DNA from: Flavobacteriales bacterium
GTDB lineage: Bacteria > Bacteroidota > Bacteroidia > Flavobacteriales > JANQLC01
NCBI GenBank assembly: GCA_028280815.1
Contig: JANQLC010000008.1
Span: forward strand, 8,492-72,491
Length of the DNA stretch: 64,000 nucleotides
Direction of reading: 5' to 3'
Made by a program: the position numbers and the translations under genes
In this document: in pieces, positions 1 through 64,000 of the stretch
How the letters are laid out: every line of letters begins with the position of its first letter
Numbering within the stretch: the first letter of the stretch is position 1
Notes under the pieces: generated by a model
Database searches by the model: none
The model's input: the letters and a program-made list of their open reading frames with translations, nothing else
What the model was told of the DNA's origin: nothing

Positions 1-287
1 GCCTCTGTCAGCCGTACGCGAAGACCCATTTCAAAGCGCAAACGGCGCTCCCCAGCTTCGATATTGGACTCCCCCCTTTGCTGATGGCTGCAGGTGGCAT
101 TGGTCCACAGCAGCGGCGAGTGGTATTTGTCAGCCGCGCGTTGTTGAAGCAGGAGCTGATCCCTATCGTTTGAGATAAACACCGAAAAGGCCCGATGCAA
201 CAAACCGATTCGGTGGGCTTGCCACTTATCCATCTCGCCCAATAGCCTATCGGACGCATCGACCAACAATACCTTATCCCGCTTCAA
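1..287 (-). CDS. idi: isopentenyl-diphosphate delta-isomerase type 1 (Nudix), N-terminal part; runs off the left edge
   Basis: Not in the ORF track because no stop lies in the window. My minus-strand translation is (TTG)KRDKVLLVDASDRLLGEMDKWQAHRIGLLHRAFSVFISNDRDQLLLQQRAADKYHSPLLWTNATCSHQQRGESNIEAGERRLRFEMG. This fits the IDI-1 pattern LHRAFS..LLQ.RA..K..P.LWTN..CSH...GE. TTG 287-285 overlaps the obg stop (TTGA). An alternative ATG lies at 233. Confidence 0.8.
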   Translation of the reverse strand, partial: MKRDKVLLVDASDRLLGEMDKWQAHRIGLLHRAFSVFISNDRDQLLLQQRAADKYHSPLLWTNATCSHQQRGESNIEAGERRLRFEMGLRVRLTE

Positions 288-1282
288 AACGCTTTATCCA
301 TTTTTTCCCATAACAGTTCTTTCAATACCTCCAACCCCTTTCCACTCCAGGCGGATAGGAATAAATCGGGCGTGCCGCTCGGAAAAAGAGCCGCTATTTT
401 TCGCTCCGATTTCGCATTGGATAAATCGGCTTTCGAAATGGCCACTACGCGCTCCTTATCCGATAATTGGGGGTTGTACTGCCGCAACTCGTGCAACAGG
501 ATCCGGTAGGACGCATAGGGGTCCGGGTCATCGGCAGGAATTAAGAACAACAACACAGCGCTTCGTTCCACATGTCTTAAAAAACGCTGTCCGAGTCCCT
601 TGCCCTGGGCAGCGCCTTCGATAAGCCCGGGTATATCGGCCATGACAAAAGATGCGCAATTGCGATGGCGTACCACACCGAGCTCAGGCCTGAGCGTGGT
701 AAAAGCAAAGTCGGCAATTCTAGGCTTGGCCGAAGTGAGGGCGGCGAGCAGGGTTGACTTGCCGGCGTTGGGAAAACCGACCAAACCGACATCGGCCAAC
801 ATCTTCAATTCGAGTACAAAGGCGGCTTTCCGACCGGCCGCTCCGGGTTGCGCATAGCGGGGCGTCTGCCGGGTGCTGCTGCGAAAATGCCAATTGCCCA
901 AGCCACCCTGCCCCCCTTCGATCAAAACCCGCTCTTCACCGTCTCGGGTCATTTCAAATAAGACCTCACCAGTCCGTGCATCTTTTACAAGTGTTCCCAG
1001 GGGGACTTCTACCACGGCATCCCTCCCATGGGCACCCGTGGCGCGTTGCTCACCCCCATTTTGGCCGCTAACGGCTTGGATACGACGCGCATATTTCAGA
1101 TGAAAAAGCGTTCCCCTTTGCGCGTTCCCGCGCAGAATCACATGGCCACCCCGGCCGCCATCCCCCCCATCGGGACCGCCTTTGGGCACGAATTTCTCAC
1201 GGCGCAGATGGGTCGAACCCGCTCCGCCCTGCCCGGACTGGGCACGGATCTCAATGCGGTCTATAAAGTCGGGGCTCAACAT
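284..1282 (-). CDS. obg: GTPase Obg/CgtA
   Basis: 332-aa ORF with a glycine-rich Obg fold (GGPDGGDGGRGGHVILR) and G1 motif GFPNAGKSTLL. ATG 1282 overlaps the adk stop. Confidence 0.95.
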   Translation of the reverse strand: MLSPDFIDRIEIRAQSGQGGAGSTHLRREKFVPKGGPDGGDGGRGGHVILRGNAQRGTLFHLKYARRIQAVSGQNGGEQRATGAHGRDAVVEVPLGTLVKDARTGEVLFEMTRDGEERVLIEGGQGGLGNWHFRSSTRQTPRYAQPGAAGRKAAFVLELKMLADVGLVGFPNAGKSTLLAALTSAKPRIADFAFTTLRPELGVVRHRNCASFVMADIPGLIEGAAQGKGLGQRFLRHVERSAVLLFLIPADDPDPYASYRILLHELRQYNPQLSDKERVVAISKADLSNAKSERKIAALFPSGTPDLFLSAWSGKGLEVLKELLWEKMDKAF

Positions 1283-1857
1283 GGCAATGCTCGATCGACA
1301 ATCCGGATTAAATGCGCGCTTATGGCATCGATAGAGCCTGTGCCATCGATGGATTCCAGTTTGTCCCGCCCCCTGTAATAACCCACCAAAGGGGCTCTCT
1401 TCTCATAGTAGGCTGCGATCCGGTCTCGAATCACCCTTTCGTCGCTGTCGTCTATCCGAGCGCCTTCCCGAGCTCGCTTGCGCAACCGGGCTAGCAAATC
1501 TGCATCGGCTACCTCGAGTGAAAGCGCCTTTAAAACGCAGGCACCACTCTGATCCAAAAAATCGTCAAGGGCGCTCGCCTGTGCCAAGGTACGGGGAAAG
1601 CCATCGAATACAAAGCCCTTGACATCGACATGTCGGCTTACCGCTTCTTTGAGCATGTCAGTCGTCAGTTCGTCGGGCACGAGTCGCCCCTTATCCATAT
1701 AACCCTTGGCCAAACGGCCCAATCGGGTTTGCCTGCCGATGTGATGCCGAAACATAGCACCGGTGGACAGGTGTTCCAAACCGTAATGGGCGGCGAGACG
1801 CTCGGCTTGCGTGCCTTTGCCCGCGCCGGGCGGACCCAATAAGACGAGGTGGATCAC
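1276..1857 (-). CDS. adk: adenylate kinase
   Basis: The P-loop LLGPPGAGKGTQ follows a GTG at 1857 that overlaps the hpt stop (ATGTGA). The longer track ORF (to 2055) overlaps hpt and its extra N-terminus is not Adk-like. Confidence 0.9.
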   Translation of the reverse strand: MIHLVLLGPPGAGKGTQAERLAAHYGLEHLSTGAMFRHHIGRQTRLGRLAKGYMDKGRLVPDELTTDMLKEAVSRHVDVKGFVFDGFPRTLAQASALDDFLDQSGACVLKALSLEVADADLLARLRKRAREGARIDDSDERVIRDRIAAYYEKRAPLVGYYRGRDKLESIDGTGSIDAISAHLIRIVDRALPC

Positions 1858-2396
1858 ATCTCTTCTCTCAATTGGTAAATAGCTCTTAAATTCCTGCCCA
1901 AGCCATTGTAATCCAATCCATAGCCTACGACAAATCGATTGGGGATCACCCGGCCGATTCGGCTGATCGGCAAAGTCCCTTCGTAGGCGCCGGACTTCAC
2001 GAACAAGGCGATTACACGTACGGATTTCGCCCCTCGATCGGTAAACAGTTCCCAAATGCGTTGCAAGGTTTTTCCACTATCCACGACGTCTTCCAAGATG
2101 ACGACCGTACGGTTGGTCAAGTCCTCGTCTATGTCGAGTAGGGTTTTTATCTCGCCCTTGGACTTCACGCCCTCATAAGAGGCGAGGCGAACAAATGAAA
2201 TCTCACAGGCGGATTCGTAGTAGCGGATGAAATCCGCAAAAAACATGATGGCCCCATTTAACACCCCTATGAAGAGGGGCGTCTCACCCTGCAGTTCGGA
2301 CTGAAGCCCGCGCGCCACCCCCTGGACCAGCGACTGAATTTCCGATTCACCGAGGTAGTGTTCAAAGGTTTTGCCGAGCAGCTCAATGGATTTCAC
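1854..2396 (-). CDS. hpt: hypoxanthine phosphoribosyltransferase
   Basis: 180 aa with PRPP-binding motif VVILEDVVDSGKTL. GTG start at 2396. Confidence 0.92.
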   Translation of the reverse strand: MKSIELLGKTFEHYLGESEIQSLVQGVARGLQSELQGETPLFIGVLNGAIMFFADFIRYYESACEISFVRLASYEGVKSKGEIKTLLDIDEDLTNRTVVILEDVVDSGKTLQRIWELFTDRGAKSVRVIALFVKSGAYEGTLPISRIGRVIPNRFVVGYGLDYNGLGRNLRAIYQLREEM

Positions 2397-2409
2397 GGCT
2401 TAAAAAAGG

Positions 2410-2417
2410 CAAATGTA
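2410..2417 (-). promoter_or_regulatory. candidate Bacteroidota -7 box (TACATTTG) for hpt-adk-obg-idi
   Basis: Exact match to TAnnTTTG on the minus strand, 14 nt upstream of the hpt GTG. Confidence 0.4.
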
Positions 2418-2711
2418 CGCTTTTCTAAGAGTCTATAGCAGCTGCAAGGGGGCTCGTCTCACAGGCGTAAAAGACCCCCTTAAAAATCGGGAGGCGAAAG
2501 TCCCTTCGCCACACTTTGAAAACGCGGAGGCTGCTCAGCCTTTAAATCGTGGGGCGCCTTGGCCCCAATTGATCCAAAGGGGCCAATGCTTAAAAAGCCG
2601 CTGCGACTCCTATCACAGATAAGGGCCGGCATTTGGAAAACGATGCCTTTGTCAGGCAGTGGATAAATCCCACAATTTTTTACTAATATAGCGGCAAATT
2701 CGCTACGGTCT

Positions 2712-3347
2712 ATGGAAGCCGAACGAGCAAAGCGCTACGCGACCGAACACTCGGAGCCCGAACCGCCCTTACTGCAGGAACTCAGCCGAGAAACCGCCGA
2801 AAAGGGCTGGGACTTACGCACGCTTTCGGGGCACTACCAAGGACGGCTGCTCGCCCTGCTGTCCAAGATGATACGCCCGAACTGCGTCTTGGAAATCGGC
2901 ACCTATACGGGCTATTCGGCGCTTTGCTTAGTCGAAGGACTGGCTCCTGGGGGCAGGCTGATCACCATAGATAAGAACGAGAAATGGCAATCCCTATCGG
3001 GTAAATACTTTGAGCGATCCCCGTACAAGGATCAAATCAAGCCGCTGACCGGCCCGGCCTTGGAAGTGATACCCGACCTAAATGAGCAGTTTGACCTGGT
3101 CTTTATCGATGCGGATAAGCGCAACTACGTCGCGTATTTCAATTTGGTCATCGATAGGATGAACCCCGGCGGGGTGCTGCTCTCCGACAATGTATTGTGG
3201 TATGGAAAAGTCTTAGAAACAGCCAAAAGGGACGACATCAATACGCAAACCCTACAAAAATTCAATGCGATCTTGGCGGTGGACAAGCGCTTGGAAACCC
3301 TGATGCTCCCCATTCGGGACGGCTTGTCCATCAGTCGGGTCAAATAG
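2712..3347 (+). CDS. class I SAM-dependent O-methyltransferase (caffeoyl-CoA OMT/YrrM-like)
   Basis: 211 aa. VLEIGTYTGYSAL (SAM motif I) and FDLVFIDADKRNY are typical of this family. Confidence 0.85.
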   Translation: MEAERAKRYATEHSEPEPPLLQELSRETAEKGWDLRTLSGHYQGRLLALLSKMIRPNCVLEIGTYTGYSALCLVEGLAPGGRLITIDKNEKWQSLSGKYFERSPYKDQIKPLTGPALEVIPDLNEQFDLVFIDADKRNYVAYFNLVIDRMNPGGVLLSDNVLWYGKVLETAKRDDINTQTLQKFNAILAVDKRLETLMLPIRDGLSISRVK

Positions 3348-3391
3348 CCTGATACGCCGAGGAGTCGATCTCGTTCTGCGACGAGTAAAAG

Positions 3392-3420
3392 CAAAAAAAG
3401 GCTGCCTCAACGGGCAGCCT
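3392..3420 (-). terminator. rho-independent terminator
   Basis: Minus strand reads AGGCTGCC-cgttga-GGCAGCCT followed by TTTTTTT, 14 nt after the stop of the 3434..3847 gene. Confidence 0.6.
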
Positions 3421-3433
3421 AGTAGGGGTTTAA

Positions 3434-3847
3434 TCAATTCTCAACTCGTAGGTCTGCGCTAAACGATGTTCTATCGAATTGCTTTATGGTAAATTTGCCT
3501 GTACTGCCTGGAACAGGTGTTTTACCGGGTTCGCATAGAACATTATATTTAAGCATACTAGTATGATATTTAAGCTCACCAGTCTCAGGATCTGTACCAC
3601 GTAGTGCTGGTGGGTCGAAATGGAGAAGTTCTGTAGTAAAATTTGTTACAGTAGTAGCAGCCTGTACATCCATTACATTATCTCCTGTAACCTTTGTCCC
3701 CTCAAGGTTGGAAGGTATGGTGTTGAAGCTAAGTGTTGTTGCACCAGCTGCTGATTTGGAAATTTTCGGAATCGGAATCGGATCTTCTAATGTAAGACTT
3801 ATAATCCATTCTGGACCATCCATCAGACCGCCACTTACCACTCTCAA
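3434..3847 (-). CDS. hypothetical protein (low-GC islet)
   Basis: 137-aa ORF with a TTG start in the track; an internal ATG 8 codons later is also possible. No recognisable motif or signal peptide. Followed by a clean terminator. Confidence 0.5.
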   Translation of the reverse strand: MRVVSGGLMDGPEWIISLTLEDPIPIPKISKSAAGATTLSFNTIPSNLEGTKVTGDNVMDVQAATTVTNFTTELLHFDPPALRGTDPETGELKYHTSMLKYNVLCEPGKTPVPGSTGKFTIKQFDRTSFSADLRVEN

Positions 3848-3869
3848 TCCGTATCCGTTTACTGAATCC

Positions 3870-4259
3870 TTAAGTTAGATAGTGCTTCCCTCCGTCAACA
3901 AGTTCACCATCGTCTTTGTAAACATATTGAACCTCGCCTGTTGCTGGAGTAACATGAGCTTCTTTTGATGTAGAAGCATCGGGCATGCGGGCTATTAAAT
4001 ATATATCCCTAAAATCACCTATCATATTACCATTTTTATCATACTCTCGTACTTCGTATGGAAAATACGATTCCATTGAACTAACAGCACCTGAACTACC
4101 GATCGGAGCCGTCGCTGCAGCACCGTTCCTAGTAAAATACGCTTTTGTGCCATCTGCTAAACCCTGAGCGAGTGTCTCTGATAGGGTTAGCTTTCTCCGG
4201 CACGAGTCATCGTCACTACACCCAACGAGCAAAAGCACTGATATGGATGTTAAAATCAA
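3870..4259 (-). CDS. putative lipoprotein (low-GC islet)
   Basis: The N-terminus ILTSISVLLLVGCSDDD has a lipobox-like LVGC. TTG start in the track. An ATG at 4279 is one frame off, across an A6 tract (see findings). Confidence 0.55.
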   Translation of the reverse strand: MILTSISVLLLVGCSDDDSCRRKLTLSETLAQGLADGTKAYFTRNGAAATAPIGSSGAVSSMESYFPYEVREYDKNGNMIGDFRDIYLIARMPDASTSKEAHVTPATGEVQYVYKDDGELVDGGKHYLT

Positions 4260-4482
4260 TACTTTTTTCTGATTTTCATATTGATGACAAATCCAAAGAA
4301 ATTATTTAAATACAAATAAATCTCTCTTTGATCCATCAAGGGCTTGTTATCCACGGCTTGCCAAAGGGCTTGAGTCAAACACCCAAATCCCGGTAACAAA
4401 AACGACAAAAATGAAACCCCAAACACACGCAGTCAAAGCCTTACAAACACAAATAAAACCCTCCGTTCGAGACCCTGGGCCT

Positions 4483-5067
4483 TCAGTCGCGTGAAGGGCA
4501 CCCACGAAATCCCGTACAATCCAAAACACCTGCATACAAACGGTAAAAAACCCAAGCGGACAGCAGGCCGAAAAGCCCGCCGCACAAAATGTCGAGGGGA
4601 AAATGGACGCCGAGGTAAACCCGGCTATAGGCCACGACACCCGCCCAGAGCCACATCGCATAAACCCATTTTGAAGTGCGCCTCAAGACCCACATCATAA
4701 AACCCGCCAATCCAAAAGCGTTTCCCGCATGCCCGCTGGTAAAGCCGTAGGGGCCACCGCAATGGGTCGCAACCAAGCGCACAACACCTGACAACTGCGG
4801 GTCATAACAGGGGCGCAGCCGCTGTAAGCCAATCTTAATCAAACCGGTAACCTGATCTGTAAAGCCGAAGAGCAACAGGGCAAACAAAAGGGCTAAGCCC
4901 CCCTGCCGCCAGCCCAATTTCCACAGCAGCAAAAGGGCGAGCAACCCGTACAAGGGAATCCAAGAACGCTCAGCGGTGGCGAAAAGCCAAAAGCCATCCC
5001 ACTGGGCATTGCCCAGGTGGTTCAAGTGTAAAAACAGGCGCTTGTCGAGCTGAATGAGTTTTTCCAC
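4483..5067 (-). CDS. PAP2-family phosphatase (membrane)
   Basis: 194 aa with the three PAP2 motifs KIGLQRLRP, TSGH and SRVYLGVHFPLD. Confidence 0.85.
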   Translation of the reverse strand: MEKLIQLDKRLFLHLNHLGNAQWDGFWLFATAERSWIPLYGLLALLLLWKLGWRQGGLALLFALLLFGFTDQVTGLIKIGLQRLRPCYDPQLSGVVRLVATHCGGPYGFTSGHAGNAFGLAGFMMWVLRRTSKWVYAMWLWAGVVAYSRVYLGVHFPLDILCGGLFGLLSAWVFYRLYAGVLDCTGFRGCPSRD

Positions 5068-5408
5068 TACGAAGTGCGCTTTTCCGAACCGGGGGAGCCG
5101 ACTCCCCCGGCCGTTTCATCGCTTTGATCCGCCAAAGACTTTGCGGTACCCAGGCTGTCCTCTTCAACAGCGGTTTTTAGGTCGCGATCCACCCGCTTAA
5201 ACCCATCCCTAACCGCCTTGAGATCGGCGTTTTTATCCACCTGTGAGAGCACCTCCGATTTGATGTCCTCGGTAACCTGTCTGATATGGCGGAGTCCCTC
5301 GCCGAGACCCCTGGCCATTTCGGGTAGCTTATCCGTGCCGAATAAGAGCACCACAACCAAGAGGACGAAGAAGACTTCTGTCGTTCCGATAAAGAGAAAG
5401 GGCGCCAC
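5067..5408 (-). CDS. tatA: twin-arginine translocase TatA/TatE family subunit
   Basis: 113 aa with an N-terminal TM helix then an amphipathic helix (VVVLLFGTDKLPEMARGLGEGL). GTG start. The stop overlaps the next start by 1 nt. Confidence 0.85.
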   Translation of the reverse strand: MAPFLFIGTTEVFFVLLVVVLLFGTDKLPEMARGLGEGLRHIRQVTEDIKSEVLSQVDKNADLKAVRDGFKRVDRDLKTAVEEDSLGTAKSLADQSDETAGGVGSPGSEKRTS

Positions 5409-5430
5409 GCGTTGCGAATCAATTGTCGCC

Positions 5431-5438
5431 CAAAATTA
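5431..5438 (-). promoter_or_regulatory. candidate -7 box (TAATTTTG) for tatA
   Basis: TAnnTTTG match on the minus strand, 22 nt upstream of the tatA GTG. Confidence 0.4.
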
Positions 5439-5530
5439 CAAAAAGCCTATGGAATAGACCCAGTGGGGTATAAAGCGCTGTGTATCCCCCTTACAGCCAC
5501 CCCCAACCATCAAAACAAAACCCCGCCTCT

Positions 5531-8512
5531 TCAGCGCCATTTCTTATCCCTGTCGGCTCGGTTGAAATCATACATGATCGGCGTGGCGATAAACACCGAT
5601 GAATAGGTGCCCACGACGACCCCGAGCATAATCGCAAACACGAAGCCCCTGATGTTTTCCCCCCCAAAGCAGAAGATGATCAACAGGACGAAAAAGGTCG
5701 TCAACGAGGTGTTCAGGGTTCGGCTTAACGTGCTGCTGACGGCCGCATTGACCTGGGCGCCAAAACTACGTCTCACCCCACCTTTAAAGTACTCCCGAAT
5801 GCGGTCGAATACGACCACGGTATCGTTCAGCGAATAGCCGATCACCGTGAGGATGGCGGCGACAAAAGCCTGATCGATCTCCAAGGAAAAGGGAACCCAT
5901 CCGTGAAGCAGCGAAAAGATACCCAATACGACTAAGGAATCGTGAAATACGGCGATGACGGCACCCGCGCTAAACTGCCACCTCGCAAAGCGCATCAAAA
6001 TATAGAGGAATACCCCCGCCAGGGAGAACAGCACCGCCCATAGGGCGCCTTTCTGAATGTCGTCCGCAATCGTAGGGCCTACCTTTATCGACTGCACAAT
6101 CCCATAGGGGCTGTCGCTCGCGGGGGTTTTAAATCGATCCAAGGTGTAACCGGTCGGCAGATAGGCCTTGAGCCCATCGTACAACTTTTGAACGATTTCA
6201 TCGTCCACCGCTGTGCTTTCCGCATCAATCTTATACTTGGTGGTGATCTGCACCTGGTCGTCCCCGCCAAATGTCTTTACCGACGGCCGAACGGGGTTGC
6301 CATCGGCATCGACAAATCGCTTGGCCAAAGCATCGGCCAGATCTCGGGTGGAAACCGGTTTGTCAAAACGAACCGTATAGGTGCGACCGCCTAAGAAATC
6401 GACGCCGAAGTCCAAGCGCCTTACAAATAGGGAAACCATGCTGACGAGGATCAAAAGGAGGGAGAGGGCGTAGCTGAGCCTTCGCTTGCCCAAGAAGTCG
6501 AACTCAGCGTTTTGAAACCAGTTCTCGGTGAGTCGGGTGTAAAAGCGCAGCCCCTTGCCCTTGTTCAACCGGGCTTCGATAAAGAGACGACTCAGCAAAA
6601 CAGCGGTGAACAAAGCGGTCAAAATGCCGATGATCAAAGTGGTGGCAAAGCCCCGAATCGGACCGGTACCGAATACATACAATATAATGCCGGTCAACAA
6701 GGTGGTGACATTGGCATCCAAAATGGAGGAAAGCGCATATCGGTAACCGTCGTTAACGGCTTGTTTCAAGCCCTTGCCCTTGCGCAATTCTTCCTTGACG
6801 CGTTCGTAGATCAACACGTTTGCGTCCACGGACATGCCGATCGTCAGGACGATACCCGCCATGCCCGGCAGGGTCAATACCGCGTGTAGGGAAGCCAAAA
6901 CGCCAAACAGGAACAAGAGGTTGGCCACCAGGGCCAAATCGGCAAAGAAACCGGCCAGGGCATAATAAAATATCATATAGAGGAGCACAACCGCCAGGGC
7001 GATGACAAAGGATCGCAAACCGGCGCGTATGGATTCCCCTCCCAAGGAAGGCCCCACTATTTCCGCCTCTACGATATGGGCGGGTGCGGGGAGCTTGCCC
7101 GCATTGAGCTTGGTAGCCAAATCCTGGGCCTCGGCCACGCTAAAGTGGCCTGAAATCTCGGAACGCCCCCCCGAAATGGCGCCCGAACTGACACCCGGCG
7201 CCGAATAGACGATGTCGTCTAAAACGATGGCGATGGCCGTCCCACCTTGATAGGCTGCGCCCGTCATCTTTTCCCAAATGCGCGCCCCCTTGGCGTCCAT
7301 CTGCATGGTGACGATGGGACGGCCATCTCTCGGGTTGAATTGCTGCTGGGCGTCTACAATGACACCGCCGCTGAGCGGGGCCCGGTCCCTTCGATTGGAT
7401 TTTACCGCATACAAGGGGATGCGTCCACCCGCATCGGGATCGGGCATGCCCCAGAGGAATTTGGCCAATTTAAATCGGGTCGGCAGGTTTTCACGAAACC
7501 GACGCATAGCCACGCATCGGCCTATCTCGGCCGTATCCTGGGTAGCGACGTAAAAGAGCTCCGGCCGATTGGGCGTGCCCAATCGTTTCACCAACGAAGC
7601 GATCGGCCCTCGATCCACGTGCAGGTGTGTCGTATCGGCTTCCTCAGACCGGGCCAAAAGCGAGTCCACCACCGAGCGCTTCTCGGTTTCCCTACCCTTT
7701 ACAGTCTCTTGGGTTTCCAACTGCGCTTTGACGACACTTCTCAGCTTTCGATCGGCCTGAAAAAAGGCAGGCCCGATTTGGGATGCGTTATAGGCATGCC
7801 AAAACTGCAGCTGCGCAGTGCTCTGCAAGAGTTTTTTAACGCGCGCCACATCCTTTACACCGGGCAATTCGACCAAGATGCGACCCGAGGTGCCGATGCG
7901 CTGAATATGGGGTTGTGCCACGCCGAACTTATCGATCCGGGCGCGCAAAACGCTGAAGGCATTGTCCACAGCGGCATTGACTTTGGCGCGGATAACGCGT
8001 TCCACCGCCTCATTGGAATCTCCAGGGGCGATCTGCCCACTCAGGTCCCGGGTTCCAAAAACCGCAGCCGAGGACAGGGAGATATGAGACTGGGCACTCG
8101 CTGCTTCAAAACTTTCAAAAAACAGGTCCAGATAGCTCTGTTGACTGGTCTTTTGCGCCTGAGAAGCGCCGTCCAAAGCGGTGAGAAAAGTGGGATTGTG
8201 CGAATGATTGGCCAGGGACTTTAAAATATCCTTCACGGATATCTGGAGGACGACGTTGATTCCGCCCTTCAGGTCCAACCCCAGGTTCACCTCGTTGTTG
8301 CGGGCTTCCCGATACGTGATGCCGGGGAGCCAAGCGACGGCTCGCTTACCGGCCACAGAATCCAAATAGAACTGTCGCCTGTCAGCATGGCCCTTGGCAT
8401 ACAGACGGGCTTTGCGCTCCACGCTGCGCGCGATAAAGGTAAAGCTGAGCTGATAGATGCAAATGATCGCCAGCAGGATGGCAAAGAGCCCGGTAATGCC
8501 CTTATTTCGCAT
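5531..8512 (-). CDS. secDF: protein translocase subunit SecDF (fused)
   Basis: 993-aa single polypeptide with SecD-like and SecF-like membrane halves. This fusion is typical of Bacteroidota. Confidence 0.95.
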   Translation of the reverse strand: MRNKGITGLFAILLAIICIYQLSFTFIARSVERKARLYAKGHADRRQFYLDSVAGKRAVAWLPGITYREARNNEVNLGLDLKGGINVVLQISVKDILKSLANHSHNPTFLTALDGASQAQKTSQQSYLDLFFESFEAASAQSHISLSSAAVFGTRDLSGQIAPGDSNEAVERVIRAKVNAAVDNAFSVLRARIDKFGVAQPHIQRIGTSGRILVELPGVKDVARVKKLLQSTAQLQFWHAYNASQIGPAFFQADRKLRSVVKAQLETQETVKGRETEKRSVVDSLLARSEEADTTHLHVDRGPIASLVKRLGTPNRPELFYVATQDTAEIGRCVAMRRFRENLPTRFKLAKFLWGMPDPDAGGRIPLYAVKSNRRDRAPLSGGVIVDAQQQFNPRDGRPIVTMQMDAKGARIWEKMTGAAYQGGTAIAIVLDDIVYSAPGVSSGAISGGRSEISGHFSVAEAQDLATKLNAGKLPAPAHIVEAEIVGPSLGGESIRAGLRSFVIALAVVLLYMIFYYALAGFFADLALVANLLFLFGVLASLHAVLTLPGMAGIVLTIGMSVDANVLIYERVKEELRKGKGLKQAVNDGYRYALSSILDANVTTLLTGIILYVFGTGPIRGFATTLIIGILTALFTAVLLSRLFIEARLNKGKGLRFYTRLTENWFQNAEFDFLGKRRLSYALSLLLILVSMVSLFVRRLDFGVDFLGGRTYTVRFDKPVSTRDLADALAKRFVDADGNPVRPSVKTFGGDDQVQITTKYKIDAESTAVDDEIVQKLYDGLKAYLPTGYTLDRFKTPASDSPYGIVQSIKVGPTIADDIQKGALWAVLFSLAGVFLYILMRFARWQFSAGAVIAVFHDSLVVLGIFSLLHGWVPFSLEIDQAFVAAILTVIGYSLNDTVVVFDRIREYFKGGVRRSFGAQVNAAVSSTLSRTLNTSLTTFFVLLIIFCFGGENIRGFVFAIMLGVVVGTYSSVFIATPIMYDFNRADRDKKWR

Positions 8513-8537
8513 GCCGTTCCAATTTTAAGAAGCGAAG

Positions 8538-8545
8538 CAAATATA
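8538..8545 (-). promoter_or_regulatory. candidate -7 box (TATATTTG) for secDF
   Basis: TAnnTTTG match on the minus strand, 25 nt upstream of ATG 8512. It lies between the gene and the A+C-rich island. Confidence 0.4.
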
Positions 8546-8589
8546 TAAAAACGCCGACCAAATCCCTTTGCTTATGCCCCTCAGTCGAT

Positions 8590-8975
8590 CGCATGGGACA
8601 AACCACCCCCTAGTGAAAGCAGGAATTAAACCCACCGACCGACCCAATCCGCCAAGCCAGTCCAAGCAAGCCAACCCATTCAAGCCACAACCGCAAAGCC
8701 ACCCTTTCAAGCCGACTCACCTAAGCAAGCCAATCCAAGTCCTAGGTCGATCAAATCAGGACAGCCCAAGCCGCCAAGCCAAGCAAAACAAGCCAAATCC
8801 GTTAGTCCAATCCAAACCGCTCAGGCAACCCAATCAAGAGAATTAAAACTACCGAGCCAAGTAAACCAAGTCAACCTATCAAATCCACCGACCGACCCAA
8901 TCCGTCAACCAACCTACGATATACACCAAATCGCCACCCACCGGCCAACCGATTCCGACAAATCGAACCGCGGAT
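8590..8975. repeat. strand-asymmetric intergenic island 1 (A+C-rich on + strand)
   Basis: My count of 8641-8700 is A21 C26 G9 T4. Contains a 20-bp direct repeat (8632-8651 / 8885-8904) and words shared with islands 2 and 3. Confidence 0.7.
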
Positions 8976-8981
8976 TGAGCC

Positions 8982-9281
8982 TCAGGCTTCACCCGCTGGC
9001 CCGCCAAAGTGAAAGGGCAAATCGCCTTCCGCAATTTCACCATGGCTACCCTCGTAACGCGCGAGGTTTTCCCGCAAAGCGCGGAGCAGGCGCTTGGCGT
9101 GCTGGGGCGTGAGAATAATCCGGGACTTGACTCTTGCCTTGGGGGTCCCGGGCAGCACCTTGACAAAATCTATCACAAACTCCGTATTGGAGTGGTTGAT
9201 AATGGCCAGGTTGGCGTAAATCCCGTCGGCCACCTCTTCGGTCAATTCGATATCGATCTGGGCTTCCCCTCGTTTTTCCAT
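8982..9281 (-). CDS. DUF3467 domain protein
   Basis: 99 aa. GIYANLAIINHSNTEFVIDF matches my memory of DUF3467. It sits in the conserved position directly after rpoC in Bacteroidota. Confidence 0.75.
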   Translation of the reverse strand: MEKRGEAQIDIELTEEVADGIYANLAIINHSNTEFVIDFVKVLPGTPKARVKSRIILTPQHAKRLLRALRENLARYEGSHGEIAEGDLPFHFGGPAGEA

Positions 9282-12200
9282 TATACGCTTTCGCTTACCT
9301 CCGCTTCAAAATCCACCGTGGTCGGGTCGTAGTCCGCCTTGGCAGCCACCGTGATATCCTCGTAGGCTTTCAGGCCGGTACCCGCCGGAATCTTATGCCC
9401 CACGATGACGTTTTCCTTTAAGCCTTCCAAGGAATCGACCTTGGCGCTCACAGCGGCTTGATTCAATACTTTGGTGGTCTCTTGGAAAGAAGCGGCGGAC
9501 ATAAAGGATTTGGTTTGCAGGGAAGCTCGGGTGATCCCTTCTAACACCGGCATGGCTGTGGCAGGAATCGCATCCCGAGCGGTGATCAAATTCCGGTCTG
9601 CGCGGCGAAGCAGGGAATTCTCATCGCGCAATTCGCGCGGCGTGACCATCTGGCCCGACTGGTACCGGGTGGAATCACCGGGATCGGTTACGACTTTCAG
9701 GTCGTAAATTCGATCGTTTTCCGCGGTGAAATCATTCCTGTGAACCACTTTGGTATCCAAGAAATGGGTATCGCCCGAGTCTTGAATCTCCACTTTTTGC
9801 ATCATCTGACGTACGATCACCTCGAAGTGCTTGTCATTGATCTTCACCCCTTGCAGGCGATAAACCTCCTGCACACCGTTTACCAAATACGCCTGAACAG
9901 CCGTAGGTCCCTTGATGGCCAAGATATCCTTGGGCGTTATAGCCCCATCGGAAAGCGGCATGCCCGCGCGGACGAAGTCATTCTCTTGAACCAATATCTG
10001 GTTGGAGAGTTTGACCAAATACTTCTTCAGCTCACCGGTCTTGCTCTCGACGATGATCTCGCGGTTACCCCGCTTGATCTTACCGAAGGAGACCACCCCA
10101 TCGGTCTCGGAGACCACGGCTGGATTGGATGGGTTGCGGGCCTCAAACAGCTCGGTCACCCGGGGCAAGCCACCGGTGATGTCACCCGTCTTAGCGGACT
10201 TGCGCGGTATTTTTACCAGGGTTTTTCCAGCCTTGATCGATTCGCCATCCCCGACGATGAGGTGTGCGCCTACGGGCAGGTTATAGACCTTTAACACCGC
10301 ACCGTCCCCATCGCGTATCGACAGCGAAGGAATGAGGCGCTTGCCCCGGGAATCGGTGATCACCTTTTCTTGGAAACCGGTTTGCTCATCGATCTCTACG
10401 ACAAAGGTGTTCCCTTGAATGATGTTATCGAACTCAACCTTACCAGCGGTTTCAGCGATGATCACACCGTTGTAGGGATCCCAGCTGCAAATCGCCGCGC
10501 CCTTCTTTAGCTCCTCCCCCCCTCTTACCTTTAAAAAGGAACCATAAGGGATGTGGGCTGTAGCCACTGTATTTTTGTGATTCGGATCGATCAACTTCAT
10601 CTCAGCAGAGCGCGAAATCACCACCTCTACCGCACGGCCTTCGTCGTCCTCGCTCGAAACGGTTTTCAAATCATCGAATGCTACCCGCGCATCCTGCTTG
10701 GCGACGATTTGGGATTCTTCCGCCACATGACCCGCTGTACCCCCGACGTGAAAAGTGCGCAAGGTGAGTTGCGTACCGGGTTCGCCGATGGATTGCGCCG
10801 CGATGACACCGACGGCTTCCCCCTCTTGCACCATCTCTCCCGTCGACAGGTTGCGCCCATAACACTTGGCACAAATTCCACTCTTGGATTCGCAAGTCAA
10901 AGGGGATCGCACTTCCACGCGTTCGATACCGGCTGCTTCAATCGCCCATGCCGTAGCTTCCTCAATTTGTGATCCAGCGGCGGCGATCAGCGCATCGGTT
11001 TGGGGGTGATACACATCGTTTAAGGCTACCCGGCCGAGAATGCGATCGAAGAGCGGCTCGATCACCTCTTCGTTCTTCTTCAAAGCGGTTACCTCGAGCC
11101 CGCGCAAGGTGCCGCAATCCGCTTCGCGGATGACCACATCTTGGGATACATCGACCAAACGACGGGTCAAGTAGCCGGCGTCAGCTGTTTTCAAAGCGGT
11201 ATCCGCCAGGCCTTTACGCGCACCATGCGTCGAAATAAAATACTCTAAGATCGAAAGTCCTTCCCGAAAGTTTGAAATGATCGGATTTTCGATGATCTCC
11301 TGGCCGCTCGCACCCGACTTTTGCGGTTTGGCCATCAAGCCGCGCATACCGGCCAGCTGCCGAATCTGTTCCTTAGACCCCCGTGCGCCGGAATCCAACA
11401 TCATATAAACGGAATTGAACCCCTGGTGGTCGGATGCCAAACGCTTCATGGTCAGCTCGGTAATCTGGGCGTTGGTGCTCGTCCACACGTCGATCACCTG
11501 ATTGTAACGCTCGTTATTCGTGATCAAGCCCATGTTGTAATTCGCCGAGATGGAATCCACCTGCGCATCGGCGGCTCGGGTCATCTCTCCCTTTTCTTCC
11601 GGGGCGATGATGTCGCCCAAACCAAATGACAAACCGCCTTTGAACGCATGGGTATAACCCAAATTCTTGATGTCGTCGAGGAATTTTGCCGTCGTCGGCA
11701 CATCTGTTTTTTTGAGGATGTCGGCGATGATCTCACGCAGGGCTTTTTTGGTTAAAATCTGGTTGATAAAACCCATTTTCTCAGGCACCACCTGGTTGAA
11801 CAAGACACGACCTACGGTCGTCTCGATCAACTTCGCCCTGCCGGTTTCAGGCGATTCCCATCTCATCTCGATGATGGCATTGAGCACTGCCTTACCTTCG
11901 TTGTAGGCTATGATCACCTCTTCGGCCGAATAGAAAATGCCGTTTTCCCCCTTTACCGGACACCGAGCCGTCGAGCGCCGGGCCTTGGTCATATAATACA
12001 AGCCGAGCACCATATCCTGAGAGGGTACGGCAATGGGGGAGCCGTTTGCGGGGTTTAGAATGTTGTGCGTAGATAGCATCAACAACTGGGCCTCTAAGAT
12101 GGCTTCCGGGCCGAGCGGGACGTGAACCGCCATCTGGTCGCCATCGAAGTCTGCATTGAAGGCCGTACATACCAACGGGTGCAGTTGAATGGCCTTCCCT

Positions 12201-13573
12201 TCGATCAACTTGGGTTGAAAGGCTTGAATGCCCAAGCGGTGCAGTGTTGGCGCTCGGTTGAGCAAGACGGGATGTCCCTTCAATACATTTTCCAAGATAT
12301 CCCAGACGACAGGCTCCTTTTTATTGATGATCCGCTTGGCTGATTTCACGGTTTTGACGATCCCCCGCTCGACCAGCTTTCGGACGATAAACGGATTGTA
12401 CAGCTCTGCAGCCATATCTTTGGGCAAGCCACATTCGTGCAGCTTCAATTCCGGGCCGACCACGATGACGGAGCGCGCCGAATAGTCCACCCGTTTGCCG
12501 AGCAAGTTCTGACGAAATCGCCCCTGCTTTCCCTTTAGGGAGTCGGAAAGCGATTTGAGGGGCCGATTGGAATCGGTTTTAATCGCGGAAAACTTTCTCG
12601 TATTGTCCAATAGCGAATCCACAGACTCTTGGAGCATGCGTTTTTCGTTTCTGAGAATGACCGCTGGCGCCTTGACTTCCATCAAGCGTTTCAAGCGGTT
12701 GTTGCGAATGATGACCCGGCGATACAAATCATTCAAATCCGAGGTGGCGAATCGACCCCCATCCAAGGGTACCAAGGGTCTCAATTCAGGGGGAATGACG
12801 GGGATGACCTTCAAGATCATCCACTCGGGCTTGTTCTCCACCCGGGCGTTGGCTTCGCGGAAAGCCTCGACGACCTGCAAGCGTTTTAAAGCCTCCAAGC
12901 GCCGCTGCTTAGAGGTTTCGTTATGGGCTTTGTGCCGCAATTCATAAGATAGGGCATCGATATCGAGACGCTGCAAGAGGTAAATCAAACACTCGGCCCC
13001 CATCTTGGCGATGAACTTATTGGGATCGGTGTCTTCGAGGTATTGATTTTCGGGGGGCAGGGATTCCGAGACATCGAGATATTCCTCTTCGGTTAAGAAA
13101 TCCATGGGTTGTAAGGCTTCCCCATCGGAGCGCTCGGCGATACCCGGTTGGACCACCACATACCGCTCGTAGTAAATGATCATGTCCAACTTTTTGGAAG
13201 GCAAACCCAACAGGTATCCGATCTTGTTGGGCAAGGAGCGGAAGTACCAAATATGGGCTAGGGGTACGACCAAATTGATGTGTCCGATGCGCTCGCGGCG
13301 CACTTTTTTCTCGGTGACTTCTACCCCGCAGCGATCGCAGATAATGCCTTTGTATCGAATGCGCTTATACTTGCCACAAGCGCATTCGTAATCCTTTACC
13401 GGACCGAAGATGCGCTCGCAGAACAAGCCATCGCGTTCGGGCTTGTGCGTGCGGTAATTGATGGTCTCGGGCTTGACGACCTCTCCATAAGACCGCTGCA
13501 ACAGGGTCTCGGGACAGGCTAAGCTGATAACGATCTCATCGAACTGCGCGCTTTGATTGTTTTTGCCCATCAT
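9281..13573 (-). CDS. rpoC: DNA-directed RNA polymerase subunit beta'
   Basis: 1430 aa with zinc motif [23 protein letters not shown] and catalytic NADFDGD. Confidence 0.97.
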
Positions 13574-13636
13574 AGCTATGACATATTTCTTACACCATTG
13601 ATGAACCCGGGTTCAGCCCCCATAGCAGGACGCGGG

Positions 13637-16600
13637 TCACTCCGATTTCAAGTCCACGTTGAGGGCTAGGCCCTGCATCTCGTGCAGCAATACGTTGAAC
13701 GACTCGGGAATCCCGGGCTCCGGCATGGCTTCGCCTTTGACGATGGCTTCGTAGACCTTAGCCCGGCCGACCACATCATCCGATTTTACGGTGAGCATTT
13801 CCCGCAAGGCGTAGGTCGCTCCATAAGCCTCGAGCGCCCAAACCTCCATCTCACCGAAGCGCTGGCCGCCGAATTGGGCTTTCCCGCCGAGTGGCTGCTG
13901 GGTGATCAAAGAATAGGGCCCGATGGAACGAGCGTGCATCTTATCGTCCACCATATGACTCAATTTTAGCATATAGATCACGCCGACCGTAGCGGGTTGG
14001 TCGAATCGCTCACCGGTGCCCCCGTCGCAGAGGTAGGTACGACCAAAACGCGGAATGCCAGCCCGATCGGTCAACCGGTTGATCTGATCTAGGGAAGCCC
14101 CGTCAAAAATGGGCGTGGCATACTTCTCACCGAGTCGCTTGCCCGCCCACCCGAGCACGGTTTCGTAAATCTGACCGATGTTCATGCGAGAGGGTACGCC
14201 CAAGGGATTCAATACCATATCCACTGGGGTGCCATCATCCAAGAAGGGCATGTCCTCTTCTCGGACGATACGAGCTACGATACCTTTGTTGCCGTGACGG
14301 CCCGCCATTTTATCCCCAACCCGCAACCTGCGCTTCTTAGCGATGTAGACCTTGGCCAATTTGACGACGCCAGCGGGCAGTTCATCCCCCACGGAAATGT
14401 TGAACTTTCGGCGGCGCAAAACGCCCTGTAGGTCGTTGACGCGGATTTTATAGTTGTGGAGCAATTCCTTGATCAAATCGTTTTTCGCCGAGCTCGTCGT
14501 CCAGGTGCCCTGGGTCAAATGGACGTAGTCGTCGACGCCGCTGAGCAGTTTTTGGGAAAACTTCACCCCTTTTGGAATGACTTCCTCCATCAAGTCGTTC
14601 TGTACCCCCTGGGCGGTTTTTCCCTGAACGATTTGGAATAGTTTTTCGATCAACACTTCGCGCAGTGCGGACAAGCGCTTGTGAAAGTCGGCCTCCAAGC
14701 GCTCCACCTCGAGCTTGTCCTTCGCACGTCTATGCTTATCCTTGATGCTGCGTTCAAACAATTTTTTATCGATGACCACACCGTTCAATGAGGGGGGGGC
14801 TTTCAGGGAGGCGTCTTTTACATCCCCAGCCTTGTCACCAAAAATCGCGCGCAACAGCTTTTCTTCTGGCGTGGGATCAGACTCACCCTTGGGTGTGATC
14901 TTTCCGATTAAAATATCCCCCGGTTGCACTTCAGCGCCAACGCGAACCATGCCGTTTTCATCCAACTCCCGAATGGCTTCTTCGCTCACATTGGGGATAT
15001 CGCTCGTCAACTCCTCCATGCCCAATTTGGTATCGCGCACATCGAGGGCGTACTCGTCGATGTGAATGGAAGTGAACAAATCCGCGCGAACCACGCGCTC
15101 TGAAACGACGATGGCATCCTCAAAATTGTATCCCTTCCAGGGCATAAAAGCAACCAATAGGTTCTGACCCAGGGCTAGTTCACCACCATGAGTCGCATAG
15201 CCTTCGCACAAAACCTGACCTCTTTTCACCGAATCGCCCAATTTGACAATCGGTCTCAGGTTGATACAAGTACTCTGATTGGTCTTTCTAAACTTGACGA
15301 GTTCGTATTCTTTTACGTCGTCGTCAAAGCTGACCAAACGCTCATCTTCGCTGCGATCGTATCGGATTTGAATCCGTTCTGAGTCGACGTAAACCACCTC
15401 GCCATCGGCCTGGGCGTTCAGCAAAATACGGGAATCGCTCGCTACCTGGGCCTCGAGGCCTGTCCCTACGATCGGCGAATCCGTCTTCAACAGGGGAACC
15501 GCTTGGCGCATCATATTGGATCCCATCAAGGCACGGTTGGCATCATCGTGCTCCAAAAACGGAATCAGGGAGGCCGAAATCGAAGCGATTTGGTTGGGTG
15601 CCACGTCCATATAATTCACCCGATCGGGATCCACCACCGGAAAATCGCCCTCGTCTCGTGCTTTGATCCGGTCTGAGGTGAACTTTCCCGCCTCGTCTAA
15701 AGCCGCATTGGCCTGTGCGATCACCTTTCCCTCTTCCTCTTCTGCGGTCAGGTAAACCGGCTCTTCAGAAAGGCGCACACCACCGGCTTCCACCCTGCGA
15801 TAAGGGGTTTCGATAAAGCCCATCTTATTGACTTTGGCGAATACGCATAGGGATGAGATCAAGCCGATGTTGGGCCCCTCAGGCGTTTCAATCGGACAGA
15901 GGCGACCGTAATGCGTATAATGCACATCGCGCACCTCAAAACCAGCGCGTTCGCGCGACAAACCGCCTGGCCCCAAGGCCGACATCCGGCGCTTGTGGGT
16001 GAGCTCAGATAGGGGGTTGGTCTGATCCATAAACTGGGAGAGCTGGTTGGTACCAAAGAATGAATTGATCACGGAAGATAGGGTCTTGGCATTGATCAAA
16101 TCGATGGGCGTGAACACTTCGTTGTCGCGTACGTTCATGCGCTCGCGAATGGTGCGCGCCATACGCGACAAGCCGACGCCAAACTGGTTGGCCAATTGTT
16201 CCCCCACCGTCCGAACACGGCGGTTGGACAAGTGATCGATATCGTCGACTTCGGCCTTGGAATTCACCAATTCTATCAAATACTTTACGATGGAAATGAT
16301 GTCGGCATTGGTGAGGACTTGCTTATCGAGGCTGACATCCAAGCCCAACTTTTTATTGATCCGATAACGACCCACGCCATCCAAGCTATAGCGCTGATCG
16401 GAGAAGAATAGTTTATCGATAATCCCCCGCGCGGTTTCCTCATCGGGCGGCTCGGAGCCGCGCAACTGCCGGTATATGTATGCGACAGCTTCCTTCTCTG
16501 AATTGGTCGGATCCTTGGCGAGGGTGTTGTGGACGATGGCGAAATCACCGCGCTGTCCCCCTTCCTGCTTGTGCAAGAAGATGGTTTTGACCCCGGCATT

Positions 16601-17458
16601 CAAAATGTCGTCTATGTGTGCTTCCGCTATGACGGTATCCCGATCGAGCACGATCTCATTGCGCTCTATGGAGACCACTTCTCCCGTATCCTCATCCACA
16701 AAATCCTCGTGCCAGGTCTTCAACACCCGCGCCGCAATGGGGCGACCCAACAGCTTCTTCAAGTTGGTTTTCGTAACCTTAACCACCTCGGCTAGATCGA
16801 AGATCTCCAGTATATCCCGGTCGCGCTCATAGCCAATCGCGCGGAGGAGCGTCGTCATCGGTAGCTTTTTCTTCCTATCGATATAGGCGTACATCACATG
16901 GTTGACATCCGTAGCAAACTCGATCCACGAGCCTTTGAAAGGAATGACCCGCGCAGAGTACAACTTGGTGCCATTGGCGTGGTAAGACTGCCCAAAAAAC
17001 ACCCCTGGAGAACGGTGGAGCTGAGATGCGATAACGCGCTCGGCGCCATTGATGACAAAGGAACTGCTCGGCGTCATATAGGGTATGGCCCCGAGATAGA
17101 CATCTTGTACGATGGTTTCAAAATCCTCGTGCTCCGGATCGGTGCAATACAGCTTTAAGCGCGCTTTGAGCGGAACGTTATAGGTCAGGCCGCGTTCAAT
17201 GCACTCCGCAATGGTGTAGCGCGGTGGATCGACAAAGTAATCCAAGAATTCCAATACGAACTGATTGCGGGTATCCGTGATGGGAAAGTTTTCTTGAAAA
17301 GTCTTGTACAAGCCTTCATCTTTGCGCGCTTCGGACTTGGTGTCGAGCTGAAAGAAGTCTTGAAAAGACTTCAATTGAATATCCAAAAAGTCGGGATAGC
17401 TCGTCGGTGCTTTGATCGAAGCAAAACCGACTCGCCCCAGTGATTTAGTCTTTGCCAA
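13637..17458 (-). CDS. rpoB: DNA-directed RNA polymerase subunit beta
   Basis: Typical RpoB throughout. The track ORF runs to a TTG at 17527, only 3 nt after the rplL stop. There is no in-frame ATG near the N-terminus. I place the start at TTG 17458 ([28 protein letters not shown]), but this is uncertain. Confidence 0.93.
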
Positions 17459-17530
17459 TGGACCATTTTTTAGTTGAAAAACAAAAGTCGATGCCGGCGA
17501 TCGCAACCGTCGGAGACCGCCGTCCAAAAA

Positions 17531-17908
17531 TCACTTTAACTCGACTTCAGCCCCTGCTTCTTCGAGCTGCTTTTTCAAGCCTTCAGCGTGTTCCTTCGCC
17601 GCTGCTTCTCGGATGACCGCAGGCGCGGAATCGACCATCTCCTTCGCTTCTTTTAAGCCCTTTCCCGTCAACTCCTTGACCAACTTTACCACGGCCAACT
17701 TAGCCGAGCCCGGCGCCTTGAGAACGACATCGAACTCGCGTTGCGCTTCTTCCGCATCGGCATCCGAACTCGCTGCTGCCGGACTGACGACCGCTGCCGC
17801 TGTCGCCGGCTCAATTCCGTATTCGTCCTTCAAAATCGCAGCCAATTCGTTCACGTCTTTTACCGTCAGACTGACCAAATCTTCCGCCAATCGTTTTAAA
17901 TCTGCCAT
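17531..17908 (-). CDS. rplL: 50S ribosomal protein L7/L12
   Basis: 125 aa with an alanine-rich hinge and C-terminal [19 protein letters not shown]. Confidence 0.95.
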
Positions 17909-17961
17909 TTTTCCTCTGTTTTCTCAATACATTTAACCCGATATGAGTGGCGTAACCCCGC

Positions 17962-18486
17962 TTAGCCCCCTTTTTGTTTGGAAAGGGTTTTGAGTATGCC
18001 ACTCAGTTTTTGTCCCTGCCCTTTCAAAGCGGAGACGAGCTGCACCACACCCGATTGCAAGGAGGCGACCACATCGGCGATCAGCTCCGCCTTCGATTTG
18101 ATGGAAACCAAGGTTTTGAGGTGTTCATCGCCTTTGTAAATGACGGTATGAATAAAAGCCGCTTTGAGAACCGGCCTTTCTCCGCCCTGGCGAAAGTCTT
18201 GGAGCACCCGAGCCGGTGCGTTGCTCCGCTCGGCCACCATGAGTGCAGAATTCCCTTTGAGCACCTCATACAATTCCTCAAAATCCCCCCCCGAATCTGC
18301 CATCGCTCTTTTGAGCAAGGTGTTCTTGACCAGGGTTAGCGACACCTTCGCCCCGAAGCAAGCCCTCCGCAAAGCAGTGGTCTGCTGAGCGTCCAAACCG
18401 GAGATATCCGTCACGTAGATATTGTCATTCTCCCGTAAGCGCGCCTTCAGGTCTTCGATTGCCGTCACCTTTTCTCCTCTCGTCAT
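17962..18486 (-). CDS. rplJ: 50S ribosomal protein L10
   Basis: L10-like, in the rplKAJL order. I chose ATG 18486 (MTRGEKVTAIEDLK) because the longer track ORF overlaps rplA. Confidence 0.9.
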   Translation of the reverse strand: MTRGEKVTAIEDLKARLRENDNIYVTDISGLDAQQTTALRRACFGAKVSLTLVKNTLLKRAMADSGGDFEELYEVLKGNSALMVAERSNAPARVLQDFRQGGERPVLKAAFIHTVIYKGDEHLKTLVSIKSKAELIADVVASLQSGVVQLVSALKGQGQKLSGILKTLSKQKGG

Positions 18487-18517
18487 ATCAACCCTACTTC
18501 TCCGCTGCCGCTTGTCA

Positions 18518-19207
18518 TCATACGGACTTAGGATCAACCGCAATACTGGGGCTCATCGTACTGGACAGGTAAATGCGCCTCATATAGGTACCCTTTACAG
18601 CCGCGGGTTTCATCTTTACCAAGGCGTGAATCAATTCCGCCGCATTGTCTCTAATCTTATCGGCATCGAATGAGACCTTGCCAATCGAGGCGTGTACAAT
18701 CCCGTAGCGACCGACCTTAAAATCGATCTGGCCCGACTTCACCGCACCAATCGCTTTGCCGACATTTGGGGTGACGGTTCCCGTCTTGGGGTTGGGCATC
18801 AAACCCCTAGGGCCCAAAATTCGACCCAGCGGGCCTACTTTGCCCATTACGCTCGGCGTAGCTACCACCACATCAAAAGCAACCCAGCCCTCTTTAATCT
18901 TGGCAATGCAGTCGTCTAAGCCGACGAAATCCGCGCCGGCCGCCTGAGCCTCTGACGCTTTATCGGCTGTAACCAAAGCCAATACGCGCAGCTCCTTCCC
19001 CGTTCCATGCGGAAGTGTGACCAGGCCGCGAACCATCTGATCCGCCTTTCGGGAATCCACGCCCAGGCGCACGGCCAAGTCGACCGTCGCATCGAACTTC
19101 ACCTGGGTTAGGTCTTTTAACAAGCGGGTTGCCTCCTCCAGCGGATACAATTTCCCCTTTTCCAACTGGGCCTCCGCTTCCTTTCGTCTCTTTGTCAATC
19201 TCGGCAT
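18518..19207 (-). CDS. rplA: 50S ribosomal protein L1
   Basis: 229 aa, typical L1 (KFDATVDLAVRLGVD). Confidence 0.95.
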   Translation of the reverse strand: MPRLTKRRKEAEAQLEKGKLYPLEEATRLLKDLTQVKFDATVDLAVRLGVDSRKADQMVRGLVTLPHGTGKELRVLALVTADKASEAQAAGADFVGLDDCIAKIKEGWVAFDVVVATPSVMGKVGPLGRILGPRGLMPNPKTGTVTPNVGKAIGAVKSGQIDFKVGRYGIVHASIGKVSFDADKIRDNAAELIHALVKMKPAAVKGTYMRRIYLSSTMSPSIAVDPKSV

Positions 19208-19228
19208 TCCGGTGGTATTTTCATCGGT

Positions 19229-19666
19229 TTAGAACGGGGGGCTTCCCGTTATGCGCAAGCCCATGCTACGCGCTGTACCGGCGATCATCTTCACAGCCGA
19301 TTCAAGGGTAAACGCATTCAAATCCGGCATCTTGTCTCGGGCAATGGCGCCTAGCTGCTCCCAGGTAACCGAGCCCGCTTGGATGCGGTTGGGCTCGGGG
19401 GAACCCTTTTCGCTTTTAGACGCCTGTAACAACTGCACAGCCGCTGCAGGGGTCTTGACGACAAACTCAAATGACTTATCTGCAAAAACCGTGATGACAA
19501 CGGGCAACAATTGTCCGTTTTTATCTTGGGTGTGAGCGTTAAACCGCTTGGTAAACGCCACGATGTTCACACCGGCGGCCCCCAGGGCAGGCCCTACTGG
19601 GGGGGCTGGATTGGCTTGGCCACCGCGTACTTGCAACTTGATTACCTTAACTATTCTCTTAGCCAT
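19229..19666 (-). CDS. rplK: 50S ribosomal protein L11
   Basis: 145 aa, typical L11 (PPVGPALG). Confidence 0.95.
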
Positions 19667-19713
19667 CGATCACTTTGAATTTCAGTCCGTGGAATCAGCC
19701 CTTCCACCCGGCA

Positions 19714-20262
19714 TCAGGATACTTTCTCCACCTGCATATAGTTGAGCTCAAGCGGTGTCTTGCGCCCGAAGATCAACACCATCACCGCCAACTTGCGCTT
19801 TTCCTCACTGATGCTTTCAACCGTACCGGTAAAGCCATTAAAAGGGCCGTCGACTACTTTTACCGTTTCGCCGATAACATGGGGAATGACCACAGAACTC
19901 TCCAACTCGGCGAGCTCGTCTACCTTGCCGAGCATCCGATTCACCTCTGAGCTGCGCATGGGAATGGGATCCCCACCCTTGGTCTCCCCCAAAAAGCCGA
20001 TGACACCCGGCGTGGATTTAATCGCATGCCCCAGCTCGCCATCCAAATTGGCCTCTATCATGACATAGCCCGGAAAATAGGTTCGTTCCTTGTTCACCCG
20101 CTTTCCCTTTCTGATCTGATAGACCTTTTCGACCGGCACCAGAATCTGACCGACGTAGTCGCCTACCCCGAGACGGGCAACCTCATTCTCGATATAGGTC
20201 TTTACCTTATTTTCCTGTCCACTAATGGCGCGAATCACATACCACTTCTTATCCATTTGCAT
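19714..20262 (-). CDS. nusG: transcription termination/antitermination factor NusG
   Basis: KKWYVIRAISGQENKVK NGN domain and C-terminal KOW. ATG 20262 lies 1 nt after the secE stop. Confidence 0.92.
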   Translation of the reverse strand: MQMDKKWYVIRAISGQENKVKTYIENEVARLGVGDYVGQILVPVEKVYQIRKGKRVNKERTYFPGYVMIEANLDGELGHAIKSTPGVIGFLGETKGGDPIPMRSSEVNRMLGKVDELAELESSVVIPHVIGETVKVVDGPFNGFTGTVESISEEKRKLAVMVLIFGRKTPLELNYMQVEKVS

Positions 20263-20263
20263 C

Positions 20264-20455
20264 TTATGAAAAGAGCGTAAAGTACCGATCGATGCCAAAC
20301 TTTATCACCCGGTCTATTAAAAATACGAGCAGCGCAAAAACCACTGCGGCCAGGGTTACGGTAGCGGTAGTCTGCTGCCACTCGGCATAGGGCATCCAAG
20401 TGACTTTTCGAACCAATTCTCCATATGCGCTCCTCACGTATTTGACGACCTTCAT
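20264..20455 (-). CDS. secE: preprotein translocase subunit SecE
   Basis: 63 aa with one C-terminal TM helix, located between tRNA-Trp and nusG. Confidence 0.9.
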   Translation of the reverse strand: MKVVKYVRSAYGELVRKVTWMPYAEWQQTTATVTLAAVVFALLVFLIDRVIKFGIDRYFTLFS

Positions 20456-20473
20456 CTCTTGCGCTGTTCATGG

Positions 20474-20549
20474 TGGCACGGGCGGTAAGAATCGAACTCA
20501 CGACCTTTGGTTTTGGAGACCACTGCTCTACCGGCTGAGCTACGCCCGT
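20474..20549 (-). tRNA. tRNA-Trp (CCA anticodon), encoded 3' CCA
   Basis: I folded the cloverleaf by hand: acceptor ACGGGCG/CGCCCGT, anticodon loop CTCCAAA, T-loop TTCGATT. Confidence 0.9.
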
Positions 20550-20632
20550 ATGTGCAAGCAGGCTGAAACCCAAAACGGGCACCGCTCTTTTACACTTCTT
20601 TCACACTGTATTTCTATGCTGTCCGCTGTCGA

Positions 20633-21820
20633 TCATTCGATGATTTCCGTAATCTGACCGGCCCCTACCGTTCTGCCGCCTTCACGGATGGCAAAGCGCA
20701 AACCCACACTGGCGGCTACGGGTTGAATCAAGTTGACCCCGATGGTCAAATTGTCGCCGGGCAACACCATTTCCACCCCATCGGGAAGTAGGATCTCGCC
20801 GGTCACATCGGTGGTTCTCAAATAGAACTGTGGACGGTAGTTGTCGTGGAAAGGGGTATGGCGTCCGCCCTCTTCTTTTTTTAAGATGTAAACCTCTGCT
20901 TTGAACTGGCTGTGTGGCTTGACAGAACCGGGCTTGGCGATGACCATTCCCCTTTTGATCTGGGATTTATCAATGCCTCGCAACAAAATACCCACGTTGT
21001 CTCCGGCCTGGCCTTCGTCCAAAATCTTGCGAAACATCTCCACCCCTGTAAGGGTAGAATTCAAGCGCTCAGCACCCATGCCGATAATTTCGACAGAGTC
21101 GCCGGTGTGCGCCTTGCCGGTTTCGATTCGACCGGTGGCAACCGTACCCCGACCGGTGATGGAGAAGACGTCCTCTACGGGCATCAAGAAATCCTTATCG
21201 ACATCGCGTTGGGGTACTTCGATCCACTTGTCCACTGCGCCCACCAATTCATCGATGGAATCCACCCACTTCTGCTCCCCGTTGAGCGCACCCAAGGCAG
21301 AGCCCAATATGACCGGCGTGTTATCGCCATCATATTCATAGAAGGAGAGCAATTCACGAACTTCCAACTCGACCAACTCGAGCAGCTCCTCATCGTCAAC
21401 CATATCGGCTTTATTCAAAAAGACGACGATGCGCGGCACACCGACCTGACGCCCTAACAGTATGTGTTCACGGGTTTGTGGCATCGGGCCATCGGTAGCT
21501 GCGACGACTAAGATGGCGCCATCCATCTGTGCAGCACCGGTCACCATATTTTTCACGTAATCCGCATGGCCTGGACAATCGACATGCGCGTAATGGCGGT
21601 TTTGGGTTTCGTACTCCACATGGGAAGTATTGATGGTGATGCCCCTTTCCTTTTCCTCGGGTGCGTTGTCGATGGAATCAAACGAACGGGCTTGACCATA
21701 ACCCGAATCGGACAATACCTTTGTGATGGCTGCAGTCAAAGTCGTCTTGCCGTGGTCGACGTGACCGATGGTACCGATATTGAGGTGCGGCTTGGATCGA
21801 TTAAAAGTTTCTTTTGCCAT
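20633..21820 (-). CDS. tuf: elongation factor Tu
   Basis: 395 aa with [15 protein letters not shown] and NKAD motifs. Confidence 0.98.
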
Positions 21821-21876
21821 GGTTTGATGAATTTCTAATTACAGTTTACAAAACGAGGTAACAGGGCAGAGCCTCG

Positions 21877-21948
21877 AGCCAATGACGGGAATTGAACCCG
21901 TGACCTCTTCCTTACCAAGGAAGCGCTCTACCGCTGAGCTACATCGGC
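21877..21948 (-). tRNA. tRNA-Thr (GGT anticodon)
   Basis: Hand fold: GCCGATG acceptor, anticodon loop TTGGTAA, T-loop TTCAATT. Confidence 0.9.
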
Positions 21949-21954
21949 AACGCC

Positions 21955-22030
21955 TGGAGCGGGAGACGAGGTTCGAACTCGCGACATTCAGCTTGGAAGG
22001 CTGATGCTCTACCCACTGAGCTACTCCCGC
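21955..22030 (-). tRNA. tRNA-Gly (TCC anticodon), encoded CCA
   Basis: Hand fold: GCGGGAG acceptor, anticodon loop CTTCCAA, T-loop TTCGAAC. Confidence 0.9.
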
Positions 22031-22052
22031 TTATAAGGGATAAAAACCGATG

Positions 22053-22134
22053 TGGGGAGAGCAGGATTCGAACCTGCGAAGGTAAGACCAACAGATTTAC
22101 AGTCTGCCCTCGTTGACCGCTTGAGTATCTCCCC
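22053..22134 (-). tRNA. tRNA-Tyr (GTA anticodon), long variable arm
   Basis: Hand fold: GGGGAGA acceptor, anticodon loop CTGTAAA, T-loop TTCGAAT. Confidence 0.9.
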
Positions 22135-22169
22135 TCAATTGATTCCCCCTCACCTCCTAATATAACGGG

Positions 22170-22243
22170 AGCCGGTGGAGGGATTCGAACCCCCGACCCC
22201 GAGATTACAAATCACGTGCTCTAGCCAGCTGAGCTACACCGGC
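22170..22243 (-). tRNA. tRNA-Thr (TGT anticodon)
   Basis: Hand fold: GCCGGTG acceptor, anticodon loop TTTGTAA (one U-U mismatch in the anticodon stem), T-loop TTCGAAT. Confidence 0.85.
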
Positions 22244-22284
22244 AAGTCGTCAGAAAAAGAACACCCCGTATTTTTTACGGACTG

Positions 22285-22292
22285 CAAATGTA
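22285..22292 (-). promoter_or_regulatory. candidate -7 box (TACATTTG) for the tRNA-tuf transcription unit
   Basis: TAnnTTTG match on the minus strand, about 42 nt upstream of the first tRNA. Confidence 0.35.
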
Positions 22293-22328
22293 TAAAGTTT
22301 TTTAGAACCCCAAAAAATATATGCGATT

Positions 22329-22628
22329 CTAATGGGTTTTTGTCTTTTCCTTACACCTGGAAATCTGACGCTTTAAGGTATCGAGTGAGCGGTCTGTTCC
22401 CTCCTCAAAAGTACGACAAATCTTTTTGACTACGATCTCTTCTCTGGGGATCGATAGCTTGGTCTCCACCATTTTATTTCGCTTATCGGGCGTGTTTTTT
22501 ACCTTTAAATAGACTTCAATCGCTATAATTCTATCGCAATAATTCTCGAGCTTGGCATACTTTTTCTCCACGAAGTCGCAGAGCTCGGCTCCTGCGTGAA
22601 AGTTAACGGCTTGTACGCATACGTTCAT
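22329..22628 (-). CDS. hpf: ribosome hibernation promoting factor / RaiA family
   Basis: MNVCVQAVNFHAGAELCDFVEKKYAKLENY is a typical short HPF N-terminus. ATG 22628 is chosen over the track start. Confidence 0.85.
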   Translation of the reverse strand: MNVCVQAVNFHAGAELCDFVEKKYAKLENYCDRIIAIEVYLKVKNTPDKRNKMVETKLSIPREEIVVKKICRTFEEGTDRSLDTLKRQISRCKEKTKTH

Positions 22629-23526
22629 GGCATTTCGATTTTGAGCCACGGGGATGGGCTCGGTTATACATACGTTTCAGATTTTCAATATCGTTTTGCA
22701 GGTAAATTTGTGTGGCTGCCAGTCCCGCATGCCCTAGCAGCTCCTTAATCGAATGCAAGTCCGCCCCCCTTTGAAGCAGGTGGGTGGCAAAGGTGTGGCG
22801 CAACACATGGGGACTTTTCTCGGCTTTTGTCGTCACATGGCTGAGCTGTGAATTCACCAGGCGATAGACGAGTTTGGGGTACAGCGGATTCCCCTTCTCA
22901 GTTAAAAAAAAGGAATCTGCAGTTTCATCTTTCAAATGATCCCGCTCGCATCGGTATCGCATTAAAACACTTTTTAAATGGGTGGTGGTCGGGATCTTGC
23001 GCGCTTTGTTGCGCTTCCCCCATACCAAAAAGAAGCCATCAGCGCCGAGGTCTACATCCTTCAACTGTAAGCCGATGAGCTCAGCCAAGCGCATACCGGT
23101 TTGATAGAAGGTTTCAATAATGGCTCGATTTCGAATGCGCGCAAAGCGCGAGAGATGCTGAAAAAAAACACCGCTTACCGCTTTGTCCATCTCTTCTTCT
23201 GAATAGACGGTATGTATTTTCCTATGCGCTTTGAGCTTGGCAATTCCCAGCGCTGGATTTTCATCGATGGCTTTGACCTCGACGAGAAACCGATAGAAAC
23301 TCTTTAGACTGCTGAGCTTCCGATTGATGCTGTTGTTGTCCAATTTGCGGCTTGCCAAGGACGCAATCCAAGCCCGAATAATGGGTGCATTTACACCTTG
23401 TACGGGGATTCGTCGCTCGTCTAAGTAGCCTTTAAATCCTTCCAAATCGCTCCGGTAAGCACGGACGGTATGCGAAGTGTAACGCCTGGCATACCGAAGG
23501 TGTTCGATGAATTTTTGGATGGGCAT
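22603..23526 (-). CDS. tyrosine-type site-specific recombinase (XerC/XerD family)
   Basis: 307 aa with an N-terminal SAM-like core-binding domain and a C-terminal catalytic region (HVLRHTFATHLL ... LGHAGLAATQIY). Confidence 0.88.
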   Translation of the reverse strand: MPIQKFIEHLRYARRYTSHTVRAYRSDLEGFKGYLDERRIPVQGVNAPIIRAWIASLASRKLDNNSINRKLSSLKSFYRFLVEVKAIDENPALGIAKLKAHRKIHTVYSEEEMDKAVSGVFFQHLSRFARIRNRAIIETFYQTGMRLAELIGLQLKDVDLGADGFFLVWGKRNKARKIPTTTHLKSVLMRYRCERDHLKDETADSFFLTEKGNPLYPKLVYRLVNSQLSHVTTKAEKSPHVLRHTFATHLLQRGADLHSIKELLGHAGLAATQIYLQNDIENLKRMYNRAHPRGSKSKCHERMRTSR

Positions 23527-23556
23527 ACGCTGTAGGAACAGGAGGTAAATTTAATT

Positions 23557-23580
23557 CAATTCGCGGAAAAAAGCGAATTG
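23557..23580. promoter_or_regulatory. perfect 8-bp inverted repeat CAATTCGC-N8-GCGAATTG upstream of the recombinase gene
   Basis: Seen directly in the sequence, 31 nt upstream of ATG 23526. Could be an operator or a stem-loop. Confidence 0.35.
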
Positions 23581-23639
23581 ACAGGCACAGCTTTTCCTGC
23601 ATTTCTCAATTTTTTATCGCGTGGCCCAGGGTTGACCCG

Positions 23640-24470
23640 TCAGGCGTGGTCGTTCCAGTTCGATTGGGCCACATATACGGGATCGGGTTGGATACTTTGG
23701 GGGTGGATGGCTTGGGTTGCTGTGCTATTGCGTTGATTGCGTGGGTTGGGTTGTTTGATGTGCTTTGATAAGCATGACTCTTGCTGTTTTGGATGCTTGA
23801 GCGGATTGCTCGGTCTCTCTTGGTTTTGTCGCATGGGTTTGGTTGGCTCGTTGGGCGTGGTTGTTGCGGTTCGATTGGGCTACGTATCTGTGATTGGGTT
23901 GGTGCGTTGTTGTAATTCGGCCGGGCCGGGTTGGTTGCTTGGGTTGCGTTGGCGTTGCTTGCGTTGGCTGGATTGGATTGGGTTGTTTCATTGTCGGGTC
24001 GCTTTGCGTTGGCGGTTTTCTGTTGCGCTGTTTTGTCGTTGGGCGGATTGGGCTGGCTTGAGCGAAGTCGGGTCGATTGCTCGGGTTGTGTTGCAGTTGG
24101 ATGGGTGGATTGGGATTGTCTGTATTATTCGGTTTGGCGCGACTGCTCCGTCGGTGTGATTCGCAGACTCGGATGGGCGGGTGTTTTGTCGAGTTGTTTC
24201 GTCGCTGCTCAGGTGCGTTGTTGTGTTTTGCTATCGGTTGCGTTTGTGGGCTGTCGCATCCTTGGGTTGAATGGGTTGGTCAGCTTTGCGCTAGCCTGAG
24301 TTGCTTGGATGAGTTGGCTTGAAACGGTGGCTTTGCGGTTGTGACTTAGATGGATTGGTTTGAGTGGGTCGAATTGGCTGGGTTGGATCAGATGGATGAG
24401 CTGGGTTGGATGAGCTGGCTTGAAACGGTGGCTCAGGGCTTTCGGGTTATCGCTTTCGGAATGGGATCGG
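23640..24470. repeat. strand-asymmetric intergenic island 2 (G+T-rich on + strand)
   Basis: My count of 23941-24000 is G25 T24 C8 A3. It fills almost the whole 945-bp gap between the recombinase start and the uvrB stop. Confidence 0.75.
23670..24120 (+). repeat. inverted-repeat arm A (partner 29395..29865)
   Basis: My alignment to the reverse complement of 29395-29865 is colinear with a few indels, and roughly 85-90% identical by eye. Confidence 0.8.
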
Positions 24471-24471
24471 A

Positions 24472-26466
24472 TCAGGTTTTTGCCTTCCAGTATTGCCAGG
24501 CATCGCGCAGGCGGGCGGCTTGGACAAAATCTAGGGCTTTGGCCGCCTGTTCCATGGCTTTTCGGGTTTCGCGCACCTTTTTCTCTATATCTCCTTTGCT
24601 CAGGTAAGCGACATCGAGCTCGTCAGCCGCTTGGTCTCCGCCTGGGGTCGGACAACTGTCCTCCAAGGCTTTCTCAGGGCTTAAACCCACGTCTATCGCT
24701 TTGTGCAGCGGTTGGGGTGTGATGCCGTTCTCCCGGTTGTATGCGATTTGTCTCTCACGCCTGCGCTCGGTTTCTTCCACGGTTCTCCGCATGCTTTCCG
24801 TGGTTTTATCCGCATACATGATGACCCGACCGCTTACATTTCTCGCAGCGCGACCGGCGGTTTGCGTAAGGGCGCGATGGGAGCGCAAAAAACCTTCTTT
24901 GTCCGCATCGAGAATGGCGACCAATGACACCTCGGGCAGGTCTAAGCCTTCGCGGAGTAAATTAATCCCTACCAATACGTCAAAAACGCCTTTTCGCAAC
25001 GCCCGCATGATCGCCACGCGTTCCAATGTGTCGATATCGGAGTGGATGTAGCGCGAGCGAATGCGCATGCGATTCAAGTACTGGGTCAGCTCTTCCGCCA
25101 TCCGCTTGGTCAAGGTGGTGACGAGTACGCGTTCATTCCGCTCTGCGCGCCTTTGAATTTCCGCCATCAAGTCGTCGATCTGATTTTGACTGGGACGCAC
25201 ATCGATTTTGGGGTCGAGCAAGCCGGTGGGGCGAATCAGCTGTTCCACTAGCACCCCTTCGCTCTGCTGCAACTCGTAATCCGCGGGGGTGGCACTGACA
25301 AACAGCACCTGATTTTGCAGGGCTTCAAACTCCTCGAATCGCAACGGGCGGTTGTCCAAAGCGGCGGGCAGGCGAAAGCCGTATTCGACCAAGGTCTCCT
25401 TTCGGCTGCGATCGCCGCCATGCATGGCGTGTACTTGCGGTACGGTTACGTGACTCTCATCCACCACCATCAGGTAATCCGCGGGGAAGTAATCCAAGAG
25501 GCAAAAGGGGCGCATATGGGGTGCTCGCCCATCGAGGTATCGCGAATAATTTTCAATGCCGGCACAATAGCCGAGTTCCTTCATCATTTCCAGATCGAAT
25601 CGCGTCCGTTCTTCCAACCGCTTGGCCTCCAGATTTTTTCCCATATCCCTGAGGTATGCAACCCGATCGACCAGGTCGTGCTGAATCTGCTCCACAGCCG
25701 TTTTCAGGCGTTCGGGAGAAGTGACAAAGAGGTTGGCTGGATAGAGGTTGATCCGGTCATAGCGCTCTAAAACGGAATTGCGCTGCGGGTCAAAGGCCTC
25801 GATGGCTTCGATTTCCAAATCCCAGAAATGGACGCGAATAGCCACATCGGAATAAGCTGGAAAAATATCCACCGTATCTCCCCGCACGCGAAAGTTCCCC
25901 CGGCCGAAATCGGCTTCTGTCCGCGCGTATAAGCTCGATACCAATTGCAGTAAAAACCGGTTTCGCGGTAGGGTGTCCCCGCAGGCGATGGAGATGACAC
26001 TCTTGTGAAACTCGGTGGGATTGCCGATACCGTACAGGCAGGACACGGAGGCGACTACCAAAACATCACGCCTGCCGCTGAGCAGCGAAGAAGTGGTGCT
26101 CAGGCGCAGCTTTTCGATCTCTTCGTCGATGGACAAGTCTTTTTCAATATAGGTGTTCGTCACGGGGATGAAAGCCTCGGGTTGGTAATAATCGTAATAG
26201 GAGACGAAGTACTCTACGGCATTATCGGGGAAAAACTGCTTGAACTCGCCGTAGAGTTGTGCGGCCAAGGTCTTGTTGTGCGCCAATACGAGGGTAGGCC
26301 GTTGCAATTCTCGCACCACATTGGCTACGGTAAAAGTCTTGCCGGAGCCGGTTACGCCCAACAGGGTTTGAAATTTAACACCTTGTCTGAACCCTTCGGT
26401 GAGCTGCGCGATGGCTTGGGGTTGGTCGCCGGTGGGCTGAAAGTCCGAAACGAGCTCGAAATCCAT
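24472..26466 (-). CDS. uvrB: excinuclease ABC subunit B
   Basis: [28 protein letters not shown] Walker A, and C-terminal UVR motif (AARLRDAWQ). ATG 26466 is chosen. Confidence 0.96.
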
Positions 26467-26713
26467 TCGGCAAAAATACGAAGTATAGACCTCTCCCATA
26501 CCCAAGCAGTTCAAACACACAGCGGGCAAAAAAGCTTCAAATCGGTTAAAAATTCCCAATGGAAATTGCGAAAGACCTCATTTCGACATATCTTTATGCC
26601 ATGTAGAAAACAGAAGATGAGACGACCTATGCGCGAGGCAACCCCTAAGGCCAACAAGCCTAAAGCCCTGTTGGATACCCATGGCAGGCTGTGCAGCAAA
26701 TGATAAACACGAC

Positions 26714-27443
26714 ATGGAGGCTTATGCTAAACTAAGAGAGGGTGCTGACTTCTATCTGAGTGAATCATTTTATCATATCAATGAATCGCTACTTGATGAA
26801 TCAGCCGGTATCCTCTTTTCAAAATATCTCCAAGAGATTGATCCGACCGATGTTGATCGAAAAATAGCCGAGAGCGCAAGTATTCCCAAAAGCACTATAG
26901 AATTACTGCGATTCAACTGTAATGAAGTACTCAGTGAAGAGACGACGAGAAAAATGTCTGATGCGTGGCGCAAAGCGCAAATGATATCGCGATTTAAAAA
27001 CTACGGTTCCGGGCTTAACCATATTATAAACTCAATTCACATCCTCGGACATCTCAATAACTTTGGTTTTTTCATTGAAACTATAATCAATCGACATCTG
27101 ATGCTCTTACAAGACTCCAAATCTATAGACGGTTTGAGCTACTCGAGAATAGCTATTGCAAAAATATGTGGAGAAACTGGTCTTTATTTTCAAAGATGAT
27201 TTGAGTTCAAATACAATTCACCTCGACAAAATCACAAACTTATTCAGTTTGAGAAATAAGACCGTCCATTATACACCTCACAATGCAATTAGGCTTAAAC
27301 CGAAAATATCGGAATTATTGCAAATTTGGAAACAAGCGATAGCATTACTCAAAAGACTTGAGGCCATTGAAATGTTTGATGAAGATAAGTTCTCAAAGAG
27401 ATTAGACGAACGCGTAAAAGCCTTTACGCATAAATGGATGTAA
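26714..27443 (+). pseudogene. HEPN-like (Rx4H) protein gene, frameshifted at an A5 run
   Basis: Two overlapping ORFs (26681..27199 and 27156..27443) join if one A is added at 27160-27164 (..SRIAIAKKYVEKLVFIFKDD..). The second part carries LRNKTVHY, an RNxxxH motif. The region is low in GC. Confidence 0.55.
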
Positions 27444-27617
27444 AAAAGCTGGTTCTGCCTACAAAGGCTATCAGGCTTCAGACTGGGAAGAAGTATTTTA
27501 ACAGAAGGTTGAAGGTACCGAAAATCAAACTAAAACAACATAAAAACAAAGAGTCTTTATTGCGCTCAAGACGACAGTGCAAAGCAGAATCAGACGGTTC
27601 TCAGTCAACTGGCCCAC

Positions 27618-28709
27618 CTAAGCGCTACACCTAAAATGGACGACATCCCCGTCTTGTACGACGTATTGCTTGCCCTCTATGCGCATTTTTCCCGCTTCCC
27701 TCGCCCGAGCTGCCGAACCCTGGGCTATGTAATCCCCATAAGCGATGACCTCGGCGCGAATAAACCCCTTTTCAAAATGGGAGTGAATCACCCCCGCCGC
27801 CCGTGGCGCCCGATCGCCTTTGTGGATCGTCCAGGCGCGGACCTCTTCAGCGCCAGCTGTAAAGTAGGTCTGTAGGTTTAACAAGCGATAGGCGGATCGA
27901 ATCAACTGGGCGGCTCCCGGCTCCTCGAGTCCCATGTCTGTGAGAAACAGCTGACGCGCCGCCAAATCGTCCAGGGCTGCGATCTCCGCCTCAGCGGCGA
28001 CGGCCAAAACCAGCGTTTCAGACGGCTCGGCGGCAATGGCTCCCCGAAGCCGTTTCGTATGGGCGTTTCCGGTTTTTACAGCGCTTTCATCCACATTGCA
28101 GACATATAAGACGGGCTTGCTCGTCAAGAATTGAAAGCCATCCACCCGAGCGCGATCAGCTGCCGAGAATCCGATGCGCCGAACCGGCTCGCCCGATTCC
28201 AGATGCTGGCGGATAACGCGCAGCAGTTCCCATTCCTGCTGCGCCACCGGGTTGCCTGAACGGGCGGCGCGTCGCACCTTGTCCATATGCCTGACCGCCG
28301 TTTCCAAATCCTTGAGTTGCAACTCGAGATCGACGATCTCCTTATCTCGAACCGGATCGACCGAACCATCGACATGGGTGACATGGTCGTCTTCAAAGCA
28401 GCGCAATACGTGAATCAGGGCATTCGTCTCGCGGAGGTGTGCCAAAAATGAGTTGCCCAAACCCTCCCCTCGGCTCGCACCGCTGACGAGTCCGGCTATA
28501 TCCACCACTTCAACCGTTGCGGGAACCACACGCTGGGGTTTCACCAATTCGGCCAACTGATGCAGCCGCGCATCCGGCACCTGTACCCTACCGATATTGG
28601 GCTCAATCGTACAAAAGGGAAAGTTTGCCGCTTGGGCCTTCGCCGTGCTCAAGCTGTTGAAAAGCGTGGATTTTCCCACGTTGGGCAAGCCCAAGATGCC
28701 GCATTTCAT
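27618..28709 (-). CDS. ychF: redox-regulated ATPase YchF
   Basis: MKCGILGLPNVGKSTLFN start and a C-terminal TGS-like domain. ATG 28709 is chosen. Confidence 0.95.
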   Translation of the reverse strand: MKCGILGLPNVGKSTLFNSLSTAKAQAANFPFCTIEPNIGRVQVPDARLHQLAELVKPQRVVPATVEVVDIAGLVSGASRGEGLGNSFLAHLRETNALIHVLRCFEDDHVTHVDGSVDPVRDKEIVDLELQLKDLETAVRHMDKVRRAARSGNPVAQQEWELLRVIRQHLESGEPVRRIGFSAADRARVDGFQFLTSKPVLYVCNVDESAVKTGNAHTKRLRGAIAAEPSETLVLAVAAEAEIAALDDLAARQLFLTDMGLEEPGAAQLIRSAYRLLNLQTYFTAGAEEVRAWTIHKGDRAPRAAGVIHSHFEKGFIRAEVIAYGDYIAQGSAARAREAGKMRIEGKQYVVQDGDVVHFRCSA

Positions 28710-28728
28710 ACCGCCGATCAGATCACCG

Positions 28729-28736
28729 CAAAGATA
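28729..28736 (-). promoter_or_regulatory. candidate -7 box (TATCTTTG) for ychF
   Basis: TAnnTTTG match on the minus strand, 19 nt upstream of ATG 28709. Confidence 0.4.
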
Positions 28737-28789
28737 GGGGTTTTGAAAGCGCTCCATGGGGACAAACGCCAAAAAACGAGCCGCCTTTC

Positions 28790-30420
28790 AAGTCATCCCC
28801 AAGCGGCAAAGCAAAAAGCACACCGCTTTTCAAACCACTCCGCAGAGATAAATACCCAAAAGACAAGTCCCCATTTTCAAATTGACTTACAGAGACAGAC
28901 GCCAAAACAACCGGTTTCAGTCTTCAAACCCATACGAGGGGCAAAGACAAAAACAGCGCTCCTTTTCCAGTCAACACAAAAGAGCCAAACCGAAAAAACA
29001 AGCCAGCCCAGCCAACCCATGCAAGCCAATTCGCCCAGGCAACAACGCAACAGTGCAAACGACCCAATTAACGCAATCACGCATGCGTGACAAACAACCC
29101 GCCAACGCAATCAAACCAACCCAGTACACCGTATGGTAAAAAAGACCCACCCAAAAAACCCGACGAAAGACAAGGGACGAAAAACAACACAGCCCAACCG
29201 AGCAGTCGCAACAACCCACTGAACCACGCAGCGAGAGAAACCAGGTCTTTCTAAATGCCAGATAGAAACGCAAAAACAGTTCCGAGCGCGCAAAGGCTCT
29301 GAAAAGAGCTAAACCCATCCAAGCCAAGTCAACCCAAATCAAATGATGCAAACAAGCCTAATCCACCCAACCTACGCAAAGCGACCCAATCACCCGCACG
29401 ACAACCCAATCAAGCCATCCAATTGCAACCCAATCCGACTCCACTGAACAGTCCAATCCGCCCAACGACAAAACAGCGCAACAGCAAACCGCCAACGCAA
29501 AGCGACCCGACAATGAAACAACCCAATCTAAGCCAGCCAACGCAAGCAACGCAAAGCGAACCAAGCAGTTAAGCAACGCCAATGCAACCCAAGCAACCAA
29601 CCCGGCCTAGCCAAATTACAACAACGCACCAACCCAAAACCACCAACCCAATCACAGATACCTAGCCCAATCCAACCGCAACGACCACGACCAACCAGCC
29701 AACCAAAACCATGCGACAAAACCATAGAGAGACCGAGCAATCCGATCAAGCATCCAAAACAGCAAGAGTCTTGCTTATCAAAGCACATCGAACAACCCAA
29801 CCCACGCAAGCAACGCAATAGCACAGCAACCCAATCCAAGCCACTCAATCCAAATCCCGCATATAACAACTGTAGAAAAGACGAATGCAAAAAGCCGATG
29901 AAGGACAAGGGACAAAGACAACCCAACCTACCCCACCGACACGGCCAAGCCAGCCCTGGACTCGCCCAAGCCAATCAGCGGAAAAACAAACGCAAAAAAC
30001 TCGCCCGAACCGATCACGGGAAGGGCGAACGAGAAAAAACCCAACATGCGAAATCCCAAATGCACCCGTGCACAAACGAGAGCGGAATGACAACTTTCAA
30101 TTGACACCCATACACGCCAAACATAAAAACCCCACCCAGTGGACCCGACGAGGAAGAGCCCAATCAACACGACAACCCACGCAACGATAAAACAAACCCT
30201 TTTTCAAACTACTATGGCACAGGGATAAAAGAGCCGTCTTGACCGCTCCAAACCGCCACAAAAGGACAAGCGCAAAAAACCGGCCTTTCAAGCGCGGACG
30301 CGAATCGAGAAATAAGGAAGTGGAAAAACCTAGAGCGCGCAGCCATTCCACAAAGGATAAAGGCAAACGAATCCCCAACCGGGATAGTCGAGAATCCGCA
30401 TCTCCGCAAAAGCGGCTAAA
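28790..30420. repeat. strand-asymmetric intergenic island 3 (A+C-rich, T-poor on + strand)
   Basis: My count of 29401-29460 is A21 C24 T9 G6. It occupies most of a 1.77-kb gene-free gap between ychF and the transketolase genes. Confidence 0.75.
29395..29865 (-). repeat. inverted-repeat arm B (partner 23670..24120)
   Basis: See arm A. The ORF-track artefact peptides share MVAWVALALL..LAGLDWVVSLSGRFALAV.CCAVLSLGGL between 23931..24299(+) and 29358..29600(-). Confidence 0.8.
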
Positions 30421-30451
30421 GTCATGGGTGTCTTCCCACGCCTTAAAGGAC

Positions 30452-30459
30452 TATATTTG
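30452..30459 (+). promoter_or_regulatory. candidate -7 box (TATATTTG) for the transketolase genes
   Basis: TAnnTTTG match 18 nt upstream of ATG 30478. Confidence 0.4.
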
Positions 30460-30477
30460 CAAAAAAATGGAACCGTC

Positions 30478-31329
30478 ATGCGCAGTGTTGAAGAGATGCG
30501 AATGCTGGTCACGCAAACGCGCCGAGACATCTTACGAATGGTACACGCAGCCAACAGCGGACATCCCGGGGGGTCGCTGGGCACCACCGAGTTTTTTATC
30601 GCACTCTATCACGCCGTCTTACAGTATGATCCAGCGCATTTTACGATGGATGGAAAAGGCGAAGACTTGTTTTTCTTATCCAACGGCCACATCTCACCGG
30701 TGTATTACAGCACCTTAGCCCGGGCGGGTTATTTTCCAATCGCCGAGTTGTCCAGCTTTCGCCAAATCGATTCGCGCTTGCAGGGACATCCCACCACGCA
30801 TGAGGGCCTGCCCGGCATTCGCATCTCCAGCGGTTCCTTGGGTCAGGGCATGAGTGTGGCCATCGGTGCAGCACAAGCCAAAAAATTAAACGAAGACCCA
30901 CAGCTGGTCTACAGCCTGCATGGCGACGGCGAATTGGACGAGGGGCAAAACTGGGAAGCCATCCTGTACGCCGCCGGCAAAGGGGTGGACAACTACATCG
31001 CTACGATCGACTACAACGGCAGGCAAATCGACGGCGATACCGATGCGGTCATGCCTTTGGGGAATCTGCGAGCCAAATTCGAGGCTTTTGGTTGGATTGT
31101 GTGGGACGAGCCCGATGGAAACGACTTGAACTGCAACATCCAAACGCTGAAAAACGCCAAACGATCGACTGGCCAGGGCAAGCCCATCGCCATTCTCCTG
31201 CACACCGAAATGGGGCACGGGGTGGATTTTATGATGGGCACGCACGCCTGGCATGGCAAAGCGCCTGACGATGCGCAATTGGCCAGCGCCCTGGCACAAA
31301 ATCCGGAAACCAGACTCAGCGATTATTAA
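30478..31329 (+). CDS. transketolase, N-terminal (thiamine-diphosphate-binding) subunit
   Basis: SGHPGGSLG and GDGELDEGQNWEA motifs. This is a split transketolase. ATG 30478 is chosen. Confidence 0.92.
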   Translation: MRSVEEMRMLVTQTRRDILRMVHAANSGHPGGSLGTTEFFIALYHAVLQYDPAHFTMDGKGEDLFFLSNGHISPVYYSTLARAGYFPIAELSSFRQIDSRLQGHPTTHEGLPGIRISSGSLGQGMSVAIGAAQAKKLNEDPQLVYSLHGDGELDEGQNWEAILYAAGKGVDNYIATIDYNGRQIDGDTDAVMPLGNLRAKFEAFGWIVWDEPDGNDLNCNIQTLKNAKRSTGQGKPIAILLHTEMGHGVDFMMGTHAWHGKAPDDAQLASALAQNPETRLSDY

Positions 31330-31346
31330 AGATCGAGTAGCCACCC

Positions 31347-32312
31347 ATGTTTAGCGATTGTATCGATAGCAACCCCAGCGACAAAAGAGATACCCGGAGC
31401 GGCTTTGGAGCAGCCCTCCTGCAGCTCGGCAAACGAGACGATCGAGTCGTAGCCTTGAGCGCGGACCTGACCGGCTCGCTAAAGATGGAGGCTTTTGCCG
31501 AGGCGTTTCCGAGGCGTTTCTTCCAGGTGGGAATCGCCGAAGCTCATATGATGGGGCTAGCCGCCGGCTTGGCCATCGGCGGAAAGATTCCCTTTACCGG
31601 CACCTTTGCCAATTTCTCCACCGGAAGGGTGTATGACCAAATACGCCAATCCATCGCCTATTCGGGTAAAAACGTAAAGATATGCGCTTCGCACGCGGGC
31701 TTAACCCTAGGCGAAGACGGCGCTACACACCAGATCTTAGAAGACATCGGCCTGATGAAAATGCTGCCCGGCATGGTGGTCGTCAACCCCTGTGACTACA
31801 ACCAGACCCTAGCGGCTACCCTATCCATAGCAGCGTATGAAGGCCCCTGTTACCTGCGGTTTGGGCGTCCCAAAGTGCCGGTTTATACGGACGCTCAAGC
31901 GGATTTTAAAATAGGCAAAGGCATTTTACTCAAGGAAGGGAGCGATGTGACGATAGCGGCTACCGGGCATTTGGTATGGGAGAGCATTTTGGCTGTACGG
32001 GAATTGGAAGCACAAGGCATCAGCTGCGAATTGATCAACATCCATACGATCAAACCTTTGGACGAGTACATCATCCTACAATCCGTTCAAAAGACCGGTT
32101 GCCTCGTTTCGGCTGAAGAACACAATTACCTCGGTGGCTTGGGTGAGAGCTTGGCCGGCGTCTTGGCGCGCCACTTTCCCGTACCCCAAGCCTTCGTCGC
32201 TGTACACGACAGCTTTGGCGAAAGCGGCACGCCGGAACAACTCATGAAAAAGTATGAGATAGATCGCAGTGCGGTAATGGAAAAAGCAAGGCGCGTACTC
32301 GAGAGAAAATGA
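31347..32312 (+). CDS. transketolase, C-terminal (pyrimidine-binding) subunit
   Basis: 321 aa with FFQVGIAEAHMMGLAAGLA and a typical C-terminal domain. Confidence 0.92.
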   Translation: MFSDCIDSNPSDKRDTRSGFGAALLQLGKRDDRVVALSADLTGSLKMEAFAEAFPRRFFQVGIAEAHMMGLAAGLAIGGKIPFTGTFANFSTGRVYDQIRQSIAYSGKNVKICASHAGLTLGEDGATHQILEDIGLMKMLPGMVVVNPCDYNQTLAATLSIAAYEGPCYLRFGRPKVPVYTDAQADFKIGKGILLKEGSDVTIAATGHLVWESILAVRELEAQGISCELINIHTIKPLDEYIILQSVQKTGCLVSAEEHNYLGGLGESLAGVLARHFPVPQAFVAVHDSFGESGTPEQLMKKYEIDRSAVMEKARRVLERK

Positions 32313-32316
32313 GTCT

Positions 32317-32760
32317 ATGGTACGGCTAAATTTTCCCTCGTTTGCGATTCGCAAAAAGGAAAGGGCAGGGCGGTTTTATATCTGGGATTCCATTCGCGGC
32401 AAATGGTACGTATGCACGCCTGAGGAATGGGTTCGACAACACGTGATACAATATCTACACCGGGTTTTAAACCATCCCCTCGGGCGAATAGGCGTAGAGG
32501 TCGCTTTGGACAAAGGCCGCCTTAGACGTTCCGATATCGTGGTGTACGATGCCTTTTTAAGGCCCGAAATTTTAGTGGAATGCAAGCGGCCAAGCCTCGA
32601 AATCACCCGACAGAGCTTCGATCAAATCGCGCGGTACAACCTCGATCTCAAGGCGAACTATCTCATGGTTACCAATGGACTATCTCATTACTACGCCCGT
32701 GTGAACCACGCGAAAAAGCGATACGATTTCCTGCCCAAACTCCCCCTCCACAAACCCTGA
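32317..32760 (+). CDS. type I restriction enzyme HsdR N-terminal domain-like protein (stand-alone)
   Basis: 147 aa. EEWVRQ..., SDIVVYD...PEILVECKRP and YLMVTNG resemble the HSDR_N_2 / PD-(D/E)xK-like small proteins common in Bacteroidota. Confidence 0.7.
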   Translation: MVRLNFPSFAIRKKERAGRFYIWDSIRGKWYVCTPEEWVRQHVIQYLHRVLNHPLGRIGVEVALDKGRLRRSDIVVYDAFLRPEILVECKRPSLEITRQSFDQIARYNLDLKANYLMVTNGLSHYYARVNHAKKRYDFLPKLPLHKP

Positions 32761-32973
32761 GCGCCTATATGCCCAAATGCTTTTTGCTCACAGTCTCATA
32801 GGGAAGCGGCCCATGCCGGATCGAATCCATGGATCCCTCGCTTTCTAAGCCATAAACGCCGTGTACCAGCCCAGCTGATCACTATTTGTCCTGTGGATTT
32901 TTCTCAGTCATATAGGGTTAAAAGTCAAATACGGGTAGCGAAGAACTGGCTTGGTTTTTGATGCTCGATAAAC

Positions 32974-33783
32974 ATGTGTTCTAGCAAATACATTTTTGCC
33001 TTTGTCTCCCTGGTTTCTATGCTCGAGGGCGGTTCGGCACAACAGGCACCGATTCGGCCTGCCGCTTTAGACATGAGAAGCAGGCGCTTACAGAATTCAT
33101 ATCTAATCAGCCGCGTGCGGGAATTAGAGGACGAGAAAAACCGCGATAAGGTCACTGCGCTGATGAATAATTATATGATTCAATATGAGTTGGCGCTCAC
33201 TTATATCGAGAAGAGAGATCACACCCGTATAGAAAAACACCTTGAAAATGCGATTACCTTACAGCCCGATTTTGCACTGCCACACAATCTACTCGGGCGA
33301 TTGGAGTATAAAAAAAATCGCACGCCTGCCTTCATGGCGCTCTGCTTTTACAACCTATTGACGCCTCAGGCTGAAGAATCACGCGACAACCTCTTGTATT
33401 TAAAGGAATTGCTAAGTCGTATCGTCCTCACGACACCCCATAGCGCGGACTTGCCCAATGATTTTTCTTCCGTGGACCTCAGCCTCAATGCCAAAAACAC
33501 CATAAACAGTTCATTTTCAAATGGCCGTCCGGATTACTTTCTGATGCGATTCAACTGGTTATGCCGCGCATTGATAGAAAATTCAGCCCACCAAGCCGGC
33601 TTTTTCTGGAATTTTTACGCCCCTTACTTTATCGATGTATACAAGTTGGGTTACGCCCAGGCCGCTGTTTGGATTCTCTTTGATAAACCAGCTAAAAACC
33701 CCGAGTTAGCCAACAGAATAAGCGAATTTAAAGCCTGGAATAAGAATTACATACTCAAGCGGTTTTACTATATTGCCGACTGA
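32974..33783 (+). CDS. hypothetical secreted protein (low GC)
   Basis: 269 aa with a hydrophobic N-terminus (YIFAFVSLVSMLEGGSAQQ). I recognised no catalytic motif. Confidence 0.55.
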   Translation: MCSSKYIFAFVSLVSMLEGGSAQQAPIRPAALDMRSRRLQNSYLISRVRELEDEKNRDKVTALMNNYMIQYELALTYIEKRDHTRIEKHLENAITLQPDFALPHNLLGRLEYKKNRTPAFMALCFYNLLTPQAEESRDNLLYLKELLSRIVLTTPHSADLPNDFSSVDLSLNAKNTINSSFSNGRPDYFLMRFNWLCRALIENSAHQAGFFWNFYAPYFIDVYKLGYAQAAVWILFDKPAKNPELANRISEFKAWNKNYILKRFYYIAD

Positions 33784-33822
33784 TAAAGGGATTCGCATTG
33801 AAAAATCGATAACCCACAGCTG

Positions 33823-34737
33823 ATGCAGCAGAAGCGCTTAATCTCGGTACTGGGGCCGACCGGGGTGGGCAAAACCGCACTTGCCATCGCTTTGGCCCAA
33901 CATTTCGGTACGGAGATCACATCTTGCGACGCCCGACAATTCTTTAAGGAAATGACGATAGGAACAGCCGTTCCCACGGCCGATCAACGCGCTGCTGTCA
34001 CCCATCACCTCATCCAACACAAAAGCATTTTCGACCCCTATTCGGTCGGCGACTTTGAATCGGACGCCTTAGCCGTCCTCGACGAGCTGTTTCAAAAAAG
34101 AGATATCGCATTGTTAGTCGGGGGCTCAGGGCTGTATGAAAGAGCCATCACCCAAGGGCTGGACTACTTTCCAAAAACCACAGCCGAAACGCGCAAAAAA
34201 CTCGATAAAATCTACGCCGAACAAGGCATAGTGCCCTTGCAAAAGCGACTGCAAAAAGAAGACCCCGCCTATTGCGATGAAGTAGACCTCAAAAACGCGA
34301 GGCGATTGATACGGGCACTCGAAGTCTCTATAGATACCGGGACGCCTTATTCGTCTTATCGAAAAAAGAAAAGGGCCAAAAGAGATTTTGAGACTATTCG
34401 AATCATCATCGACAGGCCTCGCACAGCGCTCTACGACAGCATCGACCAAAGGGTAGATCAAATGTTTGATCAGGGCTTGTGCGCAGAAGCTGAAAAGCTC
34501 TACCCGAACCGCAGCCTCAGCGCACTACAAACGCTGGGATACCGCGAACTATTCCTGTACTTTGATGGTGAGATCAACTCGGACGAGGCCAAGGCAGCGA
34601 TCAAGAAAAATACACGGCGCTATGCCAAAAGGCAGATGACGTGGCTGCGCAACCAAATCCGAGAATCACAGTGGCACGGGCCTGCACAATTTGAAAAAAT
34701 AGTGCGCGCCATCAGCGCAAAAGTGAATCACCCCTAG
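33823..34737 (+). CDS. miaA: tRNA dimethylallyltransferase
   Basis: 304 aa with GPTGVGKTALAI P-loop and DARQFFKEMTIGTA. Confidence 0.93.
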   Translation: MQQKRLISVLGPTGVGKTALAIALAQHFGTEITSCDARQFFKEMTIGTAVPTADQRAAVTHHLIQHKSIFDPYSVGDFESDALAVLDELFQKRDIALLVGGSGLYERAITQGLDYFPKTTAETRKKLDKIYAEQGIVPLQKRLQKEDPAYCDEVDLKNARRLIRALEVSIDTGTPYSSYRKKKRAKRDFETIRIIIDRPRTALYDSIDQRVDQMFDQGLCAEAEKLYPNRSLSALQTLGYRELFLYFDGEINSDEAKAAIKKNTRRYAKRQMTWLRNQIRESQWHGPAQFEKIVRAISAKVNHP

Positions 34738-35441
34738 CAGTCGTTTACCGCCAGCCTAAAGCCTTCGCCGTGAATGTTGACGATCTCTACCTTCGGGTCT
34801 TCTTTTAAGTACTTTCTCAGCTTGGCAATGTAGACATCCATGCTGCGCGAGGTGAAGTAGTTGTCGTCTTTCCAAATACGCATAAGTGCCAACTCTCTCG
34901 GCATCAAGTCATTTAGATTCATAGCCATAAGCCGCAGCAATTCATTTTCTTTGGGAGAGAGCCTAAATTCTCTGTTGTTAATTTTAAGTACCCGCAATTT
35001 GGAGTTAAAGTCAAAATCACCGACTTTAAACTCGATTTGACCCAGCTTATCGGCTGGTTCTGCACCGCCATTGCGCTGTAAAATGGCTTTGATTTTGCAC
35101 AGCAATACCTCTGTATCAAAGGGCTTGGTCAGGTAATCATCAGCGCCTGATCTATATCCGTTCAGCACATCATCCTTCGCATTTAGAACCGTTAAAAATA
35201 CAATCGGCAAGGAACCATCGATCTCTTTTATTTCTCTGGCAAGCGTAAACCCATCTTTTTTCGGCATTACAACATCAAAGACAGCGAGGTCATATCCGCC
35301 CTCTTTAAATTTTTCCAGTCCTTCCTCCCCATCGATGGCATGCACCACATCATATTGATTCAAAGTGAGGTAATCTTTTAACACCAATCCAAAACTCGGA
35401 TCGTCTTCTACCAATAGCAGCTTTTTCTTTTCTTCGCTCAT
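34734..35441 (-). CDS. response regulator, OmpR/PhoB-type winged helix
   Basis: 235 aa with a receiver domain (LLLVEDD ... DVVMP) and a C-terminal trans_reg_C-like domain. Confidence 0.9.
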   Translation of the reverse strand: MSEEKKKLLLVEDDPSFGLVLKDYLTLNQYDVVHAIDGEEGLEKFKEGGYDLAVFDVVMPKKDGFTLAREIKEIDGSLPIVFLTVLNAKDDVLNGYRSGADDYLTKPFDTEVLLCKIKAILQRNGGAEPADKLGQIEFKVGDFDFNSKLRVLKINNREFRLSPKENELLRLMAMNLNDLMPRELALMRIWKDDNYFTSRSMDVYIAKLRKYLKEDPKVEIVNIHGEGFRLAVNDC

Positions 35442-35445
35442 AACT

Positions 35446-36300
35446 TCAACTTATAGGTATTTTTATTGTAAACACAGTGCCTTTTCCCACTTCACTTTGA
35501 ACCGCCACCGATCCACCGTGCCTATCAGCGATGAGCTTCACATAGGCCAAGCCCAGTCCTTGGCCGCCCACATCGCGAACATTCCCCATCGGCACCCTGT
35601 AAAATTTGGAAAAAATACGCTTTTGCTCGACTTTGCTTATACCCACTCCCTTATCCGATATGGAAACATGGGCAAAACCATTTGCTGAAAAGGTCCGAAT
35701 CACAATATCAGGGGATTGGGGGGAATATTTATTCGCGTTCTCCAAAATGTTTACGACAGCGTTCCTAAGGTGAAAGGGGTCTACCCGCACCTTAAGGTCA
35801 GCTTTATAAAGGTTATCAAATATGGTGCCATTTCTATTTTTTACAATCAAATCCACCTGAGAAATCGATTCCTGAACGATTTTGTTGAGCCCGATCACTT
35901 CTTTGTTCAATTCAACCTGACCTTTTTCCAAGCGCGAAAGCTGCAAGACCCACTCCACCTGCTCGCACATTCTGTGATTTTCTCTTTCAATTATATCGAC
36001 ATAATGCTTTACCCTTTCCGAATCGGTCACCACCATTGCACTGCGAAGCGCATCGGTCGCCACGGCAATGGTAGCGATGGGTGTTTTGAGCACATGGGTT
36101 AAGCCATCGATAAAATCCGCCTGCATGGCAGACATCTTCTTTCGCTTGCGGATACGGTACCCGACACCTATGCAGAAGCCCACGGCGATTAGCGTAAATA
36201 CGATGGCGAATACCAGACCCGGCGACAGGGTAGGCATCACAACTCCCATCGGAGAAAGGCGCATAAAAACAGGCCGTATGAACCCGATGTGCCTATTCAT
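35446..36300 (-). CDS. sensor histidine kinase
   Basis: 284 aa with one or two TM segments, an H-box FIDGLTHVLKTP, and HATPase N/G boxes (NANKYS, GQGLGLA). The exact start is uncertain. Confidence 0.88.
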   Translation of the reverse strand: MNRHIGFIRPVFMRLSPMGVVMPTLSPGLVFAIVFTLIAVGFCIGVGYRIRKRKKMSAMQADFIDGLTHVLKTPIATIAVATDALRSAMVVTDSERVKHYVDIIERENHRMCEQVEWVLQLSRLEKGQVELNKEVIGLNKIVQESISQVDLIVKNRNGTIFDNLYKADLKVRVDPFHLRNAVVNILENANKYSPQSPDIVIRTFSANGFAHVSISDKGVGISKVEQKRIFSKFYRVPMGNVRDVGGQGLGLAYVKLIADRHGGSVAVQSEVGKGTVFTIKIPIS

Positions 36301-36889
36301 CGCCCAGCCTTTTCACCAATTTCTCGTAAACCTCACAGACGGATTTCTTTAAATCAGCTCGGCTCTTATCATTCCAAATGACGTAATCGGAGCGCTGCAT
36401 TCTCTCTCGATCATCCCATTGTCTAAGCATCCGGACTCGAACGGCTGCTACGGACAGATCATCTCTTTTTTGAACGCGCCGAATGCGCACCTCCGCTGGA
36501 GCTACTACGGTGATGGTGACGTCGCATTGCGCATCGAAGCCAGCTTCAAATAGAATAGCCGCTTCTATGACCACAAATGTACCCCTTTGTCTCGCTGACC
36601 AACAGCAAAAGTCCTCGGCGACCGCCGGGTGTTCAATCGCATTGAGCCCATTTAAAAGCACCGGGTCGTGAAATACGCGATGGGCAACCCAATCCGCGTT
36701 CAACCGGTCGGCCTGATAGGCTTGGGGGCCCAACAAATCAACGATCTGAGCCTTCAAGACCTCAGATTTATTCATCAGGGACCTGGCGCGTTGATCAGCG
36801 TTGTACACAGGAATCCCCTCAGCCCGAAAATACCTGGCTACAGTGGTTTTCCCGCTGCCGATCCCGCCTGTGAGCCCCACGACTTTCAC
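36293..36889 (-). CDS. coaE: dephospho-CoA kinase
   Basis: 198 aa with GLTGGIGSGKTTVA. Confidence 0.93.
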   Translation of the reverse strand: MKVVGLTGGIGSGKTTVARYFRAEGIPVYNADQRARSLMNKSEVLKAQIVDLLGPQAYQADRLNADWVAHRVFHDPVLLNGLNAIEHPAVAEDFCCWSARQRGTFVVIEAAILFEAGFDAQCDVTITVVAPAEVRIRRVQKRDDLSVAAVRVRMLRQWDDRERMQRSDYVIWNDKSRADLKKSVCEVYEKLVKRLGDE

Positions 36890-37824
36890 TCTTCAACGAT
36901 CAAATACTCCACCTGCTCAGGGGTTATGTGGACATTTCTCACCCCAGGGGGAGCGGCGATTAGCTTCAGCGGCAAATAAGGTGTAGCCTTAGACAAATCA
37001 GCTGTATCAGCCACCACTTTAAAATCGGCTGCACGTAGTTTCCCATAGTCGCCCAAGGGCAGGCTAAAGTGCAGCTTTACGCGAGCGGGGAAAAACTTAA
37101 TTTTCTTCCCCGGTCCCAACGAGTCATTTGCAACCGGCAAACTGAAATCTCCAGCCGCAAAGCGACTCACCTTCAAACTCAGCTTTACGGTCTGTACATC
37201 CATGCGAACCCGAGCTGGATCTGGATTGACCACAGCCAAGGTAGCCGCTATATCCCTTCTGACATTTCTAAGCCGATAGGGTGCGGTTTGAATCGCTTTC
37301 AAAGTATCTAAAATCGCATCCGGTGCGGTCACCCACACACTGTCTGGCGATAGCTGTAAGCCGCCCACACTGTCATAGCCCTCAGCAAACTCTATAGGCT
37401 TGGGCAAGCGGATGGGCAGGTGTTCCCGATCGGTTTCTACTATGGGATAAATCAGAGAGTCTTCATATAGGCTTAGGACCTCATAGTGGTAGGCCAAATC
37501 GGCAATGGCTTTTTTATCCCAGGCCGGCGACCAGCAATACATGGTTTTATCTCTTTTAAATGCGCGTCTTGCATCCATCGCAATATGAGGTCTTTTAAGC
37601 CAATTAAAGATCACCAACCGATAGCCTTCAGCCCGAATCCGAGCGGGAATCTGCACTTGATTTTCCGAATCGATGTACAGGCCCCTCGGCAAGTTCTCGA
37701 ATTCAATGCTGAGCGGCATATCGACCGCATACGAATCCGAAAGCTTGGCCAGAAACCAAAACAGGGCAGCTGAAGCCAGGCAAATCAAAAAAATCCGCTG
37801 TGACGAACTGAGGTGAATGCGCAT
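36886..37824 (-). CDS. YbbR-like domain protein
   Basis: 312 aa with an N-terminal TM helix. It sits in the conserved yajC / YbbR-like / coaE position. The assignment rests mostly on context. Confidence 0.6.
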   Translation of the reverse strand: MRIHLSSSQRIFLICLASAALFWFLAKLSDSYAVDMPLSIEFENLPRGLYIDSENQVQIPARIRAEGYRLVIFNWLKRPHIAMDARRAFKRDKTMYCWSPAWDKKAIADLAYHYEVLSLYEDSLIYPIVETDREHLPIRLPKPIEFAEGYDSVGGLQLSPDSVWVTAPDAILDTLKAIQTAPYRLRNVRRDIAATLAVVNPDPARVRMDVQTVKLSLKVSRFAAGDFSLPVANDSLGPGKKIKFFPARVKLHFSLPLGDYGKLRAADFKVVADTADLSKATPYLPLKLIAAPPGVRNVHITPEQVEYLIVEE

Positions 37825-37848
37825 TTCTCACAACCCGATCGCAGCGCC

Positions 37849-38154
37849 CTACTTCTCAGCGCCTGCATTGAGCCTTTCAGTGGCATCCAAGGAAATCGCA
37901 GAACGCTCAAAGACAATTTTGCCCGCCATCGTCTCCAAGGTTATCGTCGTATGGCCTAGGTCCATTACCCTACCGTGAATACCACTGGTGGTGATCACCT
38001 TCATCCCCTTCTTCAACTCCCGCTGAAATCTCTTCTCCCTTCTCGTGCGCCTGACTTGTGGGAGAATGATAAAGAGAAAAAAGATGGCGAGCATGCCCAT
38101 GATAAAAATGAGGCTGGACCCCCCTATTCCAGTTTGTAAAAAGCTTACCATCAC
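37849..38154 (-). CDS. yajC: preprotein translocase subunit YajC
   Basis: 101 aa with one TM helix, then KGMKVITTSGIHGRV. Confidence 0.88.
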   Translation of the reverse strand: MMVSFLQTGIGGSSLIFIMGMLAIFFLFIILPQVRRTRREKRFQRELKKGMKVITTSGIHGRVMDLGHTTITLETMAGKIVFERSAISLDATERLNAGAEK

Positions 38155-38597
38155 GACTTTTTGCTGATTACGTTTGCCTTTATCCGCAGGTATTCTTTTC
38201 CCGATTCGGTATTGGTCAGCAAAGTCACGGTTTTATTTTGCTGCCCCTGTTTACCCGAGGAATTAAACGTCACTTTAATCTGGCCGCTTCCCCCAGGTGA
38301 AATGGGTTGTTTGGGATAATCGGGAACCGTACAACCACAGCTCCCATGGGCCGCTCGAATGAGGAGCGGTGCCTGCCCCCTATTGGTAAAAGCAAAAGCG
38401 GTTGTCACGCTTTCACCTTGCGAGATCGTGCCAAAGTCATACGTCTTCCTATCAAAATCCATGGTCGGTAACGCCGACTGAGCCTTCCTGCCCATCGCAT
38501 TTCGGGCTTTCTCGTGATCGACACGTGCAGCCGCCCCCTTGCGACTGCAAGAAAAAATGAGCGCCATTAAGCTGCAAATCCACAATACTCTCTTCAT
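38151..38597 (-). CDS. DUF1573 domain protein (secreted/lipoprotein)
   Basis: 148 aa with signal peptide and Cys (LIFSCS), FDFGTI and SCGCTVP motifs. Confidence 0.8.
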   Translation of the reverse strand: MKRVLWICSLMALIFSCSRKGAAARVDHEKARNAMGRKAQSALPTMDFDRKTYDFGTISQGESVTTAFAFTNRGQAPLLIRAAHGSCGCTVPDYPKQPISPGGSGQIKVTFNSSGKQGQQNKTVTLLTNTESGKEYLRIKANVISKKS

Positions 38598-38615
38598 TTT
38601 TTCTCCATATTTAAA

Positions 38616-39542
38616 TTAATCCCCTTCCCGTTTTTTTATCTCCTTTGAGTCGCTCAATTGTTTCAATACCCCATCCAATACCCCATTGACAAAAACCTTA
38701 CTCTTGGGTGTGGCATATTCGCCGGCTAACTCAATATACTCATTTAAAGTAACCTTTTCAGGGATGGTGGGAAACCGCAAGAACTCGCTAACAGCCATCT
38801 CCATAATCAGAAAATCCACCTCTGCAACGCGGTCCGGACCCCAGTTCTTAAAGTTTTTAACGAGATGCGCTCTATATTCTGCCTCACCTCGAAGGGTTTC
38901 GCGAAACAGTCTCTTCATAAATTCCCTGTCCGATTCACTCTTAAAAACGCGAAACAAACGCAGCTTTTGCCGGCTGGATTCAACGGTCTTGACGACCATG
39001 CTGTTCGCTATGGCCTGGTTGGCGTGCCAGTAGGGACTGATATCCTCAAAGCGTGCTTGAAGGGACTGATTCGATGCTATAAATTCGACAAATATATCGC
39101 AAATAAAGCGCAAGTCCTGCACCCTATACTGCCCTGGTTTCGCCATATGCGTTTCGTAGACGAGGCTCTCACCGATATCCTTTAAAATCTGACTTACGGT
39201 CTCCGGATGCATATTCCAACTCCACTGTTGGTTCTTTCGCTCGAATTCAGCGATCTCTCTACTCTCGTGCAACAGCTTGAAAAAATGATTCGCCACGAAT
39301 TTCATATTCGGATTCAAATCCGCCTCGCGGGGCAGCTGCTTTCTCTTGCCCAGCGCAATCCGATTTAAAGCGACGCGTTGCAACTCGCATAGGAAGGTCA
39401 GCAACAGGAAATAGAGGTTTTGCGTGCTTTCCACAGCGCAAAACATCTGTTTTTCCGCACGGAAGTAGGTCGTATCACCCGACTTTTTGTACGCGTAAAT
39501 CGATTCCAAAACCTTGGCGCGAATACACCTTCTCGTCAACAT
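38616..39542 (-). CDS. nusB: transcription antitermination factor NusB (long Bacteroidota form)
   Basis: 308 aa. The C-terminal part (EYIELAGEYATPKSKVFVNGVLD) is NusB-like. Confidence 0.85.
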   Translation of the reverse strand: MLTRRCIRAKVLESIYAYKKSGDTTYFRAEKQMFCAVESTQNLYFLLLTFLCELQRVALNRIALGKRKQLPREADLNPNMKFVANHFFKLLHESREIAEFERKNQQWSWNMHPETVSQILKDIGESLVYETHMAKPGQYRVQDLRFICDIFVEFIASNQSLQARFEDISPYWHANQAIANSMVVKTVESSRQKLRLFRVFKSESDREFMKRLFRETLRGEAEYRAHLVKNFKNWGPDRVAEVDFLIMEMAVSEFLRFPTIPEKVTLNEYIELAGEYATPKSKVFVNGVLDGVLKQLSDSKEIKKREGD

Positions 39543-39562
39543 AGATTCAAAGAACTGCCATC

Positions 39563-39570
39563 CAAATATA
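39563..39570 (-). promoter_or_regulatory. candidate -7 box (TATATTTG) for nusB operon
   Basis: TAnnTTTG match on the minus strand, 20 nt upstream of ATG 39542. Confidence 0.4.
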
Positions 39571-39648
39571 ATGGGGTTTGCTTAGCTTTGTAACCCGTCA
39601 CAAATTTAAGCAAATCGCCTTTATAGCGCAAAACCGAAATCCGATTCA

Positions 39649-41418
39649 ATGAAAGCGCTGCAATACCTGAATAAATACTTACTAAAGTACAAATGGCGTT
39701 TGCTCAGCGGCGTGATCTTCATCGCAGCGGCTAATGGTGCTGCTATTTTTCCAGCCATTTTTTTCGGGAATGCTGTCAACACGGCCATCTGGGGCATCGC
39801 ACAATACCAATCCAAGGCGCAAATCGATACCACCGAATTCCAAAACCGATTGCTGCTGTATACAGCCCTGATACTGGGTACGGCCCTACTACAAGCTACC
39901 TTTACTTTTTTTCAGCGACAAACCATCATCGTCACATCGCGAAAAATCGAGTACGATCTAAAAAACGAGGTATATGAACACTACCAAAAATTGTCGCCAA
40001 ACTTTTATAAAAACAACCGGATCGGCGACCTGATGAGCCGGCTATCGGAGGATATAATCCAGGTGCGCATGTATCTGGGCCCGGGTATCATGTACCCCCT
40101 AAACATGCTCTTCTCCGTGCTTATAGTCGTGATACAGATGTACCGAACCGACTCGACACTCGCTACATACGCACTGATTCCCTTACCGATTCTCGCCTAT
40201 ACCATATTCCGGATCAGCAGAGTAATCCATCAAAAAAGTACGAGAAAGCAACGACTTATCGCACAGCTCACCGCCTTTGTCCAAGAAAAAATTTCGGGTA
40301 TCCGCATCACCAAATCCTTTGGTATGGAAGACTACGCTTTACAGCAGTACAAAGCCTTAGCCGATAAAACGGCAACAGCCAACCTAAATCTGGCACGGGT
40401 TGAAGCCTGGTTTTTTCCCACGGTACTGTTGCTCATCGGATTGAGCTACATAAGTGTTTTATACCTAGGCGGTGTGCACACCCGAAACGCTGACATCAAC
40501 GCTGGGCAAATCGCATCTTTTATCCTTTACCTCAATATGATGGTCTGGCCGGTTACCGCCATCGGTTGGGTCACTTCAGTGATTCAACGAGCGGCTGCCT
40601 CACAAAAGCGAATCAATGATTTTCTCGCTGAAAAACCCGATATTATCAACCGAGCTGCGCATGCGCACTGCATAAGGGGCAAGGTGGCGTTCAAAAACGT
40701 CTGTTTCCAATATGAAAACACCGGTATTCAGGCGCTTACAAACATCAGCTTCACCATAAATCCAGGAGAGACCCTCGGCATTTTCGGTGAAACCGGAGCG
40801 GGAAAATCTACAATCGCCGAGCTTATCGCGCGCTTTTACGAAGCGGATCGGGGTGTGGTTGCAATCGATGGCCAACCCATTGATCAAATCAACCCGTACG
40901 AACTGAGAAAATCCTTGGGCTATGTGCCGCAAGAAGCCGCATTGTTTTCGGATACCCTTGCAAACAACATCGGCTTTTCCACGGATCATCCGAGCCCGAG
41001 CGCCATCAGAGAATCAGCCGAGGTAGCCGCTGTTCACAGCGATATTATGAGCTTTACCAAGCGCTATAGAACCCAGATTGGCGAGCGCGGTGTAATGCTT
41101 TCCGGCGGGCAAAAGCAGCGAATATCCATCGCCCGTGCCATCTTAAAAGATCCGGTGATTTACATCTTCGACGATTCCCTCTCAGCAGTTGATACGGAAA
41201 CCGAAGCACAAATCCTGCGCAATTTACAAAGCGCAGCGGCCGACAAGACGACACTCATCATCTCCCATCGGGTTTCGCCGGCTCGGTATTGCGATAAAAT
41301 CATCGTCCTTAAAAACGGGCATATCGTGCAACGCGGTACGCATAAAAGCCTGATCGATCAGGAAGGGTACTACAAAAGCACCTATGAGCGACAAGCCTTG
41401 GGATCGGTTGTCTCTTAA
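39649..41418 (+). CDS. ABC transporter ATP-binding protein/permease (exporter type)
   Basis: 589 aa with a 6-TM domain, Walker A GETGAGKST, signature LSGGQKQRISIAR, and Walker B IYIFDDS. Confidence 0.93.
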   Translation: MKALQYLNKYLLKYKWRLLSGVIFIAAANGAAIFPAIFFGNAVNTAIWGIAQYQSKAQIDTTEFQNRLLLYTALILGTALLQATFTFFQRQTIIVTSRKIEYDLKNEVYEHYQKLSPNFYKNNRIGDLMSRLSEDIIQVRMYLGPGIMYPLNMLFSVLIVVIQMYRTDSTLATYALIPLPILAYTIFRISRVIHQKSTRKQRLIAQLTAFVQEKISGIRITKSFGMEDYALQQYKALADKTATANLNLARVEAWFFPTVLLLIGLSYISVLYLGGVHTRNADINAGQIASFILYLNMMVWPVTAIGWVTSVIQRAAASQKRINDFLAEKPDIINRAAHAHCIRGKVAFKNVCFQYENTGIQALTNISFTINPGETLGIFGETGAGKSTIAELIARFYEADRGVVAIDGQPIDQINPYELRKSLGYVPQEAALFSDTLANNIGFSTDHPSPSAIRESAEVAAVHSDIMSFTKRYRTQIGERGVMLSGGQKQRISIARAILKDPVIYIFDDSLSAVDTETEAQILRNLQSAAADKTTLIISHRVSPARYCDKIIVLKNGHIVQRGTHKSLIDQEGYYKSTYERQALGSVVS

Positions 41419-41449
41419 TACCGCCACAGTCCTCGTGCGAGCTGTCCAC

Positions 41450-41473
41450 CACGGGTCGAGTCTATCCCGTGGC
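41450..41473. terminator. 7-bp stem-loop between convergent genes (no U-tract)
   Basis: CCACGGG-N10-CCCGTGG lies between the ABC transporter stop and the rhodanese stop. No T-run on either side, so this is weak. Confidence 0.25.
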
Positions 41474-41516
41474 GCCTGCATGCATACACCACCCAAGCGC
41501 GCGTAAAAAAACGAGT

Positions 41517-41813
41517 CTAAGTCCAAGCCCCTATGCCACCTTTCAGGCTATAGAGCCTCTCAAAGCCCATATCGGCCATTAGGCAACAGGTGTTCGCGCT
41601 GCGCTGGCCAGAATGGCAATAGACCAAATACGCTTTGGATCTATCGAGCGCCTGGAGCGTTTGCAACAATTCATCCCGGTCGAAAAAGTCGACTTGCACA
41701 TCGTAATCCAAGGCGAATTCGCTCACTTCACCCGGCGTTCTCACATCCAAGACCAGGGCATTTTCTTCCTGACTCATGCGCTTAAAAGTTTCAACGCCAA
41801 TTTCTCTATACAT
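41517..41813 (-). CDS. rhodanese-like domain protein
   Basis: 98 aa with active-site loop YCHSGQRS. Confidence 0.85.
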   Translation of the reverse strand: MYREIGVETFKRMSQEENALVLDVRTPGEVSEFALDYDVQVDFFDRDELLQTLQALDRSKAYLVYCHSGQRSANTCCLMADMGFERLYSLKGGIGAWT

Positions 41814-43011
41814 GGGAATTATTTTTTATAGACCGCCTGCGTCTTAGCTCTGCCCGAATCAAGCTGAGCTCGCGGCTGCTCTGCCCCTTTACCGAGGTGT
41901 TCTCCCGAGCGCGGCGGATCAGATAAGGCACGACATCACGCCAGGGCCCATAGGGCAAGTACTTGGCTACGTTGTAGCCCGCATGAGCCAATTCAAAACT
42001 GATGTTGTCACGCATGCCATACAATTGTCCAAACCACACTTTGTGGTGATCTTTGGCTATACCCCTCGCCTGCATCTTTTGTTTTAAAAGGTAGCAACTC
42101 CTCTCGTTGTGCGTGCCGGCAAAGAGGGAAATCCGATCCAGGTGATCCACGATAAAATCAACGGCTGCATCGTAATCCCGATCGGTCGCTTCCTTGCTCA
42201 GGTGGATGGGGTTTTCACAGCCCAAAGCTGCCGCGCGTGCGGCTTCCCTTTCCATGTAGGCCCCACGCACCACCTTATACCCGATAAAAAAGCCCGCACT
42301 TTCGGCTATTTCAAAACGCGCTTTCAGGTATGCCAAGCGATCCTTGCGATACATTTGCAGGGTATTGCAGACAGCACAATGGTGTCGGTTGTACTTTTTC
42401 ATCATTTTGAAAACCAGATCATCCACCGCTTTTTGAATCCAAGTCTCTTCGGCATCGACCATTACGGTCAAGTGGTTTTCCCGCGCCTTTCGGCAAATTT
42501 GATCCCAGCGGGCTACCACGCATTCCCATTCCGCCGCTTCCACAGGCGACAGCTGCCCGCCTTCTGATATTTTTCGATACAGCGCCAAAGGGCCGAACCC
42601 GCTGGGCTTGAAGACCACAAATGGAATTTCTCGGTTTGCCGAAGCAAAATCAATCACGGATAGGGTCGCTTGAAACACACGTTCAAAGCCCGACTCATCT
42701 GATTGGCCCTCCACGGCGTAATCCATGACGCTCCTGATGCGATATCGCGCCAATTTGTGGACTGTCTGCAGCGCATCTGCTAAATCCGCGCCGGCTGCAA
42801 AATGCTGAAAGACCGTCTTTTTAACGATTCCCGCCACGGGCAGATGCCACTTTAGGGCACCGTTCAGCAACGCAGTCCCGACTCTGATGAGAACCGGATT
42901 TTCCATGCATTTGAACAAGAGATAGGCCTTTTTGAGCGCGTAGTCCGATTGGGAGGCAAAGGCGATTTCTGTGTTGTCAAAGTACACCTGCAACGGTCTT
43001 TTGTAGCGCAA
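41806..43011 (-). CDS. proline dehydrogenase family protein
   Basis: 401 aa. VMVDAEETWIQ and QLYGM are typical of monofunctional PRODH. TTG start in the track; the true start is uncertain. Confidence 0.85.
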   Translation of the reverse strand: MRYKRPLQVYFDNTEIAFASQSDYALKKAYLLFKCMENPVLIRVGTALLNGALKWHLPVAGIVKKTVFQHFAAGADLADALQTVHKLARYRIRSVMDYAVEGQSDESGFERVFQATLSVIDFASANREIPFVVFKPSGFGPLALYRKISEGGQLSPVEAAEWECVVARWDQICRKARENHLTVMVDAEETWIQKAVDDLVFKMMKKYNRHHCAVCNTLQMYRKDRLAYLKARFEIAESAGFFIGYKVVRGAYMEREAARAAALGCENPIHLSKEATDRDYDAAVDFIVDHLDRISLFAGTHNERSCYLLKQKMQARGIAKDHHKVWFGQLYGMRDNISFELAHAGYNVAKYLPYGPWRDVVPYLIRRARENTSVKGQSSRELSLIRAELRRRRSIKNNSHV

Positions 43012-43060
43012 ATATAGGCTTTATAGGGTTGAAATGCGTTATTTTGTAGGGTACGACTAA

Positions 43061-44149
43061 GTGCAAGCAACCCAGGGCAAAGTGGTGATCGAAGAAATCA
43101 AAGCCGGTTCTTATGGGGTTTTTTTTGGTGATTCGGCTTATAAAAAGCTCCGGTATTACCTGGATACGCACGGCTATTCCAAGGTATTTATCGCCGTGGA
43201 TGAAAACACCCAATCCCTTTGCTTACCTTATTTCCTATACCGTACCGAGTTATCGAACTGTGAGATCATCCCGATTCAAAGCGGGGAAGAGAACAAGACT
43301 TTGGGGGGCTGCATACAGATCTGGCACGCGCTCACCCGGCTGAGAGCCGATCGCAAGAGCGCACTGCTGAATCTGGGCGGGGGCATGCTCACCGATATAG
43401 CTGGCTTTGCAGCCACGACATTTAAGCGCGGCATAGATTTTATCCACATCCCCACCACCCTGCTCGGCATGGTGGATGCAAGCATCGGGGGTAAGACGGG
43501 ACTCAATTTGGGCGTGCTAAAAAACCAGATTGGCGCATTTTCCAACCCGAGCATGGTGCTGATCGATCCCCGCTACCTACAGACCTTGCCCGAACGCGAG
43601 TACCGCAGCGGCCTGGCCGAAATGATCAAATATGGACTGGGCTTAGATGAAGCGCTGTACCGCGAATTGCAAGCCTATCCACAATTTACGACTGAAAGGC
43701 GAGACAACCTCATTTGGCGTTGTGCCAAACTGAAAACGCGCATAGTCAACGAAGACTTTCGGGAAGAGGGACTGCGCAAAGCGCTCAACCTGGGACACAG
43801 CATCGGACATGCGATCGAAGCCCTGTTCCTGAAGCGCAGGGAAAGACTGTTGCACGGCGAAGCTATAGCCGTAGGACTGATCGCCGAAGCTTACCTGTCC
43901 TACAAACTCAACTACCTGGAGAAGGGAGAACTAATACAAATAAGGGATTTTATTCGCCGCATATACCCCGGGGTAAACTTCGAGAAAAAAGACTTTCAAT
44001 CGATAAAAAGCCAGTTGAAGCACGACAAAAAAAATCTAAGAGATGCACGCAACTTCAGTCTAATTCGGGGCATTGGACACTGCGAACTCGATGTCCACAT
44101 ACCGGAAGCCTTCATCGACGAAGCGCTGCGCTATTATCAGGGTGGCTGA
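43061..44149 (+). CDS. aroB: 3-dehydroquinate synthase
   Basis: 362 aa with GGGMLTDIAGFAA and metal-binding HGEAIA. GTG start. Confidence 0.92.
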   Translation: MQATQGKVVIEEIKAGSYGVFFGDSAYKKLRYYLDTHGYSKVFIAVDENTQSLCLPYFLYRTELSNCEIIPIQSGEENKTLGGCIQIWHALTRLRADRKSALLNLGGGMLTDIAGFAATTFKRGIDFIHIPTTLLGMVDASIGGKTGLNLGVLKNQIGAFSNPSMVLIDPRYLQTLPEREYRSGLAEMIKYGLGLDEALYRELQAYPQFTTERRDNLIWRCAKLKTRIVNEDFREEGLRKALNLGHSIGHAIEALFLKRRERLLHGEAIAVGLIAEAYLSYKLNYLEKGELIQIRDFIRRIYPGVNFEKKDFQSIKSQLKHDKKNLRDARNFSLIRGIGHCELDVHIPEAFIDEALRYYQGG

Positions 44150-44698
44150 CTTTTGTTAAAGCAGTCGCCTGTATATCGGTTTTTAAACACTGCAAATCCC
44201 CTGGGGTAAATCTGTAAAAGCAGGACTTATTTTTTTGCTCGTGTCCTTTCGTACAGTTTGAAAAACGGATTGGTTCCCTCACTGCATTCGAGTTGCAAAA
44301 GTCCCATGTAGGTCATCCATGGAGATTCCAAGGGTTGGTTTTTTTCATTTTGATTTATAAACTATATCACAATTATGAGATATATTAATTTACAACTACA
44401 GACAGCATATCATCGACAAAGGGTACAGGTCGCAATCGCGTAGCATTATAATGTGATGTGACAAAGGCCGCCAACCTCAAATCACGAGAAAAGAGATATT
44501 TCGTAATTTTGTATATCATCCAAGACTTATGGACTCCACACCCCATAGGCACAAAAGAAATGAATCGCGCCGCTAAAACAGCAGGGACCGAGAATCCCAA
44601 AACCGTCAAAGACCATGCGAAAAACAAATGGAAAACCCTTATCTTTAATGGGTCTAACCGCGCTGTGGGCCACCTGTTAGACGCAGCACACCAACACA

Positions 44699-45130
44699 GT
44701 GAAAAGAGCCAAAACCAGGTGCGATAAGCTGCGCCAAACCGAAGCCGAGTGGCAGAGACAACTCAGCCCCGAGGCCTATCACGTCATGCGCCAAAAAGGC
44801 ACAGAACCCCCTTTTAGCGGGAAATACAACGCGTTCTTTGAGAACGGCGTTTACCGCTGCCAGGGCTGTGGCCAAGCATTATTCGACTCCGAGCGCAAGT
44901 TCGACTCCCATTGCGGCTGGCCTGCCTTTGACCGAGCTATCGCAGCGGGAAGGACTGTGGAAGCGTTGGATATCTCACACGGCATGAGGCGCACGGAGAT
45001 AAGTTGTAGCTGTTGTGGCGCACACCTGGGACACCTGTTTGCAGATGGGCCTACCGAGACGGGATTGCGCTACTGCGTCAATTCCGCATCCCTGCAATTC
45101 GATGTGCGAAAAAAATCGGAGAGAGAATAA
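44699..45130 (+). CDS. msrB: peptide-methionine (R)-S-oxide reductase
   Basis: 143 aa with two CxxC pairs (CQGCG, CSCCGAHLGH) and catalytic RYCVNS. GTG start. Confidence 0.92.
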   Translation: MKRAKTRCDKLRQTEAEWQRQLSPEAYHVMRQKGTEPPFSGKYNAFFENGVYRCQGCGQALFDSERKFDSHCGWPAFDRAIAAGRTVEALDISHGMRRTEISCSCCGAHLGHLFADGPTETGLRYCVNSASLQFDVRKKSERE

Positions 45131-45812
45131 GCAGCTCTATCCATACCCAAGCCGCGGGTTTCACCTATCTCCCGTCTGACAAATCAAGTCGATTAGAAAG
45201 GTGTAAAAACGAATGGAAACTCAGTGATCACAGCCGATCAGGCAAATGGGGTGGAAATCCAAACGATGGAGATTTAAAAGGGGGAATTGTCTTTCTGCAT
45301 TTGGTTATATCACCACTAACATACAGGCTGCATACCCCGTAAACAAAAGATCACAAGGCATTTTAAAAAGCCGGACCACAAACCCGATCAGAGACTTTTT
45401 GGCGCCGAAACACCGAGACAGGGAAGCAAATCCACAAAGCCGGCCGAGCGCACTGAAACTTTATATTCGACGACTAAGGGACCCGGAAAAATCGGGTTTC
45501 TATAAGGCAGTTGGATTGGCGCTGGGCAGATCGAGAATCGCATTGTCCAAGGCAGGCGCATTCACCTTTCCAAATCCGCAGGATTCGGCTCTCGACTCAT
45601 ACATGGTCGGACTATGCAATGGGGGTTGAATCCATCTGCCCCGAGCTATGGCAACCTACAGCCCATATAATTTTGGCCAATCAGCTGTAAGCGTTTAAAG
45701 GTGTCGCCTTTGCGCTATCAAGGGGGATAAAACGGATCGGACAGATGAAAAGGGCGCAAGAATAAGCGGACTTTCTCACAACAGCCCACCGTGCAAGTAG
45801 AAACGGTTGGTG

Positions 45813-46516
45813 CTATATCCGAGGCAGGAACACCTCGGCCATCATACAGCGCACACCGCCGCCCCCGTCTGTCACGGTGTCCAAAGCGACGATCGCATAG
45901 GAATCGGCTGCGGTCATCATCACGTTGGTGTGGTAGATCGCCTGGGGTTCACCGTCAAACCGCTGCCGGGCGTGAAAGGTGATGAGCCGGTAGTTAAAAT
46001 CTGCACAAAAAGCCTCAAACAAGTCTCTATCCGTGCGCGCAGAGCGCAACCCATAAGCGATTCGGTTGCGGCGGTCCAAAACCATGCTCATGCCTTCTAA
46101 AAAGGAGCCCGTCTCTTCATAGCTGGAATAATCTACCACCTCGGTGATTTGAAAGCCCCCTGCCGCCAAGCGATCTAAAATATCTCGGCGGCGCTCCAAG
46201 CGTCGGTTGGGTGCAAACATCGGATAGAGCACCACACGGCCGTCCGCATGGAAGGAAACCCAGTTATTGGGAAAGATGGAGTCCGGGGCTTCGGAAAACT
46301 CGGTGTCCTTCACCACAAAGGGGCGTATGCCACTGCGATTCAACAGCTCGACCAAACCCTGAAACGCTGCCAGCGCCTGACTTTGCTGCACTGCAGGGGG
46401 GATCCCTTGAGGTGCCTTTTGGTAAAAATTGCTTACGGCTGTCTCAGGGTTGTAATGAAAGTGAACGGTTCAATCATCAAAACCGTATCGGTGATCGGAT
46501 TCCTGACAGCTGACAC
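45813..46516 (-). pseudogene. ctlX: citrulline-utilisation hydrolase CtlX-like (arginine deiminase-related) gene remnant
   Basis: The N-terminus TDTVLMIEP is in one frame and VHFHYNPETAVSNFYQK in another, with a shift near 46461-46468. The body matches CtlX (PDSIFPNNWVSFH, YPMFAPNRRLERR, IYHTNVMM). It then jumps from AIVALDTVTD directly to GGGGVRCMMAEVF. From memory of family members, about 85 residues are missing. Confidence 0.7.
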
Positions 46517-46527
46517 AGATCTCGCTT

Positions 46528-47422
46528 TTACGCGCTCGTCTTTTTTCGCCTCAAAGGCAAGGTGGTACAGCGGAGCAAACCACCGATCTTGGCTATTTCA
46601 CCGTATGGAACCGTCTCTACCTGCAGATTCCACTGGGTTTCCATATGCCGTTTTAACCGCTTGCTATTTCGTTCGACCACGACCCGATCTGGGGCGATTG
46701 AAAAAACGTTGGTCGCCAAATGATAGGCCTCCGCAGCCGTCACTTCAAAAATGTTTTCGACTCCAAAGCAATTCACGATATAAGAATAGTCGCGCACATT
46801 TAAAAATCCATCTCTATAGACAATCGCTTTGTCCTTACCCACCGGCTGAAAGGCGCAATCCAAATGCCTTGAGCGTCTTGTTTGGAAAGCACTCCCGCAA
46901 GAAATAGGGTGCAGCGGCATTGGTGCGAGCCGTGCTGAGCGCAGCGTAATCCGGCCCGGTGTAAGCCCCTACAAAGAGGTGGTCGTTCCAAAGGATCACG
47001 TCGCCGCCCTCAATGTGAACCGTTGCCGGTGGTACGATGTAGTCACCCGGCTCGATTTGCGGAATCAACCCGCGTAGGGCATCCAATTCTCGTGACCGAG
47101 CGGGGATGATATTGGCACGCACGAATTTATCTTCGATCACAAAGGCGGCGTCTCGAACAAAGACCTGATTGGTACCCGGCAAAACCGGGGGACTCAGGAC
47201 TGTGACCCCATACCTTTCAAAGCACTTTTTAAGCTGTGCGAGCTCGTAAGCCAAGTCATTTCGACTCGGATAGATGCCCTTTTGCAGGCTTTCTCTCGAC
47301 ATGGGGTCATAGGTATGCGACACAGCAGGAGGCAGGCCAAAGCCAGCTGCTGTTCCCAACAAAACACAAGCCAAAGGAGCGGTTTCATCTTCGACCCAGA
47401 TGTCCCTATACGCTCTTCCCAT
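46528..47422 (-). pseudogene. amidinotransferase / DDAH-family gene, frameshifted
   Basis: ORFs 46835..47467 and 46528..46920 overlap in different frames. The sense reading is ..PYFLRECFPNKTLKA | HLDCAFQPVGKD.., with the shift near 46861-46873. The C-terminus GGLLRCTTLPL carries the catalytic Cys. Confidence 0.7.
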
Positions 47423-47490
47423 TTTTACCCAATCCAAAATCCAAGCCCCCAAGGGCTGAGACCACAAAATACGATGTCATCGGAGTTTAA

Positions 47491-48783
47491 TCAACGCTGA
47501 TCCAAAGGGACGAAATCCCTTTGCGTATGGCCGGTATAGACCTGGCGGGGCCGGCTGACGGGTTGCTCGTCTTTGCGCATCTCAAGCCACTGTGCTATCC
47601 AGCCTGGCAAACGGCCTAAGGCAAACATAACCGTAAACATCTCAACAGGAATACCCAAGGCGCGATATATGATGCCGGAGTAAAAATCCACATTGGGAAA
47701 AATTTTCCGCGAGACGAAATAATCATCAGCCAAAGCAGCGGATTCGAGCTTTTTGGCGATATCCAAGATGGGGTCGTCCACACCCAATTTTTCCAACACA
47801 TCATCGGCATAGCCCTTAATGATCTTTGCCCTCGGGTCGAAGTTTTTGTAAACCCGATGCCCAAAACCCATCAAGCGGAAGGGATCGGCTTTATCCTTTG
47901 CCTTATCGAGGTACTTCTCGATATCGCCGCCATCGGCCTTTATGGCCTGCAACATCTCGACAACGAACTGGTTGGCACCGCCGTGCAAGGGACCCAAAAG
48001 GGCCGAAACACCAGCTGAAATGGAAGCGAGCAAGCCCGCACGTGAAGAGCCGACGACGCGCACCGCAGTGGTAGAACAGTTCTGTTCGTGATCGGCATGC
48101 AAAATCAACAACTTGTCCAGCGCAGCTGTCAACACCGGATCGCGCTCATAGCGCGCAGTCGGCACGCGAAACATCAGCTGCATGACATTGGCCGCATAGT
48201 GGAGCTCAGCATCGGCATAATTCAGCGGAAGTCCGCATTTCTTGCGGTATATCCAAGAAGTCAAAATCGGAAAACCCGCCAGGATTTTGGCCGCTGAACG
48301 ACACAGTTGCTCAGCATCTGCTACATCCAACGGCTGTGGATCAAATGCCGCCCAGGCAGCGGTTAGCGCGGATAGCATATCCATGGGATGAGCGGCGCTT
48401 GGAAAAGCATCTAAAAGCTTCTTGAGGCCCTCATCTAATAAGGTGTATTGACGATATAGCTGCTCGAATTTCAACAGCTGATCCGCAGTGGGTAATTCAC
48501 CAAAGATCAATAGGTAAGCCACCTCCAAAAAACGGGCTTTCTCAGCCAGCGTTTCAATGCTGTAACCCCGGTAACGCAAAATCCCCTTATCTCCATCGAT
48601 AAAGGTAATCGCACTGGTCGTCGAAGCGGTGTTCTTATAACCGATATCTAAGGTGACTAAGCCGGTTGTGTTTCGCAGTGTGCCAATTTCAATTGCCGTC
48701 TCATCTTCCGTGCCAGTCGTCAATGGAAGTGCAATGTTCTCGCCGCCGTACTCAAATTCTATGTGATCTCGCATCTCGTTCAT
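47491..48783 (-). CDS. gltA: citrate synthase
   Basis: 430 aa with GFGHRVYKNFDPR. Confidence 0.96.
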   Translation of the reverse strand: MNEMRDHIEFEYGGENIALPLTTGTEDETAIEIGTLRNTTGLVTLDIGYKNTASTTSAITFIDGDKGILRYRGYSIETLAEKARFLEVAYLLIFGELPTADQLLKFEQLYRQYTLLDEGLKKLLDAFPSAAHPMDMLSALTAAWAAFDPQPLDVADAEQLCRSAAKILAGFPILTSWIYRKKCGLPLNYADAELHYAANVMQLMFRVPTARYERDPVLTAALDKLLILHADHEQNCSTTAVRVVGSSRAGLLASISAGVSALLGPLHGGANQFVVEMLQAIKADGGDIEKYLDKAKDKADPFRLMGFGHRVYKNFDPRAKIIKGYADDVLEKLGVDDPILDIAKKLESAALADDYFVSRKIFPNVDFYSGIIYRALGIPVEMFTVMFALGRLPGWIAQWLEMRKDEQPVSRPRQVYTGHTQRDFVPLDQR

Positions 48784-48886
48784 TTACAATTTTAATCCGA
48801 TTGGTTTACTTCCGCGAATATACTTAAAAAAGCGGTGAATTCACGCCGGAGAGAATAAGGATTTCCAATTGCGCAAATACTTTATC

Positions 48887-50530
<1,644 letters not shown>

Positions 50531-50641
50531 ATAGACAAGACTCAAAGCGCATTTTATCGATCGCATACGATCACCTCTCCTATCTTACGCCTTATGTATA
50601 GCTGACTTTAGCTTTTCGATCACAGCTCAGCGGCCGATTTT

Positions 50642-51733
50642 TTATCTGATAATCTGCATTAATCTATCAAATACGTAAATCCTATTCCGCTTACGGCCCG
50701 TTACTTCAGTCAGTATCCCTTGTTTTTGAAACTTATCCAACAACTTATAAATCGTTTGATGGCTACTCGCCTTTACCTCGGTCTTTATGAGCTTAGTTGA
50801 AGTAATTGGGGTTTCAAATATCACATCCAAAAGCGCGATGGCATATCGCGAACGAAAACTGGATAACCGATCTTTTACCTCCTGATACAGTTCCAGCATA
50901 GCGTTGACTCGGTCTTGTGTATCCCGCTCTTGTACGCTTATCGATTTGAGGAAATGCCGGATCCAAGGCTCCCAATCGCCCGCTCGGTCGATCCCCCTCA
51001 ATAAGGCATAGTAATCATCCCGATTGCGCTCAAAGTATTCGCTCACATAGAGAACCGGATGCGGAAGCATCTTTTTTTCATATAGCATAATCGGTATGAG
51101 CGGCCGCCCGAGACGCTCATTACCATCTAAAAACGGGTGTATGGCCTCAAATTGATAATGGGCGATAGCGGCTTGAACCAACACATCGGGTTCATCATCC
51201 GAGTTGACAAACTTTTCCCAGTTCGAAATCAGCGCGTTCAGCTCTGAATCCTCCGGTGGTATGTAGTACGCATTTTCCTCGGTAGCGCCCGGCTTGGCAA
51301 TGAAAACCCGGACTTTTCTAAAATTGCCCCTATCTTTATTCGTTCCCCTTACGGAATCGAGCAATATGGCGTGCAGCTCTTTTATAAAATTCGCTCCAAT
51401 GGGCCTTTTTTCCAACAGCTCAACTGCATGGCGAATGGCTCTCCTATAGCTTATGATCTCTCGGATGTCCCGTTCTTTTGAATTGTCTTCCGTTATTTTT
51501 TCGGCTGCCTCATATTAGAACACTTCTTGTAGGCTGGCTTGCGTGCCCTCTATTTTAGAGCTCGCAACCGCTTCCTTGGTCAGTAAAGGAGATACCAACA
51601 AATATTGATTGGAGATATTGGCTAATAGCCCATTTAAATTCCCCAAAACCCTATTGACCTCGCCTATTTCTTTGATCATTGACGTATAGTTAACCCTGGG
51701 AGGCAATGCCTTTAACTTGTGCGCTGTAGTCAT
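50642..51733 (-). pseudogene. Fic family protein gene interrupted by one in-frame TAA
   Basis: Both ORFs are in the same frame: ..EAVASSKIEGTQASLQEVF-TAA(51517-51515)-YEAAEKITEDNSKERDIREIISYRRAI..HPFLDGNERLGRP.. and a C-terminal wHTH. The Fic motif has GNER instead of GNGR (GAG at 51118-51116). Confidence 0.75.
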
Positions 51734-51766
51734 GCTTCTCGTCTTGAGACTAAGATGATTAAAGTC

Positions 51767-51774
51767 CAAAACTA
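51767..51774 (-). promoter_or_regulatory. candidate -7 box (TAGTTTTG) for the Fic gene
   Basis: TAnnTTTG match on the minus strand, 33 nt upstream of ATG 51733. It overlaps the track's TTG start, which favours the ATG. Confidence 0.35.
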
Positions 51775-51881
51775 CGCTATTCCACTTACACTTAAACCAG
51801 AAAAAATAGAATAACTAAGCCTCTTATTCCATCGGTTTGGGATAGGGCCGGTCATACGAACGGATTAGATCGCATATCGCA

Positions 51882-52259
51882 ATGGGTCTGCAAGGGTTTG
51901 GATTAATCGCTTATCTTTATCTGGTAAGCACCCACCATGCTCAATACGACTACAGAAAGAGATATCCCATCAATCTCATGGCCAATCCGATCGATACAAC
52001 GCCTATCGAAAAAGGGGTACCCCGCTCAAAAACCGCTGAGCCGATACCTAAATCGGTTAGGCTATCAACAGCGGAGGCGAAAAAAGTGCTGAGACAATTC
52101 AATCAGACTGCCACAGACTTCCCGAGGGATAAAGCCCGATACGACTGTAACGCTTACCTATATGGACCTAAAAATTTATACCGACGGGGACATTACACAC
52201 CAACACCGATGAATTTTGAGCAGTTTTCAACACACAGTGAAAGCATACTTCCCCAATAG
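51882..52259 (+). CDS. hypothetical protein (low-GC islet)
   Basis: 125-aa ORF with no recognisable motif. An internal ATG at 51978 (MANPIDTTPIEKG) is an alternative start. Confidence 0.3.
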   Translation: MGLQGFGLIAYLYLVSTHHAQYDYRKRYPINLMANPIDTTPIEKGVPRSKTAEPIPKSVRLSTAEAKKVLRQFNQTATDFPRDKARYDCNAYLYGPKNLYRRGHYTPTPMNFEQFSTHSESILPQ

Positions 52260-52338
52260 GTGTCGATAGAAGGTTTATCAATTTTTATTACTTTTGTCGT
52301 ACAGAGAAAAAGGAAAGCAGCAAACATACATAAAGAGG

Positions 52339-52649
52339 ATGAATAAGATTGAAAGAAAAACAGTCCTCTTATTTCCAAAGCGGAATTTTTGGACTGGATT
52401 TTCCGGTATCCTAAATACCTTTCGAGACAAATACCGATTCAACACTTCAAAATCAGGAGAAGAACCTTTAATCAGTGTGCAACAGGACAGTGGATGGGGT
52501 TTTTCATAGCGATCGCATTTGCAATTATAGCTTGGGATTTAGCTGAGGAAGGGCAACCTAGGGTAGCTTCCATTTTAGGTGGAATTGACCTCGTAGTGCC
52601 GGTAACTGTTTTTATCAGTGGAAAGATAAGCGATGAATCTAAAGAATAA
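52339..52649 (+). pseudogene. small hypothetical gene split by a frameshift at a G4T5 run
   Basis: ORFs 52294..52509 and 52389..52649 join if the T5 run at 52500-52504 becomes T6: ..ISVQQDSGWGFFIAIAFAIIAWDLAEEG... No family assignment. Confidence 0.3.
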
Positions 52650-52744
52650 GAAAACTTTATGCAGTTCCCTGTAACGACAGGTAGCAAAGGACGATTTTGA
52701 GATCGTGCTGTCAATTCGAGGAAGGTATTTAATTTAACTACGGG

Positions 52745-53311
52745 CTATTTCACAGCCTTGTCATCCGCGTCTCGTCCGGCCTGCTCTTCAGGATTTTCTC
52801 CACTGGGTTTTTCGGCTGTTCCTCCGGTTTCTTTCTCTGCTTCAGTCACTTTGGATTCCGATTTACCCAACTGATCCCCCTCGGCAGCAGCCGCTCTTTT
52901 ACCCGCACGGCGCGTTTTCTTGCGCTTGCTCGTCTTTTCAGCGCGGTACAATTCGTTGTAATCCACCAACTCGATCAGCGCCGTTTCGGCACCATCGCCC
53001 CGACGAAAACCGGTTTTGACAACTCGTGTGTACCCACCAGGTCTATCCTTAATCCGGCTCGCGACTTCTCCAAACAACTCGCTTACCCCTTCTTTGTTTC
53101 TCAAATAGCCGAAGGCGATTCGGCGCGAATGGGTCGTATCGGACTTGGACCGGGTCAGCAAAGGCTCGACAAAGCGTTGCAGGGCTTTGGCCTTGGCCAC
53201 GGTGCTGTGAATCCGCTTGTGTTGGATAAGCGAATTCGCCATATTGGCCAACATCGCTTTTCTGTGTGATGACTTGCGCTTTAAGTGATTGAATTTCTTT
53301 CCGTGTCTCAT
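52745..53311 (-). CDS. rplQ: 50S ribosomal protein L17 (with long charged C-terminal tail)
   Basis: [21 protein letters not shown] is a typical L17 start. It follows rpoA. Confidence 0.95.
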
Positions 53312-53322
53312 GATCCCGTGGA

Positions 53323-54315
53323 TTAATCTCCATCCAGTCTGTAATCGGCCAGATCCATACCGAACTGCAAGCCCTTGCGCTCTACCAACTCGGCCAACTC
53401 GATCAAGGATTTCTTACCGAAGTTTCTAAATTTCAACAAATCCGATTTGTTGTAGACGACCAGTTCCCCCAAGGTCTCCACCTCAGCAGCTTTCAAGCAG
53501 TTCAAAGCGCGCACGGACAAATCCAAATCCACCAACTTGGTCTTGAGCAACTGCCGCATATGCAGCGAACCCTCATCGTAAGAATCGCTATCCATCACTT
53601 CGTCCGCCTCTGCGGTAATGCGGTCATCGGCGAAGAGCATAAAGTGGCGAATCAATATCTTAGCCGCTTCGGTCAAGGCGTCTTTGGGGGCGATGGAAGC
53701 ATCGGTTTCAATGTCCAAAGTCAATTTCTCATAGTCGGTTTTTTGTCCCACACGGTAGTTTTCTACATGGTATTTCACATTTTTAATCGGCGTGAAGATG
53801 GAATCGATAAAAATGGTTCCAACAGGGGCCTCCACAACTTTATTCTCCTCTGCCGGTACATAACCCCGTCCCTTACCGATGGTAAGCGTCATCGCGAGCA
53901 CCACACCTTCGCCCACATGACATATGACCGATTCGGGGTTGAGAATTTGAAAGTTGCTGAGGAATTTTTGCATATCACCAGCGGTGATCACCTCTTTTCC
54001 AGCGATGGAAAACGAAGCCGTCTCATCGTCCATCCCGACTACCTGCTGTTTGAACCGCAGCTTTTTTAGGTTTAGAACGATCTCGGTCACATCCTCAACC
54101 ACACCCTGGATCGTTGAAAACTCGTGTTCCACACCTTCGATTTTTAACGCCGTAATGGCAAAGCCTTCCAAGGCGGAGAGCAATACCCGGCGGATCGCAT
54201 TACCCACTGTCAAACCATACCCAGGCTCTAAGGGGCGAAACTCGAACTCACCTCGTGATGGGGTCGTCCGCAACTGGGTTACCTTATCGGGCTTTATAAA
54301 ATTGAGAATGGCCAT
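53323..54315 (-). CDS. rpoA: DNA-directed RNA polymerase subunit alpha
   Basis: 330 aa with typical NTD and CTD ([23 protein letters not shown]). Confidence 0.97.
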
Positions 54316-54332
54316 AATCTGCTTTCGTATTG

Positions 54333-54935
54333 TTATTTGGAATACAGTTCAACGATCAATTGTTCTTTGATATTTTCAGGAATTTGAGCGCGCTGTGGAA
54401 CCGCGTGAAATTCACCCACCTCGGTATCGGGGTTCCAAGTCAGCCAATCGCAATCCCGGCGGTTGTCCAAAGCCGATCGAATGAGTGGCAGGTTTTTAGA
54501 GCGCTCGCGAACCGCGATCAAATCGCCGGGCCGCAAGCGGTAAGAGGAGATATTGACCACCACAGCGTTCACGGTGATGTGGCGATGGCTGACGAGTTGT
54601 CGAGCCGCCCGCCGCGAGGGTGCTATACCCAAGCGATAGACCACATTGTCCAAGCGCGACTCGCAGAGCTGTAGCAATACCTCACCCGTAATTCCCTTGC
54701 TACTCGAAGCGGTTTTGAATAAATTTTCAAACTGGCGCTCCAAAATACCGTAGGTGTGTTTCGCTTTTTGCTTTTCTTCCAACTGCAGGGCGGATTCGGA
54801 TCGCTTGCCCCGGCGGCGGTTCGGACCGTGTTGGCCGGGCGGATATTTCCTGCGCTCATAATACGCATCCGCCCCAAAGATGGGTTCACCGAACTTGCGT
54901 GCAATTCTCGTCTTGGGTCCTCTGTATCTAGCCAT
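54333..54935 (-). CDS. rpsD: 30S ribosomal protein S4
   Basis: [20 protein letters not shown], typical S4. Confidence 0.96.
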
Positions 54936-54961
54936 CTCCCGGATTCTTTTCGATTAAAAAA

Positions 54962-55345
54962 TTAGACCCTGCGGCGCTTAGGGGGGCGACATCCATTGTG
55001 CGGAACCGGTGTGACATCGACGATTTCAGTCACTTCAATCTCATTGTTGTGCAAGGCTCTGATGGCGGATTCACGACCGCTACCCGCGCCTTTCACAAAG
55101 ACTTTCACCCGCCTCAAACCGGCCTCGTATGCCCTTTTAGCCACATCTGCTGCGGCCATTTGCGCAGCGTAAGGGGTGCTCTTCTTGCCGCCTTTGAAGC
55201 CCATTTTACCCGCGCTCGACCAAGCGATTACCGCCCCCCGCTTGTCTGTCAAGGAGATGATAATATTGTTAAAAGTCGCTTGAATATGGGCTTCACCACT
55301 CGCTTCTACCTTTGCCCTTCGCTTCTTCTGTTGCGATCTAACCAT
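54962..55345 (-). CDS. rpsK: 30S ribosomal protein S11
   Basis: 127 aa with [17 protein letters not shown]. Confidence 0.96.
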
Positions 55346-55356
55346 AACTCGGTCTC

Positions 55357-55731
55357 TTATTTTGTCACTTTTTTCTTGTTTGCAACCGTCTTGCGCCTGC
55401 CCTTTCGGGTTCGAGAATTGTTTTTGGTGCGCTGACCCCTGAGGGGTAAGCCAGCGCGGTGGCGAATACCGCGATAACTCCCGATATCCATCAGGCGTTT
55501 GATGTGCAGCTGGACTTCCGAACGGAGCGCGCCCTCCACCTTGAAGTCGGACAAGGCTTTTCGAATGTGGTTGATATCGGCATCACTCCAATCGGAGACC
55601 TTCTTGTCTTCATCCACCGCTGCTTCTCGTAAGATTCTCTTGGCGCGGCTTTTACCCACCCCATAAATATACGTCAACCCGATGACACCCCGCTTCGTTT
55701 TGGGTAAATCTATGCCTTCTATCCTCGCCAT
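55357..55731 (-). CDS. rpsM: 30S ribosomal protein S13
   Basis: [14 protein letters not shown], typical S13. Confidence 0.96.
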
Positions 55732-55741
55732 AGCCCCCTGA

Positions 55742-55858
55742 TTAACCTTGTCGTTGTTTAAACCTCGGATTCTTCTTGTCGATCACATACAAGCGTCCCT
55801 TCCTGCGGACGAGCTGCGAATCCGCGCTCCGCCGCTTGATCGATGCTCTTACTTTCAT
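55742..55858 (-). CDS. rpmJ: 50S ribosomal protein L36
   Basis: Below the ORF-track size cutoff. My translation is [38 protein letters not shown], a non-zinc L36 form, located between infA and rpsM. Confidence 0.9.
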
Positions 55859-55866
55859 AGCATTTC

Positions 55867-56082
55867 TCAATATCTATACGTAATTCTAGCTTTTGTCAAA
55901 TCGTAAGGTGACATCTCAAGTCTCACCTTATCACCGGGCAACAATTTGATGTAGTGCATGCGCATCTTACCCGATATGTGGGCGGTTACCACATGGCCAT
56001 TTTCGAGCTCAACTCGAAACATCGCGTTTGAGAGCGCATCAACAATGGTACCATCTTGCGCTATAGACGATTGTTTAGCCAT
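55867..56082 (-). CDS. infA: translation initiation factor IF-1
   Basis: 71 aa with [23 protein letters not shown]. Confidence 0.96.
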
Positions 56083-56083
56083 A

Positions 56084-57421
56084 CTACGGTGCTACTTTTG
56101 TCTTGGGTTTGGGGCTGCGACCGGATTTCATCAACCAATCGTAGTGCTGGTTTAACAGATAGGAGTCGATCTGCTGAATCACATCGATGGTAACCCCTAC
56201 CACGATCAATAGGGAAGTGCCGCCAAAAAATAAGGCAAATGCCTGCTTGATGCCAAAGAAATAAGCAAAAGCAGGAAATATGGCTATCAAAGCCAAAAAT
56301 ACAGCCCCAGGCAGGGTTATCTTTGACATGATATCGTCCAAATATTCAGCTGTCTCAGAACCGGGGCGCACACCCGGTATAAAACTATTGTTCTTCTTCA
56401 AGTCCTCGGCCATATTGTTGGTCGGAACGGTAATGGCCGTATAGAAATAGGTGAACAAGACGATCAAAACCGCAAAGACGAGGTTATAGGTAAAGCCCCA
56501 CATATTGGTCAGCTGTGTCAAAACTCCTTTGGCCAAGTTTGAGCGGGATAATTGCAACAGGCTTATGGGCAAAAACATGATCGCTTGGGCAAAGATGATG
56601 GGCATCACCCCAGCTGCATTCAACTTCAAGGGGATGTACTGACGGGCACCCACCACCTGGCGGCGGCCCGCTACGGATCGACGGGCATACTGCAGCGGAA
56701 CCTTGCGAACCGCTGTAGTCAACAAAACGGCAAGGCCAATCACGACAATCCACAATGCCGCTTCGATGAGGAGCATCAAATACCCGCCTCCAGCTTGCTG
56801 GACACGGGCCGCGTATTCTTGAATGATGGCAGCCGGTAAGCGGGAGACGATACCCACTGTGATCAGTAGCGAAATACCGTTGCCGATACCGAGGTCTGTG
56901 ATCTTTTCACCCACCCACATGGCAAAGACGGTGCCCGCCACCAAGACGATAATGGCGATAGTCCAGAAAACGGTATTGCTCAACAAAAAGGCCGTGTCGG
57001 GAAGCCGCATTTTAAGGTTTGTGATATAGGCCGGTGCTTGCACCAAACAAATGGCAATGGTCAACCAACGAGTCATCTGGTTGATCTGGTTTCTGCCGCT
57101 TTCCCCCTCTTTTTGCAGCTTCTGAATATAGGGCACCGCGATTCCCATCAACTGCACTACAATGGATGCCGATATATAAGGCATGATACCGAGGGCGATG
57201 ATAGAAGCCTGCGCAAAAGCGCCCCCGGTGAAGGCGTTTAGCAAGCCCAACAAACCACCGGAAGTCTGCCTATCCAAAGCGGCCAACTGGTCGGGGTCAA
57301 TGCCCGGAATCGGTATGAAGGCGCCCAGGCGATACACGAGCAAAAACCCTAGGGTAACCCGGATTCGCCTGCGCAACTCTGCTATCTTCCAAATTTGTTT
57401 TATCGCGGTTACGAATGACAT
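56084..57421 (-). CDS. secY: preprotein translocase subunit SecY
   Basis: 445 aa, 10-TM SecY-like, in the spc operon position. Confidence 0.96.
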
Positions 57422-57425
57422 GTCG

Positions 57426-57911
57426 CTATCTCACCACCAGCTTATCGACGGCTACAGGCTCGCCACCAGCCTTTTTAATCGCCGCTTCAGCTGACTTGGA
57501 AAATTTATGCGCATATACCCTTACGGATTCTTTCAGGACGGCGTGGCCCAATATCTTGATCGCATCGCGCTGGCGCGCCAGACCATGGGCTACCAAATGC
57601 GCCGGACGCACCTCAGCTCCGATTTTTCCATCCGTCAGCAATCGCTGAATCACATGCAAATTAACCCCTCGGTACGCCTTTCTACGCACAGGGGTAAAAC
57701 CAAATTTTGGGACGCGGCGCTGCAGCGGCATTTGACCACCTTCAAAGCCCGTTTTCTCCGCGTAGCCAGAACGCGACTTGGCGCCTTTGTGCCCCCGAGA
57801 AGCGGTGCCGCCACAACCACTGGCCTCACCCCTACCCAATCGGCGCTTATTCCGCACAGCGCCCTGAGCGGGCTTCAACTCGTGTAACGAAGTTCCCATC
57901 GCGGTTTTCAT
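57426..57911 (-). CDS. rplO: 50S ribosomal protein L15
   Basis: LHELKPAQGAVRNKRRLGRG. The start is ATG 57911 (ATGA overlap with the rpmD stop) or ATG 57899. Confidence 0.93.
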   Translation of the reverse strand: MKTAMGTSLHELKPAQGAVRNKRRLGRGEASGCGGTASRGHKGAKSRSGYAEKTGFEGGQMPLQRRVPKFGFTPVRRKAYRGVNLHVIQRLLTDGKIGAEVRPAHLVAHGLARQRDAIKILGHAVLKESVRVYAHKFSKSAEAAIKKAGGEPVAVDKLVVR

Positions 57912-58090
57912 TCTACCTCTTCTACTGAAATGAGATGCGCAACCCGTTTGATCATACCTCGAAGCTGTGGCGTCGAGTCGCGTGTCACCACCCCATCGAT
58001 GCGCCGCAGTCCCAATGCTGCCAAAGTCGCTCTTTGACGCTCCGGGCGGTTTATCGCGCTCTTAGTCTGTCTGATCTGAAGCCTTGCCAT
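57908..58090 (-). CDS. rpmD: 50S ribosomal protein L30
   Basis: 60 aa with LQIRQTKSAINRPERQRATLAALGL. Confidence 0.95.
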   Translation of the reverse strand: MARLQIRQTKSAINRPERQRATLAALGLRRIDGVVTRDSTPQLRGMIKRVAHLISVEEVE

Positions 58091-58102
58091 GCCATTCGAT
58101 TC

Positions 58103-58624
58103 TCATCCGTTAAACAGCTTTTGTAACGATATGCCACGCTGACGGGCTATCGCATGCGCATCGCGCAACTGCAACAAGGCATCAAAGGTAGCTTTTACCA
58201 CATTGTGCGGGTTCGAAGAGCCCTTCGATTTGGACAATACATCGCGTATGCCGACGGCTTCGAGCACGATGCGCACGGCTCCACCGGCGATCACGCCCGT
58301 ACCGTGCGAAGCCGGACGGATAAACACCTGGGCGCCCGCAAATTTGCCGTATTGCGCATGGGGGATGCTACCCTTTCTAACCGGAATGCGCAACAACCGC
58401 TTCTTGGCGTTTTCTACCGCTTTCGATATGGCCTCTGAAACCTCTTTGGATTTACCCAAGCCATAGCCGACTACGCCATGGGCATCACCCACTACCACAA
58501 TGGCGGAAAACCCGAAGGCACGGCCGCCCTTGGTCACCTTCGTCACGCGTTGCACACCGACTACGTGATCCTTTAGATCCAAGCCCGCTGGTTTGACCCG
58601 CCTAGCTCTTGCTGTTGCTGACAT
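58103..58624 (-). CDS. rpsE: 30S ribosomal protein S5
   Basis: 173 aa with [24 protein letters not shown]. Confidence 0.96.
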
Positions 58625-58633
58625 ATGCGCGCT

Positions 58634-58987
58634 TTACAGTTTTAGTCCCCCTCTCCTAGCACCCGCTGCCAATGCTTTCACGCGGCCGTGATACAAGTAA
58701 CCATTGCGATCGAATACCGCCGCCTCAATATGGGCATCCTTAGCAAGCCGGGCCAAGGTTTCGCCGACTGCTGCCGCGCGCTCGACCTGGGTGCCTTGGG
58801 CATCGAATCCCCTATCCCTAGAGGAAGCGGCGGTTAGCGTCACACCAGCCGTATCGTCGATCAATTGTGCGTATATATCACGATTGCTCCTGAAAACAGA
58901 AAGCCTAGGCCGCTCAGGCGTACCCGATATGCGCCTGCGCACGCGGCGCTTGATCTGTAACCGCCTACCTCTCTCGTTATGTGCCAT
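58634..58987 (-). CDS. rplR: 50S ribosomal protein L18
   Basis: 117 aa with [20 protein letters not shown]. Confidence 0.96.
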
Positions 58988-58997
58988 CTCGTTCGTA

Positions 58998-59543
58998 TTA
59001 AGCCGATTTACCTGCCTTTATTCTAATCTGCTCGCCCACAAAGCGCACCCCTTTTCCCTTATAAGGCTCCGGTTTGCGGAAGGAACGTATCTTGGCGGCC
59101 ACCATCCCCAACAATTGCTTATCGCAAGCGGTCAATTTGATGTAGGGATTCTTTCCCTTTTCCATCCGGGTCTCTGCGGTAACCGCTTCGGGTAGCTGGA
59201 ACGCGATATTGTGGGAAAAGCCGAGCGATAGGTCTAAGCGCTGTCCCTGATTGGAGGCTCTATAACCCACGCCCACCAACTCCAACTCCTCGCTAAACCC
59301 ATCGGCTACCCCGACTACCATATTGGCCACCAATGCGCGGTATAAACCGTGCAGGGATCGGGCTGATCGGCTGTCGCCAACACGCGTGATGACCAACCGG
59401 TCTCCTTCTTGCGCCAGGGTGAGTGCAGGGGGCAAGGATTGGGAGAGTTCACCCCGTTTGCCCTTTACGCTAATCCGCTTATCGCGCAACTGAACGCACA
59501 CCCCTTCGGGGATGGTTATAGGTATTTTTCCTATTCTCGACAT
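58998..59543 (-). CDS. rplF: 50S ribosomal protein L6
   Basis: [15 protein letters not shown], typical L6. Confidence 0.96.
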
Positions 59544-59561
59544 GACAAAAACCGGAACATT

Positions 59562-59969
59562 TCAATATACGTAGCATAAGATCTCCCCGCCGATGTGATT
59601 GCGGCGCGCCGCTTTATCGGTCATCAAGCCCTGTGAAGTGGATACGATGGCGATACCCAAGCCATTGAGCACGCGCGGCAACTCACGGCAAGACTTGTAG
59701 ACGCGCAGACCCGGCTTGGAAACGCGTTTCAACTCCCGCACAGCCGGCTCCTTACTCAGGCTATCGTACTTCAAATCGATTTTGATGTGATCCCGACCGC
59801 GGTCATTCGTTTCCAATTTATACTGTAAGATATAACCCTGGTCAAAGAGTATCTCGGTGATCTTACGCTTCAGCTTGGAACCGGGTATTTCCACCACTTT
59901 GTGGCGCGCTGCTATGGCATTGCGCAAACGCGTGAGGTAATCAGCTATGGGATCGGTCAACGTGCTCAT
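59562..59969 (-). CDS. rpsH: 30S ribosomal protein S8
   Basis: TDPIADYLTRLRNA, typical S8. Confidence 0.96.
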   Translation of the reverse strand: MSTLTDPIADYLTRLRNAIAARHKVVEIPGSKLKRKITEILFDQGYILQYKLETNDRGRDHIKIDLKYDSLSKEPAVRELKRVSKPGLRVYKSCRELPRVLNGLGIAIVSTSQGLMTDKAARRNHIGGEILCYVY

Positions 59970-59990
59970 CTCTCATTCATTGGGTTAGGC

Positions 59991-60260
59991 TTACCAACTG
60001 GCTTTTTTCACACCGGGAATCAAGCCCCGATTGGCCATTTCTCTAAAGGTAATGCGCGAAAGGCCAAACATTCTCATATACCCGCGCGGACGGCCACTGA
60101 TCTGATCGCGGTTGTGCAGGCGCACGGGTGAGGCGTTCCGCGGCAATTTTTGCAAGGCAGCCCAATCGCCGGCTCGCTTCAAGGCGCTGCGCTTTGCCGC
60201 GTATTTTGCCACCCATTTTTCGCGTTTTCGCTGGCGTGCTTTCATCGATTCCTTAGCCAT
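59991..60260 (-). CDS. rpsN: 30S ribosomal protein S14
   Basis: 89 aa with [15 protein letters not shown] and a C-terminal KASW. Confidence 0.95.
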
Positions 60261-60262
60261 AA

Positions 60263-60826
60263 CTACTCGTTTTTCTCAAAGGGCAAACCAAAGGCTTTCA
60301 ACAGTGCCCTCGCCTCTCTGTCCGTTTGGGCAGAGGTGACAAAGGTGATGTCCATACCGGTAATCCGCTTGACGCGATCAATGTCGATCTCGGGAAAGAT
60401 GATCTGTTCGGCAATGCCGAGGGTATAATTCCCCCTACCGTCAAAGCCCGTCGATCTGATCCCGTTGAAATCGCGGATTCCAGGCAAAGCAGCGTTTACC
60501 AATCGATCCAAAAACTCATACATCCGCTGGCCACGCAGGGTGAGCTTTACGCCAATCGGCATGTTTTTGCGGAGCTTGAAGCCCGCCTCATCCCTTTTGG
60601 AGTGGGTGACGACAGCCCTTTGGCCTGCGATAGCGGTCATCTCTTCCCGCGCGTACTCGATCAGCTTCTTATCCGCTACAGCGGCACCAACACCTTGGGA
60701 GAGCGAGATCTTTTCGAGCCTGGGGGCTTGCATAATCGATTTGTAGGCGAATTCCGATTGTAAAGCACCGGCGATTTCTCCCTGGTAAAGCGCTTGCAGC
60801 CTAGGTGTATAAGTTTGTGTTTTCAT
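60263..60826 (-). CDS. rplE: 50S ribosomal protein L5
   Basis: ATG 60826 ([15 protein letters not shown]) lies directly after the rplX stop. The longer track ORF overlaps rplX. Confidence 0.95.
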
Positions 60827-60827
60827 C

Positions 60828-61142
60828 TCAGATGAGCGCGCCCGATTTTTTTGCATAACGCCGCTTATTTCCGCTCTGATCCCATTTGTACCCGACACGC
60901 GTCGCCCCCCCCTTGGGATCGACCAAGGCCACATTGGAAATGTGGATGGGCGCTTCGACCTGTACGACTCCGCCTTGTGGGTTCTCCGCAGAAGGCTTGG
61001 CGTGCTTCTTCATGATATTGACACCGGCTACCCAGACGCGATTCTCAGCGCGCGAGACGCGTATCACTTTGCCCTGGGCGCCCTTATTGGACCCCGCTAT
61101 TGCGATGACCCGGTCACCCGTCTTGATCTTGCACTTCTTCAT
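60828..61142 (-). CDS. rplX: 50S ribosomal protein L24
   Basis: [21 protein letters not shown] (KOW). An alternative start is ATG 61160. Confidence 0.93.
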
Positions 61143-61156
61143 CGCCGTCTGTTTTC

Positions 61157-61525
61157 TCATAGGACCTCGGGCGCCAAGGATATGATTTTCATGTATCGCT
61201 TATCGCGCAATTCCCGAGCTATGGGGCCAAACACACGCGTACCCCACATCTCACCCGCTTGATTTAACAACACACAAGCGTTGTCATCAAAGCGTATGTA
61301 CGAACCATCTGGCCGCCTCACCTCCTTTTTGGTGCGAACCACAACCGCGGTGGATACCTGTCCCTTTTTTAGGGTTCCGCCCGGCGTGGCTTCCTTTACG
61401 GATACCACGATGCGATCACCCAAAGTGGCATAGCGCTTTTTGGTTCCGCCCAGCACCCGAACGGTCAGCACTTCTTTAGCCCCAGTGTTATCCGCTACCT
61501 TCAGTCTCGACTCCTGTCGTATCAT
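61157..61525 (-). CDS. rplN: 50S ribosomal protein L14
   Basis: [18 protein letters not shown], typical L14. Confidence 0.97.
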
Positions 61526-61526
61526 C

Positions 61527-61784
61527 TCACTTGACCCGTTGCACCACCTCTACCAATCTCCAACGCTTGGTTTTACTCAGGGGACGCGTCTCCATGATGC
61601 GCACGGTATCCCCTTCCCGACAGGCATTCTGCTCGTCGTGCACGACGTATTTTTTCGTCTTACTCCTGACGAACTTGCTGTATAAGGGATGCTTGGCCTT
61701 TTCGGCTTCAGAGACCACGATGGATTTATCCATCTGGCTTCCGGTAACGATACCGACCCTTACTTTTCTCTTATTTCTCGACAT
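61527..61784 (-). CDS. rpsQ: 30S ribosomal protein S17
   Basis: 85 aa with [15 protein letters not shown]. Confidence 0.95.
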
Positions 61785-61798
61785 GGCAAAATATTTGG

Positions 61799-61996
61799 TC
61801 AGCCGTTTTCAATTTCTCGCTTTCTGCGTTCAGTAGCCAAACGCGCCAAGGTTCTACGACGCATGCGCAATTGCATGGGCTTCTCAATCGGCGTCACGGC
61901 GTGCGTCCATTTCAACCGATCATAAGCGGATTTCAAATGCGCTATTTTATCCCGAAGCGCCTCTGTTGACAAGGCGCTGATCTCCGATTGTTTCAT
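61799..61996 (-). CDS. rpmC: 50S ribosomal protein L29
   Basis: 65 aa, in the spc/S10 order between rplP and rpsQ. Confidence 0.93.
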
Positions 61997-62002
61997 CTCA
62001 TT

Positions 62003-62434
62003 CTACCCGCTGGGTTGAACCCATTCTGGCGCCACGACAAATCGCGTGCGCACCGGCAGCTTTTGTGCCGCCAAGCGCAGGGCTTCACGCGCCACGTCAT
62101 GTGCTACGCCGCCCACTTCAAACAGTATGCGACCCGGACGCACAGGCACAGCCCAAAATTCGGGGACGCCTTTACCCTTTCCCATGCGCACTTCCTGCGG
62201 CTTACGGGTAATGGGCTTATCTGGAAAAATCCGAATCCACAGTTGCCCTTCCCGCTTCATGTATCGGGTGGCCGAAATGCGCGCCGCTTCGATCTGACGG
62301 GCGGTAATTCGCGAAGCGTCCAAGGCCTTGATGCCATGCGTGCCCTGTGCCAAGCGGTATCCCCGGCCCGCATTCCCCTTTATGCGACCCTTTTGAACCT
62401 TGCGAAATCGAACTCTCTTCGGTTGTAACATCAC
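62003..62434 (-). CDS. rplP: 50S ribosomal protein L16
   Basis: [19 protein letters not shown], typical L16. Confidence 0.96.
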
Positions 62435-62457
62435 CTTATCTCTTAAACCACTGAAGG

Positions 62458-63165
62458 CTATCGGCCGCGTTTCCGAGTCGCCTTTCCCCTCGTACGGCTA
62501 CCCTTCTTCGTCAGGCCTACCAATGGAGATAGTTCGCGCTTACCATATACCTCACCCTTCATAATCCAAACCTTCACCCCGATGCGCCCATAAGTGGTAT
62601 GTGCCTCCGTCAGCGCATAATCCAAATCGGCTCGAAAGGTAGAGAGCGTGATCCGGCCTTCCCTATAGGTCTCGGTTCGCGCCATTTCCACCCCATTCAG
62701 CCTGCCGGAGACTTGAACTTTAATGCCTTGGGCATTCATTCGCATGGCAGCCGCAATGGCCATTTTAACCGCTCTGCGGTAAGAGATCCGGCTCTCGACC
62801 TGCCGGGCGATACTCGCTGAGACCAGAACGGCGTCGAGTTCGGGCCTTCTGATTTCAAAGATGTTGATCTGCACCTCTTTCCTCGTGAGCTGCTTGAGCT
62901 CTTCTTTGAGCTTATCGACTTCTTGTCCGCCCTTTCCGATTATAATACCCGGGCGGGCGGTGGTAATCGTAACGGTCACCCATTTCAGGGTGCGTTCAAT
63001 GATAACCTTAGAAACGCTCGCCTGTGATAAACGGGCGGAGAGATAGCGGCGGATTTTGTAATCCCCCAGGATTCTATCGCTGTAGTCGTCGCCCCCATAC
63101 CAGTTGGAATCCCAGCCGCGTATAATGCCCAAGCGATTGCCTATTGGATTTGCCTTTTGTCCCAT
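62458..63165 (-). CDS. rpsC: 30S ribosomal protein S3
   Basis: [14 protein letters not shown] with a KH domain. Confidence 0.97.
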
Positions 63166-63584
63166 TATGAATCGGTTTCTACCGCTTTTCTCGCTCCGAG
63201 AATCAAAGTTACGGAATTGGAACGCTTTCTGATCCGATGTGCTCTGCCTTGCGGTGCTGGGCGTATCCGCTTGAGCGTCCGTCCGCCATCCACGCGGATT
63301 TCCCGCACGAAGAGATCAGCCTCTTCAATGGGGATGCCCTCATTTTTACGCTGCCAATTGGCCAGGGCTGACAACAGCAGCTTTTCTAAGCGCCGAGCGG
63401 CTCCCTTCTTGGAATATTTTAAGATGGCCAAGGCTTTGGCCGCCCCTTGCCCTTTGATCAAGTCGGTGACCAAACGCATTTTACGCGGCGCACCGGGCAC
63501 AGCCCGTAACTTTACCCCTGCCAAACCCTTTTTGGCCTCCGCCCTCTTCTCGGCGCGCAGTCTTTTTCTGGCTCCCATACCCAA
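63165..63584 (-). CDS. rplV: 50S ribosomal protein L22
   Basis: 139 aa with [14 protein letters not shown]. Confidence 0.95.
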
Positions 63585-63589
63585 TGAGC

Positions 63590-63868
63590 TTATCGCTTCG
63601 CTTTATTCTTGGCACCGGCATGCCCGCGGAAGGAACGGGTGGGTGCGAATTCGCCCAACTTATGCCCGACCATATTTTCTGTGACATAGACGGGAATGAA
63701 TTGCCTTCCGTTGTGAACGGCTAGGGTTTGACCCACGAAATCAGGAGAGATCATCGAGGCGCGGGACCAGGTTTTGATCACGGCCTTCTCACCCGATTGC
63801 ACATTGCGCATGAGCTTCCTTTCCAGTTTTTGGCAAATGTAGGGGCCTTTTTTTACAGATCGCGCCAT
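63590..63868 (-). CDS. rpsS: 30S ribosomal protein S19
   Basis: [11 protein letters not shown], typical S19. Confidence 0.97.
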
Positions 63869-63873
63869 CGTGC

Positions 63874-64000
63874 TTACTTCTCTCTCCTTTCAATCCGGTA
63901 CGCATGGGATGGGCTCCGCTTGGATCGAGTCTTGTAGCCCTTTGCGGGGAGGCCCCTCCGGGAACGCGGATGGCCGCCCGAAGCTCGTCCTTCACCCCCA
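63874..64000 (-). CDS. rplB: 50S ribosomal protein L2, C-terminal end; start lies beyond the right edge
   Basis: Not in the ORF track. My translation is ..[44 protein letters not shown], a typical L2 C-terminus. Confidence 0.85.

Follow-up and report, generated by a model that had tools for sequence, protein, structure and literature searches.

Gene content of the locus

The window analyzed in this study comprises 64 kb of the genome of an uncultured Flavobacteriales-like bacterium and was examined together with a small set of short contigs assembled from other samples. The locus of interest contains uvrB (24472-26466, minus strand; 664 aa, identical to P0001), ychF (27618-28709, minus strand) and the gene of a transketolase N-terminal subunit (tkt; 30424-31329, plus strand), all three recognized by Pfam. 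The ychF product has 363 aa if MKCG is the start; gene callers extend the gene to 28757, and it is called as 379 aa in contig L081.

On the other side of uvrB lies a gene for a XerC/D-family tyrosine recombinase (22603-23526, minus strand; Pfam Phage_integrase and SAM-like domain). Its product matches TIGR02224 (XerC) over the full length with 280 bits, which is below the equivalog cut-off of 335 bits. The gene is a conserved neighbor of hpf, a tRNA cluster and tuf, and it has the same position in the relatives L082, L083 and L084, all of which lack the repeats described below.

Between uvrB and ychF, two overlapping ORFs of 172 and 91 aa (26681-27443, plus strand) form a variable cargo, in whose place relatives carry different genes. 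The low-GC insert noticed in the preliminary description is real (GC 0.33-0.44 at approximately 26600-27600). However, the label "HEPN-like" given there to the 172-aa ORF is not borne out by Pfam or NCBIfam, in which neither ORF matched any family.

Inverted repeats around uvrB and ychF

The preliminary description had reported imperfect inverted repeats of about 450 bp around uvrB and ychF, with the reverse complement of 29395-29865 colinear with 23670-24120. These inverted repeats are real. When arm A (high-identity part 23673-24120; G+T-rich on the plus strand and A+C-rich on the uvrB sense strand) was aligned with the reverse complement of arm B (high-identity part 29400-29864; A+C-rich on the plus strand) by Smith-Waterman, 422 aligned columns with 93.6 % identity and several indels were obtained. 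The score was 588, compared with 39.5 ± 6.4 (maximum 58) for 100 dinucleotide-preserving shuffles, and the match is therefore more than compositional. The same boundaries were recovered when the window was searched against itself using blastn (29400-29864 versus 24120-23673; 80.2 % across 490 columns, of which 67 are gap positions), and a repeat search of the window found four inverted blocks, all colinear and free of gaps, with lengths of 67-120 nt and 93-94 % complementarity. A fainter colinear similarity extends on to 24154 in A and 29194 in B. The artefact peptide MVAWVALALL...LAGLDWVVSLSGRFALAV is present on both ORFs for which it had been described, and the distance between the start of arm A and the recombinase ATG is 147 bp, close to the 145 bp given before.

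Two insertions of 18 and 24 bp had been proposed for arm B, but there are more, of approximately 5, 1, 14, 27, 14 and 19 nt. These indel lengths (1, 5, 14, 19 and 27 nt), the lack of any match of the arms in Rfam and their folding z-scores of +0.54 and +0.38, which give no structural signal, identify the arms as non-coding. Arm A, joined to the 3' end of uvrB, was found in Tara contig L087 (98.3 % identity), and arm B in Tara contig L088 (98.0 % identity). As the arms are distinct sequences in independent Tara assemblies, they are not an assembly artefact.

A third copy and the strand-skewed tracts

A third and diverged member of the family was found within the window at 8609-8966 (copy C), in the DUF3467-secDF spacer, 15-20 kb from arms A and B and in the orientation of arm B. 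Pairwise alignment gave scores of 81 for A-C (shuffles 29 ± 4) and 74 for B-C (shuffles 31 ± 4). A three-way alignment shows that copy C is shorter and has lost internal sequence. The copies are mosaic, one part being common to A and B and another to A and C. Tara strains carry copy C at 99.8-99.97 %, and no target duplication was readable at its junctions. Thus, the two arms are a pair out of a dispersed family and not a dedicated bracket.

Every copy lies within a non-coding tract with 72-80 % A+C on one strand. Tract A (23580-24455) is species-specific, occupies the spacer between uvrB and the xer-like gene, has approximately 72 % G+T on the plus strand and contains repeat units of about 210 bp. 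Tract B (28743-30451), also species-specific, lies between the divergent ychF and transketolase genes, the latter forming its right boundary, and has approximately 73 % A+C on the plus strand. The tracts read as degenerate (CCAAN)n along one strand and as (NTTGG)n along the opposite one. CCAA/CAACC-type words are enriched in them, the autocorrelation of CAA and CC peaks at lags of 5, 9, 14, 19 and 24, and TRF reported 9-nt periods. Five skewed tracts of at least 200 bp (up to 1500 bp) were counted in the window, four of them A+C-rich on the same (plus) strand, versus four (the longest 350 bp) in 2.2 Mb of other Bacteroidota DNA. Four-fold degenerate sites are 42-47 % keto on the sense strand, so a genome-wide mutational bias does not explain the strand skew of the tracts.

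An nhmmer profile built from the three copies had no match in approximately 42 kb of DNA from the sister genome, nor in 165 further Bacteroidota loci totaling 2.2 Mb. When the artefact peptides were searched in the protein collection, matches were limited to two Tara contigs of the same species, and the arms had no match among plasmids, phages and viral contigs. Within the data covered, the family is confined to this species.

Comparison with the sister genome

The sister genome is the closest sampled relative (UvrB 86 % identical; L082 and L171 are from the same ENA scaffold). Its gene order and orientation (tkt, ychF, uvrB, xer, hpf, tuf, rpoBC, secDF) are identical to those of the window and ancestral, and the repeat is absent from it. 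The ychF-tkt, uvrB-xer and DUF3467-secDF spacers measure 103, 95 and 45 bp in the sister genome versus 1709, 876 and 428 bp here. Homology to L082 ends at 23579 and 24456 around tract A and at 28742 and 30452 around tract B. Since the sister genome has ychF and uvrB in the same place and orientation without any arm, the enclosed genes are ancestral residents. This contradicts the earlier idea of a TIR-bounded unit, and uvrB-ychF is neither inverted nor missing in this relative, as had been considered. We consider it probable that the arms are paralogous copies (at least three) of a non-coding, species-specific, low-complexity repeat within strand-skewed tracts, and that the growth of these tracts has enlarged three or more spacers separating core genes in this bacterium.

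Slippage and probable gene conversion among strains

A 14-bp tandem unit (TGGATGAGCTGGGT/CT) was reported by TRF at 24393-24420, and its copy number varies by strain, one unit (24393-24406) being missing in L087. Replication slippage is thus active in the tracts. In addition, L088 has eight clustered differences from arm B of the window, all eight of which agree with arm A, although in coding sequence the strains diverge by only 0.17-0.5 %. This mosaic points to gene conversion between the arms, which would mean that they interact by homologous recombination.

Structure and origin of the segment in tract B

The whole arm-A-homologous segment of tract B spans 29195-29871 and consists of arm B, a weakly similar inner part and a B-specific stretch of approximately 110 nt; the nhmmer match covers 29327-29864. 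The inner part is 76-79 % identical to 24096-24154 of tract A (score 42 versus 18.6 ± 3.0). The segment is bordered immediately by a pair of direct repeats, 29136-29194 on the left and 29872-29928 on the right (46/59 identical, 78 %; score 49 versus 18.8 ± 2.9, reached by 0 of 500 shuffles), although one other pair of 120-nt windows in tract B has an equal alignment score. Neither repeat occurs in tract A or C. As the 78 % identity of the direct repeats matches the 76-79 % of the non-homogenized inner part, the duplication and the copy appear to be of similar age. To the left of the left repeat, 24186-24279 of A and 29012-29105 of B share a weak but significant similarity (score 43 versus 24 ± 3.4), and the boundary of the insert is blurred by the internal repetitiveness of the family.

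The direct repeats of approximately 58 nt suggest that the segment was inserted by template switching, most likely by copying from A to B, which is close to the old inverted duplication mentioned in the preliminary description. Tracts A (uvrB-xer) and B (ychF-tkt) would already have existed with opposite strand polarity. The abundant microhomology of CCAAN and NTTGG could then have allowed the nascent A+C-rich strand of tract B to anneal to the G+T-rich plus strand of tract A at a distance of 5.3 kb. Approximately 0.5 kb would have been copied before a switch back to a point slightly upstream of the exit, leaving an inverted copy with about 58 nt of tract-B sequence duplicated on either side of it. 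Ectopic gene conversion may later have re-homogenized the outer 450 bp to approximately 94 %, while identity would have dropped to 76-79 % in the remainder of the copy and in the duplication beside it, with slippage continuing to alter the tracts. If so, the inverted orientation would be incidental, the pair would have no dedicated function and the XerC/D-family neighbor would play no part; we regard this explanation as a whole as the likely one.

Alternative explanations

The inversion proposed in the preliminary description could proceed in two ways. RecA-dependent homologous recombination at the arms might reversibly invert uvrB, the cargo and ychF, with both isomers in the population. Inverted arms of approximately 450 bp with 94 % identity are enough substrate for homologous recombination, and the conversion patch of L088 indicates exchange between A and B. 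However, gene orientation is the same as in the sister genome, and the contigs that reach an arm junction (L081, L087 and L088), which are few and short, all have the arrangement of the window: in L087, a wholly A-type arm is followed by uvrB, in L088, the inner end of the arm is of B type and continues into B-specific sequence, and neither an inverted isomer nor a hybrid arm (outer A and inner B) was seen among them. The exchange between arms is thus retained from the earlier idea, and the arms can serve as RecA-type exchange substrates, but flipping of the segment in this way seems improbable, except perhaps at low frequency. Site-specific inversion by the neighboring recombinase at sites in the arms is far less credible still. 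Its gene is only 147 bp from arm A, but the same gene stands beside hpf, the tRNAs and tuf in relatives without arms. Tyrosine recombinases use a dyad-symmetric core site; the arms lack local inverted repeats (at least 8 nt, within 40 nt), a strand with approximately 12 % A could hardly hold such a site, and the arms are long and degenerate, not like invertase sites. We found no evidence that the arms form a recombinase-driven gene-flipping switch.

It is also conceivable, although unlikely, that a trans-acting enzyme mobilized the repeat as a non-autonomous element, MITE-like or of a type not yet described, giving three intergenic insertions, two of which happen to have opposite orientation and make up the inverted pair. 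The presence of three copies within 64 kb, each in a spacer between core genes and none shared with the sister genome, would fit this, as would the direct repeats of target sequence around copy B and the internal deletion of copy C, since shortened, internally deleted copies are common among decaying elements. On the other hand, the three-way alignment shows no terminal inverted repeats or common termini, the copies share different parts (A-B and A-C), no transposase gene is nearby, and plasmids, phages, viral contigs and the 165 other Bacteroidota loci gave no match. Target duplications made by transposases of IS and MITE families are usually far shorter than 58 nt. For copy C, which is 15-20 kb from the arms and has no readable target duplication, some form of transposition may apply. 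A function of the tracts, and hence of the arms, appears more doubtful than mobility. They might yield A+C-rich transcripts that are unable to self-pair and act as UTRs or spacers free of structure. In a read-through transcript of ychF and uvrB, the G+U-rich 5' end might pair with the A+C-rich 3' end over approximately 450 bp to form a long-range duplex. Alternatively, the tracts might be G+T-rich polar, Chi-like or protein-binding DNA arrays. The rarity of tracts of such length and skew in other Bacteroidota DNA, their near-unchanged retention in strains from several samples, the shared plus-strand polarity of four of the five, and the lack of a terminator-like hairpin after uvrB before 23581-23556, at the far end of tract A, are in favor of this. 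Against it, the sister lineage has nothing comparable at any of the three sites, the changes are mostly indels and conversion, which is what simple sequence free of constraint would be expected to show, and neither a structural signal nor an Rfam family was found. Moreover, the tracts are not oriented consistently with respect to their neighboring genes: on the sense strand, tract A, which is downstream of uvrB, is A+C-rich, whereas tracts B and C, which are upstream of ychF and secDF, are G+T-rich.

Comparison with known systems

The favored template-switch origin resembles inverted segmental duplications that arise when replication switches template (FoSTeS/MMBIR-type events and bacterial quasipalindrome-type strand switching) in that an inverted copy of a sequence 5.3 kb away is found at a second site, microhomology is abundant at both sites and the insert is apparently flanked by a duplication of target sequence. 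In contrast to FoSTeS/MMBIR-type cases, the junctions here are not resolvable to the nucleotide, the sequence is simple and old (76-79 % identity), and we infer the event, its length and the flanking duplication from one genome.

As in E. coli fimS (FimB/FimE) and the Bacteroides invertons (Mpi/Tsr-type), inverted repeats flank a segment and a tyrosine recombinase gene adjoins one of them. Known invertible switches have short (approximately 9-30 bp) specific inverted repeats that enclose a promoter or alternative gene segments, and their recombinase is dedicated to them. In the present locus, two housekeeping genes lie between 450-bp arms made of degenerate simple sequence, relatives without arms have conserved the recombinase, and a single orientation was seen.

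The A+C-rich short units and the slippage of the 14-bp unit are reminiscent of tetra- and pentanucleotide simple-sequence tracts such as the (CAAT)n, (CCAA)n and (CAAC)n of Haemophilus influenzae contingency loci. However, the arrays described here are degenerate, 0.4-1.7 kb long and without any pure run, and they are intergenic and not placed to switch a gene, whereas the Haemophilus tracts lie in reading frames or promoters.

REP/BIME, ERIC, BOX, Correia/NEMIS and RUP repeats are 30-300 bp long and have palindromic or hairpin units or terminal inverted repeats. The copies in the window differ from them in length (0.36-0.7 kb), in having 72-80 % A+C on one strand and in showing neither a hairpin signal nor TIRs. 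Like these families, they are non-coding, exclusively intergenic, present in both orientations, modular or mosaic, and restricted to one lineage.

Inverted repeats around uvrB and ychF

When the window was compared with itself using blastn, 29400-29864 (arm B) and 24120-23673 (arm A) were recovered as one alignment with 80.2 % identity over 490 columns, including 67 gap positions. A repeat finder reported four colinear inverted blocks between 23708-24055 and 29449-29838 (67-120 nt each, 93-94 % complementary), and Smith-Waterman alignment of the arms gave 422 aligned columns with 93.6 % identity and a score of 588. Since 100 dinucleotide-preserving shuffles scored only 39.5 ± 6.4 with a maximum of 58, we concluded that the match represents homology and not composition. 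Thus, the imperfect inverted repeats of about 450 bp that the preliminary description had placed around uvrB and ychF are colinear and real, and its reservation that the similarity might be compositional does not hold.

Other details of that description were also recovered, namely the spurious ORF peptide common to 23931-24299 (+) and 29358-29600 (-), which was found on each, the low-GC insert between the arms, and the closeness of arm A to a tyrosine recombinase gene (147 bp to the gene start). Arm B does carry short insertions; they are not two of about 18 and 24 bp as described, but approximately 5, 1, 14, 27, 14 and 19 nt long. The label "HEPN-like" for the enclosed 172-aa ORF (26681-27199) is without support, as no Pfam match was found at E-values up to 1, none in NCBIfam at E-values up to 0.01, and no HEPN profile matched. 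Protein-coding arms were rejected because the indels between A and B break every reading frame. When the spurious arm peptides were searched against a collection of 5.8 billion proteins, the only matches were two Tara contigs of the same species.

The arms were also compared with contigs from other samples. The Tara contigs L087 and L088 match 23711-24597 at 98.3 % and 29342-29843 at 98.0 % identity, respectively. From end to end, L087 is of the A type, and it extends into uvrB, and the inner end of L088 runs on into B-specific sequence. A Logan contig of the same organism (L081) spans 24022-29227. Both arms are thus distinct in independent assemblies, and the repeat is not an assembly artefact.

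A third, diverged copy (copy C) was found at approximately 8609-8966 in the spacer between the DUF3467 gene and secDF, oriented like arm B. It scored 81 against arm A (vs. 29 ± 4) and 74 against arm B (vs. 31 ± 4; colinear over about 320 bp). Copies of this A/B/C family are 0.36-0.7 kb long. An nhmmer profile of A/B/C recovered only these three copies and their strain variants, with no match in about 42 kb of sister-genome DNA or in 2.2 Mb from 165 other Bacteroidota loci. Plasmid, phage and IMG/VR viral collections held no match to the repeat, and an exact 24-mer taken from the arms was without a match in a metagenome collection.

Strand-skewed tracts

Both arms lie within non-coding DNA of extreme strand asymmetry. 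On the plus strand, the DNA around arm A (23527-24471) contains 72 % G+T (A 12 %, C 16 %) and that around arm B (28758-30423) contains 73 % A+C. Other A+C-rich patches of the window are located at 8513-8981, around 4350-4600 and at 50200-50550. When tracts of at least 200 bp with at least 70 % skew were counted, only four were observed in the 2.2 Mb from 165 other Bacteroidota loci (longest 350 bp), whereas the 64-kb window contains five, including tracts of 900 and 1500 bp. The window tracts range from 0.4 to 1.7 kb with 72-80 % A+C on one strand; this is the plus strand in four of the five, the exception being tract A (the uvrB-xer spacer, 23580-24455).

The words CCAA, CAACC, CAAGC and CCAATC are enriched in the tracts, and the positions of CAA and CC autocorrelate at lags of 5, 9, 14, 19 and 24. 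TRF arrays are weak, with periods of 9-14, and all are degenerate (63-93 % matches). This is the short-unit periodicity of simple (micro- or minisatellite-derived) sequence, and the unit-number polymorphism between strains that belongs to the same class was also observed. Over 887 columns, tract A of L087 differs from the window by one mismatch and a single gap, a missing 14-bp tandem unit (24393-24406), the loss of which is replication slippage.

No Rfam family matched the tracts at the gathering threshold or even at E-values up to 1. Folding energies of arm A on either strand equalled those of shuffles (z = +0.54 and +0.38), as did promoter and terminator counts, the promoter model being sigma-70 and not Bacteroidota-type.

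We also considered whether the tracts are caused by a mutational skew of the whole genome. However, keto bases make up only 42-47 % of the four-fold degenerate sites on the sense strand, whichever strand the gene lies on, and the tract skew is therefore not the neutral equilibrium of this genome. A directional, "deamination-like" conversion of normal into skewed sequence, an idea prompted by the pair 23630-23691 / 23841-23902, was dropped; the 27 A/B substitutions are without directional bias, and few parent-derivative pairs were found. It seems improbable that the tracts represent a novel class of DNA, self-propagating or actively generated, in an uncultured marine lineage of the Flavobacteriales, either as an element spreading between intergenic spacers via composition-guided copying or as the product of a local strand-specific process. 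If this were true, blocks of core genes would be flipped or exchanged by opposite-polarity pairs like A and B.

Comparison with the sister genome and other relatives

The best non-self matches of UvrB were 86 % identical and one of them is labelled as a Flavobacteriales MAG; UvrB similarity places the organism among Flavobacteriales-like Bacteroidota. Among the matches listed, scans of genome and metagenome contigs with UvrB gave identities of at most 71 %. No record of the exact 363-aa YchF exists, as gene callers choose a longer start.

The sister locus (L082 and L171), from one of these relatives with 86 % UvrB identity, is on a 72.5-kb ENA scaffold. Its gene order and orientation equal those of the window throughout: TPR, HSDR_N, transketolase C, transketolase N, ychF, a variable cargo, uvrB, xer, hpf, tRNAs, tuf, secE, nusG, rplKAJL, rpoB, rpoC, DUF3467, secDF, tatA and PAP2. 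Within the tkt-ychF-uvrB-xer part, the sole difference is the cargo that separates ychF from uvrB. At the nucleotide level, homology is lost precisely at the tracts, where the sister has spacers of 103 bp (tkt-ychF), 95 bp (uvrB-xer) and 45 bp (DUF3467-secDF) and the window has 1709, 876 and 428 bp, respectively. From this comparison, we concluded that all three repeat copies arose after the split from the sister lineage, and that ychF and uvrB are ancestral residents in their ancestral orientation; the arms therefore do not delimit a mobile unit. The TIR-bounded unit suggested in the preliminary description is contradicted by tkt, ychF, uvrB and xer standing in the same order and orientation in a genome without arms, and uvrB-ychF is neither inverted nor absent there, as that description had wondered. 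A possible ychF inversion in another relative (L085) was discarded because the 365-aa gene there is not YchF.

Tract A was also tested as a tandem amplification of the 3' end of uvrB and this was rejected (score 18 vs. 18.2 ± 2.4 in the window). In the relatives' loci L082 and L084, a 49-55 nt duplicate of the uvrB 3' end is present in the uvrB-xer spacer (scores 73 and 105, respectively, vs. about 14 ± 2), and this spacer is thus a recurrent site of duplication. The duplicates are located at 11970-12070 of L082 and 3400-3631 of L084, and the second copy reads CAA in place of the stop codon TAA. The two uvrB-end copies are separated by A+C-rich repeats, which in L084 are units of about 45 bp (GCAATAACCCCACTGCGATAACCC...).

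At the ychF-uvrB spot, the cargo differs by lineage (window 26493-27615; L082 4686-9974; L084 1-1419; L085 1-3337). In the window, the cargo is low-GC DNA with two ORFs of 172 and 91 aa, neither of which matched any family. L082 carries an 885-aa Big_2/LRR protein and a repeat-rich stretch, and L084 and L085 carry a SocA/Panacea-domain antitoxin-like gene, a 146-aa ORF and a coiled-coil protein.

The xer-like gene and recombination between the arms

Coding and cargo DNA differs by 0.17-0.5 % between strains (contigs L089 and L090). When arm B of L088 was aligned to that of the window, eight mismatches were found within about 130 columns, and all eight carry the arm-A state, with the B-specific insertions kept. 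This mosaic is best explained by gene conversion of a patch from one inverted arm to the other. Recombination between the arms does therefore take place, without crossover in any contig seen. Low-frequency homologous inversion between the arms may occur; no hybrid A/B arm was found among the contigs compared, and the few contigs reaching an arm junction (L081, L087 and L088) are all in the window arrangement. Upstream of arm B, L088 (positions 1-95) carries the middle of another B-type unit and then an arm-A-like start (GGTTGGATGCTTTGGGGGTGGATGG), and not the flank seen in the window. These first 90 nt or so represent either a tandem arm duplication in that strain or a short-read chimera.

In the case of site-specific inversion, the arms had been proposed as a substrate of the neighbouring recombinase. 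The xer-like gene (22603-23526, minus strand) matched TIGR02224 (XerC) over its full length with 280.4 bits (cut-off 335.15) and TIGR02225 (XerD) with 238.2 bits (cut-off 329.6), and the equivalog cut-off was reached for neither model. By its Pfam domains (PF00589 and PF02899) it is classified as a member of the XerC/D-like tyrosine recombinase family, for which orthology to XerC or XerD is not established. The gene lies beside hpf, tRNAs and tuf in L082, L083 and L084, where the spacers are 95-300 bp with no arms. As it is a fixed hpf/tuf neighbour in arm-less genomes, its closeness to arm A is a coincidence of position. No local dyad of at least 8 nt within 40 nt was found in either arm, and hence no candidate core site. 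Invertons and fim-type switches have short specific inverted repeats with a recombinase core site and a dedicated recombinase accompanying them, whereas here each arm spans about 450 bp of degenerate simple sequence and the recombinase gene is also found where arms are not.

Origin of the inverted pair

Beyond the high-identity block, A/B similarity continues at 76-79 % and reaches A 24154 / B 29194. The resulting A-like segment of tract B (the ychF-tkt spacer, 28743-30451) occupies 29195-29871, with a direct repeat on each side (29136-29194 and 29872-29928). The two repeats are identical at 46 of 59 positions (78 %) with a score of 49 (vs. 18.8 ± 2.9), which 0 of 500 shuffles reached, and they are specific to locus B, being absent from A and C. 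They have diverged (22 %) just as far as the inner part of the copy that was not homogenised, in agreement with one old insertion that duplicated a target of about 58 nt, with the outer 450 bp later converted to 94 %.

We infer that a replication template switch is the most likely origin of the pair. A nascent strand at tract B would have switched template to tract A via CCAAN/NTTGG microhomology of opposite polarity, which would leave an inverted copy of sequence 5.3 kb away together with a flanking duplication; gene conversion would afterwards have kept the arms similar. Arm B does lie 5.3 kb from arm A and is inverted. However, one other pair of segments within tract B equals the direct-repeat alignment score, weak A/B similarity is also present to the left of the left direct repeat, and no target duplication is readable for A or C. 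Because of these observations, a transposition-like spread of the repeat is the main rival to template switching.

Known classes of mobile elements and intergenic repeats differ from the repeat in several respects. MITEs and other non-autonomous IS derivatives have terminal inverted repeats and common termini, whereas the three-way alignment of A, B and C is without shared ends and no inverted repeats were found inside the copies. Such elements also have a short target duplication of fixed length; the direct repeats at copy B measure about 58 nt with 78 % identity, and none were readable at A or C. A composite transposon would carry a transposase in its arms and its enclosed genes would be missing at the empty site of relatives; here the arms are non-coding with frame-breaking indels, and tkt, ychF, uvrB and xer are all present in the sister. 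The outer flanks of A and B also gave no significant target duplication outside such a unit (score 21 vs. 18.1 ± 2.4). REP, BIME and ERIC sequences are short palindromic units folding into stable hairpins, whereas these copies are 0.36-0.7 kb long and arm A folds no better than shuffles.

The inverted pair is best read as incidental, from a species-specific, strand-skewed simple-sequence repeat family, most likely having arisen by template switching, with the arms kept similar by gene conversion. We found no sign of an invertible switch, of a TIR-bounded element or of a Xer substrate. In this species, several spacers that separate highly conserved core genes (rpoC/DUF3467-secDF, uvrB-xer and ychF-tkt) are inflated by long, extremely strand-asymmetric simple sequence; pieces of one tract are copied into another, the tracts undergo conversion with one another, and they change by slippage. 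They serve as a small natural case in which large inverted repeats around essential genes are created by tracts of opposite polarity that are rich in microhomology, and such repeats are raw material for inversions. The skewed tracts are a modest curiosity, and the inverted-repeat claim itself matters little.

Other features of the tracts and spacers

The Logan contigs L081, L172 and L173 end inside or beside skewed tracts (window 24022, 29227 and 8867). As short-read contigs end there, the tracts fragment assemblies and will be under-represented in MAGs; in practice, they break short-read assemblies.

Directly upstream of ychF (28760-28990, minus strand) are five tandem units of about 45 bp, each with TTGAAA...TTTTTG, which might be duplicated promoter-proximal sequence. 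The related motif GGCTTGAAASGGTGGCT occurs twice in tract A (24305-24332 and 24406-24433) and once in copy C (8695-8724). At the xer-proximal end of tract A, 23556-23581 (minus strand) forms a perfect 9-bp hairpin (TCAATTCGC...GCGAATTGA). No other terminator-like structure was seen from the stop codon of uvrB to the start of xer, and thus an A+C-rich 3' UTR of about 900 nt would result if uvrB transcription reads through.

The A+C/A-rich tract at 50201-50550, upstream of the enolase gene, contains 4.3 copies of a 15-bp tandem repeat (CCAAGTCCTAAAAAA) and also a 29-bp period; its sequence is unrelated to the A/B/C family. In L082, a G+T-rich patch at 8200-8560 corresponds to the reverse strand of a low-complexity repeat, rich in T/E/K/P, that belongs to the Big_2/LRR protein; the patch includes an assembly gap (run of N) and is coding, unlike the window tracts. 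A species-specific insertion of 1193 bp (3350-4542) was also observed between the PAP2 and O-methyltransferase genes, where the sister has 41 bp. Within this insertion are an ORF of 129 aa (3434-3823, minus strand) for which Pfam gave no match, an AT-rich stretch, and a portion of an A+C-rich patch (4351-4600).

Follow-up and report, generated by a model that had tools for sequence, protein, structure and literature searches.

Among the described repeats closest to the arrays reported here, REP and BIME elements are abundant, non-coding and intergenic, lie mostly at gene ends, and are clustered and lineage-specific; a REP is an imperfect palindrome of 20-40 nt, and genomes that carry REPs have a RAYT (Y1 HUH) gene. 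In the Bacteroidota, the BrickBuilt MITE of Porphyromonas gingivalis forms intergenic arrays with dispersed copies and internal tandem units (PMC4596501); MITEs are bounded by terminal inverted repeats, and their ends are fixed. The G-rich heptamer SSRs of Xanthomonas (GGGAATC) and Nostoc (GGGGAYT) are perfect, quadruplex-capable 7-nt units at conserved sites, intergenic and near gene ends, with one strand G-rich, and those of Xanthomonas show no preference for the leading or the lagging strand (PMC4692102). Insertion sequences, on the other hand, tend to be oriented according to the direction in which the replication fork moves (Gomez et al. 2014, PMC3971601). Outside bacteria, vertebrate mitochondrial DNA has a GT-rich H strand and an AC-rich L strand, an asymmetry attributed to a strand-biased mutation spectrum (PMC1794132).

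Here we analyse a window of 64,000 nucleotides from an uncultured marine member of the Flavobacteriales, in which a strongly G+T-rich stretch, island 2, separates uvrB from a recombinase gene. We find that island 2 is a reversed member of an undescribed repeat family, no description of such arrays having been found in the literature searched by full text. The first-pass annotation, which took it for an inverted copy of part of a second island (island 3), was right in substance and too specific on the donor.

Composition and setting of island 2

A gap of 945 bp, from the start of a tyrosine-recombinase gene (23526) to the uvrB stop codon (24472), contains island 2 (Table 1). The gap had been described earlier as almost wholly G+T-rich on the + strand, and the counts agree: 23640-24470 holds G320 T301 C126 A84, that is 74.7% G+T, the proportion is 75.6% across 23700-24470, and the 60 bases at 23941-24000 are exactly the G25 T24 C8 A3 first counted. 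The first 113 bp of the gap (23527-23639) are without skew, at 51% G+T. The mean over 800-bp windows of the genome is 49.6% G+T (sd 5.3%), with just 0.08% of windows at 75% or above, so the skew of island 2 is not a product of chance. The other skewed stretches of the window, at 8.4-9.0 kb, 28.8-30.3 kb (island 3) and 50.1-50.7 kb, have the A+C-rich strand on +; an A+C signal at 4.5-5.1 kb is partly that of a PAP2 membrane-protein gene on the minus strand, and there is no island there.

Both genes that flank island 2 are on the minus strand, as the first-pass annotation had stated for all neighbouring genes, but at island 3 the statement fails, the transketolase gene to its right being on the + strand. 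The recombinase is a housekeeping neighbour and shows no sign of a tie to the array. Its gene is followed by that of a ribosome-hibernation factor. An exact-protein look-up of the recombinase returned only short contigs, of about 1.6 kb, among the matches listed, and an exact-protein look-up of UvrB for other strains returned nothing.

A degenerate, non-coding mosaic

Island 2 is array-like but degenerate. Tandem Repeats Finder recovers the 9-nt tract alone as tandem structure, and the other direct repeats are spaced 45, 101 and 211 bp apart with 70-96% identity. The 211-bp spacing is that of a 62-nt repeat shared by the older module on the recombinase side and 23814-23902; when this module is extended left to 23604, it scores 40.5, against a mean of 22.3 and a maximum of 30.5 in shuffles. 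The conserved region upstream of the recombinase contains a hairpin, TCAATTCGC-N8-GCGAATTGA, at 23556-23581. A search of 23527-24475 for inverted-repeat pairs, terminal and subterminal ones included, found none; no sigma-70-like promoter was found in island 2, and terminator-like hairpins are not in excess. G-quadruplex motifs are not enriched either, with zero built on G3 runs and five on G2 runs, compared with 3.7 +/- 1.6 in shuffles.

The longest open reading frames of island 2 measure 140 aa on the + strand and 88 aa on the minus strand, lengths expected by chance for this base composition, and have no Pfam match. In Rfam, island 2 has no match at gathering score, and at E up to 1 the only one is a 15-bit chance match outside the island. 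Because, in addition, paralogous copies differ by indels of 1, 14 and 27 nt, frame-shifting ones among them, we conclude that island 2 is non-coding.

Table 1. Features of island 2, its flanking genes and its partner block in the window.
Feature	Coordinates	Strand	Remarks
XerC/D-like tyrosine recombinase gene, left flank of island 2	22603..23526	-	Pfam Phage_integrase
Unskewed recombinase-upstream region, outside the array	23527..23603	-	Aligns with sister genome G001; 51% G+T
Older, less skewed family module	23604..23691		Direct repeat, ~79% identical, of 23814-23902 in the young block
Young block, inverted paralogue of island 3 (29400-29838)	23708..24120		Copies also in C14 and C2-end/C24
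9-nt tandem-unit tract (GGTTGCTTG, ~5.6 copies)	23933..23985		Tandem Repeats Finder
G+T-rich mosaic stretch, short matches only to other arrays	24121..24300		E.g. 24168-24220 83% identical to C12:71522-71574
Module common to the 8.4-9.0 kb island (8651-8728, 79-85%), inverted, and C24:2475-2531	24301..24378		
28-nt direct repeat (TTGGATGAGYTGGCTTGAAACGGTGGCT), two copies (24305, 24406), 96% identical, 101 bp apart	24305..24433		
G+T-rich unit (GGGTTATCGC...) adjoining the uvrB stop, likely ancestral seed	24440..24471		~71% to the sister's last GGGTTATYGCAGY unit
uvrB, right flank of island 2, stop codon abuts the island	24472..26559	-	Sister-genome ortholog 84-85% identical
Partner block in island 3, A+C-rich strand on +	29400..29838		Inverted match to the young block

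A young block shared with other arrays

Some 410 bp of island 2 form a block that recurs, with 94-97% identity and always in the opposite chromosomal orientation, in at least three other arrays. With island 3 it shares four collinear inverted arms (23708-24055 versus 29449-29838) that are 93-94% identical in ungapped blocks, and the gapped match pairs 23708-24120 with 29838-29400. Further copies lie at C14:26410-26803 and at C2:78426-78620, where the array continues into the start of C24, the two contigs overlapping by 61 identical bases (C-numbers denote contigs of the same assembly, G000, and island 2 is C2:32101-32970 in the genome scan). More diverged pieces of the block are present elsewhere in the genome. 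Across a 260-column core common to four copies, the C14 copy is closest to island 2, with 97.1% identity, and island 3 and the joined copy of C2-end/C24 follow with 94.2% each. Island 2 has only two private substitutions there; its 9-nt tract is 27 nt, or three units, shorter than the counterpart in island 3. The borders of homology change with the pair compared. The copy in C14 is circularly permuted, which implies a higher-order tandem unit to which the block belongs. When the core of the block and the uvrB end were used as exact patterns to scan public genome and metagenome contigs, nothing matched.

The block spans only about half of island 2. Both of its ends sit within older array sequence, and what remains of the island is pieced together from other family modules, older and of the same polarity. 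The inverted arms therefore bear out the first reading in that islands 2 and 3 belong to one sequence family in opposite orientations, and 23708-24120 is indeed an inverted paralogue of part of island 3, a description that does not cover the rest of island 2. Island 3 as the source is unsupported because the copy closest in the core is on another contig, and the same block occurs in other arrays as well.

A genome-wide family of skewed arrays

We defined islands as stretches of at least 250 bp with a G+T or A+C excess of at least 0.4 and no gene, and family membership by sequence similarity to other islands. The 77 islands found amount to 57.6 kb, or 3.6% of the 1.59-Mb, 42-contig assembly; 69 of them share sequence with another island, and in every one of the 2274 matches (2274/2274) the G+T strand is aligned to the G+T strand. 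Island 2, with 11 partner islands at E <1e-6, is a member of this family of G+T/A+C-skewed arrays that is the genome's own. The arrays are kilobase-sized and strand-asymmetric, fill the spacers in which they lie, and are found preferentially between gene 3' ends, islands being present in 18 of 194 convergent, 6 of 194 divergent and 28 of 807 co-directional spacers. Their commonest building words are TTGGATTG and TTGGGTTG.

A pattern of 40 G-or-T bases with at most 3 mismatches, run over 150 genomes of the order, also catches T-rich and Gly-codon tracts and so is no measure of the family; in five complete or near-complete relatives it has one or two loci each. We considered a KOPS- or Chi-type polar oligomer and rejected it: island core words like TGGGTTG are leading-strand-skewed outside islands (103 vs 45), as are G+T-rich words generally. 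A CRISPR repeat accounts for the most skewed 8-mers, and no specific motif emerged.

Array polarity and the direction of replication

Because bulk GC skew is confounded by gene strand (C exceeds G by ~0.14 at four-fold sites of the coding strand), our proxy for the replication strand was the G+T skew at four-fold sites in genes up to 20 kb from an island, with the two gene strands averaged. As a check of the sign convention, the proxy passes from minus to plus at dnaA; on contig C10 it passes from plus to minus, and there the islands pass from G+T to A+C on +. About 80% of internal islands agree with this proxy in polarity, the leading strand being the G+T-rich one: concordance is 29/35 for all internal islands with a decisive proxy (Fisher p 1.4e-4; contig-level permutation p 0.008 for sign and 0.0006 weighted), 19/24 for family members only (p 0.01) and 24/30 when genes within 3 kb of any island are omitted (p 0.002). 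Among islands at contig ends no replication bias was found. Only 53% of genes are on the leading strand. A rule of gene orientation was tried and rejected, since between co-directional genes the sense strand is the A+C-rich one 15 times and the G+T-rich one 13 times, and upstream genes reading into islands are likewise split, 38 vs 36. The tabulation of polarity suggested in the first-pass annotation thus shows no link to gene orientation and one to the replication-strand proxy. Unrelated copies of random polarity, which that annotation had named as telling against its reading, are not what the genome holds, given that 69 of 77 islands are related and some four in five follow the proxy.

In the window the leading strand is the minus strand, which carries rpoB/rpoC-sized genes and a tRNA cluster (proxy -0.04 to -0.06), so the G+T strand of island 2 is on the lagging strand. 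Island 2 is one of five or six clear exceptions to the concordance, and five family arrays are clearly reversed (island 2, C1:53691, C12:71151, C19:11801 and C30:15431). That reversed arrays should be shorter, as in a model of orientation-dependent growth, is not seen, their lengths being 280-2200 bp. In the sister genome described below 62-67% of islands are concordant, which is not significant (its contigs are short) and counts against our main reading; the replication rule is therefore that of a single genome.

History of the site in a sister genome

The sister genome G001 (106 contigs, 1.57 Mb), the only other genome of the genus, was compared whole. It contains 51 islands, which are smaller and make up 1.3% of its DNA. 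The adjacency of recombinase and uvrB is kept in it, with genes 84-85% identical, and the spacer between them, of about 250-300 bp, holds about a dozen copies of a different 13-nt unit (GGGTTATYGCAGY). The strand that is G+T-rich in island 2 is also the G+T-rich one there, at 67%, and the sister's array is flanked on both sides by a directly repeated stretch of ~50 nt from the 3' end of uvrB. The last unit, with ~35 bases beside the stop, aligns to 24440-24475 at ~71% identity, and on these 35 or so bases the unit beside the uvrB stop appears to be orthologous between the two species. A homologue of the block 23708-24120 was not found in G001. Because the sister has a G+T-rich array of the same polarity with this putatively orthologous unit at the stop, the polarity of the site probably predates the imported block; contrary to the earlier proposal, the reversed polarity was thus probably not created by an inverted copy.

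For about 22 islands the two flanks are found together on one contig of the sister, where most have as counterpart a short (9-360 bp), unskewed spacer, which implies that arrays turn over fast, faster indeed than the species diverge. At orthologous sister sites that do have an island, polarity is the same in five or six and opposite in one, and this one site means that site polarity is not always inherited, a point against our main reading.

How island 2 may have formed

We put at about even the chances that island 2 is a non-coding, satellite-like array of a lineage-specific family which exchanges blocks with other arrays, and for which no function need be assumed. The array would have grown in place from a small G+T-rich seed by the uvrB stop, and the block would later have been imported from another array by homology-dependent copying, whether ectopic gene conversion or inter-array template switching. 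Since such copying would pair only G+T-rich with A+C-rich strand, the copy would take the polarity of the site, here opposite to that of its donors. If replication affected unequally how arrays of the two polarities arise, grow or persist, G+T would come to lie on the leading strand in about four-fifths of them, and island 2 would be a tolerated exception to this bias. The differing borders and the permuted C14 copy fit recombination within arrays, and not an element with fixed ends.

Alternatively, the block could be a non-autonomous mobile element moved by a fork-coupled enzyme, from which the orientation bias of the family would follow, and inserted here in its rarer orientation; this we regard as unlikely. 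Copies 85-98% identical are spread over many contigs, their orientation is biased with respect to replication as for many IS families (PMC3971601), and some arrays have duplicated flanks. The array at C19:11801-12850, which is also reversed with respect to replication, measures 1056 bp where the sister has a spacer of 9 bp, and has a 13-nt direct repeat (TGGNTTAGTNRAA) on both sides; it looks like an insertion into an empty site, needs no seed, and stands against our main reading. Around island 3 some 45 nt of the ychF start region are duplicated (28746-28792 vs 30250-30292, 4.5 sd above shuffles), and C15:39161 is bracketed by a duplicated ~25 nt. Overall, flank duplication lies beyond the 95th percentile of controls in 7 of 43 arrays (Wilcoxon p 0.017). 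However, these duplications span anything from 13 to 50 nt and most arrays have none. They fit either local tandem-duplication growth or insertion with long staggered cuts and are too rare to define a mechanism; at island 2 a target-site duplication is unreadable, the sister species' site not being empty. Against mobility there are also the lack of terminal or subterminal inverted repeats in island 2, the pair-dependent borders with one permuted copy, and the embedding of the block in older array DNA and not in unique DNA. Moreover, a search for the Y1 transposase RAYT (Y1_Tnp, PF01797) found none in this genome, which is 92% complete, and did match control genomes.

A possible role in transcription

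The polarity could instead be functional. The minus-strand transcript, that of uvrB read-through, is 39% C and 15% G in island 2, and its predicted folding is -0.10 kcal/nt, compared with -0.29 for the G+U-rich strand and -0.30 for uvrB mRNA. Rho prefers RNA that is C-rich, G-poor and unstructured. By composition the predicted minus-strand RNA of island 2 is of the rut type, being C-rich, G-poor and weakly structured; a search beside the uvrB stop found no intrinsic terminator, and the rho gene is present in the genome. A Rho-loading role at island 2 is therefore possible, and the polarity kept at this site in the sister despite the turnover of its sequence is compatible with it. The fuller proposal, that uvrB read-through RNA loads Rho so that the transcript ends before the recombinase promoter, and that arrays are transcription stops working in one direction, we hold to be quite improbable: polarity is independent of the direction of neighbouring genes, most arrays are missing at orthologous sister sites and hence dispensable, and 830 bp far exceeds what a terminator needs.

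More speculative still, and a long shot in our estimate, is that the replication fork determines array polarity, or is itself affected by it, the arrays being one-way barriers to head-on or antisense transcription, or zones in which R-loops are only co-directional. If this were true, G+T on the leading strand would mean that only head-on transcription yields the A+C-rich, C-rich and unstructured RNA able to load Rho. The few reversed arrays, island 2 among them, would then serve as natural flipped controls, and the flip of island 2 would let the array terminate uvrB read-through.

Strand-biased mutation, assembly and coding

That the skew was made in place by replication- or transcription-linked mutation, without copying, is very improbable, being largely refuted by the shared block, which is 94-97% identical to sequence in other arrays. 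The usual direction of array skew, with G+T on the leading strand, is that of ordinary replication skew, but island 2 runs against replication, and the skew at four-fold sites of genes is at most ~0.15, versus 0.5 in islands. In a substitution test, private changes in one copy were polarised against at least two unanimous paralogues, and at 85% identity or more changes towards G+T were 2.0-fold more frequent per site than the reverse (42/1192 vs 70/3966 sites, p 6e-4). The excess is gone in the youngest copies (0.91-fold when identity is at least 90%) and when at least three paralogues are required (0.79-fold, from 22 events), its sign is alike in concordant and reversed arrays, and misalignment or saturation would mimic it, so that it may be an artefact. 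The test gave no sign of a drive of reversed arrays back to the usual polarity.

A reversed orientation caused by misassembly of repeats we consider extremely improbable. Arrays do break the assembly, 22 of its 84 contig ends falling within islands, and islands at contig ends are those without replication bias. However, 23640-23700 and 24120-24470, outside the block, have the same polarity and run into unique flanks, the sister has the same gene adjacency and polarity, and in an independent assembly of a public run the left junction, from the recombinase-upstream region into the island as far as 23741, is identical and of the same polarity. Finally, a decayed or unusual coding region, such as a low-complexity extension rich in P/T/Q/N and encoded by the A+C-rich strand, is scarcely credible, given that this strand is T-poor with stop codons fairly rare but has no open reading frame above 88 aa and no Pfam match, that copies differ by the indels given above, and that the sequence is absent from the sister species.

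Significance and comparison with described systems

Island 2, in the reading we prefer a satellite-like array that exchanges blocks with others, belongs to a family which fills at least 3.6% of a small (~1.6 Mb) marine Flavobacteriales genome with kilobase-sized non-coding arrays, unusual for a compact bacterial genome. Because so many contig ends fall within them, the arrays limit the assembly of genomes from metagenomes in this lineage. Reversed arrays such as island 2 show that the skew belongs to the array and not to its position, and that a block can pass from one array to another whatever their chromosomal orientations.

We found no described bacterial repeat family whose one-strand composition goes with the replication strand irrespective of gene orientation. 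The arrays share with REP/BIME their abundance, their clustering and their intergenic, lineage-specific occurrence at gene ends, but are of kilobase size with a G+T composition on one strand, and island 2 is without the inverted repeats that make a REP. Like the BrickBuilt arrays they are intergenic, with dispersed copies and internal tandem units, whereas neither island 2 nor its paralogues have terminal inverted repeats or fixed ends. Like the heptamer SSRs they are intergenic, near gene ends and G-rich on one strand, and unlike them they are degenerate, quadruplex-unenriched, fast-turning and leading-strand-biased. An orientation bias is common to the arrays and to insertion sequences, which however encode transposases and have defined ends, neither of which was found for the arrays. 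Lastly, the asymmetry of mitochondrial DNA is genome-wide and includes coding DNA (PMC1794132), while the asymmetry described here is confined to repeat arrays.

Array boundaries and orthologous sites

In the sister-species genome (G001), the spacer between uvrB and the recombinase gene, which in the window holds island 2 (23640-24470), carries about 12 units of GGGTTATYGCAGY flanked on both sides by near-identical copies, about 50 nt long, of the uvrB 3' end, and judging from this arrangement of the sequence the array looks to have arisen within a local tandem duplication. Island 3 (28.8-30.3 kb) is bracketed by a direct duplication, the far copy of which is degenerate and has a higher A+C content. 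The cleanest filled and empty pair among those found involves an array on contig C19 of the genome under study (G000), with a 13-nt direct repeat, TGGNTTAGTNRAA, on both flanks; in G001 the corresponding site is a 9-bp spacer with convergent genes on either side. At another orthologous spacer (G000 C24:2161-4420 and G001 C3:14254-15346) both species have an array, and its polarity is opposite between the two. Contig C24 also shares 61 identical bases, lying within an array, with contig C2 (C24:1-61 and C2:78560-78620), so that C24 continues C2 and their terminal islands are one array.

Coordinates of features at and around the arrays (window unless a contig is named)
Feature	Location	Strand	Description
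Direct duplication bracketing island 3	28746-28792 and 30250-30292		about 45 nt, ychF start region
Array in G001 uvrB-recombinase spacer	L002 2400-2660 (contig C103)		GGGTTATYGCAGY units
Array pointing against replication	G000 C19:11801-12850 (L022 2475-3530)		1056 bp; counterpart G001 C53:6252-6262
Hairpin	23556-23581	-	9-bp stem, TCAATTCGC-N8-GCGAATTGA; just upstream of recombinase start
PAP2-family membrane phosphatase gene	4483-5067	-	Pfam E 8e-23

Strand skew and neighbouring features

On G000 contig C10, the islands change from G+T-rich to A+C-rich on the + strand at about 20-30 kb, where the strand-balanced four-fold-site skew, our proxy for replication strand, also goes from plus to minus; this region is probably the replication terminus. 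Some skewed stretches of the window are not arrays, since the A+C-rich + strand signal at 4.5-5.1 kb is partly due to the G+T-rich coding strand of a real gene, the PAP2 phosphatase gene, which shows 78% conservation against G001.

The hairpin beside island 2 may serve to terminate transcripts that have crossed the island, or it may be a palindrome to which a protein binds. Between uvrB and ychF, the + strand holds two ORFs of 172 and 95 aa (26681-27443) in a segment of 35-40% GC; no Pfam match was found for either, and the pair looks like an inserted cassette. Outside the islands, the most strand-skewed 8-mers across G000 tile a single motif, GTCTTCCCCACGCATGTGGGGGTGTT, a CRISPR-type repeat that occurs about 50 times, on one strand.

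Follow-up and report, generated by a model that had tools for sequence, protein, structure and literature searches.

The 1.6-kb A+C-rich stretch between ychF and the transketolase gene tkt in our window (the whole 64,000-nt stretch of DNA analyzed) is real, non-coding, satellite-like repeat DNA, which is unusual for a bacterium. This stretch, referred to here as island C, is an insertion that is absent from relatives and was gained by one uncultured marine Flavobacteriales lineage. With moderate confidence, we favor reading it as part of a repeat family of the satellite or minisatellite kind, multi-copy, palindrome-free and restricted to this lineage, which became inserted and expanded between the divergent promoters of ychF and tkt. 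The boundaries of island C were set by alignment to the empty site of two relatives (L003 and L023). The site comprises the following features:

28762-30390, + strand (the A+C-rich strand): island C, the whole A+C-rich insertion, with the ychF and tkt promoters on either side; found by composition, ends by alignment
28729-28736, - strand: ychF -7 promoter box TATCTTTG, outside island C; TACCTTTG in L003
30452-30459, + strand: tkt -7 promoter box TATATTTG, outside island C; identical in L003
28762-29000, + strand: left flank, five head-to-tail ~45-nt units; by unit listing and consensus
29000-30060, + strand: core of degenerate C2-3A2N words; by Fourier analysis, k-mer enrichment and TRF
30061-30390, + strand: right flank, less skewed, with three more terminator-like units; by unit listing and PWM
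29400-29838, + strand: ~400-440-nt subunit, with an inverted paralogue at 24120-23708 in island B
29198-30184, + strand: block R, 987 nt; from Tara scaffold L026 and Logan k=31 contigs

Analysis of base composition revealed that the + strand of 28762-30390 is 40% A, 33% C, 17% G and 10% T (A 0.400, C 0.330, G 0.169 and T 0.101 for 28790-30420), compared with approximately 0.25 per base in the rest of the window. The A+C fraction of island C was 0.73, while all other 1631-nt windows averaged 0.519 ± 0.033 and reached a maximum of 0.60. These values bear out the depletion of T and G on the + strand described in a first-pass annotation, whose count for 29401-29460 (A21 C24 T9 G6) was exact and whose 1.77-kb gap was confirmed as 1768 nt from the ATG at 28709 to the ATG at 30478. 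Its description of the other gaps as far shorter, spanning tens to about 300 bp, did not hold: gaps of 469 and 945 bp contain sister islands, and some ordinary gaps measure 450-650 bp. At least three further skewed islands in the window had been overlooked, as had an inverted paralogue 5.3 kb away. Other intergenic DNA of the window carries no such skew (A+C 0.46-0.55). GC skew is negative across the whole window, with less G than C on the + strand throughout.

Period-3 power in island C was 2.1x, compared with 10-12x in ychF and tkt. Stops occur in all six frames, with at least two kinds per frame, and therefore no single codon reassignment rescues coding; the longest + strand ORF is 101 aa. 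Searches with two minus-strand ORFs of the island identified no homologues, returning either nothing or the query itself. The lack of a period-3 signal, the stops in every frame and the lack of homologues for the two ORFs searched support the earlier view that the ORFs called here are compositional artefacts, and a conserved coding frame with homologues, which would have spoken against the island being non-coding, was looked for and not found. T-poor DNA gives rise to long spurious ORFs, and one island ORF is already present in a public protein collection.

We also examined the RNA and promoter content of the island. No island match was found in Rfam at E ≤ 1, and the whole window at gathering thresholds yielded tRNAs only. 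Folding z-scores for island C relative to shuffled sequences were +1.03, +1.18 and -0.44, and RNA of the A+C-rich strand was essentially structure-free, with a minimum free energy of only -24 kcal/mol per 301 nt; a structured RNA, one of the possibilities raised earlier, thus found no support from either Rfam or folding stability. The median C/G ratio in 78-nt windows was 2.07 in island C, 2.58 in island B and 2.5 in island A, compared with 1.18 for the whole window, and 50% of the 78-nt windows in island C had a C/G ratio above 2 compared with 6.9% window-wide. Island C has the composition of a rut site (C-rich, G-poor and unstructured over at least ~80 nt). G-quadruplex and i-motif structures were considered and rejected, as there were no G3 motifs at loops of up to 7 nt and loops of 12 gave nothing notable. 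A TAnnTTTG box lies 19 nt before the start of each flanking gene, as had been noted, and both boxes are kept in relatives; the positions of these conserved boxes support the placement of the island upstream of both promoters rather than in a leader. Within island C, no TAnnTTTG promoter was found on the A+C-rich strand and one weak box was found on the other. Bacteroidetes-type promoter arrays on the G+T-rich strand were rejected, with only relaxed matches detected, because composition forces them.

The sequence of island C is layered, comprising C2-3A2N words (4-5 and 9-14 nt), ~45-nt terminator-like units, the ~400-nt subunit and the 987-nt block. In the core, k-mer enrichment identified the words CCAA, CAACC, CCAATC, AAGCCA and ACGCAA, and Fourier analysis gave a dominant period of ~4.3-4.8 nt. 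TRF detected weak short arrays only (period 9-10, 2-8.6 copies, 63-90% matches, scores 31-42), for example at 29519-29598. The recurring words reported at first reading were recovered, with CAACCCAAT exact at 29402, 29426, 29519, 29644 and 29827 and near variants at 29584 and 29795, together with the second word type CCAACGCAA at 29102, 29492 and 29537. Short internal direct repeats numbered 15 compared with ~0.5 in shuffles. No inverted repeats of at least 12 nt (seed 7) were present within 28700-30480, and neither terminal inverted repeats nor subterminal hairpins were found at island C.

The ~45-nt units of the left flank take the form of an A-run, a C-rich patch and a T-run followed by CAA, with T-run anchors at 28786, 28827, 28874, 28915 and 28964; those of the right flank are anchored at 30095, 30201 and 30286. 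Spacing between units is 41-49 nt, and a PWM of the unit gave 7 matches in island C compared with 0.07 in shuffles. All eight units in island C run in the direction of the A+C-rich strand, as does the C>G core. A hairpin abutting the T-run was predicted in two of the five left-flank units; across 21 units, six to seven had a hairpin ending in or beside the T-run and six folded more stably than shuffles (z < -1), while the remaining terminator-like units had no stem and the mean folding z-score was -0.48. Genuine terminators of the host genome, such as that after eno, have a hairpin abutting the T-run, and judged by sequence the ~45-nt units look like worn copies of these intrinsic terminators.

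At least four skewed islands are present in the window, three of which (A, B and C) are related by sequence; at least one more copy was seen in outside assemblies. The sister islands are:

8577-8981, + strand: island A, between the DUF3467 stop and the secDF promoter; by composition and shared words
23643-24457, - strand (the A+C-rich strand): island B, between the uvrB stop and the xerC-like start; holds the inverted paralogue of 29400-29838
50262-50583, + strand: island E, between fic and the true enolase start; by composition

The words CAACCCAATC and the block AGCCACCNTTTCAAGCCNRCTCA are common to islands A and B. The 10-mer CAACCCAATC is present in eight copies in islands A, B and C compared with ~0.03 expected by our own estimate from island composition, and the 23-nt A/B block occurs three times compared with 0.01 expected. 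Island E has the same skew (A+C 0.71) with other words, built on a 15-nt AAGACCCAAAAACTT-type repeat. The paralogous copies in B and C are 81% identical overall and 93% identical in ungapped blocks. Indels of 27 and 14 nt between them each start with the 9-11 nt that follow; indels bounded by short direct repeats, the signature of slippage, are thus found between B and C. Substitutions were not transition-biased (13 transitions, 14 transversions), and mismatches involved all bases, falling at A in 8/27 cases in C and 4/27 in B; a template/variable repeat pair of a DGR was rejected, the mismatches not being adenine-specific. No reverse transcriptase or transposase was found among the window proteins scanned, which comprised most of the larger ORFs. 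Homology between copies fades gradually, from 99.8% to 95% and then ~60%, with no sharp ends.

The orientation of the islands relative to their neighbors was mixed. The A+C-rich strand of A and E is antisense to both neighbors, and island B comes immediately downstream of the uvrB stop, in the same sense as that gene, which has no other evident terminator. The G+T-rich strand has the sense of the downstream gene in A, C, E and an array found in a relative, and it is the leading or gene-sense strand in four of five islands, an agreement that is not significant because the islands are too few. Two further ideas were rejected. A replication terminus or KOPS-like polarity switch between B and C does not fit the negative GC skew throughout the window, and an invertible segment acted on by the neighboring XerC/D-like recombinase does not fit a gene that resembles housekeeping xerC/D or the ancestral adjacency of tkt and ychF. 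Inverted copies of the repeat lie on both sides of the uvrB segment, in which there are two low-GC orphan ORFs.

Comparison with relatives revealed that the pairing of ychF and tkt is kept in three of them, L003 and L004 (both 81% YchF identity) and L023 (70%), with gaps of 125-170 bp that carry the same promoter boxes and only ~65 bp where island C sits. The island ends (GGACAAACGCC and GAGAATCCGCA) may represent a diverged 10-11-nt duplication of GAAATCCGCC, the sequence of the empty site, with 7/10 positions matching. In a relative, a skewed array precedes nusB, a position at which just 106 bp are present in the window; this array shows the same skew as the islands with different words. Arrays therefore lie at different genes in the window and the relative, which argues against a gene-specific role. 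Terminator-like units also follow ychF in a relative. Skewed DNA makes up 5.3% of the window, compared with 0.07% of 1.07 Mb from 80 other Bacteroidota loci around ychF. There was no blastn match in phages or plasmids, and a viral scan gave none. A scan of one genome per species (185,579 species) with GCCAACGCAAAGCGACCC gave 18 matches, none relevant; they look like chance because none has a Flavobacteriales title and none lies in a comparable skewed island. A metagenome scan with the 23-nt A/B block gave no matches.

The islands were compared with independent assemblies. Logan and Tara assemblies from at least five samples reproduced 28758-29227, 29097-30100 and 30155 onwards, together with all of island A and the flanks of island B, at 99-100% identity; the island B flanks were confirmed by Logan contigs, and two Tara scaffolds spanned island A fully at 99.8-99.97% identity with no indel. 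There was accordingly no length polymorphism of island A between the window and the two Tara populations. These assemblies and the synteny of relatives support the ychF-tkt join, the first-pass annotation having named an assembly artefact as grounds for setting the island aside. In every island, short-read contigs are interrupted. Tara scaffold L026 matches 29198-30100 with 2 SNPs and ends there, its opposite end carries the 30-mer 30155-30184, and it departs from the window at 29197 and 30185; it gives block R a second context, in which R is followed by a 296-nt linker and R again in a cyclic path. Logan k=31 contigs end at 29227 and start at 30155, 30 nt beyond the L026 divergence points, and the R-linker-R path predicts both break points to the base. 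Given this second path in Tara and Logan, block R may be part of a ~1.28-kb (up to 1283-nt) tandem unit that was collapsed in the window assembly. Tara scaffold L027 contains a head-to-tail junction of the ~400-nt subunit; such higher-order head-to-tail junctions were seen in the outside assemblies L026 and L027 only.

Taken together, island C is non-coding and absent from relatives, and its repeats are present at several sites in both orientations. Among the four options listed at first reading, which also included a long CA-rich or GU-rich transcript and a protein-coated region, the degenerate minisatellite gained support from direct repetition at the word level and at higher order and from slippage-type indels between copies, while structured RNA and strand-specific deamination did not. 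In the satellite reading, direct repeats would have allowed the island to grow through slippage during replication or through unequal recombination, and duplication or gene conversion would have spread copies among intergenic sites or homogenized them. Any A+C/G+T skew present in the seed words would be retained and amplified because all copying would be direct and never inverted, and such copying would be the satellite route to strand asymmetry. The island would have no sequence-specific function and would be tolerated because it lies upstream of both promoters. As judged from its sequence, the repeat family is probably neutral, with no evidence of function. Two side effects are likely: any + strand transcript would be unstructured, C-rich RNA of the Rho-loading kind, and the G+T-rich strand would be single-stranded DNA of the kind preferred by RecA. 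Against the satellite reading, no length polymorphism was seen in island A, and the inverted transfer of a 0.4-1-kb block is left without an explanation; furthermore, in inert DNA the shared direction of the eight units and the C>G core would have to be coincidental, which counts against neutrality. The same skew with other words in island E and in the relative's array hints that composition, rather than a founder motif, is generated or selected. We give little weight to the stronger proposal that this is a true bacterial satellite, palindrome-free and skewed, with ~0.4- and 1.28-kb units amounting to several percent of the genome and with the composition itself generated or selected. If so, it would imply either strand-specific copying by a dedicated process, or a role as a one-directional transcription barrier or RecA-favored recombination site, the latter shaping rearrangement and gene gain.

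The main rival to the satellite reading is a one-directional transcription barrier or insulator that would shield the promoter lying downstream (that of tkt for C and of xerC for B), in which transcripts running in the A+C-rich direction would meet tandem terminator-like hairpins and then ~1 kb of C-rich, G-poor, unstructured RNA where Rho would load. This would fit the high C/G medians of A, B and C, the weak folding of the A+C-rich-strand RNA, the shared orientation of the eight units in island C, the six to seven of 21 units with a hairpin and T-run, and the positions of island B after uvrB in the sense direction and of the units after ychF in a relative; rut sites are likewise commonly described as C-rich, G-poor, unstructured RNA (PMC6407284). 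However, the orientation of the islands is inconsistent, with A and E antisense to both neighbors, ~80 nt suffices for rut whereas the island is 1.6 kb, most units are without a hairpin, relatives do without anything at the site, and the window has no rho gene. We therefore regard a barrier as unlikely. A non-autonomous mobile element that relies on an enzyme encoded at another locus for mobilization in trans and inserts strand-specifically upstream of promoters, possibly via a single-stranded intermediate, seems to us decidedly unlikely: there are no terminal inverted repeats or subterminal hairpins, homology fades gradually instead of ending, the scan of window proteins (most of the larger ORFs) turned up neither a transposase nor a reverse transcriptase, no phage, plasmid or viral match was obtained and none among the 185,579 species genomes, and the putative target duplication agrees at only 7/10 positions. 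The same lack of subterminal hairpins led us to reject IS200/IS605-like and IS91-like single-strand elements. Several observations do suit a mobile element, namely the multiple copies in both orientations, the different intergenic sites in the window genome and the relative, the 987-nt block in a second context 2 SNPs apart, the possible GAAATCCGCC duplication, and the cyclic path, which could equally be a circle.

The remaining alternatives fared less well. It is very improbable that the island is a gene for a long unstructured non-coding RNA, whether an A+C-rich sponge for S1, Csp or other single-strand binders or a G+U-rich leader of ychF, secDF or eno. The structure-free A+C-rich strand and the sense orientation of the G+T-rich strand to the downstream gene in A, C, E and the relative's array point in this direction, and binding of S1, Csp and CsrA has been proposed for TAACTGA arrays (PMC4679880). 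Nevertheless, the A+C-rich strand has no TAnnTTTG box, each flanking gene is served by a promoter of its own 19 nt from its start, neither excess structure nor covariation is present, the position varies between relatives, and the four-of-five orientation agreement is not significant. Strand-specific hypermutation of pre-existing DNA (C to T and A to G on the minus strand), the deamination process suggested earlier, is largely refuted and highly improbable. The skew of A, C and E (G+T on the minus strand) does follow the window-wide replication skew, and islands with unrelated words share the same composition; but the polarity of B is opposite, the paralogues differ by 13 transitions and 14 transversions, other intergenic DNA is unskewed, and relatives have no ancestral sequence, their ~65 bp at the site meaning that there was no earlier DNA to mutate. 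It is scarcely credible that the island is an artefact or chimera of assembly, or a protein-coding gene that has decayed or been recoded. Contigs break inside every island and the window path through R is one of at least two, but Logan and Tara reproduce the segments named above at 99-100% identity and synteny backs the ychF-tkt join; T-poor DNA yields long ORFs, though spurious ones, with no period-3 signal, stops in every frame and no homologues of the two ORFs searched.

The islands were also compared with known repeat systems. Cyanobacterial STRR repeats are intergenic heptamer repeats comparable to those of Flavobacteriia. TAACTGA-type heptamer arrays occur in Flavobacteriia, cyanobacteria and Beggiatoaceae; in Flavobacteriia these direct-repeat arrays are intergenic, close relatives have a short stretch free of repeats at the corresponding place (in Gramella and Aequorivita the array sites are empty in the closest relative with the gene neighborhood conserved), and contigs often end inside them (PMC4679880). 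Like the TAACTGA and STRR arrays, our islands consist of direct, non-palindromic short repeats that fill intergenic regions and break contigs. Unlike them, island C has a degenerate 4-5/9-nt C2-3A2N word as its unit, extreme skew, kilobase size, 400-1283-nt units and dispersed paralogues, and it lies upstream of promoters whereas heptamer arrays usually adjoin start codons; TAACTGA itself is absent from both strands of the island. A TAACTGA-type array was seen in another Bacteroidota contig (L096). Eukaryotic-type satellites consist of short words nested in tandem units, with strand asymmetry, and evolve by slippage and unequal exchange. The island resembles them in its nested hierarchy, strong strand asymmetry and probable growth by direct duplication, and the word CAACCCAA resembles ciliate C-strand telomeric repeats such as C4A2; unlike satellite and telomeric repeats, the island is bacterial, interstitial and highly degenerate, with no telomerase or reverse transcriptase context. 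The slippage-prone tetranucleotide repeats of Haemophilus influenzae (CCAA, CAAT, CAAC and GCAA) form perfect tracts in or just upstream of genes and switch their expression (PMC2651432). The same A/C-rich tetranucleotides dominate the island core, but the island differs in its degeneracy, its 1.6-kb length and its location outside any transcription unit. REP/BIME, Correia/NEMIS, RUP and MITEs are defined by palindromes or terminal inverted repeats. The island is like REP/BIME, Correia/NEMIS and RUP in being multi-copy, non-coding, intergenic, lineage-specific and disruptive to short-read assemblies, and unlike them in having no inverted repeat at all and being 10-40 times longer. The RNA of the island is C>G, G-poor, unstructured and untranslated, like rut regions (PMC6407284), whereas a rut site is ~80 nt within or after a transcription unit and only island B is so placed. 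This likeness concerns how the RNA would work, not membership of a class.

Satellite-like DNA is considered scarce in bacterial genomes. In this window, kilobase-scale skewed repeat DNA accounts for ~5% of a core housekeeping region (rpoBC, ribosomal proteins, tuf and secY), a level roughly 75 times that around ychF in other Bacteroidota. If this extends genome-wide, it would provide a natural case for the origin and tolerance of satellites in a compact genome and would show whether satellite DNA affects transcription polarity or recombination. Such islands break short-read assemblies, may be collapsed in MAGs and yield spurious ORF calls. The longest enolase ORF reaches ~94 codons upstream into island E, and longest-ORF callers would therefore over-extend enolase.

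Island C, the A+C-rich stretch between the divergent genes ychF (minus strand) and tkt (transketolase, plus strand), had base fractions of A 0.40, C 0.33, G 0.17 and T 0.10 over 28790-30420, compared with approximately 0.25 per base in the remaining window. Its A+C content was 0.73, versus 0.519 +/- 0.033 (maximum 0.60) for all other 1631-nt windows. These values agree with the first-pass annotation, which had described a T-poor and G-poor gap; its hand count for 29401-29460 (A21 C24 T9 G6) was exact on recount, its 1.77-kb ATG-to-ATG gap measured 1768 nt, and its recurring words were found at the positions it listed. TAnnTTTG boxes are located 19 nt 5' of both start codons and are conserved in relatives; thus island C lies upstream of both promoters, as had been proposed. 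Analysis of repeats revealed 15 short direct repeats compared with approximately 0.5 in composition-matched shuffles (~30-fold), no inverted repeats, and a strongest periodicity of 4.3-4.8 nt. The core (29000-30060) is degenerate C2-3A2N sequence enriched for CCAA (2.2-fold), CAATC (7-fold) and CCAATC (14-fold). The flanks contain ~45-nt units (A-run / C-patch / T-run-CAA), with five in the left flank at a spacing of 41-49 nt and three in the right, and a PWM built from the units matched island C 7 times versus 0.07 in shuffles. A hairpin abuts the T-run in about one-third of the units, resembling real terminators of the genome such as that after eno; the units may be worn, amplified copies of terminator-like modules. 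Single copies were also identified outside the islands at 44210-44270 and 45297 (minus strand). One of them, located after aroB, contains the hairpin AGGAC-N16-GTCCT and has almost the same form as a unit (GAAGGGAC-TTATTTTTTT-GTCCTTC) of an array in the relative L003.

By its YchF, the organism is an uncultured member of the Flavobacteriales, and its closest relatives were MAGs at 81% YchF identity. The gene order HSDR_N_2 - tktC - tktN <-> ychF was kept in L003 (GCA_044670265.1), L004 (GCA_036881805.1) and L023 (a 70% relative), with a divergent gap of just 125-170 bp. Junction alignment placed island C at 28762-30390, between sequences that adjoin each other in the relative, and island C is an insertion specific to this lineage. 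L003 carries a G+T-rich array of 600 bp upstream of nusB (L003 1-600) with ten PWM matches, at a site where the window has only 106 bp. The differing sites in L003 and the window suggest rapid gain and loss of arrays within this lineage. Two or three further terminator-like units follow ychF in L003 (11300-11470).

Three other intergenic gaps in the window were similarly skewed.

Skewed sister islands in the window
8577-8981: island A, skewed intergenic stretch between DUF3467 and secDF
23643-24457: island B, opposite polarity, between uvrB and an XerC/D-like gene
50262-50583: island E, skewed intergenic stretch between fic and eno

Words such as CAACCCAATC are common to islands A, B and C, and the 23-nt block AGCCACCNTTTCAAGCCNRCTCA is common to A and B (3 occurrences versus 0.01 expected). 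Positions 24120-23708 of island B form an inverted paralogue of 29400-29838 in island C, with 93% identity within blocks, and the ychF/tkt island is one member of a family. Island E matches the others in composition but is built from other words; the remaining intergenic gaps lacked skew. Skewed segments of at least 250 bp made up 5.3% of the window compared with 0.07% of the 1.07 Mb covered by 80 ychF loci of other Bacteroidota. The latter contained two such segments, one a TAACTNA-type array and the other without a listed ORF, which we suspect to be coding on the opposite strand. Island A has a private 31-nt direct repeat (8625-8655, 8878-8908 and 8931-8961; 90% and 68% identity), and Logan contigs break at 8867, adjoining its second copy. 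A perfect 9-bp hairpin (TCAATTCGC / GCGAATTGA, loop GGAAAAAA) occupies 23556-23585, in the stretch from island B to the start codon of the xerC-like gene.

Independent assemblies bear on whether the feature is an artefact. Several Tara metagenome assemblies (scaffolds L026, L027, L030 and L031) contain the same organism at 99-100% identity, as do runs SRR20820732, SRR20820734 and SRR20820735 (Logan contigs L001, L002, L024, L025, L028, L029 and L112). Over 24022-29227 and 8867-13691, and from 30155 onward, the window is matched at 100% identity by contigs of two or three Logan runs, and Tara scaffolds spanned island A entirely (99.8-99.97% identity, no indel). L026 covers 29097-30100, is identical over 29198-30100 except for 2 SNPs, and diverges at 29197; its other end contains the 30-mer 30155-30184, diverges at 30185 and returns through a 296-nt linker into 29198. 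The Logan k=31 contigs stop at 29227 (29197+30) and resume at 30155 (30185-30), precisely the break points that the second path, seen in L026, predicts. In the same samples, a 987-nt block R (29198-30184) therefore belongs to a cycle R-linker-R, most simply explained as a tandem unit of ~1.28 kb passed only once by the window assembly; a second locus or a circle may be the alternative. L027 contains a head-to-tail junction of a ~400-nt subunit common to islands B and C. On these assemblies, island C is not an artefact, although its copy number is uncertain. Coding tests were likewise negative: period-3 power was 2.1-fold above background, compared with 10-12-fold for ychF and tkt, and stops occurred in 6/6 frames with at least two kinds per frame, so that no single codon reassignment opens a frame. 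Protein searches with two minus-strand ORFs found no homologues, consistent with the earlier view that the ORFs are a by-product of missing T or A; an artefact or a coding sequence is the least probable of the explanations considered. One such 80-aa spurious ORF (29358-29600, minus strand) has already entered a public collection as a predicted protein. An Rfam search of island C at E<=1 gave no match, the G+U-rich strand folded a little less stably than shuffled sequence (z +1.0 and +1.2), and A+C-rich strand RNA was almost without structure (-24 kcal/mol per 301 nt, z -0.4). Island C is therefore non-coding and not a structured RNA; an unstructured RNA, compatible with these folds, is improbable.

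Among the four classes first suggested, a minisatellite gained support from direct repeats and slippage-type indels, while structured RNA and strand-specific deamination did not. Indels of 27 nt and 14 nt between islands B and C each start with the 9-11 nt that follow, a pattern characteristic of slippage, or of unequal exchange, at direct repeats. Substitutions comprised 13 transitions and 14 transversions, and this ratio, with no ancestral sequence at the site, disfavours deamination; hypermutation is accordingly very improbable. On balance, we lean towards a lineage-specific, palindrome-free satellite or minisatellite family without sequence-specific function. Such a family would be seeded by A/C-rich words and terminator-like modules, expanded via direct duplication, keeping and amplifying strand skew, and copied or homogenised between permissive intergenic sites. 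The main rival, a one-directional transcription barrier, is unlikely: the A+C-rich strand has accepted Rho loading features (C/G about 2-2.6, no structure), every unit of island C is co-oriented with it and island B lies directly after uvrB, but islands A and E are wrongly oriented and relatives need nothing at the tkt/ychF site. A trans-mobilised element is somewhat more doubtful still; the homology of island C with the L026 copy decays leftwards from 99.8% to 95% to about 60%, which resembles an older duplication later altered by gene conversion rather than a transposon end. Island E and the L003 array share skew but not words, which weakens a pure founder-motif account of the favoured satellite family and keeps a more novel reading alive. 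No function is proven for island C, and probably none exists.

Island C is real and unusual, but its kind, bacterial intergenic direct-repeat arrays, is already known. Among published systems, heptamer direct-repeat arrays in Flavobacteriia come closest; like the islands, they occupy intergenic DNA that is short in the nearest relatives, and they break contigs (PMC4679880). The islands differ from known arrays in their extreme amino/keto skew, kilobase size, unit hierarchy and dispersed paralogues. In an unrelated Bacteroidota metagenome contig (L096 5984-6382), TAACTGA is among the AATAACTNA-type repeats of a ~130-bp array located just after the htpG terminator; this array apparently belongs to the published TAACTGA heptamer family.

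Between uvrB and ychF, a segment (26681-27443, plus strand) with the inverted copies of the island B/C repeat on either side contains two low-GC ORFs (GC 0.34-0.40; 172 and 95 aa) that overlap at 27156-27199 in different frames. They had no match in Pfam, NCBIfam or PADLOC and are absent from relatives, where other genes follow ychF; they appear to have been acquired recently and may be a single frameshifted gene. The longest enolase ORF (48887-50482, minus strand; 531 aa, TTG start) extends upstream by ~94 codons, reaching into island E on its G+T-rich strand. Since Pfam Enolase_N starts at residue 95, the true start is near 50200, and the extension is spurious, a product of skewed DNA with few stops. 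A Fic-domain protein encoded immediately upstream of island E (50642-51415, minus strand) matches PADLOC SoFic (2.4e-82) only at profile positions 110-358 of 361, and thus lacks the N-terminal part of the model.
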